Notes under the pieces: generated by a model
The model's input: the letters and a program-made list of their open reading frames with translations, nothing else
Databases searched by the model: none
What the model was told of the DNA's origin: nothing
Source: Escherichia coli
GTDB taxonomy: Bacteria > Pseudomonadota > Gammaproteobacteria > Enterobacterales > Enterobacteriaceae
Direction: 5' to 3' (one strand)
DNA: 10,264 nucleotides
Assembly (NCBI RefSeq): GCF_003334315.1
Contig: NZ_QOWR01000089.1
In this document: positions 1 to 10,264 of the stretch, in pieces
How positions within the stretch are numbered: the first letter of the stretch is position 1
Layout of the letters: each line of letters starts with the position of its first letter
Made by a program: the position numbers and the translations under genes

Positions 1-375
1 GACGAACAGTGGGGCTACGTCGGTGCTAAATCACGTCAGCGCTGGCTGTTTTACGCGTATGACAGGATACGGAGGACGGTTGTGGCGCACGTCTTCGGTG
101 AACGCACTCTGGCCACACTGGAGCGTCTTCTGAGCCTGCTGTCGGCCTTTGAGGTCGTGGTATGGATGACGGATGGCTGGCCGCTGTATGAATCCCGCCT
201 GAAGGGAAAGCTGCACGTAATCAGCAAGCGATATACGCAGCGAATTGAGCGGCATAACCTGAATCTGAGGCAGCACCTGGCACGGCTGGGACGGAAGTCG
301 CTGTCGTTCTCAAAATCGGTGGAGCTGCATGACAAAGTCATCGGGCATTATCTGAACATAAAACACTATCAGTAA
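1..375 (+). CDS. insB: IS1 transposase InsB, C-terminal portion (5'-truncated by window edge); stop TAA at 373-375
   Basis: Open frame from base 1 in frame with ORF 82..375; translation matches the IS1 InsB C-terminus from memory. Confidence 0.9.
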
Positions 376-390
376 GTTGGAGTCATTACC
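1..390 (+). mobile_element. IS1 insertion sequence, partial (3' ~390 bp; window begins inside the element); terminus ...aagttggagtcattacc ends at 390
   Basis: Encodes the InsB C-terminus (…[70 protein letters not shown]) and ends with the characteristic IS1 terminal inverted repeat (ggtaatgactccaac, read on the complementary strand). Exact reverse complement of 9875..10264. Confidence 0.93.
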
Positions 391-451
391 AACGATAGTA
401 AGGAATAGTGGATTCCCAACTCATTCCTCCCAGCAAACCAATTGTTTTCAT
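391..451 (-). pseudogene. ygeA: 5' stub of ygeA (Asp/Glu racemase-family protein), interrupted by IS1 after ~21 codons
   Basis: Minus-strand reading gives RBS aggagagagg followed by ATG AAA ACA ATT GGT TTG CTG GGA GGA ATG AGT TGG GAA TCC ACT ATT CCT TAC TAT CGT = MKTIGLLGGMSWESTIPYYR, then runs straight into the IS1 terminus at 390. Matches the recalled YgeA N-terminus. Confidence 0.75.
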
Positions 452-540
452 TCCTCTCTCCTGATGTGTGTTACCGCAACAAGGCTGAATAAGGAACGAG
501 ACAAACGCCTCAACGGCCAGGTGCCCAATCTCTATTAACG

Positions 541-573
541 AAAAAAGGGCCGGATGTACAGCACATCCGGCCC
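541..573 (-). terminator. Rho-independent terminator downstream of araE
   Basis: GC-rich inverted repeat gggccggatgt / acatccggccc (547-557 and 563-573, loop acagc), followed on the minus strand by a run of 6 T (541-546), 7 bp after the araE stop. Confidence 0.8.
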
Positions 574-579
574 GTGAAA

Positions 580-1998
580 TCAGACGCCGATATTTCTCAA
601 CTTCTCGCCTGCCATCAGTTTGCGTTCGATATGTTCCAGGGTGACATTTTTGGTTTCCGGAATGAGCCAGAAAGTGATGCCCACAAACGCAATGTTCAGC
701 GCAGTGTAGAGCCAGAACGTACCGGCAGCGCCAATGCTGTCGAGCAGCGTCAGGAAGGTCGCGCCGATAATCATATTCGACACCCAGTTCGTGGTGGTCG
801 AACAGGTAATACCGAAATCGCGGCATTTCAGCGGCTGAATTTCAGAGCACAGGATCCACACCACTGGCGCGGCGCTCATCGCATAACCGGCAATACACAT
901 CATCGTCATGCCAACAGAGAGCCATGACAGGCCACTGGAAGCCGTGCCGTTATCAAACTGCATCAGACAATAGCCCAGCACCAGAGTGCCTAACGCCATC
1001 ACGCTGAAACCAATTTTCAGAGCCGGTTTACGCCCTGCTTTATCTACCGTAAACACCGCAATAAAGGTGGCGAACATAAAGGTCAGCCCTACGACCAGAG
1101 TCGCAATCATCTGTTGTTCTGTCGTCGTAAAGCCCGCCATTTTGAAGATACGTGGCGCGTAGTACATGATGATGTTCATACCGGTAAACTGCTGCATCGC
1201 CTGCAACAACATACCGAGAAACACAGCACGACGGACGTTACGGTTGATCTTAAACAGTGCCCAACCGCCCTGTTTTAACTTCAGGCTTTCACGAATTTCG
1301 TTGAGTTCTTCTCGCGCTTTTTCCGACGTATCGCGCAGCATACGCAATACTTCTTCCGCCTCAATATGACGCCCCTTTTCCGCCAGCCAGCGCGGGCTAT
1401 TTGGCAGGAAGACCACCAGAATAATCAGCAGGACTGCTGGTAAAGCAAGAACCCCCAACATTGCGCGCCAGTTACCGCTATAACTGAACGCTGTATCGGA
1501 TAAAAACGCCAGCACGATGCCGAGTGTGACCATCAACTGGTACATACTGATCATCTTACCGCGAACGTTTTCACTTGCCATTTCAGAAAGATACAGAGGA
1601 GCGGTGTAAGAGGCGATCCCGACAGCAATGCCCAGCACCACACGAGCGGCGATTAACATCTCTACGCTGGTCGCAAAAGCGGACCCTATCGAGCCGAGCA
1701 CAAACAGGATGGCCCCCGCCATCAGGCTGTATTTACGCCCCAGGCGGAACGACAGCCAACCATTAAACAGCGCACCAATTGCTGCGCCGAGCATCATGCT
1801 ACTGACCACCCATTCCTGCAAACGGCTGGTCAGCACAAAGTGATCGGTAATGAACGGCAACGCTCCGGCGATTACGCCGATATCAAGACCAAATAACAAT
1901 CCTGCGACCGCAGCAGCTACCGAAACAAACATATTCATACGCCGCGTATCCCGCAAAGAACGTGGCGTTAAAGCAGATTCCGTATTGATAGTAACCAT
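580..1998 (-). CDS. araE: Arabinose:H+ symporter AraE (MFS sugar porter), 472 aa
   Basis: Translation from [31 protein letters not shown]… to …[18 protein letters not shown] matches E. coli AraE from memory. MFS sugar-porter motifs present ([20 protein letters not shown]). The ORF-track extension to 2127 lacks an RBS; the ATG at 1996-1998 follows gcaggaaaaa. Confidence 0.95.
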
Positions 1999-2056
1999 TT
2001 TTTCCTGCCAGCAGAGAGTAAGACATAGTGAAAAAATACGTGAACAATTCACACAG

Positions 2057-2096
2057 GTGTCAGGTCGGAAATAGCATAAATATGGATTAAATTGCT
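2057..2096 (-). promoter_or_regulatory. araE promoter: AraC I1-I2 direct-repeat half-sites with overlapping -35 (CTGACA)
   Basis: In araE sense: cAGCaatttaaTCCATA (complement of 2080-2096), 4-bp spacer, then tgctatttccgACCTGA (complement of 2059-2075). These match the araBAD I1 (TAGCATTTTTATCCATA) and I2 (TAGCGGATCCTACCTGA) half-site patterns at 21-bp periodicity. CTGACA overlaps the I2 end as in pBAD. No convincing -10 was identified. Confidence 0.6.
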
Positions 2097-2266
2097 GCGA
2101 CATGTCGTTATGTGATGGATATTCCAATTTTCAAATTAAGTTGAATTATTGAGATTATTATTAACCAACTAATTTTAAAGAAGATAAAATTCATAAAGTT
2201 CATTAATTGATAATTGATATGGATTATTTCATAACCATGATATGGATTATGATGATCTACAGGTAT

Positions 2267-2290
2267 AAAAAACCCTGCCATGCGGCAGGG
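2267..2290 (-). terminator. Rho-independent terminator downstream of kduD
   Basis: Stem ccctgcc / ggcaggg (2273-2279 and 2284-2290) followed on the minus strand by a run of 6 T (2267-2272), ~20 bp after the kduD stop. Confidence 0.75.
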
Positions 2291-2312
2291 TCATAAAAGT
2301 AAGAAGAATGAA

Positions 2313-3074
2313 TTAACGCGCCAGCCAACCGCCATCCACGGCAATGGTATAACCATTCACATAATCTGAAGCGCTGGAGGCAAGGAACACTACCGGCCCC
2401 ATCAGGTCACTCGGCAGTCCCCAACGGCCAGCTGGAATGCGGTCGAGAATTTCCGCGCTACGTTGTTCATCTGCCCGCAGTTGTTGAGTATTGTTGGTCG
2501 CCATGTAACCCGGAGCTATCGCATTAACATTAATGTTGTGTTTAGCCCATTCGTTCGCCATCAATCGCGTCACGCCCATCACACCGCTTTTTGATGCGGT
2601 ATAAGAAGGCACACGGATCCCGCCCTGGAAGGAGAGCATTGACGCGATATTGATAATCTTGCCGCCATTGCCTTGCGCGATAAAGTGTTTCGCCGCTGCC
2701 TGAGACATGAAGAATACGCTCTTGATATTCAGGTTCATGACATCGTCCCAGTCCTTTTCGCTGAACTCGAGAGCGTCTTCGCGGCGAATCAATCCGGCGT
2801 TATTCACCAGGATATCAATATGACCAAATTCCGCTACCGCGCGATCCAGCAGTGCTGGAATACCATCAATCTTTCGCAGATCGGCGGTCAGGCTTAAAAA
2901 ACGACGCCCCAGCGCTGTGACCTGCTTGATGGTTTCAGTCGGTTCAACGATGTTAATGCCAACAATGTCACAGCCCGCTTGCGCCAGCCCCAACGCCATC
3001 CCCTGGCCCAGTCCAGTATCACAACCAGTGACGACCGCAACTTTACCTTCGAGAGAAAATGCACTTAAAATCAT
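2313..3074 (-). CDS. kduD: 2-dehydro-3-deoxy-D-gluconate 5-dehydrogenase KduD (SDR family), 253 aa
   Basis: SDR motifs: glycine-rich cofactor motif VTGCDTGLGQG and catalytic YTASK (Y-x3-K). Full-length match to recalled KduD; sits 29 bp downstream of kduI, consistent with a kduI-kduD operon. Confidence 0.93.
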   Translation of the reverse strand: MILSAFSLEGKVAVVTGCDTGLGQGMALGLAQAGCDIVGINIVEPTETIKQVTALGRRFLSLTADLRKIDGIPALLDRAVAEFGHIDILVNNAGLIRREDALEFSEKDWDDVMNLNIKSVFFMSQAAAKHFIAQGNGGKIINIASMLSFQGGIRVPSYTASKSGVMGVTRLMANEWAKHNINVNAIAPGYMATNNTQQLRADEQRSAEILDRIPAGRWGLPSDLMGPVVFLASSASDYVNGYTIAVDGGWLAR

Positions 3075-3103
3075 AACAATACCTTATTCGTTTATGCCGA
3101 CAA

Positions 3104-3940
3104 CTAGCGCAAATCTTTAACGGCCACATGGTCCATATCATCAAAGACCTGGTTTTCACCGACCATGCCCCAGATAAAGGTATAAGCTTTGGTTCCGACG
3201 CCGGAATGAATCGACCAGCTCGGGGAGATCACCGCCTGCTCGTTATGCATCACAATGTGACGCGTTTCTTGCGGCTGCCCCATCATGTGGAAAACGCAGG
3301 CGTCATCATCCATATTGAAATAGAAATAAACTTCCATCCGGCGCTCGTGGGTGTGACACGGCATGGTGTTCCACAAGTTACCCGGAGCCAGCTCCGTCAG
3401 CCCCATACTCAATTGGCAGGTTTCCAGCACATCCGGGACAAAATATTTGTTAATAGTGCGACGGTTACTGGTGAGGTTATCGCCTAACGTGACTGGAGAT
3501 ACTTCGTCCGGGGTGACTTTTTTGGTGGGATACGTCGTATGCGCGGGTGCGCAATTGTAATAAAACTTCGCCGGAGTGGCGGTATCATCACTGGCAAAGA
3601 CAACTTCCTTTGCACCTTTACCAACATACAGGGCGTCGCGGTGACCGATTTCATAGCATTGACCATCGACAGTAATCGTACCGGCACCGCCAATATTGAT
3701 AACACCTAACTCGCGACGTTCAAGGAAATAACTTACGCCGAGTTGTTTACCCACTTCCCCGCCAACGGAAACCGTTTTAGTTACCGGCATAATGCCGCCA
3801 ACAATAATACGGTCAATGTGGCTGTAAACCATGGTGTACTCATCGGCGACAAATACCTCTTCAACCAAAAATTCATTGCGCAGCCCTTGGGTATCCAGCG
3901 TTTTTGCGTGCGCACTGTGGATGCTCTGTCTTACGTCCAC
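3104..3940 (-). CDS. kduI: 5-dehydro-4-deoxy-D-glucuronate isomerase KduI, 278 aa
   Basis: 278-aa product ([24 protein letters not shown]…) matching recalled KduI. RBS ggagg upstream of the ATG; KdgR-type operators lie upstream. Confidence 0.93.
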
Positions 3941-3984
3941 ATCAACCTCCGATAATCAGTGAAGCGTGAAAATAGAAAACGATA

Positions 3985-4001
3985 GTGAAACACTGTTTCG
4001 T
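3985..4001. promoter_or_regulatory. KdgR-type operator (proximal) upstream of kduI
   Basis: gTGAAACAcTGTTTCg is a near-perfect palindrome matching the KdgR box core (TGAAACA-N-TGTTTCA), ~45-60 bp upstream of the kduI start. Confidence 0.6.
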
Positions 4002-4047
4002 TTTCTCTATAAAGGGATGATATGCCCATGGGCTAGGGTTTTCAATT

Positions 4048-4073
4048 AAAAATAAAACAATGTTTCATTTTTA
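4048..4073. promoter_or_regulatory. KdgR-type operator (distal) upstream of kduI
   Basis: aaaatAAAACAaTGTTTcattttt, with the palindromic core AAACA-A-TGTTT flanked by an AT-rich symmetric context, ~110-130 bp upstream of kduI. Confidence 0.55.
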
Positions 4074-4226
4074 ATTTAAGGATTAAAAAAAGTGCAGTGT
4101 CGATCACGAATATGTCATGAGAATGGAAAAATGAGGGAGCCCAGAAAATGTATGTCGACTTGCCAGCCATCATTATTCAACAGATTAATGACGGCAGATA
4201 TTTATCGGTAAGGAGGAAATGCAGAG

Positions 4227-5408
4227 CTACTCGTCACGTTCAATGGTCAATGCCACGCCCTGGCCCCCGCCGATACAAAGCGTTGCCAGCCCTTTGCGGG
4301 CATTACGTTTCACCATTTCATGAACCAGAGAAACCAGGATTCGGCAACCGGAAGCGCCTATCGGGTGACCGAGTGCGATCGCGCCACCATTGACATTGAC
4401 CCGACGCTCATCCCACTCAAGCATCTTGCCAACCGAAAGCGCCTGTGCAGCAAACGCTTCATTAGCCTCGATAAGATCGACATCAGCCAACTGCCAGCCT
4501 ACACGCTCCAGGCAACGGCGGGTCGCATACACCGGCGCAATTCCCATCAATGCCGGATCTACACCAACGCTGGCAAATGCGCGGATGCGGGCCAGCACGG
4601 GTAAATTCAACGCTCGTGCTTTGGCTTCGCTCATCATCATTACCGCAGCTGCGCCATCGTTTATGGATGATGCATTCCCCGCGGTCACAGAACCGAGACT
4701 ATCAAATGAAGGATTTAAACGGGCTAAACCTTCTGCACTGGCGTCAGTGCGTGGCTGTTCATCGGTATCAACAACCAACGTCTGACCGTTACTTTGGATC
4801 ATTACCGGGACGATCTCATCTTTAAATCGTCCGGCGTCAATCGCCGCTCGCGCTTTTTGTTGCGAGCTAAGTGCGTAAGCATCCTGCAACTGACGGCTGA
4901 TGCCATATTCGCGAGCCAGATTTTCGGCGGTGACACCAATATGATAATCATTGAAGGCATCCCACAACCCATCATGCACCAGACTGTCAACCAACTGGCT
5001 ATTGCCAAGCTGTGCACCGGTGCGGCTATCAGTCAGAACATGTGGTGCGCGGCTCATGTTTTCCTGGCCACCGGCGATGACAATATCAGCCTCGCCACAC
5101 TGTATCGCCTGAGTAGCCAGATGCAGTGCTTTAAGCCCGGAACCGCAAACGTCATTAATAGTGATTGCAGAAACGCTATTAGGAAGACCACCTTTAATAG
5201 CCGATTGCCTTGCCGGATTCTGCCCTGCCCCTGCAGTCAACACCTGACCAAGAATTACTTCATCCACCGCATATGCAGGAACGCCGGTACGTTCTATTAA
5301 CGCTTTCACGACCAGACTACCAAGTTCCACGGCGGAATGACCCGCTAACGCACCGCGAAAGCAGCCGATAGGTGTCCGTAACGCCCCGACAATCACAACG
5401 TCTTTCAT
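4227..5408 (-). CDS. yqeF: Thiolase-family acetyl-CoA C-acetyltransferase paralog YqeF, 393 aa
   Basis: Thiolase signatures: active-site Cys in NDVCGSGL, C-terminal GHPIGASG and CIGGGQG motifs. The ATG at 5406-5408 is preferred over the in-frame GTG at 5409-5411 because RBS gagg is at appropriate spacing. Confidence 0.92.
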   Translation of the reverse strand: MKDVVIVGALRTPIGCFRGALAGHSAVELGSLVVKALIERTGVPAYAVDEVILGQVLTAGAGQNPARQSAIKGGLPNSVSAITINDVCGSGLKALHLATQAIQCGEADIVIAGGQENMSRAPHVLTDSRTGAQLGNSQLVDSLVHDGLWDAFNDYHIGVTAENLAREYGISRQLQDAYALSSQQKARAAIDAGRFKDEIVPVMIQSNGQTLVVDTDEQPRTDASAEGLARLNPSFDSLGSVTAGNASSINDGAAAVMMMSEAKARALNLPVLARIRAFASVGVDPALMGIAPVYATRRCLERVGWQLADVDLIEANEAFAAQALSVGKMLEWDERRVNVNGGAIALGHPIGASGCRILVSLVHEMVKRNARKGLATLCIGGGQGVALTIERDE

Positions 5409-5480
5409 CACAACCTCGCACCAATTAACAGTGCAATAGTAAATGATTGTTAATTACAGTTATCTTAATTGTTTAAAAAA

Positions 5481-5496
5481 AGTGATTTTTATCACA
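5481..5496. promoter_or_regulatory. Candidate CRP-like site in the yqeF/yqeG divergent intergenic region
   Basis: aGTGAtttttaTCACa matches TGTGA-N6-TCACA at 8 of 10 core positions; lies between the divergent yqeF and yqeG starts. Confidence 0.35.
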
Positions 5497-5662
5497 AAGG
5501 AAATATGCCTGAGCAGTAGTCAGAGTCATAACTGGCACGTAAGGTTTGCAACCACTAACCCACCAATAGAGGGGTAGATAGGGCGTTAATCTCCCATACT
5601 TAACCTGGTTTATGGTAAATTGCCCTCCATTTTGTTTAATTTGTAGATGATACGTTCAGATA

Positions 5663-6892
5663 ATGTCTAATATTTGGTCTAAAGAAGAAACTCTGTGGAG
5701 TTTCGCGCTCTACGGCACAGCCGTTGGTGCAGGCACGCTCTTCCTTCCTATTCAGTTAGGTTCGGCAGGGGCTGTGGTCCTGTTTATTACTGCTCTGGTC
5801 GCCTGGCCTTTAACATATTGGCCACATAAAGCCTTATGCCAGTTCATCCTCTCATCGAAAACATCAGCAGGTGAAGGGATAACGGGCGCAGTAACACACT
5901 ACTATGGCAAGAAGATTGGTAATCTGATTACCACGCTGTACTTCATCGCCTTTTTTGTCGTCGTGTTGATATATGCAGTGGCAATTACCAACTCACTTAC
6001 GGAACAGCTGGCAAAGCATATGGTTATTGATCTTCGCATCCGTATGTTGGTGAGTCTGGGTGTTGTATTAATCCTGAATCTCATTTTTCTGATGGGACGC
6101 CATGCAACCATTCGGGTAATGGGTTTTTTGGTATTCCCATTGATTGCCTATTTCTTATTTCTTTCCATTTACCTTGTCGGTAGTTGGCAACCTGATCTAT
6201 TAACGACCCAGGTAGAGTTCAATCAGAATACCCTTCACCAGATATGGATATCGATTCCCGTGATGGTTTTCGCCTTTAGCCATACGCCCATTATTTCTAC
6301 GTTTGCCATAGACAGACGTGAAAAATATGGCGAACACGCTATGGATAAATGCAAAAAAATTATGAAAGTCGCTTATCTCATCATCTGCATAAGTGTACTG
6401 TTCTTTGTCTTTAGCTGCCTGCTTTCTATTCCACCTTCGTATATTGAAGCGGCTAAAGAAGAAGGGGTCACCATTTTATCGGCGCTTTCTATGCTGCCGA
6501 ACGCCCCAGCATGGCTGTCAATTTCCGGGATTATTGTCGCAGTAGTTGCGATGTCGAAATCATTCCTGGGTACGTACTTTGGCGTTATTGAAGGTGCCAC
6601 GGAGGTCGTCAAAACAACACTACAGCAGGTTGGTGTAAAGAAAAGTCGTGCATTTAACCGCGCACTATCAATTATGTTGGTATCGCTGATCACCTTCATT
6701 GTTTGTTGCATTAACCCGAACGCGATTTCGATGATTTACGCGATCAGCGGCCCGCTCATTGCCATGATACTTTTCATCATGCCTACGTTGTCAACGTATC
6801 TGATCCCGGCGCTTAAACCCTGGCGTTCCATCGGAAATCTGATTACGCTGATCGTGGGTATCCTGTGCGTATCGGTAATGTTCTTTAGCTGA
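5663..6892 (+). CDS. yqeG: Inner-membrane transporter YqeG (HAAAP family, SdaC/TdcC/TnaB-like), 409 aa
   Basis: Highly hydrophobic multi-helix protein; N-terminus MSNIWSKEETLWSFALYGTAVGAGTLFLPIQLGSAG is typical of hydroxy/aromatic amino acid permeases. Matches recalled YqeG. Confidence 0.88.
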   Translation: MSNIWSKEETLWSFALYGTAVGAGTLFLPIQLGSAGAVVLFITALVAWPLTYWPHKALCQFILSSKTSAGEGITGAVTHYYGKKIGNLITTLYFIAFFVVVLIYAVAITNSLTEQLAKHMVIDLRIRMLVSLGVVLILNLIFLMGRHATIRVMGFLVFPLIAYFLFLSIYLVGSWQPDLLTTQVEFNQNTLHQIWISIPVMVFAFSHTPIISTFAIDRREKYGEHAMDKCKKIMKVAYLIICISVLFFVFSCLLSIPPSYIEAAKEEGVTILSALSMLPNAPAWLSISGIIVAVVAMSKSFLGTYFGVIEGATEVVKTTLQQVGVKKSRAFNRALSIMLVSLITFIVCCINPNAISMIYAISGPLIAMILFIMPTLSTYLIPALKPWRSIGNLITLIVGILCVSVMFFS

Positions 6893-6902
6893 TATCCATT
6901 GT

Positions 6903-6944
6903 GAATGGTTCAAAATTGCTACAATTTTGAACCATTCCAGTTTT
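6903..6944 (+). terminator. Rho-independent terminator after yqeG (long perfect hairpin)
   Basis: Perfect 16-bp inverted repeat gaatggttcaaaattg / caattttgaaccattc (6903-6918 and 6922-6937) followed by cagTTTTcat, beginning 11 bp after the yqeG stop. Confidence 0.7.
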
Positions 6945-7291
6945 CATAATGTTCATTCGTTATTATTCCGCACTATCACTTCCCTCATCATATCCTAGTA
7001 TTATCAGTTATTTAAACACACAAAGAGATCTGAACATCTTAAATAAGACTATTTAAGATGCATAACTTAGATTCGCAAGATATCTTCCGGTCATTCAAAA
7101 ACAATTTGCGATATAGATATTCTCATACCATGAGATAGTTATCTGAACCACCCTCAACCAGGTAAGATTAAATCAGTGAAACATAATCATATTTAATAAC
7201 GAGAAATGCATTTTAAAATGTCTTAATCAGAATTATAGCAAATACAGATTAATCGCAATTTTTCCCAGCAAAATTACAAAATCATGGTGTA

Positions 7292-7320
7292 TTGACATCA
7301 TCAATCACCAATGAAATTAT
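7292..7320 (+). promoter_or_regulatory. Candidate sigma70 promoter for yqeH
   Basis: Perfect -35 TTGACA (7292-7297), 17-bp spacer, -10-like AATTAT (7315-7320). Sits ~30 bp upstream of the yqeH RBS agggagg. Confidence 0.35.
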
Positions 7321-7351
7321 GCAATTATATACGGATAGGGAGGTTCTTAAC

Positions 7352-7984
7352 ATGGGGCTTTGTAGTCGTTATAAAAGTCTTACATGCAATAGTTGCTCAA
7401 TGCATTGCCAAATAATGCCAGAAGAGTCACCGCGTTTGCAGTACTGCGCAAACTCGTGTTTTTGTATGTGGCCCGAAGAAAGTTCATATTTTAATCGTGG
7501 TGTGGTAGAAGGTATCTTAACAAAAAACCACAATGCGAGATTAAGCGGATATATTTTTGTCGATTTTTCAGTAAGTTTTTTACGTCTATTCCTTGAAAAA
7601 TACTGGATTGACTATCTTGCAAGTACTGACATGGGGATTGTTTTAGTCAGCGACCGCAATATGCAATCGTTAGCTAATTACTGGCGAAAACACAACTCAG
7701 CAATATCTGCTGTCATATATAATGATGATGGTCTTGATGTTGCCAATGAAAAGATCAGACAACTATTTATTGGTCGTTATTTATCATTTACCAGAGGTAA
7801 CACATTAACTCAGATGGAATTCACCATAATGGGGTATATGGTTTCTGGTTATAATCCATATCAGATTGCTGAAGTTCTGGATATGGATATCCGTAGCATC
7901 TACGCGTACAAGCAACGAATCGAAAAGAGAATGGGTGGTAAAATAAACGAATTATTTATTCGTTCACATTCGGTCCAACATTGA
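7352..7984 (+). CDS. yqeH: LuxR/FixJ-type HTH transcriptional regulator YqeH with Cys-rich N-terminus, 210 aa
   Basis: C-terminal LuxR-type HTH (LTQMEFTIMGYMVSGYNPYQIAEVLDMDIRSIYAYKQRIEKRMGG). Start assigned to the ATG at 7352 (RBS agggagg 8 nt upstream), not the TTG at 7292 used by the ORF track. Confidence 0.85.
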   Translation: MGLCSRYKSLTCNSCSMHCQIMPEESPRLQYCANSCFCMWPEESSYFNRGVVEGILTKNHNARLSGYIFVDFSVSFLRLFLEKYWIDYLASTDMGIVLVSDRNMQSLANYWRKHNSAISAVIYNDDGLDVANEKIRQLFIGRYLSFTRGNTLTQMEFTIMGYMVSGYNPYQIAEVLDMDIRSIYAYKQRIEKRMGGKINELFIRSHSVQH

Positions 7985-8018
7985 TACTCAACGACCAGCC
8001 AGAATCATACTCTGTTTA

Positions 8019-8048
8019 TACGGGCATTTATTGAAATGTCCGTATTTT
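8019..8048 (+). terminator. Rho-independent terminator after yqeH
   Basis: Stem tacgggcatt / aatgtccgta (one G-U pair), loop tattga, followed by TTTT (8045-8048). Confidence 0.6.

Positions 8049-10264: not shown

Follow-up and report, generated by a model that had tools for sequence, protein, structure and literature searches.

The IS1 right half interrupting ygeA in Escherichia coli is almost certainly an IS1A/IS1F recombinant mosaic of the known IS1X2-like kind

The window, by which we mean the whole 10,264-nt stretch of DNA that was analyzed, carries an IS1 tail at each end and between them a 9.5-kb core with the E. coli gene order ygeA'-araE-kduDI-yqeFGHIJ-'yqeK. This core is 99.9% identical to E. 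coli S30 and to many other strains, commensal and clinical, and in 5,424 E. coli genomes the native locus is collinear with it. The host can be read directly from these flanking 9.5 kb, which by sequence match are E. coli chromosome. An Rfam scan of the window returned no matches. The features on which our analysis draws are the following.

1 to 375, plus strand: 3' part of insB' (InsB codons 44 to 167, the catalytic part of the InsAB' transposase) and its stop codon, from the frame-1 translation, Pfam, and NCBIfam.
1 to 163, plus strand: IS1F-type tract, with 0 differences from K-12 IS1F and 20 from IS1A (nt 18 to 160), containing all nine amino acid changes.
164 to 371, plus strand: IS1A-type tract, with 0 differences from K-12 IS1A and 17 from IS1F (nt 164 to 336).
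368 to 390, plus strand: right terminal inverted repeat (IRR) of the left copy, the same as the IS1F IRR when the IRR strings are compared.
391 to 451, minus strand: 5' remnant of ygeA (amino acid racemase), about 20 codons with the start codon at 449 to 451, disrupted at 390/391 (E. coli S30 annotation and reference junction).
Core between the ygeA and yqeK remnants: araE, kduD, kduI, yqeF, yqeG, yqeH, yqeI, yqeJ, and a small open reading frame.
9750 to 9874, minus strand: 3' remnant of yqeK (last 41 or so codons), disrupted at 9874/9875 (E. coli S30 annotation and reference junction).
9875 to 10264, minus strand: second IS1 tail, inverted, with its IRR at 9875 to 9897 and the 3' part of insB' at 9890 to 10264.

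At the left end of the window (1 to 390, plus strand) lies the right-hand part of an IS1, 390 nt long, comprising 124 C-terminal codons of InsB', a stop codon at 373 to 375, and the right inverted repeat, whose final base is 390. The element enters the window at IS1 position 379, in insB codon 44 of 167, and is truncated there by the window edge. The frame-1 translation of 1 to 375 ends in NIKHYQ and a stop. The encoded protein matches Pfam DDE_Tnp_IS1 (PF03400; E = 1.1e-69, model positions 8 to 131 of 131) and the NCBIfam IS1 family transposase model NF033558 (127.4 bits, against a cutoff of 100). The left-copy IRR, ...AAGTTGGAGTCATTACC, terminates precisely at 390, and both copies show the terminal inverted repeat of about 23 bp, ending in ...GTCATTACC at the element tip, by which IS1 elements are recognized. 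At position 372, 19 nt from the tip, the left IRR carries an IS1F-type G, whereas the right arm has the IS1A-type A; the G changes the last insB codon from CAA to CAG, which is synonymous. Residues D1, D58, and E83 of the fragment, the latter two separated by 24 residues, are all the same as in IS1A and are candidates for the catalytic residues of the D...D-24-E acidic motif that Ohta et al. reportedly described for IS1 in 2002.

The second tail shares its truncation point within IS1 with the left copy, and its 124 encoded residues are the same. The two tails differ at four tail positions (78, 93, 195, and 372), all synonymous or noncoding, and the reverse complement of 9875 to 9897 is the IS1A IRR. 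The IRR ends of both copies face inward, and the copies lie 9.48 kb apart. The left-tail reading frame and IRR are intact. Each IS1 is seen as a half element; IRL, insA, the A6C site of the -1 frameshift into insB', and the outer flanks, where an 8- to 9-bp direct target duplication would show, fall outside the window. The left halves beyond the window edges probably carry insA, the A6C frameshift site, and IRL, and both copies may be competent for transposition.

Both junctions with the chromosome are clean and lie exactly at the IS1 tip, the chromosome resuming at 391 within ygeA and ending at 9874 within yqeK. A megablast chromosomal match that starts at window position 383, and thus overlaps IS1 by 8 nt, was attributed to a chance gapped similarity (TCATTTATCAAACG versus TCATTACCAACG), the true junction being 390/391. 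This likeness between the ygeA target and the adjoining IS1 tip (window 383 to 394) is probably fortuitous. Among 5,426 complete E. coli genomes, no record covered at least 80% of the ygeA-IS1 junction and none gave a contiguous match to the yqeK-IS1 junction. Some records appeared to cover 100% of the whole window, at 97 to 98.5% identity over spans of 10.6 to 16 kb; in these, nearby but different IS1 copies had been joined, and the junction-specific searches were negative. Insertion into yqeK is nevertheless recurrent, as an IS1 sits at other positions in or beside this gene in 12 complete genomes, for example, TUM9757 at a site about 47 bp away. The yqeH-yqeK end of the window has a GC content of 33 to 39%, in line with the AT-rich targets that IS1 is reported to favor (PMC12077207). 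The simplest reading of the locus is that it records two independent, strain-specific IS1 insertions.

With respect to sequence, neither tail shows the near-identity to canonical IS1A or IS1R that would place it with those elements. The left tail differs from K-12 IS1A at 21 of 390 nt (94.6% identity) and at 9 of 124 residues, and the right tail is 94.4% identical over 390 nt, also with nine amino acid changes. In the sequence-only reading, the InsB tail had been quoted and set against a string given as canonical; the quoted string is the exact frame-1 translation of the window, the comparison string is indeed that of MG1655 IS1A, IS1E, and IS1I, and the two are, as had been stated, not identical. 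The placement of the differences in the C-terminal region of InsB has to be amended, however. The substitutions (R22S, I23L, R25K, L37M, E41G, L44M, A49P, E51D, and V54I, in fragment numbering) are real but all fall in InsB residues 65 to 97, midway along the protein, and over its final 70 residues InsB is the same as in IS1A.

The distribution of the nucleotide differences reveals the origin of the variant. Twenty of the 21 differences from IS1A cluster in nt 18 to 160, the remaining one being that at 372. When the 38 tail sites informative between IS1A and IS1F are read in order, the left arm is F-type at all 20 sites from 18 to 160, A-type at all 17 sites from 164 to 336, and F-type again at 372, so that from 164 onward 17 of 18 sites are A-type (Fisher p = 6e-10). 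The right arm shows, at the same sites, 19 F-type bases and one private base, followed by A, F, and 16 A-type bases (Fisher p = 1e-9). The left tail does not, then, carry IS1F-type bases throughout, being A-type downstream of 164. Because the differences cluster in this way, with an IS1F-identical tract followed by an IS1A-identical tract, the left tail is best understood as a mosaic of two known lineages. Within a comparison set made up of the seven named IS1 copies of K-12 and PGAP-labeled elements, we are confident that window 1 to 390 is an IS1A/IS1F recombinant mosaic, the right half of an ordinary IS1X2-like IS1, inserted in E. coli ygeA. The earlier description of a divergent iso-form thus holds insofar as the element is not of the IS1A/IS1R type, but what was taken for independent divergence is a recombinant of two known lineages.

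The clustering, together with the exact identity to IS1F, makes divergence by point mutation in situ very unlikely, and recombination, rather than convergent mutation, probably lies behind the mosaic pattern. In the proposed scenario, an IS1F-lineage tract (IS1 positions 396 to 538, approximately) would have been joined to downstream IS1A-lineage sequence, most likely by homologous recombination or gene conversion when IS1 copies of two old lineages, about 9.5% apart, shared a cell. K-12 itself harbors four IS1 sequence types, of which types 1 to 3 are at least 98.8% identical, and its IS1F is 90.5% identical to the consensus; the IS1F inverted-repeat variants have been speculated to raise mobility (PMC12903888).

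Comparison with named elements supports the same assignment. K-12 IS1F shares nt 1 to 163 with the window, including the nine non-IS1A residues, and has the IRR of the left arm, but it differs at 17 positions in nt 164 to 336, where the window is IS1A-type; moreover, its insB is a pseudogene with a W55* stop within the fragment compared here, whereas the window retains TGG. Conversely, IS1A and IS1E, which represent the K-12 consensus, share nt 164 to 371 and the last 70 InsB residues with the window, along with family, length class, and IRR, but differ from it by 20 nt and 9 amino acids in nt 18 to 160 (InsB 65 to 97). The closest named counterpart is found on the E. coli plasmid pPK5074-91kb, where an element annotated by PGAP as "IS1-like element IS1X2 family transposase" has the same 124-residue InsB' tail and the same tract order, F-type and then A-type. 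Its DNA differs by 1 nt from the right arm and by 5 nt from the left arm, which, unlike the plasmid element, carries the IS1F-type G372 in its IRR. The breakpoint between tracts lies between 160 and 195 in the left arm, between 195 and 219 in the right arm, and between 219 and 231 in pPK5074-91kb. An intact IS1 in E. coli EF7-18-51 likewise has the protein tail of the window, with DNA that is 1 to 5 nt off. The name "IS1X2-like" is used here for the half element that could be compared, on the basis of PGAP labels and the named K-12 copies; published "IS1X2" copies are 96 to 98% identical to the IS1X2 reference (PMC10569738).

Full-length elements carrying exactly these tails exist on the Enterobacter cloacae plasmid pNDM1_EC14653 and on the chromosome of E. 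coli 2017.06.04CC. Each measures 768 bp, has A6C at position 307, and keeps insA intact; each is also a patchwork in which A-type and F-type sequence alternates from end to end, with breakpoints that vary between elements. Such a patchwork is the pattern that would be expected from repeated gene conversion among co-resident copies. Elements of this type are active, as IS1X2 has caused deletions and disruption of nfsA in E. coli (PMC10569738) and has inserted into capsule genes in Klebsiella (PMC12077207). The feature is, in short, an already-known kind of IS1 iso-form and not a novel one.

We considered whether the tails might be artifacts of assembly, that is, collapsed or chimeric consensus sequences of many IS1 copies at short-read contig ends, rather than the sequence of one physical copy. 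Both ends of the window stop at a single IS1 base, and the arms have exactly 77 nt in common (window 1 to 77 and 10188 to 10264) before they diverge at a first single-nucleotide polymorphism, tail position 78. A de Bruijn contig that terminates in a k = 77 node shared by repeats has this appearance. In all probability, therefore, the window is an entire short-read contig with a repeat copy at each edge, and conclusions about either IS1 are limited accordingly. The closest chromosomal relatives have 35 to 40 IS1 matches. We nonetheless consider an artifact unlikely. Each arm occurs base for base in independent finished records, four distinct polymorphisms are kept between the arms instead of a single blended consensus, and the ygeA and yqeK junctions are clean at the exact IS1 tip. 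The exact recurrence in independent finished sequences argues that the tails are real haplotypes.

A second question concerns the pair of elements. Two IS1 copies bracketing cellular genes are familiar from the IS1-flanked composite units Tn9 and Tn1681 and from the IS1B-argF-IS1C segment of K-12. The geometry here would suit a functional composite transposon or invertible segment, as near-identical IS1 copies with intact IRR ends stand in inverted orientation on either side of the 9.48-kb araE-yqeJ segment, and IS1 transposase is able to move IS1-bordered DNA in trans (PMC12903888). Unlike in the known units, however, the araE-yqeJ block is in its native order, as in 5,424 E. coli chromosomes, and gives no sign of movement; the IS1 copies interrupt ygeA and yqeK exactly where the native neighbors continue, as is expected for independent in situ insertions, and yqeK by itself is hit by IS1 repeatedly. 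The searches turned up no second copy of the unit, and none of the searched complete E. coli genomes has the unit or either junction. Placement at a nonnative locus or a single target duplication bounding the whole would identify such a transposon; the unit lies at its native locus, and the window contains the inner flanks of the two copies. We thus regard a functional composite element as very improbable. The same low probability applies to the more specific scenario in which the 11-kb unit IS1-(ygeA')-araE-kduD-kduI-yqeF-yqeG-yqeH-yqeI-yqeJ-('yqeK)-IS1 has only recently become a composite transposon or an invertible segment, the second IS1 having just inserted. Were this scenario true, the 11-kb unit would be able to mobilize the arabinose transporter together with the kdu sugar-acid genes.

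Two independent insertions of mosaic elements remain our preferred reading, and the distribution of the tails bears on whether such elements say anything about their host. A search of the 5,426 complete E. coli genomes gave 0 exact copies of the left tail, 64 records at least 99% identical to it, and 5,668 that were 95 to 99% identical, while the right tail occurred exactly in two chromosomes and at 99% identity or more in 229 records. Within the plasmid collection, NZ_KP742988 (Salmonella enterica) and NZ_KP868647 (Enterobacter cloacae) carry the left tail at 100% identity and Klebsiella pneumoniae plasmids carry it at 99.7%, and among the best 5,000 plasmid records, Klebsiella (2,247) and Escherichia (1,825) lead. 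Tails 1 to 3 nt from the left tail were found on Klebsiella and E. coli replicons. In Shigella, a full IS1 copy of the S. flexneri plasmid pCP301 is IS1F-type (98.7%) and bears the residue patch of the window, and a sampled copy from S. dysenteriae pSD1_197 is IS1A-type (98.3%).

Separately, we noted another mosaic IS1 in yqeI of E. coli ST12468, a close chromosomal relative. Its transposase, WP_223216367.1, has the same accession as that of the Enterobacter plasmid element with the exact left tail, and this shared accession points to traffic of the iso-form between plasmids and chromosomes.

The suggestion that the variant is of the kind seen in Shigella and other Enterobacteriaceae is borne out to the extent that the patch is present in pCP301 and on plasmids of Klebsiella, Enterobacter, Salmonella, and E. 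coli, but K-12 IS1F is itself identical over nt 1 to 163. The further suggestion of a clue to host lineage fails. Although the nine residue differences from IS1A and the patch shared with S. flexneri pCP301 might bring to mind a lineage-specific, independently diverged IS1 marking a Shigella-like or non-K-12 host, this explanation has next to no probability and is refuted because exact matches cross genera, with K-12 carrying the same 163 nt, Shigella holding both lineages, and the flanking core being typical E. coli.

On the sequence matches available, the iso-form is no useful marker of host lineage, because the patch also occurs in K-12 and on broad-host plasmids. The finding itself is of low importance, as knowledge of IS1 iso-forms and mosaics is decades old and reports of IS1X2-type copies are routine. 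What it illustrates for the family is that the variable patch (InsB 65 to 97) lies between the presumed catalytic acidic residues and tolerates nine substitutions, while the last 70 residues are constant, and that the same haplotype moves on plasmids between genera, so that an IS1 variant is unusable for inferring the lineage of its host.

Follow-up and report, generated by a model that had tools for sequence, protein, structure and literature searches.

The window, by which we mean the whole 10,264-nt stretch of DNA that was analysed, is the E. coli ygeA'-araE-kduDI-yqeF-J segment, which in MG1655 reads ygeA-araE-kduD-kduI-yqeF-yqeG-yqeH-yqeI-yqeJ. The araE gene lies on the minus strand, and so all of the promoter features described here are read on that strand. 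Its translation is an intact protein of 472 aa with 0 differences from K-12 NP_417318.1, the low-affinity arabinose:H+ symporter, a member of the major facilitator superfamily. The DNA around the AraC motif shows 100% identity with E. coli chromosomes, and of 5426 complete E. coli genomes 5424 have the motif region annotated as araE/kduD. Annotation and translation together bear out the claim of the initial annotation that the gene downstream is an intact araE. The araC gene is outside the 10-kb window, at ~70 kb on the MG1655 map. Across the whole window Rfam gave no RNA families.

The control region of araE is bounded upstream by the intrinsic terminator of kduD, of which both the stem and the T-tract are conserved in the intergenic alignment described below. 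Between the end of this terminator and the most distant candidate AraC box there are only ~8 bp, and thus the whole control region is packed between the terminator and the araE ATG. The stretch from the terminator to this ATG is 317 bp long, and its length is near-constant between genera. The coordinates of the individual features are collected in Table 1, together with the conservation of the elements for which it was calculated.

Both ends of the window, 1..390 and 9875..10264, are the same IS1 end in inverted orientation, and sequences matching them with 100% identity are annotated as IS1 family transposase in plasmids. These two ends enclose a 9.5-kb chromosomal segment. The left IS1 copy cuts ygeA after ~21 codons, leaving a remnant at 391..453. 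The layout suggests either a contig that ends in an IS1 copy on both sides or something akin to a composite transposon.

Table 1. Features of the araE control region in the window, with the top-base frequency of each element in 40 aligned kduD-araE intergenic regions
Feature	Sequence	Position	Strand	Top-base frequency	Remarks
araE coding sequence		580..1998	-		ATG 1998..1996, stop 582..580; annotated as araE in RefSeq genomes
Likely araE ribosome-binding site	AGGA	2006..2003	-		
Transcription start region		2024..2026	-		published araEp start ~2024; conserved A at 2026
Probable -10 hexamer	TATTTT	2033..2038	-	0.88	predicted, 19 bp after the -35; TA..TT conserved
-35 hexamer	CTGACA	2063..2058	-	0.96	CTGA (2063..2060), 4 bp, common to the I2-like half-site
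Weak I2-like AraC half-site	TGCTATTTCCGACCTGA	2076..2060	-		low matrix score, partial match to pBAD I2
Half-site spacer	TTTA	2080..2077	-		4 bp, direct reading
I1-like AraC half-site	CAGCAATTTAATCCATA	2097..2081	-		
I1 B-box	TCCATA	2086..2081	-	0.98	
I1 A-box	AGC	2096..2094	-	0.99	
CRP site core	TGGAA-tatcca-TCACA, TGGAAtatccaTCACA	2126..2111	-	1.00 (TCACA)	centre ~-94.5; TCACA invariant
TCCAT box inside the CRP site	TCCATCACA	2119..2111	-		TCCAT 2115..2119; 33 bp upstream of the I1 B-box
Distal box 2, candidate AraC half-site	TTATGAAATAATCCATA	2218..2234	-		B-box 2223..2218; 137 bp upstream of I1
Distal box 1, candidate O2-like AraC half-site	GATCATCATAATCCATA	2241..2257	-		B-box 2246..2241; 160 bp upstream of I1
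kduD intrinsic terminator		2265..2292	-		stem 2292..2271 and T-tract; from terminator scan; upstream limit of the araE control region
Unconstrained flanks				0.53-0.57	

The initial annotation described two AraC half-sites and a CTGACA hexamer upstream of araE. All three are present as exact strings on the minus strand, but the block that they form occupies 2058..2097 and not 2057-2096, one base off. The 4-bp separation of the half-sites and the overlap of CTGACA with the downstream one, which amounts to 4 bp (CTGA), are both as it described them. The pattern AGC-N7-TCCATA-N16-CCTGAC has a single exact match in the window, at 2059..2096 on the minus strand. With up to 2 mismatches allowed, shuffled sequences give 0.01 matches per window, and any match at all is seen in 3 of 200 shuffles. 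When the 40-bp araI1-araI2-(-35) block of pBAD, taken from the MG1655 genomic sequence, is aligned without gaps to the window, this site is the best position on both strands with 25 of 40 bases identical, the next best having 21. An identity of this size is reached in 1% of Markov-simulated windows.

The half-sites were scored with a matrix made from seven AraC half-sites (I1, I2, O1L, O1R, O2 and two from araFGH), each verified in genomic sequence and with araE excluded. An araJ-type AraC site was tried as a further member and dropped when no clear register could be found. The I1-like half-site is the top match of this matrix in the window with 14.5 bits, the runner-up having 9.5, and it is identical to pBAD I1 at 14 of 17 positions. 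The I2-like half-site scores only 0.6 bits and agrees with pBAD I2 at 10 of 17 positions (ATCCTACCTGA versus TTCCGACCTGA), mostly in the TCC at positions 8-10 and the CCTGA at positions 13-17. This has a consequence for the term direct repeat that had been applied to the two half-sites. The repeat is real as to register and B-box, but it does not extend to overall similarity since the two halves are alike at only 6 of 17 positions; pBAD is no different in this respect, with I1 and I2 alike at 8 of 17.

The core promoter of araE is poor, with CTGACA and TATTTT separated by a 19-bp spacer. Because of this spacer the promoter was not reported by a generic promoter scan limited to spacers of 16-18 bp. 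The length of this spacer differs between genera: Escherichia, Citrobacter and Klebsiella have 19 bp, Enterobacter-like genera 18 bp. The order of the elements at araE was reportedly described by Stoner and Schleif in 1983 as that of pBAD, namely RNA polymerase, AraC and then CRP. The start of transcription can be placed through the supplement of Fontana et al. (2020), in which the PAM-proximal ends of the araEp guides araE_E1 and araE_E2 are given as 91 and 81 nt away from the TSS. These ends map to 2115 and 2105 in the window, and both point to 2024 as the start, give or take 1-2 nt. Taking 2024 as +1, the I2-like half-site lies at -52..-36, the I1-like half-site at -73..-57, the centre of the CRP site at about -94.5 and the -10 hexamer at -14..-9. 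The corresponding positions in pBAD are -51..-35 for I2 and -83..-104 for CRP (PMC11434276), the 1-bp offset of I2 being due to the 19-bp spacer of araE. The published start thus puts AraC where the initial annotation had put it and not elsewhere, and in this it favours that interpretation.

The same arrangement is found well outside of E. coli. A comparative scan using one genome per species gave 80 Enterobacterales araE loci, and in ~75 of these we found TCACA-13 nt-[CT]AGC-N7-TCCATA-N16-CCTGAC at a near-constant distance from the ATG, with I1 beginning 94-101 nt before it in the core Enterobacteriaceae. The 21-bp register between I1 and I2 is the same in nearly all of the ~75 loci, with shifts of 1-3 bp confined to a few distant taxa, for example Franconibacter and the metagenome-derived locus MAG L067. 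The frequencies in Table 1 come from an alignment of 40 non-redundant kduD-araE intergenic regions of Enterobacteriaceae, in which the genomes are related so that the counts are not independent events. There the AGC and TCCATA of I1 are conserved at 97-100% per base, and the CTGAC of the -35 is invariant in all 40 sequences. Other genera have TAATTT, TACTTT or TATTTT as the -10 and TGTAA or TGGAA as the left half of the CRP site.

Given this evidence, we hold with high confidence that the site is the native E. coli araE promoter, dependent on AraC and CRP and built to the araBAD architecture. The points that we counted against this reading are the 0.6 bits of the I2-like half-site, its poor or shifted A-box, the 19-bp spacer, the three differences from K-12, one of which is in I2, and the location of araC outside the window. 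This promoter is already known: it was dissected in 1983, and its start site and the sites for AraC and CRP have been textbook knowledge ever since, so the finding itself is not a new one. According to its title, the paper of Stoner & Schleif 1983 (J Mol Biol 171:369) determined the sequence of the araE promoter, where its transcription starts and where regulatory proteins bind to it. More recent work gives an AraC ChIP/qPCR signal at araE, also without arabinose (PMC3738151), and a preprint places two AraC sites, a CRP site, a -35, a -10 and a TSS in the regulatory region of araE. When endogenous promoters were tested for CRISPR activation, none had a basal activity as low as that of araEp, which fits an activator-dependent promoter. 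Full-text searches of the literature gave no match for the site sequences and no AraC ChIP-exo data.

If the promoter works as pBAD does, an arabinose-bound AraC dimer would fill I1 and I2, and its promoter-proximal DNA-binding domain would be set against the -35, where it could aid both the binding of RNA polymerase and the opening of the promoter. Upstream, cAMP-CRP would add to the activation. Without arabinose I2 would be left unfilled and the promoter almost silent. The gene product, intact in the window, is the low-affinity arabinose:H+ symporter. For annotation purposes the value of this result is that the strain has an intact araE along with an undamaged AraC/CRP control region, and from the two together arabinose-inducible uptake is to be expected. 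The initial annotation had claimed strong sequence-level support for an intact, arabinose-inducible araE, and at that level the claim is sustained; sequence alone is no proof of inducibility, which also needs araC, a gene that lies outside the window.

The control region holds more than these sites. Beyond the kduD terminator, the -35 and the ribosome-binding site, the intergenic blocks that are at least 90% conserved are four TCCAT boxes on the same strand (TCCATAT at 2246..2240, TCCAT at 2223..2219, the box in the CRP site, and TCCATAT at 2086..2080, which belongs to I1). In the 40 regions their top-base frequency is 0.97-1.00 versus 0.53-0.57 for the flanks, and across these 40 diverse genomes the three boxes that are not part of I1 are about as invariant as I1 itself. 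Distal box 1 is the second-best matrix match in the window at 9.5 bits, and its TCCATAT is 95-100% conserved where its flanks are at ~55%. Distal box 2 scores 6.7 bits and its TCCAT is at least 90% conserved. None of the 55 syntenic loci lacks either distal box; the two are separated by 23 bp everywhere save in L024 (33 bp), and distal box 1 is in each case on the same strand at a fixed offset. In nearly all of these 55 loci the distance from the I1 B-box is either 137/138 and 160/161 bp or, in Klebsiella, Raoultella and Kluyvera, 129 and 152 bp. Franconibacter, Cedecea, Buttiauxella and Mangrovibacter, in which the upstream gene is not kduD, have a single box at 150-154 bp, and in the araE loci of Erwiniaceae no distal box was found. 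Upstream of I1 a locus carries on average 2.1 boxes on the same strand, while the other strand has 0.075 and shuffled sequence 0.12.

For the box within the CRP site, the TCCA bases of the spacer are not required by CRP. This TCCAT is 100% conserved in core Enterobacteriaceae, and it is not conserved in taxa with fewer than two distal boxes.

The distal boxes resemble araO2 in having the B-box [AG]TCCATA in the orientation of I1 with no AGC A-box, and their scores of 9.5 and 6.7 bits are near the 11.9 of O2 and the 9.6 of I2, the latter two being scored in-sample. They differ from it in lying 137 and 160 bp from I1 rather than 210, and in being two boxes, 23 bp apart, rather than one. The conservation of the boxes, the presence of AraC at araE without arabinose and the looping behaviour of apo-AraC together suggest that the extra TCCAT boxes may be O2-like AraC half-sites, with a possible loop at araE.

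The first alternative to be weighed follows from this and is an addition to the promoter as described more than a replacement of it. Apo-AraC could bridge I1 to the distal TCCATA boxes or to the TCCAT in the CRP site, in a way resembling the O2-I1 repression loop, so that AraC is held ready and I2, and possibly CRP, stay unoccupied until arabinose arrives. We regard this as possible but tentative. It draws on the boxes being among the most conserved elements of the intergenic region, with a strand bias and fixed offsets, on the persistence of a single box in four genera that lack kduD upstream, and on the boxes being oriented as I1 and lacking the AGC A-box, as O2 does in pBAD. The ChIP signal of AraC at araE without arabinose (PMC3738151) points the same way. 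That apo-AraC forms loops is an established property, in the phrase of Seabold & Schleif (1998) 'Apo-AraC actively seeks to loop'. Several things weigh on the other side. The binding of AraC to these boxes is deduced from sequence, another protein could recognise the same motif, and the counts of conservation come from related sequences and are not independent. The spacing of the two boxes is 23 bp where the canonical value is 21 bp, and the difference between the two classes of offset, 9 bp, does not amount to a clean helical turn. A review also limits the negative action of AraC to araBAD and araC (PMC5566544).

Looking at the geometry for help in this matter is of little use. Helical phasing is uninformative since 137, 160, 129 and 152 bp fit neither a 10.5- nor an 11.1-bp repeat cleanly. 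The 9 bp between the offset classes, which falls short of a full helical turn, was seen across loci L007-L086.

The stronger form of this idea is that at araE in Enterobacteriaceae generally, the bridging of I1 to extra B-box half-sites by apo-AraC produces an araBAD-like light-switch repression and also pre-positions AraC, and this we consider rather doubtful. Were it true, looping at araE would run contrary to the statement that AraC acts negatively at araBAD and araC only. If the distal boxes do bind AraC, then araE, as the transporter gene behind the all-or-none arabinose switch, would possess its own apo-AraC loop, and models of the induction threshold and of the basal level of transporter would be affected.

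A second alternative concerns the I2-like half-site, which could be conserved merely as the -35 element. Only the I1-like half-site would then be sequence-specific, the second DNA-binding domain of AraC would dock with little sequence specificity, and the direct repeat would be partly over-read. The score of 0.6 bits is what such a reading would lead one to expect, as are the variability of positions 1-7 between genera and the fact that the invariant CTGAC falls wholly within the -35 hexamer. Outside of the hexamer, however, there are conserved bases that equal those of pBAD I2, namely T8 (36/40), C9 (26/40), C10 (33/40) and C13 (36/40), which argues that the I2-like half-site is more than a -35 hexamer. 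The 21-bp register also shifts in few distant taxa only. One base upstream of the canonical register of the I2 A-box there is a moderately conserved GC, so that this A-box is poor or shifted. The shift is in line with a published comment (PMC2893085) that the I2 sites of this regulon and the consensus determined in vitro are not equally long, the difference being one base. An equally weak I2 in pBAD is a proven AraC half-site, with an affinity ~100-fold lower than that of I1 (PMC11983282). For these reasons we think it unlikely that I1 alone is read by AraC.

The last alternative, that the resemblance to araI is due to chance and has no regulatory role, can appeal to the chance recurrence of short AT-rich motifs and to half-sites alike at only 6 of 17 positions, but with an expectation of ~0.01 per window, a correct placement upstream of araE, conservation across families of Enterobacterales and a published literature that treats the site as an AraC site, its probability is negligible and it is already effectively refuted by the conservation and the literature.

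We return then to the native, AraC- and CRP-dependent araE promoter as the preferred reading, and it can be set beside two known systems. The first is the characterised araE promoter of K-12 (pE, or araEp, in EcoCyc/RegulonDB). Alignment to it had been proposed as a check, and it is the same locus as that of the window, differing from MG1655 in three single bases on the minus strand at 2072, 2053 and 2048, the first in I2 and the other two in the -35/-10 spacer. Of the 5426 complete E. coli genomes, 5422 have the 116-bp araE promoter at an identity of 95% or more, and alleles with 0-1 mismatch over the 116 bp are found in 2084 complete genomes. The change in the I2-like half-site is TGCTaTTTCC in the window versus TGCTgTTTCC in K-12. 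The changes in the spacer (CCTGtGTGAaTTG) create a perfect inverted repeat, GTGAA-ttg-TTCAC. All three differences are at positions that vary between genera. The inverted repeat is not conserved in other genera and is therefore probably neutral. We had considered it as a CRP-type or other operator and rejected this, given that its spacing is wrong for CRP, that K-12 has GTGAG and that the spacer is variable between genera.

The second system is pBAD, to which the initial annotation had likened the promoter in its activator geometry, and the likeness stands up, since every spacing that could be measured equals that of pBAD except for the -35/-10 spacer. In both promoters a CRP half-site TCACA is followed by 13 nt, the 17 positions of I1, 4 bp and the 17 positions of I2, and I1 is strong and I2 weak. 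In both, I2 overlaps the -35 by 4 bp, as has been described for pBAD (PMC11983282), the hexamer being CTGACG in pBAD and CTGACA in araE. The -10 lies at -14..-9 in both, TACTGT in pBAD, when the published start is used for araE. The differences are that the -35/-10 spacer is 18 bp in pBAD and 19 bp in araE, that the A-box of I2 is poorer in araE, and that araE has neither a divergent araC promoter nor an O1. Where pBAD has a single O2 at 210 bp, araE has two TCCATA boxes of putative function that lack an A-box, at 137 and 160 bp, and, in a further difference from pBAD, it also carries a TCCAT of putative function inside its CRP site.

Follow-up and report, generated by a model that had tools for sequence, protein, structure and literature searches.

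DNA looping by AraC at araBAD is a textbook case of action at a distance. There, a single apo-AraC dimer bridges the half-sites araO2 and I1 (PMC11983282). AraC looping is described for PBAD only in the literature searched, and our full-text searches found no description of distal sites at araE; subscription papers or RegulonDB may mention them. A second kind of arrangement is found in araO1 (O1L-O1R) and araI (I1-I2), which are direct repeats whose two half-sites are read by one dimer. Furthermore, auxiliary AraC sites upstream of the activating site are said to have been found by Hendrickson et al. (1990, 1992) at araFGH (araFG2) and araJ; these reportedly are full two-half-site footprints established by experiment, with a minor or unclear role in activation. 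In the AraC family, MelR likewise represses the melR promoter from promoter-proximal and upstream sites (PMC2377442); the case involves another protein, another motif and four subunits, and it serves here as a mechanistic analogy only. The promoter of the arabinose transporter gene araE, PE, is treated as CRP plus I1-I2 in the order found in PBAD, with CRP upstream of the AraC operators (PMC2893085), and its quantitative properties were described as "not known so far" (PMC3935871).

The repeat pair upstream of araE in Escherichia coli

The DNA analysed here, called the window, is a stretch of 10,264 nucleotides from E. coli (contig NZ_QOWR01000089.1). Its minus strand carries araE, kduD, kduI and yqeF, and yqeG and more genes follow on the plus strand. 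The window ends (1-393 and 9872-10264) are 393-nt inverted repeats, 99% complementary, with matches to IS1 transposase DNA. Most of ygeA, the gene that comes after araE in strain 7/2, is replaced by the left copy, and the right copy is located around yqeJ/yqeK. The window appears to be either a contig with an IS1 copy at each end or a 9.5-kb segment flanked by IS1. The features of the araE region, including two distal sites named D1 and D2, are the following.

580..1998, minus strand: araE coding sequence (arabinose-proton symporter, 472 aa), the gene to which D1 and D2 are tied
2060..2076, minus strand: putative AraC half-site I2, TGCTATTTCCGACCTGA, 21 bp from I1 and overlapping the -35-like element CTGACA (2063..2058)
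2081..2097, minus strand: AraC half-site I1, CAGCAATTTAATCCATA (A-box AGC, 2096..2094; B-box TCCATA, 2086..2081)
2111..2126, minus strand: CRP-type site, TGGAATATCCATCACA, with a B-box-like TCCATC in its spacer (2119..2114)
2215..2227, minus strand: distal site D2, the same 13-mer as D1; its B-box TCCATA (2223..2218) lies 137 bp upstream of that of I1
2238..2250, minus strand: distal site D1, ATAATCCATATCA; its B-box TCCATA (2246..2241) lies 160 bp upstream of that of I1
2262..2292, minus strand: intrinsic terminator of kduD, a 9-pair stem GACCCTGCC/GGCAGGGTT at 2292..2271, then a T-run
2313..3074, minus strand: kduD coding sequence, the upstream neighbour of araE

A sequence-only reading of this DNA had described two identical 12-mers (2216-2227 and 2239-2250), 23 bp apart. 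Both are present, and each is one base longer than described: the exact direct 13-mer TGATATGGATTAT is found at 2215-2227 and 2238-2250, with a start-to-start distance of 23 bp. On the araE sense (minus) strand both copies read ATAATCCATATCA, D2 is 23 bp downstream of D1, and each contains TCCATA in the orientation of I1, as that reading had also stated for the sense strand; its estimate of about 130-160 bp upstream of I1 agrees with the measured 137 and 160 bp. It was also right about the AGC part of the AraC half-site, because the canonical A-box AGC, 7 bp upstream of TCCATA, is absent from both D1 and D2 in the window. The proximal I1 half-site contains the 10-mer ATATGGATTA for a third time (2080-2089), and this core, with at most one mismatch, has five matches in the window against 1.25 expected.

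Both repeats lie in the spacer between the kduD terminator, which is the upstream edge of the araE regulatory region and whose hairpin is kept in most genera in an alignment of araE loci, and the araE promoter. The surrounding DNA is very AT-rich (GC 0.36 in 2101-2400), and the 331-bp kduD-araE intergenic stretch is found in 5424 of 5426 complete E. coli genomes. An Rfam search of the whole window gave no match to a structured RNA.

In such DNA the repeat might be a neutral local duplication or a chance event, with no function. When the 314-bp intergenic region was shuffled 2000 times with its dinucleotides preserved, only 0.15% of the shuffles gave an exact direct repeat of 13 bp or more within 60 bp, which argues against this explanation; a third exact copy of TGATATGGATTAT in an unrelated coding region, at 7851-7863, speaks for it. 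This third copy is on the minus strand, antisense in an ORF after yqeG (7292..7984), a "hypothetical protein" in the annotation of strain 7/2. Read on the plus strand, this point encodes YNPYQ; there is no AGC upstream of the copy, and its presence is probably a coincidence. Upstream of the same ORF, an imperfect 27-nt AT-rich palindrome is found in intergenic DNA (7194-7235).

Other roles for the repeats were considered and rejected. A sigma-70 scan of 1950-2350 gave three promoter-like sites against 2.3 expected, and the one overlapping the repeats (plus strand, 2214-2241; 9 of 12 matches) needs bases that are not those conserved. A second AraC-activated promoter downstream of D2 was discarded, as no genus shows a conserved -35 or -10 there, and so was a role in the formation of the kduD 3' end, given that D1 and D2 lie beyond the terminator and are kept even where kduD is not the neighbour.

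Conservation of the distal sites in enteric genera

We compared 80 araE loci from GTDB species representatives, anchored on I1 (AGC-N7-TCCAT followed by CTGAC); counts cover the 69 loci in which I1 could be identified and the upstream DNA was long enough. The distal sites were collected by searching for TCCAT, so the first five bases of the B-box are invariant by construction. Conservation upstream of orthologous araE genes, named by the sequence-only reading as a check of its proposal, was clearly positive: 66 of the 69 loci carry D1, a TCCAT on the upstream side of the I1 TCCATA at a distance of 150-162 bp, and 59 carry D2 (TCCAT at 127-139 bp from I1), and the conservation of both spans 17 named genera. 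Four genera, Franconibacter, Cedecea, Buttiauxella and Mangrovibacter, have a lone distal half-site (D1, ATCCATAT) at 150-154 bp, and D1 is the more deeply conserved copy of the two. No distal site was found within 260 bp in the loci of Erwiniaceae, Pluralibacter and Rahnella. The D1-D2 spacing is 23 bp in 57 of the 59 site pairs and never 21 bp; in one Raoultella MAG (L024) it is 33 bp, about one extra helical turn.

The conserved core of both sites is only RTCCATAT. The information content of the flanks is near 0, the roughly 100 bp from D2 to the CRP site contain essentially no information in the alignment, and the sixth B-box base is A in 62 of 64 unique D1 orthologues and in 47 of 54 of those of D2. 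Identity of the two copies over the full 13-mer is found in Escherichia only, while the other genera share just the core; therefore the 12/13-mer identity is a lineage-specific accident, and selection keeps two octamers, their mutual spacing and their distance to I1. Confinement of the full identity to Escherichia would suit a neutral duplication; however, a core and a spacing conserved over 17-21 genera amid saturated flanks do not, and on these comparative data a repeat without function is effectively refuted and scarcely credible.

The distal sites travel with araE and not with kduD, since their distance to I1 is kept where the kduD stop is far off (Salmonella, K. indica and Superficieibacter) and also where kduD is not the neighbour (Phytobacter, Cedecea, Buttiauxella, Mangrovibacter and Franconibacter).

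Distance to I1 and natural alleles

Two classes of D1-I1 distance exist, a long one of 160-162 bp in 46 loci and a short one of 150-155 bp in 21, and no locus falls between them; every value within 150-155 and 160-162 occurs, and this length is tightly constrained in an otherwise unconstrained spacer. The two modes are about 9-10 bp apart, close to one helical turn, and in one lineage D1 is shifted by +10 bp. However, the phasing is not clean: neither 160 nor 137 bp corresponds to integral turns at both 10.5 and 11.1 bp per turn. Helical phasing is not demonstrated, because the short class spans 6 bp, the classes largely follow clades and represent few independent events, and E. coli has alleles that differ by 7 bp. 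A handful of ancestral indels may be all that separates the long class from the short one.

In six divergent E. coli strains both TCCATA cores are invariant, and K-12 differs only at one flanking base of D2. The 7-bp polymorphism lies in a tandem TATCAAT-TATCAAT that adjoins D2 (window 2203-2216); the one-unit allele, a 7-bp deletion, places D1 and D2 at 153 and 130 bp from I1 instead of 160 and 137, and is carried by about 7-11% of complete E. coli genomes as estimated from identity bins (e.g. CUWW06, JS01 and O145 RM9872). In addition, E. coli TUM9757 has an IS1A between the CRP site and the distal repeats, at the equivalent of about window position 2171, which moves D1 and D2 about 0.8 kb from the araE promoter and makes this strain a natural separation mutant. 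The 7-bp deletion allele and the IS1 insertion are thus natural alleles at hand.

Similarity of the distal sites to araO2

The araC-araB intergenic region of E. coli, Klebsiella, Enterobacter, Cronobacter, Cedecea, Buttiauxella and Mangrovibacter was used as control, the six non-E. coli regions having been retrieved through AraC homologues. In all seven genera araO2 is AAACCAWTTGTCCATAT, in the orientation of I1, at 211-212 bp from I1 and with no AGC at the canonical position. Among unique sequences, a purine precedes the B-box (position -1) in 64/64 D1, 59/59 I1, 7/7 O2 and 52/54 D2 sites. The T that follows TCCATA (+7) is present in 59/64 D1, 56/59 I1 and 7/7 O2 sites and is weaker in D2 (27/54), and a T at -3 is shared by D1 (49/64), I1 (50/59) and O2 (7/7). 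The D1 of Klebsiella, CAATTGTCCATAT, is identical to the E. coli O2 core. At the place of the A-box, the D1 orthologues keep the A of the first position (51/64), followed by T and not G, and the D2 orthologues keep nothing.

A position weight matrix (PWM) built from only the flanks of the seven araO2 orthologues was compared with other TCCATA occurrences in the same loci as background. D1 scored well above the background flanks (Mann-Whitney p = 4e-15) and above an AT-rich background (p = 7e-6), and D2 more weakly so (p = 2e-6 and 0.024, respectively), all these p-values being inflated by the phylogenetic relatedness of the orthologues and indicative only. The flanks of D2 are A-rich and less similar to those of O2 than the flanks of D1.

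Like D1, araO2 is an isolated half-site with the B-box GTCCATAT, no AGC A-box, the I1 orientation and an evolutionarily fixed upstream distance. The two systems differ in that araO2 is a single site, 211-212 bp from I1 and within the araC leader, whereas araE has two sites 23 bp apart, at 137 and 160 bp, in a non-transcribed spacer behind a terminator. Furthermore, araO2 has a conserved upstream AAACCA block, of which D1 shows only a faint echo (A at -10 in 51/64). These comparisons show D1 and D2 to be existing sites under strong purifying selection, with a constrained distance to the araE promoter and a likeness to O2 that extends beyond the hexamer.

Proximal elements of the araE promoter

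AGC-N7-TCCAT of I1 is invariant in 59 unique orthologues. The assignment of I2 at araE rests on analogy with I2 of araBAD, whose sequence was retrieved and confirmed; the CTGAC of the -35-like element is conserved in the orthologue alignment. Relative to K-12, the strain analysed here differs within window positions 2048-2072, where I2 reads GCTATTTCC instead of GCTGTTTCC and two further differences lie in the -35/-10 spacer; these polymorphisms could change araE inducibility from strain to strain.

The box in the CRP spacer, GTCCATC, is located exactly 33 bp upstream of the I1 B-box. Its TCC shows no variation among 42 unique orthologues, 34 of which also have the preceding G, and CRP alone does not account for this conservation. 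Of the 69 loci, 58 have a TCCAT inside the CRP site, 33 bp exactly from I1; the box occurs in precisely the lineages that also carry D2 and is missing where D1 is alone. Judging from its sequence, the box may be an AraC half-site overlapping CRP.

Proposed binding of AraC to the distal sites

The sequence-only reading had left open an O2-like AraC site or an unrelated operator. The AraC side of that proposal is favoured by conservation, orientation, flanks and the missing A-box; its support is partial, as AraC binding at these coordinates and the looping function stay predictions and the 12/13-mer identity is particular to one lineage. We consider it somewhat better than an even chance (about 0.55) that D1 and D2 serve AraC as auxiliary half-sites in the manner of araO2, bridged to I1 by the arabinose-free protein. 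In this model, without arabinose, one AraC subunit would occupy I1 and the other D1 or D2; the resulting loop of about 140-160 bp would enclose the CRP site, keep the dimer off I2 and hold basal araE transcription low. With arabinose, the dimer would shift to I1-I2 and, together with CRP, activate the araE promoter. Looping and repression are proven for araO2; at araE, we infer from sequence the binding of AraC to D1 and D2, the formation of the loop and the repression exerted by it.

The absence of the canonical A-box and the D1-D2 spacing of 23 bp, not the canonical 21 bp, count against the looping model. Moreover, the early genetics of Kolodrubetz and Schleif (1981) is said to have included no report of repression of araE by AraC. 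On the other hand, the legend of Fig. 4 of PMC3738151 indicates that ChIP-qPCR gave a signal for AraC at araE when the cells had no arabinose during growth; this signal fits looped apo-AraC, but I1 alone might suffice for it and its resolution is too low for D1 and D2.

The main rival explanation is that D1 and D2 together bind an AraC dimer of their own, as araO1 or araFG2 do, with no loop to I1, and act as a reservoir, a boundary element or a modulator of activation. Two B-boxes in direct repeat, with a spacing fixed at 23 bp in 57 of 59 pairs and a lone exception of 33 bp that adds about one helical turn, would suit such a dimer, and apo-AraC is able to fill two adjacent strong half-sites, as seen when the replacement of I2 by I1 causes constitutive expression (PMC11983282). 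However, canonical dimer sites are 21 bp apart, as are I1 and I2 here, and araO1 and araI combine this spacing with at least one AGC A-box, whereas D1-D2 has 23 bp and no A-box. Furthermore, both sites keep a constrained distance to I1, for which an autonomous site would have no need, and four genera carry D1 only. The last point weighs most in favour of bridging rather than autonomous binding, since one half-site is not enough to hold a dimer. We regard binding of a separate dimer as unlikely. The upstream sites of araFG2 and araJ resemble D1 and D2 in being extra AraC sites, at araE still candidates, at a promoter of the ara regulon; unlike at araFG2 and araJ, we know of no footprint at the distal araE sites.

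The RTCCATAT boxes could also be read by a nucleoid protein or by some regulator other than AraC, in which case their likeness to the AraC B-box would be coincidental. The missing AGC half and the AT-richness of the region (GC 0.36 in 2101-2400) would agree with this; however, the araE promoter is already under AraC control, nucleoid proteins do not impose invariance at the level of a hexamer, and to our knowledge no other enterobacterial regulator has a TCCATA direct-repeat motif. The orientation and the extended B-box flanks that the boxes have in common with I1 and O2, and the A-box missing as in araO2, favour AraC over an unrelated operator, and recognition by another protein appears quite improbable.

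A more elaborate version of the looping model, which we hold to be decidedly doubtful, concerns araE in the core Enterobacteriaceae, where D1, D2, the CRP-embedded TCCATC and I1 would all take part in a multi-contact repression complex of apo-AraC that masks the CRP site. If this were true, araE would integrate arabinose and cAMP through direct competition between AraC and CRP, an arrangement not described for araBAD.

Significance for arabinose regulation

The D1-D2 pair is a real, deeply conserved pair of cis-elements and is most probably of the araO2 kind, at a second ara promoter. The basal level of AraE determines how long arabinose induction is delayed and gives it its all-or-none character (PMC3935871), and it also governs the behaviour of pBAD expression systems. 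If the looping model is true, it would be a conserved repression loop at PE that determines this basal level, and looping would be extended to the promoter of a transporter and to a second ara promoter, with the model of AraC action not overturned.

Follow-up and report, generated by a model that had tools for sequence, protein, structure and literature searches.

Two conserved KdgR-type palindromes bracket the predicted promoter of kduI-kduD in Escherichia coli

The pectinolysis genes of Dickeya (pel, ogl, kduI, kdgT) are governed by an IclR-family repressor that responds to 2-keto-3-deoxygluconate (KDG) and whose operators overlap or follow the promoter, as they do in Escherichia coli. The consensus of this repressor, KdgR, was reportedly defined in Dickeya dadantii (Erwinia chrysanthemi) by Nasser and co-workers in 1994. 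Unlike D. dadantii, E. coli possesses neither pectinases nor ogl. The kdg regulon of E. coli (kdgK, kdgT, eda and tabA) and the two kduI boxes described here have the palindrome AAATGAAACAnTGTTTCATTT in common, as well as the repressor, the KDG/hexuronate pathway and the location at a promoter. This 21-bp palindrome is the KdgR consensus given in PMC5559549, where it is quoted from Rodionov 2000/2004. KdgR boxes at kduI were already predicted by comparative genomics (Rodionov 2000/2004) and, in the form in which those predictions are cited by later papers, nothing essential distinguishes the kduI boxes from them or from the sites of the kdg regulon. KdgR control of kduID in E. coli is thus already known, having been predicted about 20 years ago and since supported by mutant transcript data; in a genome studied as thoroughly as this one, it carries little discovery value.

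The arrangement at kduI differs from that of the other E. coli targets in the number of its sites. Whereas kdgK, kdgT and tabA each have one box upstream (at ≤6 mismatches), kduI has two strong boxes that bracket its promoter. The region upstream of eda gives no match to AAATGAAACAnTGTTTCATTT at ≤6 mismatches, and the eda site (TTATTGGACCGGTGTTTCAAA) comes from a de novo search. A further relative is the box of PlaR (YiaJ) in the plaR-yiaK spacer, which resembles the kduI boxes in half-site geometry and in the family of its protein, and PlaR binds a kduI fragment in vitro. Unlike the kduI boxes, however, the plaR-yiaK spacer yields nothing that fits the 21-bp KdgR consensus at ≤6 mismatches.

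The window analysed here is a 10,264-nt stretch of E. coli chromosome with the gene order araE-kduD-kduI-yqeF-yqeG-yqeH-yqeI-yqeJ (Table 1), in which kduI and yqeF were named from the RefSeq annotation and the remaining genes via NCBIfam. Many E. coli chromosomes, with kduI and yqeF annotated there, share its 701-nt section from 3700 to 4400 at 100% identity, and 5419 of the 5426 complete E. coli genomes contain a match to it. The regulated unit starts with kduI, from which kduD is separated by only 29 bp. Both boxes are located upstream of kduI, within the 286-bp spacer that lies between yqeF and kduI (3941–4226), and this spacer is AT-rich (43% GC over 3601–4200). Across both boxes, the kduI promoter and the 5' untranslated region, K-12 MG1655 and the window have the same sequence, the only difference being a single base adjoining box 2. 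Given this identity across the boxes and the promoter, experiments published for K-12 apply to the window.

Table 1. Features of the kduI region in the window, and two kdgF-like genes in loci of other genera (last two lines)
Feature	Position	Strand	Details and source
araE ORF	580–2127	minus	
kduD, 2-dehydro-3-deoxy-D-gluconate 5-dehydrogenase	2313–3074	minus	NCBIfam NF006528, 554 bits
kduI, 5-dehydro-4-deoxy-D-glucuronate isomerase	3104–3940	minus	GTG start; NCBIfam NF002091, 456 bits vs cut-off 250; RefSeq
Shine-Dalgarno GGAGG	3946–3950	minus	5 nt 5' of kduI GTG; kept in the 81-sequence alignment
Directly past box 1			mean information 0.15 bits per column
Box 1, promoter-proximal KdgR-type operator (putative)	3983–4003		core GAAACAcTGTTTC; kduI direction AAACGAAACAGTGTTTCACTA; centre 3993; mean information 0.81 bits per column, blurred by the 67/68 bp spacing variation
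Predicted transcription start, A	4010	minus	7 nt past the -10 hexamer; from promoter geometry
-10 hexamer TATCAT, kduI promoter	4017–4022	minus	promoter scan; PMC3946193
-35 hexamer TTGAAA, kduI promoter	4040–4045	minus	promoter scan; PMC3946193; mean information 2.0 bits per column, invariant in 80 sequences
Box 2, promoter-distal KdgR-type operator (putative)	4050–4070		kduI direction AAATGAAACATTGTTTTATTT; centre 4060; mean information 1.63 bits per column
Extended AT-rich dyad around box 2	4041–4079 (39 bp)		TTCAATTAAAAATAAAACA / TGTTTCATTTTTAATTTAA; repeat search
Conserved block, ~40 bp upstream of box 2	4093–4108		CGTGATCG (kduI direction); centre 4100.5, ~-90.5 from predicted start
yqeF	4227–5411	minus	
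yqeG	5663–6892	plus	followed by yqeH, yqeI, yqeJ
kdgF-like cupin gene, locus L030	5801–6127	minus	KdgR box 6141–6161
kdgF-like cupin gene, locus L020	7497–7823		KdgR box 7841

The initial annotation of this region had described a near-perfect palindrome at 3985–4000 and a second one with its core at 4048–4073. The sequence gTGAAACAcTGTTTCg lies exactly at the first position, where GAAACA-c-TGTTTC forms a perfect 6+1+6 dyad. At the second, the core is AAAACAaTGTTT at 4054–4065, and the range originally given takes in its extended arms. These arms (4041–4059 and 4061–4079 in the repeat search) comprise 19 nt each, are 89% complementary and leave 1 nt between them. The boxes are also direct copies of one another, as the segments 3988–4004 and 4055–4071 are 88% identical and 67 bp apart. 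The location upstream of kduI-kduD was borne out, while the distance between the palindromes, first put at about 65 bp, measures 67 bp from centre to centre. When the 21-bp pattern AAATRAAACANTGTTTYATTT was searched with ≤3 mismatches, the two boxes were the only occurrences in the window, and 200 shuffles returned 0 matches.

The assignment of these palindromes to KdgR, as made in the initial annotation, held against the published consensus, a de novo motif and an independent matrix. Box 2 agrees with AAATGAAACAnTGTTTCATTT at 19/20 positions (1 mismatch) and box 1 at 17/20 (3 mismatches); the accepted E. coli targets are no closer to it, with 3 mismatches for kdgT, 3 for tabA and 5 for kdgK. 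A scan of the window with the same consensus at ≤5 mismatches returned box 1 and box 2 only. Moreover, the best 17-mer common to the upstream regions of kdgK, kdgT and eda, obtained from K-12 without use of the window, is AWTGRAACNNTGTTTYA, and the individual 17-mers of this de novo search (AATGGAACACTGTTTTA / ATTGAAACGCTGTTTTA / ATTGGACCGGTGTTTCA) represent the same motif as the boxes.

A position-weight-matrix scan, one of the checks proposed by the initial annotation, ranked box 2 first and box 1 second in the window. The matrix, which was symmetrised, derives from the sites of kdgK, kdgT, tabA and eda, with the window left out. With these four training sites only, box 2 scored 23.4 bits, box 1 16.6 bits and the next site of the 10-kb window 8.8 bits. 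The score of box 2 exceeds that of the best site in 500/500 shuffled windows. For box 1, 3.2% of shuffled windows have a best site that scores as high, and 0/500 have a second-best site that does; among 286-nt shuffles with intergenic composition, 0.06% attain this score. In this matrix scan, no third site of the window exceeded 8.8 bits and kduD had no KdgR-type box of its own. Applied to 744 kb of other enterobacterial DNA, the matrix found 114 sites of at least 16.5 bits, 100 of which are located upstream of kduI. The remaining 14 consist of the four training sites, one site upstream of ygjV (itself a PlaR probe target; PMC6958661) and nine sites in other genera, of which two (L030 and L020) were traced to the vicinity of a kdgF-like cupin gene.

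The promoter scan of 3900–4300 gave a sole sigma-70 match, TTGAAA-17-TATCAT on the kduI strand, with 10/12 matches. Exactly these hexamers are reported for kduI by Shimada et al. (PMC3946193), among promoters bound by RpoD holoenzyme alone, and H-NS is noted there in the same yqeF-kduI spacer. Relative to the predicted start, box 2 extends from -60 to -40 (centre ~-50), with its edge 4 bp upstream of the -35 hexamer, and box 1 from +8 to +28 (centre ~+18), inside the 5' untranslated region; since the start site is predicted, the values of -50 and +18 may be off by a few bp, and our literature search found no experimentally mapped kduI start site. Given these positions, the operators bracket the RNA polymerase binding region. 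As is expected of KdgR operators, the boxes are found at the promoter of a gene for KDG/hexuronate/pectin catabolism.

Conservation was assessed by a one-genome-per-species scan, which yielded 80 Enterobacteriaceae loci with a KduI 91–99% identical to the query (81 sequences with the window); the genera include Citrobacter, Enterobacter, Kluyvera, Kosakonia, Lelliottia, Trabulsiella and Pseudocitrobacter. Across the 81 sequences, the upstream regions have diverged save for a series of blocks, namely CGTGATCG, box 2, the -35 region (TAATTGAAAACC), the TA..AT of the -10 hexamer, box 1 and the Shine-Dalgarno sequence. Positions 1, 2, 5 and 6 of the -10 hexamer are conserved across genera, and positions 3 and 4 are variable. 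Box 2 is kept in about 79 of the 80 loci, 15 bp from the -35 sequence TTGAAAA, with a median score of 19.5 bits. Box 1 mostly reads AAACGGAAC-nnn-GTTTCG across genera; its median score is 10 bits, and it reaches at least 5 bits in 67 of the 81 sequences. Among its 48 distinct variants, AA (7–8) and TT (14–15) are invariant and the central 3 nt vary freely. Overall, each box combines conserved half-sites with variable central bases, as does the motif itself. The boxes are spaced 67 bp apart in 53/81 sequences and 68 bp apart in 19/81 (72/81 together).

Of 5426 complete E. coli genomes, 5416 carry the 156-nt control region, at 92–100% identity. Four divergent alleles differ inside the boxes mostly at the centre or where the consensus is degenerate (TGTTTC to TGTTTT; central N), while one of the four carries a change from GAAAC to GAAAT in box 2 that lies outside the consensus. 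Motif, independent matrix, promoter position and conservation together support the two palindromes as putative KdgR-type operators.

Galacturonate and glucuronate are both catabolised to KDG, the inducer of KdgR in Dickeya. A published reporter fragment, which maps to 3908–4264 with both boxes inside, was induced by galacturonate or glucuronate, 7- to 11-fold under aerobic and 19- to 54-fold under anaerobic conditions (PMC3578941). The initial annotation had tied its reading to a change of kduI expression in a kdgR deletion, and published K-12 data go in that direction. The kduD mRNA was increased in the kdgR knockout JW1816 (PMC6958661), and an evolved strain with a deletion of 39 genes, kdgR among them, over-expressed kduI/kduD (PMC6892915). 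The former study calls kduD a known KdgR target and, with reference to Rodionov 2000/2004, attributes KdgR boxes to kduI, kduD and eda. It should be noted that the kdgR-mutant data are steady-state mRNA levels, so that the effect on kduI/kduD could in principle be indirect, and kdgR and plaR affect each other's mRNA (PMC6958661). Our literature search returned no EMSA or footprint of purified E. coli KdgR on the kduI boxes and no mutagenesis of either box, and the PPTP-seq paper makes no mention of kdgR or kduI.

PlaR (YiaJ), an IclR paralog of KdgR, acts on the same region. Its gSELEX selected kduI, a kduI probe was shifted by PlaR in EMSAs with micromolar protein, and the knockout of plaR derepressed kduD, as indicated by an increase in mRNA (PMC6958661). 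The EMSA probe maps to 3921–4332. Given that PlaR binds this fragment and that its loss derepresses kduD, KdgR is probably not the sole user of the boxes. A site with the same TGAAAY-N3-GTTTCR half-site geometry, ATTTGAAATCAAGTTTCGCAT, occurs in the plaR-yiaK spacer and makes cross-recognition by KdgR and PlaR plausible. The kduI boxes show 3–4 mismatches to the printed PlaR box ATnTGAAACnnnGTTCAnTT, and the printed motif itself has no match in the plaR-yiaK spacer at ≤4 mismatches; the symmetrised motif, TGAAAC-N3-GTTTCA, matches that spacer with 2 mismatches. Sequence alone cannot decide between KdgR and PlaR as the repressor assigned to each box.

Moreover, PMC8085971 counts kduI among the CRP-activated genes and reports a shift of its promoter by CRP in EMSA. 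The block at 4093–4108 is at least 95% conserved in the 81 sequences, with a conserved core CGATCACG at 4101–4108. It contains a weak CRP-like core, TGCAGTGTCGATCACG (TGCAG-TGTCGA-TCACG), which has 4/10 mismatches to TGTGA-N6-TCACA; this block offered no TGTGA-N6-TCACA site at class I/II distance, and four other places in the spacer match equally well. Given the published binding of CRP to the kduI promoter, the block may be a CRP site, or else a site for another factor. We withheld the assignment of a CRP site, as our own scan gave weak CRP cores only.

We consider it highly likely that the two boxes are KdgR operators which control the sigma-70 promoter of kduI-kduD, which are shared with PlaR and from which repression is relieved by KDG. 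KdgR, an IclR-family repressor, would occupy box 2, abutting the -35 hexamer, and box 1, just past the predicted start. From these positions, bound repressor would cover both edges of the RNA polymerase site, and repression of the kduID promoter would presumably result from steric occlusion of the polymerase. Once the breakdown of hexuronates or pectin fragments has produced KDG, KdgR would be released and kduID transcribed; for E. coli, the role of KDG as inducer is proposed by analogy with Dickeya KdgR. CRP would add a positive input from further upstream. PlaR, which would recognise the same GAAAC-N3-GTTTC geometry, very probably shares both sites with KdgR, and this shared use is already included in the reading preferred here. 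The dual-operator repression suggested by the initial annotation was upheld in part, namely as to the presence of two conserved sites that bracket the kduI promoter.

Several other explanations deserve consideration. In a spacer as AT-rich as this one, palindromes might arise by chance, or they might, given that yqeF has its end at 4227 on the same strand, serve as its transcription terminator; the likelihood of either is negligible. Chance is excluded by the shuffle statistics, and the base-specific conservation agrees with the motif of unlinked KdgR targets. A terminator scan of 3900–4300 returned no terminator-like site (GC-rich stem-loop with U-tract), and a search of the window against Rfam returned no match. 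The box 2 hairpin was rejected as an intrinsic terminator of yqeF, being of -10.4 kcal/mol as RNA, nearly all A-U and without a U-run. We also regard it as unlikely that box 2 is the sole working operator, with box 1 either decayed or acting at the RNA level, as a stem-loop in the 5' untranslated region that affects stability or translation of the kduI mRNA. Box 1 does lie inside the predicted transcript (+8 to +28), the segment 4012–3975 folds at -9.6 kcal/mol (z = -3.4), and box 1 scores below box 2 in nearly every genus. However, the half-site bases are conserved throughout the 48 box 1 variants, AA and TT without exception, and the changes are one-sided, 0/5 core pairs showing a compensatory double change. 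Conservation drops to 0.15 bits per column directly past the box. Moreover, the same motif occurs at untranscribed sites (box 2, kdgK, kdgT, tabA), any palindrome folds as RNA, and the hairpins fold no better.

The boxes might instead be mainly operators of PlaR, which controls the yiaK-S operon, with KdgR acting on kduID indirectly through plaR expression. This would accord with the presence of kduI in the PlaR gSELEX list, the shift of the 3921–4332 probe, the increase in kduD mRNA in the plaR knockout and the change in plaR mRNA in a kdgR mutant, as well as with the TGAAAY-N3-GTTTCR geometry shared by the plaR-yiaK spacer, the strongest PlaR target. Yet the plaR mRNA rises rather than falls in the kdgR deletion, which should increase repression by PlaR, and kduD is nevertheless derepressed. 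The boxes, and box 2 especially, also carry the AAAT...ATTT arms of the KdgR consensus, which they match better than do kdgK or kdgT. Furthermore, the EMSAs used micromolar PlaR, and YiaJ ChIP-exo highlighted only yiaJ/yiaK in a paper that makes no mention of kduI; a main role for PlaR with indirect KdgR action is, in our view, very improbable. Cooperation between the boxes, in which one KdgR tetramer or two interacting dimers would loop or wrap the promoter between them, appears possible but doubtful. IclR-family proteins form dimers and tetramers, and the spacing is fixed at 67–68 bp in 72/81 sequences from many genera, both of which would be consistent with cooperation. The spacing is, however, equally well explained if each box is tied to the promoter hexamers, box 2 lying 15 bp from TTGAAAA. 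In addition, 67–68 bp correspond to ~6.4–6.5 helical turns and place the sites near opposite faces of the helix; since they are out of phase, a simple repression loop is not favoured.

It is improbable that the near-invariant spacing of 67–68 bp reflects a specific promoter-enclosing complex, whether a KdgR tetramer or a mixed assembly of KdgR and PlaR. If true, a mixed assembly would integrate two different sugar-acid signals at one promoter. To our knowledge, no promoter-enclosing architecture of that kind has been described for KdgR. With KdgR operators shared by PlaR as the preferred reading, the strongly conserved box spacing and the 160-bp region common to KdgR, PlaR and CRP are the remaining points of interest. 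The motif and coordinates given by the initial annotation were accurate, which makes this locus a useful calibration point.

Further KdgR boxes are present in related loci. In Enterobacter cloacae, ogl still lies opposite kduI and the region that the two share holds an extra KdgR box, whereas in E. coli yqeF lies on that side and the extra box is absent. The E. cloacae ogl gene encodes an oligogalacturonate lyase (L028, 2525–3700, minus strand; Pfam PF14583, E = 1.7e-202) and is divergent from kduI, and the KdgR box lies at -241. A far-upstream box, TATCAAAACAnnGTTTCA, occurs in many other genera at -340 to -390 from kduI. In Citrobacter werkmanii, it is found inside a yqeF-kduI spacer of 480 bp without obvious gene; the E. 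coli spacer is shorter and the box is absent from it. Several Citrobacter species, with L030 and L020 of Table 1 among their loci, also possess a 108-aa cupin gene (Pfam Cupin_2, kdgF-like) beside ygeA, preceded by a very strong KdgR box of 23.4 bits, and this gene is absent from the window.

The -35 region TAATTGAAAACC is conserved well past the hexamer itself (about 4023–4047 in the window). In Kosakonia, Phytobacter, Siccibacter and others, it extends to a third KdgR-like dyad, AATTGAAAACnTGTTTTAGCC, with its centre ~23 bp downstream of box 2, and of this dyad the left half alone (TTGAAAAC) survives in E. coli. We did not count the third dyad as a canonical KdgR site because its AAAC and GTTT blocks are 2 nt apart instead of 3, with a centre one base shorter.

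A preprint (PMC11188072) describes a stress-induced microprotein of 23 aa, encoded in an intergenic region beside kduI in E. coli 536 and predicted to bind KduI. The 3941–4226 spacer of the window holds no ORF of 23 codons; those present there have 21, 27, 32, 39 and 43 codons. On the minus strand at 4166–4195, ~30 nt past the yqeF stop, an inverted repeat GCCGTCATTAAT...ATTAATGATGGC of -18.2 kcal/mol (z = -3.1), without U-tract, might form a structure at the 3' end of yqeF.

A sequence deposited as a 'Deltaproteobacteria' metagenome-assembled genome (L005; JACZXR010000090.1) matches 936 nt of the window at 98% identity, covering kduI, 20 nt upstream of it and ~50 nt of kduD between unrelated flanks. 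It probably represents an assembly chimera or E. coli contamination of this MAG, and, since its resemblance to E. coli is confined to kduI and the 20 nt upstream, we excluded it from the conservation statistics. The araE frame is open in the window, where it forms an ORF of 515 codons from an upstream TTG; in strain W5-6 (L001, 1880–3299), whose kduI region is that of the window, araE is annotated as a frameshifted pseudogene. Finally, the GC content is 34–39% across yqeH, yqeI and yqeJ (6600–10264) vs ~52% for araE to yqeF. The low GC content of 6600–10264 is consistent with a horizontally acquired island, which we take to be a remnant of ETT2.

Follow-up and report, generated by a model that had tools for sequence, protein, structure and literature searches.

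The window, by which we mean the whole stretch of Escherichia coli DNA analysed here (10,264 nucleotides of contig NZ_QOWR01000089.1), is 97-100% identical to E. coli chromosomes. It carries two genes, yqeF and yqeG, which RefSeq calls here as acetyl-CoA C-acetyltransferase and amino acid permease, respectively, in 5,420 of 5,426 complete genomes. As a preliminary description of this DNA had stated, the two are divergent and separated by a 254-bp spacer (5409-5662), and their coordinates confirm it. The annotated ATG of yqeF lies at 5408-5406; the open reading frame called mechanically is one codon longer and starts with a GTG at 5411. An Rfam scan of the whole window found no RNA family. The features of the locus are collected in Table 1.

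Table 1. Genes, regulatory elements and other features of the yqeF-yqeG locus (positions are those of the window)
Feature	Position	Strand	Basis and remarks
yqeF CDS	4227-5408	-	RefSeq; 393-aa short-chain (AtoB-like) thiolase, acetyl-CoA C-acetyltransferase
GAGG, yqeF ribosome-binding site	5414-5417	-	GAGGT conserved in 71-sequence alignment
TACTAT, predicted yqeF -10 hexamer	5436-5441	-	TA[C/G]TAT search and alignment
TAACAAT block, promoter spacer	5446-5452	-	Conserved in alignment
T6 + AAACAAT block, UP-element-like A/T tract	5468-5480	-	Strong conservation; between CRP box and -35 region
CRP box	5481-5496	AGTGATTTTTATCACA as given, TGTGATAAAAATCACT on yqeF strand	Centre 5488.5
Escherichia-specific junction DNA	5503-5608		Site of LysR and PACE genes in other genera
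TGGTAAATT, predicted extended -10 of yqeG promoter	5613-5621	+	TATGGTAAATT block conserved across 80-locus alignment
yqeG leader, including TTT(A/G)TAG(T/A)TGATAC	5622-5662	+	Conserved in alignment
yqeG CDS	5663-6892	+	RefSeq; 409-aa HAAAP-family (SdaC/TdcC-like) permease
Terminator-like hairpin, 16-bp stem	6903-6937	+	3' of yqeG

The identities proposed earlier for the two products, a thiolase and an HAAAP-type permease, were borne out by RefSeq and by profile matches. YqeF is matched in full by the thiolase models, with 472 bits against TIGR01930 (cut-off 240.55) and 653 bits against NF004206, and it retains the thiolase catalytic residues Cys88, Asn316, His348 and Cys378. Both its score and these residues mark it as a thiolase II/acetyl-CoA C-acetyltransferase (TIGR01930), and the purified protein has been found to condense short acyl-CoAs (PMC9541201). 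Its paralogue AtoB, from the atoDAEB operon, belongs to the same thiolase II fold family and has the same catalytic residues; the two enzymes share a specificity for short-chain acyl-CoAs, although YqeF is less efficient than AtoB in vitro (PMC9541201), and engineered reversal of beta-oxidation has employed them interchangeably. The genomic settings differ, since atoB lies in an operon with CoA-transferase and transporter partners whereas yqeF is a lone gene and has no partners of a pathway close by. According to the list of open reading frames and the RefSeq annotation, the window holds no acyl-CoA ligase, dehydrogenase or hydratase gene.

YqeG is clearly a member of the HAAAP family. Its match to the serine/threonine-transporter subfamily model TIGR00814, which SdaC, TdcC and YhaO match too, is full-length (residues 5-401 align with profile positions 1-397, E = 7e-155), and its score of 516 bits just misses the subfamily cut-off of 525.8. 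In a published tree it groups with both SdaC and TdcC; it differs from these transporters and from YhaO in that its transport was below detection, yqeG in multicopy having weakly suppressed a threonine-uptake defect without uptake that could be measured (PMC12003319). A further difference is that the operons of the three relatives carry a dehydratase that consumes the imported amino acid, whereas yqeG has no dehydratase neighbour in any of the 80 loci compared below.

The spacer contains a candidate binding site for CRP. The 16-mer AGTGATTTTTATCACA has one mismatch to TGTGA-N6-TCACA (9 of 10 core positions agree) and is the sole match with at most one mismatch in the 10.3-kb window. A bare consensus count of this kind is not significant, with 0.51 matches expected and at least one found in 82 of 200 shuffles. 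We scored the window with a CRP weight matrix trained on 150 other SELEX-listed CRP boxes. The box reached 16.4 bits, exceeding 139 of the 150 training boxes, with 9.3 bits at the next best position in the window; 16.4 bits was attained by one of 200 window shuffles. The exact 16-mer is a cAMP-CRP Genomic-SELEX target in vitro, with a peak listed at 2.98369 Mb in the kduI-yqeG interval (Shimada 2011, PMC3105977 Table S3), and the peak position agrees with the K-12 coordinates of the box. No in vivo CRP ChIP record of the box was found in the literature searched, and the supplement of Latif 2018 has yqeF in its promoter table only, not as a Crp site. The strong CRP site between yqeF and yqeG is real, and it is bound in vitro according to the published SELEX; in this respect the preliminary description, which had noted a CRP-like site here, was correct, as the matrix scan, the in vitro selection and the conservation across genera all indicate.

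For the cross-genus comparison we used 80 Enterobacteriaceae loci with a yqeG ortholog, 72 of which also have yqeF. An alignment was made of 71 distinct sequences upstream of yqeF, drawn from more than 15 genera, and 70 of them were scored for the box. In all 70, TGTGA and TCAC did not vary, whereas the six spacer positions did; the sole exception among the 71 was that of Klebsiella indica, in which the box has a 7-bp spacer. Half-sites under purifying selection around a free spacer are the pattern of a CRP site, and this conservation across genera takes the box well past chance. The sequence [A/G]GTGA-N6-TCACA starts 72-86 bp from the yqeF ATG in all yqeF-bearing loci but one, and the box lies about 81 bp from that ATG regardless of the DNA beyond. 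Its distance to yqeG is variable, from 136 to 4,324 bp among the yqeF-bearing loci. There was no CRP box in the DNA upstream of yqeG in loci without yqeF, nor in the spacer between yqeG and the PACE gene that lies upstream of it in many genera (see below). The comparison shows the box as part of the predicted yqeF promoter alone, travelling with yqeF in every genus and not with yqeG.

The DNA between the box and yqeF would fit an activator-dependent promoter. TA[C/G]TAT is present in all 70 scored sequences, 27-29 nt before the ATG (39-41 nt in the Klebsiella/Raoultella group), and reads TAGTAT in two of the aligned sequences. The centre of the box lies 47.5 bp from this hexamer in 58 sequences, 48.5 bp in 11 and 46.5 bp in one. 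Judged from the predicted -10, the yqeF start site would be at about 5429. A start 7-9 nt past TACTAT puts the box centre at -59.5 to -61.5, and the commonest -10-to-start distance, 7 nt, puts it at -59.5, 2 bp short of the canonical -61.5. On this predicted -10, the yqeF promoter appears to be class I-like and CRP-dependent. With class I CRP promoters of the lacP1 type it has several features in common: one strong TGTGA-N6-TCACA box 5' of a weak -35, an A/T-rich stretch separating these two that would hold the alpha C-terminal domain of RNA polymerase, a -10 with the key A2 and T6 bases, and a carbon-catabolic gene function. It differs in the position of the box, which is near -61.5 in the lacP1 type and would, with the usual spacing, be at -59.5 to -60.5 in yqeF. 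By analogy with class I architecture, the T6-AAACAAT tract is a possible docking place of the RNA polymerase alpha C-terminal domain.

A strict sigma-70 scan of the spacer found no promoter; activator-dependent and extended -10 promoters would be expected to escape such a scan, and the result is not positive evidence for them. We rejected a class II reading that uses TGTAAT (5458-5453) and places the box at -42.5, as other genera conserve TACTAT and not this stretch. Also set aside was the entry '2982432 - TU0-13757 yqeF' in Latif 2018 S1 as a start site: after a shift of +1,978 from MG1655 U00096.2 to.3, it is actually the 3' edge of yqeF, a transcription-unit boundary. Among the entries listed in the supplements of Kim 2012 and Ettwiller 2016, none lies near yqeF or yqeG, and the genes were possibly silent. 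A mapped start of either gene did not emerge from the literature searched. The ATTGTTA/ATTGTTT repeats of this region can be given an ArcA-like reading with 22-bp spacing, in which the middle repeat is not conserved.

Published expression data bear on yqeF. The gene was up at glucose exhaustion (PMC2241611), went down along with fadABDEIJ in a CRP V140W mutant (PMC7174635), and shares a group with fad and prp genes where differential expression has been tabulated (PMC6643234). CRP V140W is a pleiotropic point mutant, not a crp deletion. The catabolite control that the preliminary description had suggested for both genes is thus plausible for yqeF, but the literature searched holds no report of yqeG varying together with yqeF.

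The yqeG side of the spacer has a conserved promoter-like element of its own within 55 bp of the gene. The TATGGTAAATT block near yqeG is kept in all 80 loci whatever the upstream gene, including the loci without yqeF, and we infer from sequence a promoter function for TGGTAAATT, which lies about 45 nt before the yqeG ATG. In E. coli the centre of the CRP box is about 140 bp (about -139.5) upstream of the predicted yqeG start and 174.5 bp from the yqeG ATG; in most genera the box is at least 1.5 kb from the predicted yqeG promoter. To our knowledge, about 140 bp upstream of a start is outside the positions from which CRP activates, so no action of the box on yqeG is expected. The earlier proposal of a site common to both genes is therefore not supported, the box being fixed relative to yqeF only and the yqeG promoter lying about 140 bp away. 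In the eight of 80 loci where yqeG occurs without yqeF, its neighbours are hut-like, MFS transporter, fimbrial or large-toxin-like ORFs; they differ per lineage, and no consistent partner gene of yqeG was found among these loci.

The E. coli spacer is a composite of 94 bp of conserved yqeF promoter, a 106-bp unconstrained junction and 54 bp of conserved yqeG promoter. Although yqeF and yqeG are at most 6 kb apart in 72 of 80 loci, shared chromosomal order accounts equally well for this loose linkage, and direct adjacency is seen in only about 15 of the 72 loci holding both genes. In 52 of these 72, a divergent pair of LysR and PACE genes lies between them and parts yqeF from yqeG by about 1.65 kb or more. 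In Citrobacter and Enterobacter the end of the LysR gene is immediately next to the CRP box. The PACE protein (151 aa; Citrobacter werkmanii, L012:5403-5858) scores 212 bits against NF033665, above the cut-off of 165, and the best match of the intervening LysR is AceR, with a score of 115 against an equivalog cut-off of 500. These related loci therefore resemble AceI/AceR in pairing a PACE protein with a divergent LysR; they differ from it in the low AceR score, and Escherichia is without the pair, tblastn of Escherichia loci having come back empty. The pair is whole in S. enterica subsp. diarizonae, and only a LysR fragment is left in subsp. arizonae. Homology between E. coli and Citrobacter ends at 5502 on the yqeF side and restarts at 5609 on the yqeG side, and the junction between these points had no blastn match to Citrobacter. 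Aligned with 12 other gaps, the E. coli junction gave scores in the range of shuffles, with no sign of LysR/PACE remnants or of homology to lineages with a short gap. Compared with the cryptic Escherichia clades, E. coli is 68-73% identical in the junction and 89-98% in the flanking promoter blocks. Parsimony and the S. arizonae remnant suggest that the pair was most likely lost in Escherichia rather than gained elsewhere.

We consider it very probable that yqeF and yqeG are two independent single-gene units, placed back to back in Escherichia only, and that the CRP box is yqeF's own. The yqeF promoter, with its strong CRP box, T6-AAACAAT tract, poor -35 and TACTAT, would be a weak one in need of an activator. 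When glucose is exhausted, cAMP-CRP would recruit RNA polymerase to it through the alpha C-terminal domain, in the class I, lac-type manner. yqeG would be read from its own extended -10, TGGTAAATT, and have its own terminator, and the loss of the ancestral LysR/PACE pair in Escherichia would have made the two genes neighbours. Their adjacency is a matter of chance and not of a co-regulated module, and nothing favours a common site.

The preliminary description had taken the locus for a catabolite-controlled uptake and beta-oxidation-like module. An old functional module of this kind, in which a substrate is taken up and then broken down thiolytically by divergent genes under one CRP site, would agree with the divergent adjacency in all Escherichia, the single strong box in the spacer and the proximity of the genes in other loci. 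The HAAAP genes tdcC and sdaC, moreover, belong to catabolite-controlled operons. We nevertheless find it scarcely credible: an unrelated regulator and efflux pair intervenes in most loci that hold both genes, the box keeps a constant distance to yqeF only, and yqeG occurs without yqeF beside quite different genes, there without a CRP box. In addition, a thiolase alone does not make a pathway, none of the further enzymes is encoded in the window, acyl-CoA substrates do not come from an amino-acid permease, and co-expression is unreported in the literature searched. As for the box itself, it might be a palindrome kept as the operator of another dimeric regulator, or as a site of CRP repression. 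The conserved T6-AAACAAT and TAACAAT that flank it (ATTGTTT and ATTGTTA, 22 bp apart, on the opposite strand) and a predicted position 1-2 bp off the canonical -61.5 could be read in that way. We regard this as very improbable, since the invariant bases are the TGTGA/TCAC half-sites contacted by CRP with the 6-bp spacer left free, purified cAMP-CRP selects the box DNA (PMC3105977), and yqeF shifts as activation predicts, rising when glucose runs out and falling along with the fad genes in the CRP mutant.

Somewhat less remote, and still unlikely, is that the yqeF box came to influence yqeG as well after the LysR/PACE pair had been lost in Escherichia, be it by acting from afar, by way of a minor promoter within the junction or by counteracting H-NS silencing spread from the neighbouring ETT2 island. 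The yqeG ATG now lies 174.5 bp from the box instead of 1.6 kb; DNA from within yqeF via yqeG to ygeI has served as an H-NS-silenced 'CHIN' fragment (PMC12460168); and the GC content of yqeG, about 44%, is below that of yqeF, about 53%, with island DNA of 30-38% GC adjoining yqeG. Against this, the distance to the predicted yqeG -10 is beyond the known CRP activation positions, and by eye the junction has no -10-like hexamer in register at 41.5, 61.5, 71.5 or 82.5 bp. Within Escherichia, moreover, no part of the spacer is less conserved than the junction, which argues against a newly acquired function. There is a small chance that the Escherichia box has a second role, acting on yqeG from a long range or against its silencing, or bounding the spread of H-NS at the edge of the ETT2 domain; if true, this would exemplify the rewiring of regulation through a deletion.

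With two independent units as the preferred reading, the locus can be set beside known divergent pairs under CRP control. It shares with glpTQ/glpABC, fucAO/fucPIK and caiT/fixA the divergent arrangement, a CRP box in the spacer and a similar listing in the SELEX table. In each known pair, however, both partners act in one pathway, whereas the yqeF/yqeG pairing is confined to some lineages and the box is in register with yqeF only; the pairing is not conserved across taxa, nor is the box at a working distance from both promoters. The annotation of both genes, the thiolase activity of YqeF and the presence of the box in the SELEX table were already known. What is added here is that the box is among the most constrained elements of what appears to be a self-contained yqeF promoter conserved across Enterobacteriaceae, and that the two genes came to be adjacent in E. 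coli as a lineage-specific outcome, which removes the main argument for a cryptic catabolic module. Beyond a tidier annotation the significance is small. Where a regulator site lies between divergent genes, regulon tables usually credit it to both, and the locus calls for caution in reading them; it also provides a clean model of the yqeF promoter that can be tested, yqeF being in use for engineering the reversal of beta-oxidation.

The window, 10,264 bp long, is chromosomal DNA of E. coli. Its segment from 4000 to 7200 matches strain 14EC001 at 100%, and both yqeF and yqeG are annotated in the matching DNA of 5,420 of 5,426 complete E. coli genomes. The minus strand carries araE, kduD, kduI and yqeF, in this order, and they are followed on the plus strand by yqeG, yqeH, yqeI and yqeJ; 254 bp separate yqeF from yqeG. 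YqeF is a thiolase along its full length (TIGR01930, 472 bits against a cut-off of 240.55) and retains Cys88, Asn316, His348 and Cys378. Short acyl-CoAs are condensed by purified YqeF (PMC9541201), and its overexpression has served to run beta-oxidation in reverse (PMC3370425). The whole of YqeG aligns with the HAAAP serine/threonine-transporter subfamily (E = 7e-155; 516 bits against a cut-off of 525.8). Multicopy yqeG weakly suppressed a threonine-uptake defect; uptake itself was not measurable (PMC12003319). The genes and coordinates of the preliminary description are therefore correct. In strain DDG206 (NZ_CP130710.1), yqeG is interrupted by an IS903B-type IS5-family element, which suggests that yqeG is dispensable.

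The spacer contains the CRP box AGTGATTTTTATCACA. Judged by the consensus alone, the box is unremarkable, 0.51 matches with at most one mismatch being expected across the window. Using a weight matrix trained on 150 other boxes from Shimada et al. 2011, Table S3, we obtained a score of 16.4 bits, exceeding 139 of those 150 boxes; the second-best position in the window scores 9.3 bits, and 16.4 bits was attained in 1 of 200 shuffles. In that table (PMC3105977), the identical 16-mer appears among the cAMP-CRP Genomic-SELEX targets, placed at 2.98369 Mb in the interval from kduI to yqeG, a position that fits K-12 yqeF (2,984,411-2,985,592) and yqeG (2,985,847-2,987,076) after a 1,978-bp shift between MG1655 reference versions. 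In vitro binding of CRP to this box is therefore already published, and the CRP-like site of the preliminary description is real.

The site had been taken to be shared by both genes. Scanning one genome per species gave 80 Enterobacteriaceae loci with a YqeG ortholog (73-99% identity), in 72 of which yqeF lies upstream of yqeG on the opposite strand. The two start codons are 254 bp apart in Escherichia and 208-387 bp apart in Pluralibacter, Superficieibacter, Pseudenterobacter, Intestinirhabdus and Klebsiella indica. The gap is 1.64-1.86 kb long in Citrobacter, S. enterica subsp. diarizonae, Enterobacter, Kluyvera, Lelliottia, Raoultella, Klebsiella and others, and it reaches 4.4 kb in Silvania and Leclercia. 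In all yqeF-bearing loci but one, [A/G]GTGA-N6-TCACA begins 72-86 bp (mostly 72-75 bp) from the yqeF ATG, a distance held wherever yqeG lies, and no second CRP box was found anywhere in their yqeF-yqeG gap. Loci without yqeF have no CRP box within 400 bp upstream of yqeG, save for one orphaned site: Escherichia sp. MOD1-EC7003 (3592-6001 of its locus) is without kduD, kduI and yqeF, araE lies about 1 kb from yqeG, and the box persists 182 bp before yqeG.

In an alignment of the 140 bp upstream of yqeF (71 distinct sequences), conservation begins abruptly at the CRP box and continues to the ATG, in the order TGTGA-N6-TCAC, a T6-AAACAAT tract, a variable stretch, TAACAAT, TACTAT and a GAGG ribosome-binding site. 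Among the 70 sequences whose box is regular, TGTGA and TCAC are the same throughout and the six spacer positions vary; the sole disrupted site, in Klebsiella indica, has a spacer of 7 bp instead of the usual 6 (TGTGATTCATGCTCAC). The box centre lies 47.5 bp (n=58), 48.5 bp (n=11) or 46.5 bp (n=1) from the first base of TACTAT, the predicted -10. If transcription starts 7-9 nt past this element, the box is at -59.5 to -61.5, the -35 position is occupied by GATAAC, a poor match, and the conserved T6-AAA tract spans roughly -51 to -39. In class I promoters, such a region is occupied by the alpha C-terminal domain of RNA polymerase. From the predicted start, we infer that yqeF has a lac-type class I CRP-dependent promoter, at which cAMP-CRP would act from the box and the T6-AAA tract would be the place of the alpha C-terminal domain. 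A class II reading through TGTAAT (5458-5453) was rejected because that stretch is not conserved.

The yqeG side was examined in an alignment of its upstream 170 bp. Conservation is confined to the last ~55 bp, with nothing conserved beyond, and includes the TATGGTAAATT block, which is kept whether the upstream neighbor is a PACE efflux gene, yqeF or another gene. With a predicted yqeG start near 5628, the CRP box would be at about -139.5; yqeG thus appears to have its own promoter, beyond reach of the box. In every lineage without yqeF the neighbors of yqeG are different, so yqeG behaves as a stand-alone gene. Judged from these alignments, the CRP box is a fixed component of the putative yqeF promoter, and a site shared with yqeG is not supported. 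The yqeG leader, with TTT(A/G)TAG(T/A)TGATAC, is conserved across genera, and no obvious Shine-Dalgarno sequence is visible in it.

Features of the yqeF-yqeG region and the kduI promoter (window coordinates)
Feature	Position	Strand	Remark
kduI promoter	4017-4045	-	TTGAAA-17-TATCAT
yqeF CDS	4227-5408	-	annotation; mechanical ORF longer by one GTG codon
TACTAT	5441-5436	-	predicted -10 of yqeF, conserved in alignment
CRP box	5481-5496		centre 5488.5
TATGGTAAATT block	5611-5621		reads as extended -10 (TG-n-TAAATT), then conserved leader
yqeG leader	5622-5662
yqeG CDS	5663-6892	+
Terminator-like hairpin	6903-6937		16-bp stem, 3' of yqeG

Published expression data are consistent with a CRP-activated yqeF. 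In O157 Sakai, yqeF is up at the transition out of glucose-supported growth (PMC2241611); in a CRP V140W mutant it is down together with fadABDEIJ (PMC7174635); and a differential-expression table of a ptsA deletion versus wild type in dihydroxyacetone medium places it in one group with fad and prp genes (PMC6643234). Of the proposed catabolite control, the part concerning yqeF is thus supported by box and expression data, and the part extending it to yqeG through a common site is not. On the plus strand, the TAACAAT (5446-5452) and AAACAAT (5468-5474) blocks read ATTGTTA and ATTGTTT, 22 bp apart, and bear a likeness to ArcA TGTTA half-sites; in Enterobacter-type sequences the same stretch is a palindrome, AACAATTA-N3-TAATTGTT. 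These blocks may be bound by another regulator of yqeF besides CRP.

The extra DNA of the long gaps carries two genes, a LysR regulator (294 aa, yqeF strand; top model match AceR, far under its cut-off) and a divergent PACE efflux transporter (151 aa; NF033665, 212 bits against a cut-off of 165). Of the 72 loci, 52 carry this pair, a few with frameshift-like breaks, and no Escherichia locus has it. In Citrobacter werkmanii it occupies positions 4417-5858 of the locus; there, and in the 51 further loci, it lies in the slot equivalent to 5503-5608 of the window. By blastn, the yqeF side of Citrobacter matches 5381-5502 of the window and its yqeG side 5609-5700; the junction, 5503-5608, has no counterpart in Citrobacter or in any other gap compared, other short-gap lineages included. 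E. coli and the cryptic Escherichia clades share 68-73% identity over the junction, against 89-98% over the two promoter blocks. The spacer is a composite. S. enterica subsp. arizonae retains LysR residues 117-286 only (5339-5837 of its locus) and lacks the PACE gene, within a gap of 790 bp; in subsp. diarizonae both genes are complete. The arizonae locus thus resembles a deletion still under way, and deletions therefore occur in this slot. Since the closest relatives of Escherichia, Citrobacter and Salmonella, carry the pair, we infer by parsimony that it was lost in Escherichia and, independently, in other lineages. No remnant of the pair survives in E. coli. Such a deletion would have brought yqeF and yqeG back to back.

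The yqeF-yqeG adjacency is lineage-specific and no pathway partners are present, so that a divergent uptake and beta-oxidation module, as had been suggested, finds no support. It is improbable, though conceivable, that the box, having come close to yqeG in Escherichia, now has some effect on this gene or on H-NS silencing where the ETT2 island begins; a region from inside yqeF to ygeI has served as an H-NS-silenced fragment (PMC12460168). GC content falls from ~53% in yqeF to ~44% in yqeG and 30-38% in yqeH, yqeI and yqeJ (~6900-9870); this is the border of the ETT2 type III secretion island, reportedly silenced by H-NS.

Elsewhere in the window, the kduI promoter sequence is found among the constitutive RpoD promoters of PMC3946193, where it is flagged for H-NS. 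At the other end (9876-10264), GGTAATGACTCCAACTTATTGATAGT at 9876 resembles the IS1 terminal inverted repeat, and GC content jumps to ~55% across the last few hundred bases; the window therefore seems to end within IS1. Strain 14EC001 has its IS1 CDS placed ~87 bp differently, so that the window probably derives from a different strain. The AT-rich DNA upstream of araE (1999-2312; 31-36% GC) contains the araE control region. To this the SELEX table of Shimada et al. 2011 (Table S3; PMC3105977) assigns ATTGATAGTAACCATT, a weak CRP box; our consensus scan found TGTGATGGATATTCCA at 2111-2126.

What the first reader, a model, noticed from the sequence alone, without database searches (positions are those of the whole stretch)
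7352..7984. YqeH: LuxR-type HTH fused to a cysteine-rich N-terminal region
The first ~40 residues (MGLCSRYKSLTCNSCSMHCQIMPEESPRLQYCANSCFCMW) contain seven cysteines, including CxxC and CxC spacings. This is unusual for a LuxR/FixJ-family regulator, which normally carries a receiver or autoinducer-binding domain. It suggests a metal-binding or redox-sensing input domain.
Basis: seen in the sequence. Interest (0 to 1): 0.5.

Follow-up and report, generated by a model that had tools for sequence, protein, structure and literature searches.

The report
Conserved four-cysteine cap on regulator YqeH
The E. coli virulence-island regulator YqeH really does begin with a cysteine-rich stretch, and four of its cysteines are conserved in distant relatives that control adhesin genes, which points to an undescribed metal-binding cap on a response-regulator-like transcription factor.

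Summary
yqeH (7352-7984, +) encodes 210 aa, and all seven cysteines (4, 12, 15, 19, 32, 36, 38) lie in the first 38 residues.

- **Start codon.** A -35 box, an extended -10 box, a Shine-Dalgarno site and the ATG are invariant across Escherichia and Citrobacter. Codons 2-40 are under purifying selection (dN/dS 0.01-0.27).
- **Cysteine conservation.** C12, C15, C19 and C32 form C-x2-C-x3-C-x12-C. They are the most conserved residues in 36 homologues that fall to 22% identity.
- **Cysteine count.** Among 94 family representatives, the number of cysteines before the conserved WP is 2 or fewer, or 4 or more, never 3.
- **Other cysteines.** C36 and C38 are specific to the YqeH clade. C4 is specific to Escherichia.

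A single metal site, most probably structural Zn, is the best reading. An Fe-S or redox sensor is not excluded. Metal binding is inferred, not shown. The motif is also present in Klebsiella EcpR but absent from E. coli EcpR.

The parts
7292..7297 (+). -35 hexamer TTGACA of the putative yqeH promoter
   Evidence: Consensus scan gives 10/12 matches with TG. ATTGACA is invariant in 9 Escherichia/Citrobacter loci while the flanks vary.
7312..7320 (+). Extended -10 element TGaAATTAT
   Evidence: Found by the consensus scan. TGAAATTAT is invariant across Escherichia/Citrobacter. It implies a transcription start near 7327-7331, so 7352 is the first AUG on the mRNA (inference).
7338..7343 (+). Shine-Dalgarno GGGAGG, 8 nt upstream of the ATG
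   Evidence: Read from the sequence. It is identical in eight of the nine aligned Escherichia/Citrobacter loci (C. sedlakii has GGGGGG), and L003 and L005 carry AGGAG/GGGAG at the same distance.
7352..7984 (+). yqeH CDS, 210 aa plus stop
   Evidence: Translation, PGAP annotation, and orthologues matching residues 1-208 by tblastn.
7352..7459 (+). N-terminal Cys-rich cap (aa 1-36). Core ligand candidates are C12 (7385-7387), C15 (7394-7396), C19 (7406-7408) and C32 (7445-7447). C4 (7361-7363) is not conserved outside Escherichia.
   Evidence: C12, C15 and C19 are invariant and C32 is at least 90% conserved in 36 homologues. dN/dS is 0.01-0.27, with TGT/TGC synonymous swaps. The AF2 model gives pLDDT 83-89, a beta-hairpin at 10-12/20-22 and a helix at 27-31.
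7460..7771 (+). Receiver-like central domain (EcpR_N, aa ~37-140). It includes C38 (7463-7465) in strand beta1, the invariant W40-P41, and D71 in FVDFS. The clade-specific C36 (7457-7459) lies just before strand beta1, at the end of the N-terminal cap part above.
7802..7936 (+). LuxR/GerE-type helix-turn-helix DNA-binding domain (aa 151-195; helices run to ~204)
   Evidence: Pfam GerE E 6.6e-5. The family profile matches the HTH domains of RcsB, NarL, VraR and GerE. Foldseek matches full-length NarL/FixJ regulators.

Best explanation
YqeH is an orphan, response-regulator-like transcription factor with three parts.
1. A ~36-residue N-terminal cap whose four conserved cysteines (C12-x2-C15-x3-C19-x12-C32) coordinate one metal ion, most probably a structural Zn2+.
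2. An atypical receiver-like domain (EcpR_N).
3. A LuxR/GerE HTH that binds DNA.

C32 sits a fixed 7 residues before W40 at the end of strand beta1. The metal knuckle would therefore pin the N-terminal hairpin and helix onto the start of the receiver-like domain and stabilise the active fold or oligomer.

Shown here: the start codon, translation of the stretch, conservation of the cysteines, and the domain architecture. Inferred: metal binding, the identity of the metal, and the capping role.
For: - **Start and translation.** The -35, extended -10, SD and ATG are invariant across Escherichia and Citrobacter. A stop codon lies immediately upstream of the ATG in the Shimwellia-like locus L003. 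NG86 dN/dS for codons 2-40 is 0.01-0.27, like the rest of the gene, with synonymous TGT/TGC swaps at the Cys codons.
- **Conservation.** In 36 homologues (22-82% identical) the only invariant columns are M1, C12, C15, C19, P41, A108 and E156, and C32 is at least 90% conserved.
- **Family spread.** 27 of 89 full-length 50%-identity representatives carry C-x2-C-x3-C-x(7-16)-C before the conserved WP.
- **Cysteine count.** The count upstream of W40 is bimodal (0:38, 1:11, 2:8, 3:0, 4:17, 5:7, 6:11, 7:2). When the C32 position is empty, a fourth Cys appears elsewhere (P0092, P0111, P0108).
- **Structure.** AF2 with a 94-sequence alignment models residues 1-40 at pLDDT 83-89. C12 and C15 sit at a beta-hairpin turn, a knuckle-like arrangement. 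AFDB models of homologues at 23-43% identity (ranks 9-50) superpose over about 155-215 alignment columns, most of them about 195-210, with TM mostly 0.8-0.9.
- **Receiver-like domain.**
Against: - No metal was measured, and I had no access to model coordinates, so clustering of the four sulfurs is not verified.
- The spacing CxxCxxxC...C is not the classical two-knuckle zinc ribbon (CxxC...CxxC).
- About 60% of family representatives lack the motif, including E. coli EcpR, so the cap is not essential to the family's core function.
- AF2 with a shallow alignment left residues 1-61 below pLDDT 50.
- Many E. coli strains carry truncated or frameshifted yqeH alleles, so selection in E. coli is not uniform.
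Confidence: 0.6

Rival explanations
1. The four cysteines ligate an Fe-S cluster, a redox-active Zn or a rubredoxin-like Fe centre. The cap would then be a true sensory input for O2, ROS, NO or iron that switches the regulator, by analogy with the N-terminal Cys cluster of FNR.
For: It rests on the same conservation evidence as the Zn reading. The protein has no partner kinase nearby and an atypical receiver, so another input is needed. Family members sit next to adhesin or fimbrial operons, whose expression commonly responds to the environment. The YqeH clade has two extra cysteines, C36 and C38.
Against: The spacing matches no Fe-S regulator motif I know of (FNR Cx2Cx5C...C, SoxR, IscR, NsrR, Wbl), and this comparison is from memory. 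No homology to such regulators was found in Pfam, NCBIfam or PDB searches. The predicted compact beta-hairpin knuckle is more typical of mononuclear sites. Many family members, including E. coli EcpR, work without the cap.
Confidence: 0.22
2. The conserved cysteines do not bind metal. They form structural or regulatory disulfides, or are simply conserved packing residues of a small N-terminal subdomain.
For: No metal evidence exists. CxxC pairs can act as thiol-disulfide switches.
Against: This is a cytoplasmic DNA-binding protein, so stable disulfides are unlikely there (general knowledge). The strict count of '4 or more, never 3' and the relocation of the fourth Cys fit tetra-coordination better than two disulfides or packing.
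Confidence: 0.1
3. The Cys-rich stretch is an annotation artefact. The true start would be the internal Met39 (MWPEE...), as called for Citrobacter koseri (195 aa) and some E. coli entries (172 aa), or the upstream TTG at 7292.
For: Some database entries start at M39 (P0010, P0023. W1ETC3, A8AP74). Others extend upstream (P0134, P0192). The ORF is open from TTG 7292.
Against: Codons 2-40 are under purifying selection. The ATG and SD are conserved, and the invariant promoter elements lie inside the upstream extension. A stop codon lies directly before the ATG in L003. The motif persists in homologues at 22-40% identity. The AF2 model of residues 1-40 is confident.
Confidence: 0.03

Closest known systems
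EcpR/MatA, regulator of the E. coli common pilus operon (NCBIfam NF047921; Pfam EcpR_N PF27348 + GerE)
   Same: Same family. The best NCBIfam hit is E 1e-19 over YqeH residues 31-202. EcpR_N is precomputed on all YqeH homologues. Both have a receiver-like domain plus a LuxR HTH. Family members sit directly upstream of adhesin operons.
   Different: The score of 71 bits is far below the 300-bit equivalog cut-off. E. coli EcpR (181 aa) lacks the CxxCxxxC triad and keeps only one Cys, in a similar position to C32. YqeH lies in the ETT2 island next to yqeI/yqeJ, not next to a pilus operon. The Klebsiella pneumoniae regulator upstream of ecpABCD does carry the full Cys4 motif.
Atypical or orphan NarL/FixJ-class response regulators (CsgD, VpsT, MrkE, RcsB, EvgA)
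   Different: There is no Pfam Response_reg hit. The conserved WP replaces the usual acidic pair after beta1. No adjacent kinase is present. None of these solved structures is known to me to carry an N-terminal Cys4 cap.
Small Cys4 zinc modules fused to bacterial regulators, and single-loop structural zinc sites such as the alcohol dehydrogenase lobe Cx2Cx2Cx7C (recalled from memory; a lead, not tested)
   Same: Four conserved cysteines lie within ~20 residues. The first pair sits at a beta-hairpin turn with a small residue (S/G/A) before the second Cys.
   Different: The spacing C-x2-C-x3-C-x12-C is not the canonical CxxC...CxxC ribbon. No sequence or profile match to any zinc-finger family was found.
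FNR-type N-terminal Cys cluster ([4Fe-4S] oxygen sensor), as a functional analogy only
   Same: An N-terminal cluster of cysteines sits in front of a regulatory domain and an HTH in an enterobacterial transcription factor.
   Different: The fold (CRP family) and spacing (Cx2Cx5C plus a distant Cys) differ. No homology was detected.

Membership tests
LuxR/FixJ (GerE) HTH regulators | C-terminal GerE-type helix-turn-helix domain | tested here: met
   Pfam PF00196 at residues 151-195, E 6.6e-5. A profile of the family matches the HTH domains of RcsB, NarL, GerE and VraR.
EcpR_N family (PF27348) | EcpR_N domain preceding the HTH | tested here: met
   PF27348 is precomputed on 99%-identical proteins and on all homologues and is named EcpR_N. 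The local Pfam copy lacks this model.
EcpR equivalog (NCBIfam NF047921) | Whole-protein score at or above the curated cut-off of 300 bits | tested here: not met
   71.2 bits, aligned from residue 31. YqeH is a paralogue, not EcpR.
EcpR equivalog (NCBIfam NF047921) | Position directly upstream of ecpABCDE | tested here: not met
   yqeH lies between yqeG and yqeI at the ETT2 border.
Response-regulator receiver (REC) domain | Flavodoxin-like alternating beta/alpha receiver fold | tested here: met
Response-regulator receiver (REC) domain | Phospho-acceptor Asp at the end of beta3 | tested here: inconclusive
   The nearly invariant D71 (FVDFS) aligns with the EvgA phospho-acceptor Asp in the profile alignment. 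Phosphorylation was not tested.
Response-regulator receiver (REC) domain | Sequence membership (Pfam Response_reg), acidic pair after beta1, conserved Thr/Ser and Lys | tested here: not met
   No Response_reg hit even at E <= 10. The invariant W40-P41 follows beta1. The Thr/Ser and Lys positions were not individually checked.
Response-regulator receiver (REC) domain | Cognate histidine kinase | tested here: not met
   The neighbours are a permease (yqeG) and ToxR-like yqeI and yqeJ. No kinase lies within about 8 kb on either side.
Cys4 metal-binding (zinc-knuckle or ribbon-like) module | Four conserved Cys ligands | tested here: met
   C12, C15 and C19 are invariant and C32 is at least 90% conserved in 36 sequences. 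The Cys count is never 3, and the fourth Cys relocates when missing.
Cys4 metal-binding (zinc-knuckle or ribbon-like) module | Four sulfurs within coordination distance in 3D | not testable with these tools
   The model md6943660dcc0 is confident, but its coordinates are not exposed.
Cys4 metal-binding (zinc-knuckle or ribbon-like) module | Stoichiometric bound metal | not testable with these tools
   Requires ICP-MS or a PAR assay on purified protein.
Fe-S cluster transcriptional sensors (FNR, SoxR, IscR/NsrR, Wbl) | Homology or the characteristic Cys spacing of one of these families | tested here: not met
   No Pfam, NCBIfam or PDB sequence hit to any of them. The spacing differs, by comparison from memory.

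The most novel reading that the evidence does not exclude
The Cys4 cap could be a sensory metallocentre: an Fe-S cluster, a rubredoxin-like Fe, or a redox-labile Zn. A large set of enterobacterial adhesin and virulence-island regulators would then be kinase-independent 'one-component response regulators'. These include YqeH, Klebsiella EcpR, proteins annotated as RmbA-family, and integron-borne Orf3. They would read oxygen, oxidants or iron directly and switch fimbriae, autotransporters and ETT2 genes accordingly.
Probability: 0.2. Interest if true: 0.7.

Novelty: new variant of a known kind. Interest (0 to 1): 0.45.

Why it matters
YqeH affects motility, biofilm formation and virulence in avian pathogenic E. 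coli (PMC9014576; PMC11068852). Its relatives sit in front of fimbrial and autotransporter adhesin loci in Klebsiella, Enterobacter, Pluralibacter and a Shimwellia-like organism. How these orphan regulators receive signals is unknown.

A conserved Cys4 site gives a concrete and cheap experimental handle: metal analysis and Cys-to-Ser mutants. It also separates the family into cap-bearing and cap-less branches, for example Klebsiella EcpR against E. coli EcpR. Finally, it corrects start-codon calls that drop the motif in several database entries.

If the site is only structural Zn, this is a useful annotation refinement. If it is sensory, it would explain the environmental control of several adhesins.

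Tried and rejected
- **AF2 with the 9-sequence orthologue alignment.** Residues 1-61 came out below pLDDT 50 and were uninformative. This was superseded by the 94-sequence run.
- **Second word-indexed homology search with the 36-sequence profile.** It returned no new cap-bearing sequences.
- **Two giant proteins with repeated matches to profile positions 10-56 (P0119, P0198).** They contain almost no cysteine and are spurious repeat matches.
- **Upstream TTG start at 7292 (230-aa ORF).** Rejected because the invariant -35 and -10 elements lie inside it.
- **Internal Met39 start.** Rejected on dN/dS and deep conservation.
- **Lipobox or signal reading of MGLC.** Rejected because there is no hydrophobic signal segment and C4 is not conserved outside Escherichia.
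- **Terminator-like hairpin inside the Cys-coding region (7434-7453).** The arms are not conserved at the DNA level in Citrobacter (codon alignment), so it is treated as chance.
- **Literature searches.** Searches for YqeH plus cysteine, EcpR/MatA plus cysteine, RmbA and KpfR found no description of the motif. The library is partial, so absence is not proof.
- **Rfam scan of the window.** No hit.

Full report
**Where the window comes from and what the gene is**

The window is E. coli chromosome: araE-kduD-kduI-yqeF-yqeG-yqeH-yqeI-yqeJ. 5341 of 5426 complete E. coli genomes match some part of the 7000-8300 stretch. 3739 genomes hold at least 80% of it. From about 6800 onwards the GC content falls from ~50% to 31-41%, which is consistent with the AT-rich ETT2 island border ('ETT2' from PMC9014576 and PMC11068852).

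**Checking the observation**

Translation reproduces the quoted 40 residues. The cysteines are at 4, 12, 15, 19, 32, 36 and 38, and the remaining 172 residues contain none.
- Only 15 of 100,000 residue shuffles reach 7 Cys in a 40-residue window.
- The binomial P is 4e-4 even when using the gene's T/G-rich base composition.

**Is the stretch translated, and is 7352 the true start?**

Four lines of evidence bear on it.
- **Translation signals.** The ATG is preceded by GGGAGG at a distance of 8 nt. The ATG is conserved and the SD is conserved or near-conserved in Escherichia sp., E. whittamii, six Citrobacter loci and an E. fergusonii-like contig (one Citrobacter locus has GGGGGG). The two most distant orthologues have AGGAG/GGGAG at the same distance. 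In L003 a TAA stop sits directly in front of the ATG.
- **Promoter footprint.** An alignment of the 120 nt upstream shows that ATTGACA (-35, 7291-7297), TGAAATTAT (extended -10, 7312-7320), ATAGGGAGG and ATG are invariant, apart from one base of ATAGGGAGG in C. sedlakii. The spacer and everything further upstream vary. That puts the transcription start near 7327-7331. The first AUG of the mRNA is then 7352, which excludes the upstream TTG-7292 extension that some gene callers used.
- **Selection.** Nei-Gojobori counts for codons 2-40 give dN/dS of 0.01-0.27, the same range as the rest of the gene. The conserved Cys codons show repeated TGT/TGC synonymous swaps.
- **Homology.** tblastn matches in other species begin at residue 1.

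Database entries that start at Met39 are therefore start-call artefacts. They include the 172-aa E. coli and 195-aa C. koseri proteins.

**Are the cysteines conserved?**

This was the first refutation test.
- **Orthologues.** Among nine full-length orthologues (49-82% identity), C12, C15, C19, C32 and C36 are invariant. C38 is lost only in the 49% orthologue. C4 occurs only in Escherichia.
- **Wider family.** A profile search of 1.84 billion representative proteins found 177 relatives. Of the 89 full-length representatives, 27 carry C-x2-C-x3-C-x(7-16)-C just upstream of a conserved Trp-Pro.
- **Deep alignment.** In a 36-sequence alignment reaching 22% identity, the only invariant columns of the whole protein are M1, C12, C15, C19, P41, A108 and E156. 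C32 is at least 90% conserved.
- **Cysteine count.** In 94 representatives the number of cysteines upstream of the W40 column is bimodal: 0 (38), 1 (11), 2 (8), 3 (0), 4 (17), 5 (7), 6 (11), 7 (2). Where the C32 position is empty, a fourth Cys appears 7 residues after the triad (P0092, P0111). One member has CxxCCxxC.

'Four or none', together with ligand relocation, is the classical signature of a tetra-coordinate metal site. C36 and C38 are clade-specific, with C38 lying in strand beta1. C4 is incidental.

**Architecture**

Pfam finds only the GerE HTH at residues 151-195. All homologues also carry the newer Pfam family PF27348, EcpR_N. The best NCBIfam match is EcpR, at 1e-19 from residue 31, but it falls far below the equivalog cut-off.

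With a 94-sequence alignment, AF2 gives a confident model (mean pLDDT 92.7, pTM 0.89). The first 40 residues score 83-89 and form strands 10-12 and 20-22, a helix at 27-31, and strand 37-40. Alternating beta/alpha units follow, and then the HTH helices.
- Foldseek matches full-length NarL/FixJ-type response regulators.
- A family profile hits EvgA at 1e-11, with the family's nearly invariant Asp (YqeH D71 in FVDFS) aligned to the EvgA phospho-acceptor Asp.

YqeH is thus a Cys4 cap, an atypical receiver-like domain and a LuxR HTH. There is no Pfam Response_reg hit and no nearby kinase, so it belongs with the orphan or atypical response regulators.

**Family context**

Relatives that carry the cap sit directly upstream of adhesin loci.
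- Chaperone-usher operons lie next to P0040 (the Shimwellia blattae protein or a close relative, by matching length and identity) and P0064 (Pluralibacter).
- An AIDA-type autotransporter lies next to two divergent cap-bearing paralogues in Enterobacter.
- In Klebsiella pneumoniae the regulator directly upstream of ecpABCD carries the full motif.
- E. coli EcpR (181 aa) lacks the CxxCxxxC triad and retains only one Cys in a similar position to C32. Its upstream ORF is too short to encode the triad.
- AFDB neighbours include proteins named RmbA and integron-linked 'Orf3/QacEdelta1 fusion' proteins at ~41% identity.
- AFDB models of homologues at 23-43% identity (ranks 9-50) superpose on the YqeH model over about 155-215 alignment columns, most of them about 195-210, with TM mostly 0.8-0.9. 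They therefore share the N-terminal fold.

**Mechanism**

Shown here:
- the start codon;
- translation of and purifying selection on the cap;
- the four-Cys core;
- the three-part architecture.

Inferred: the four thiols bind one metal ion.

I favour a structural Zn2+, for three reasons. The first Cys pair sits at a beta-hairpin turn with a small residue before the second Cys, which is knuckle-like. The module is small. C32 keeps a fixed 7-residue distance to W40 of strand beta1, as expected for a cap that packs on the receiver-like domain.

An Fe-S, rubredoxin-like or redox-labile centre acting as a sensor is not excluded. It would provide the missing input for a kinase-less regulator. However, the spacing matches no Fe-S regulator family I know of, and cap-less family members function, E. 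coli EcpR among them. I could not measure S-S distances because model coordinates are not exposed.

**What is known and what is new**

Published work on YqeH covers phenotypes of a yqeH deletion in APEC (motility, biofilm, adherence, virulence) and regulation of espE3. It makes no mention of domains or cysteines. I found no paper describing a Cys motif in EcpR/MatA, RmbA or KpfR, though the library is partial. No family member has a solved structure.

I rate this a new variant of a known kind: a LuxR-type atypical response regulator with a previously unremarked, family-wide Cys4 cap. Interest is moderate. It is a solid and easily testable hypothesis. A structural zinc site would be unsurprising, and only the sensory reading would be notable.

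Noticed in passing
L021 6001-6618 (Klebsiella pneumoniae) versus L023 1818-2360 (E. coli ecpR): The Klebsiella regulator directly upstream of ecpABCD has the full C-x2-C-x3-C-x12-C motif. E. coli EcpR lacks the triad and keeps a single Cys in a similar position to C32. The best-studied family member thus appears to be a truncated, cap-less form.
   Followed up: partly
window 6903-6937 (+): A strong intrinsic-terminator-like hairpin (16-bp stem, then a T-run) lies immediately after yqeG. It separates yqeG from the yqeH promoter region.
   Followed up: no
window ~6800 onwards: GC content drops from ~50% to 31-41% from the yqeG/yqeH intergenic region onwards. This is consistent with the border of the horizontally acquired ETT2 island.
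   Followed up: no
window 7434-7453 (+): A terminator-like hairpin (GTTTGCAGTACTGCGCAAAC followed by a T-rich tail) lies inside the Cys-coding region, at codons 28-37. Its arms are not preserved in the Citrobacter orthologues, so it is probably chance.
   Followed up: partly
yqeH alleles in other E. coli: Many E. coli carry disrupted yqeH. Examples are truncated products of 117-156 aa in clusters with hundreds of members, frameshifted N-termini (P0011, P0014, P0015), a 4-aa deletion between C19 and C32 (P0003), and an IS903B insertion in strain RCAD0514, which is otherwise 100% identical to the window. The gene is decaying in parts of the species.
   Followed up: partly
L019 4949-5554 (-) and 6001-6636 (+): Two divergently transcribed EcpR_N paralogues, both with the Cys4 motif, flank an AIDA/pertactin-type autotransporter gene in Enterobacter. 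This recalls rmbA next to misL in Salmonella SPI-3 (from memory).
   Followed up: partly
AFDB hits A0A077JIL6, B3VMX6 and Q4LAU9; P0060: Family members at ~41% identity to YqeH are annotated 'Orf3/QacEdelta1 fusion protein' on Klebsiella, Providencia and E. coli resistance elements. A copy of this regulator type therefore travels with class 1 integron regions.
   Followed up: no
window 7601-7603 (codon 84): The window's allele has Tyr84 (EKYWIDYL). The large E. coli clusters have Asp (EKDWIDYL). The most populated cluster representative also carries a 2-aa 'DM' duplication near residue 177.
   Followed up: no
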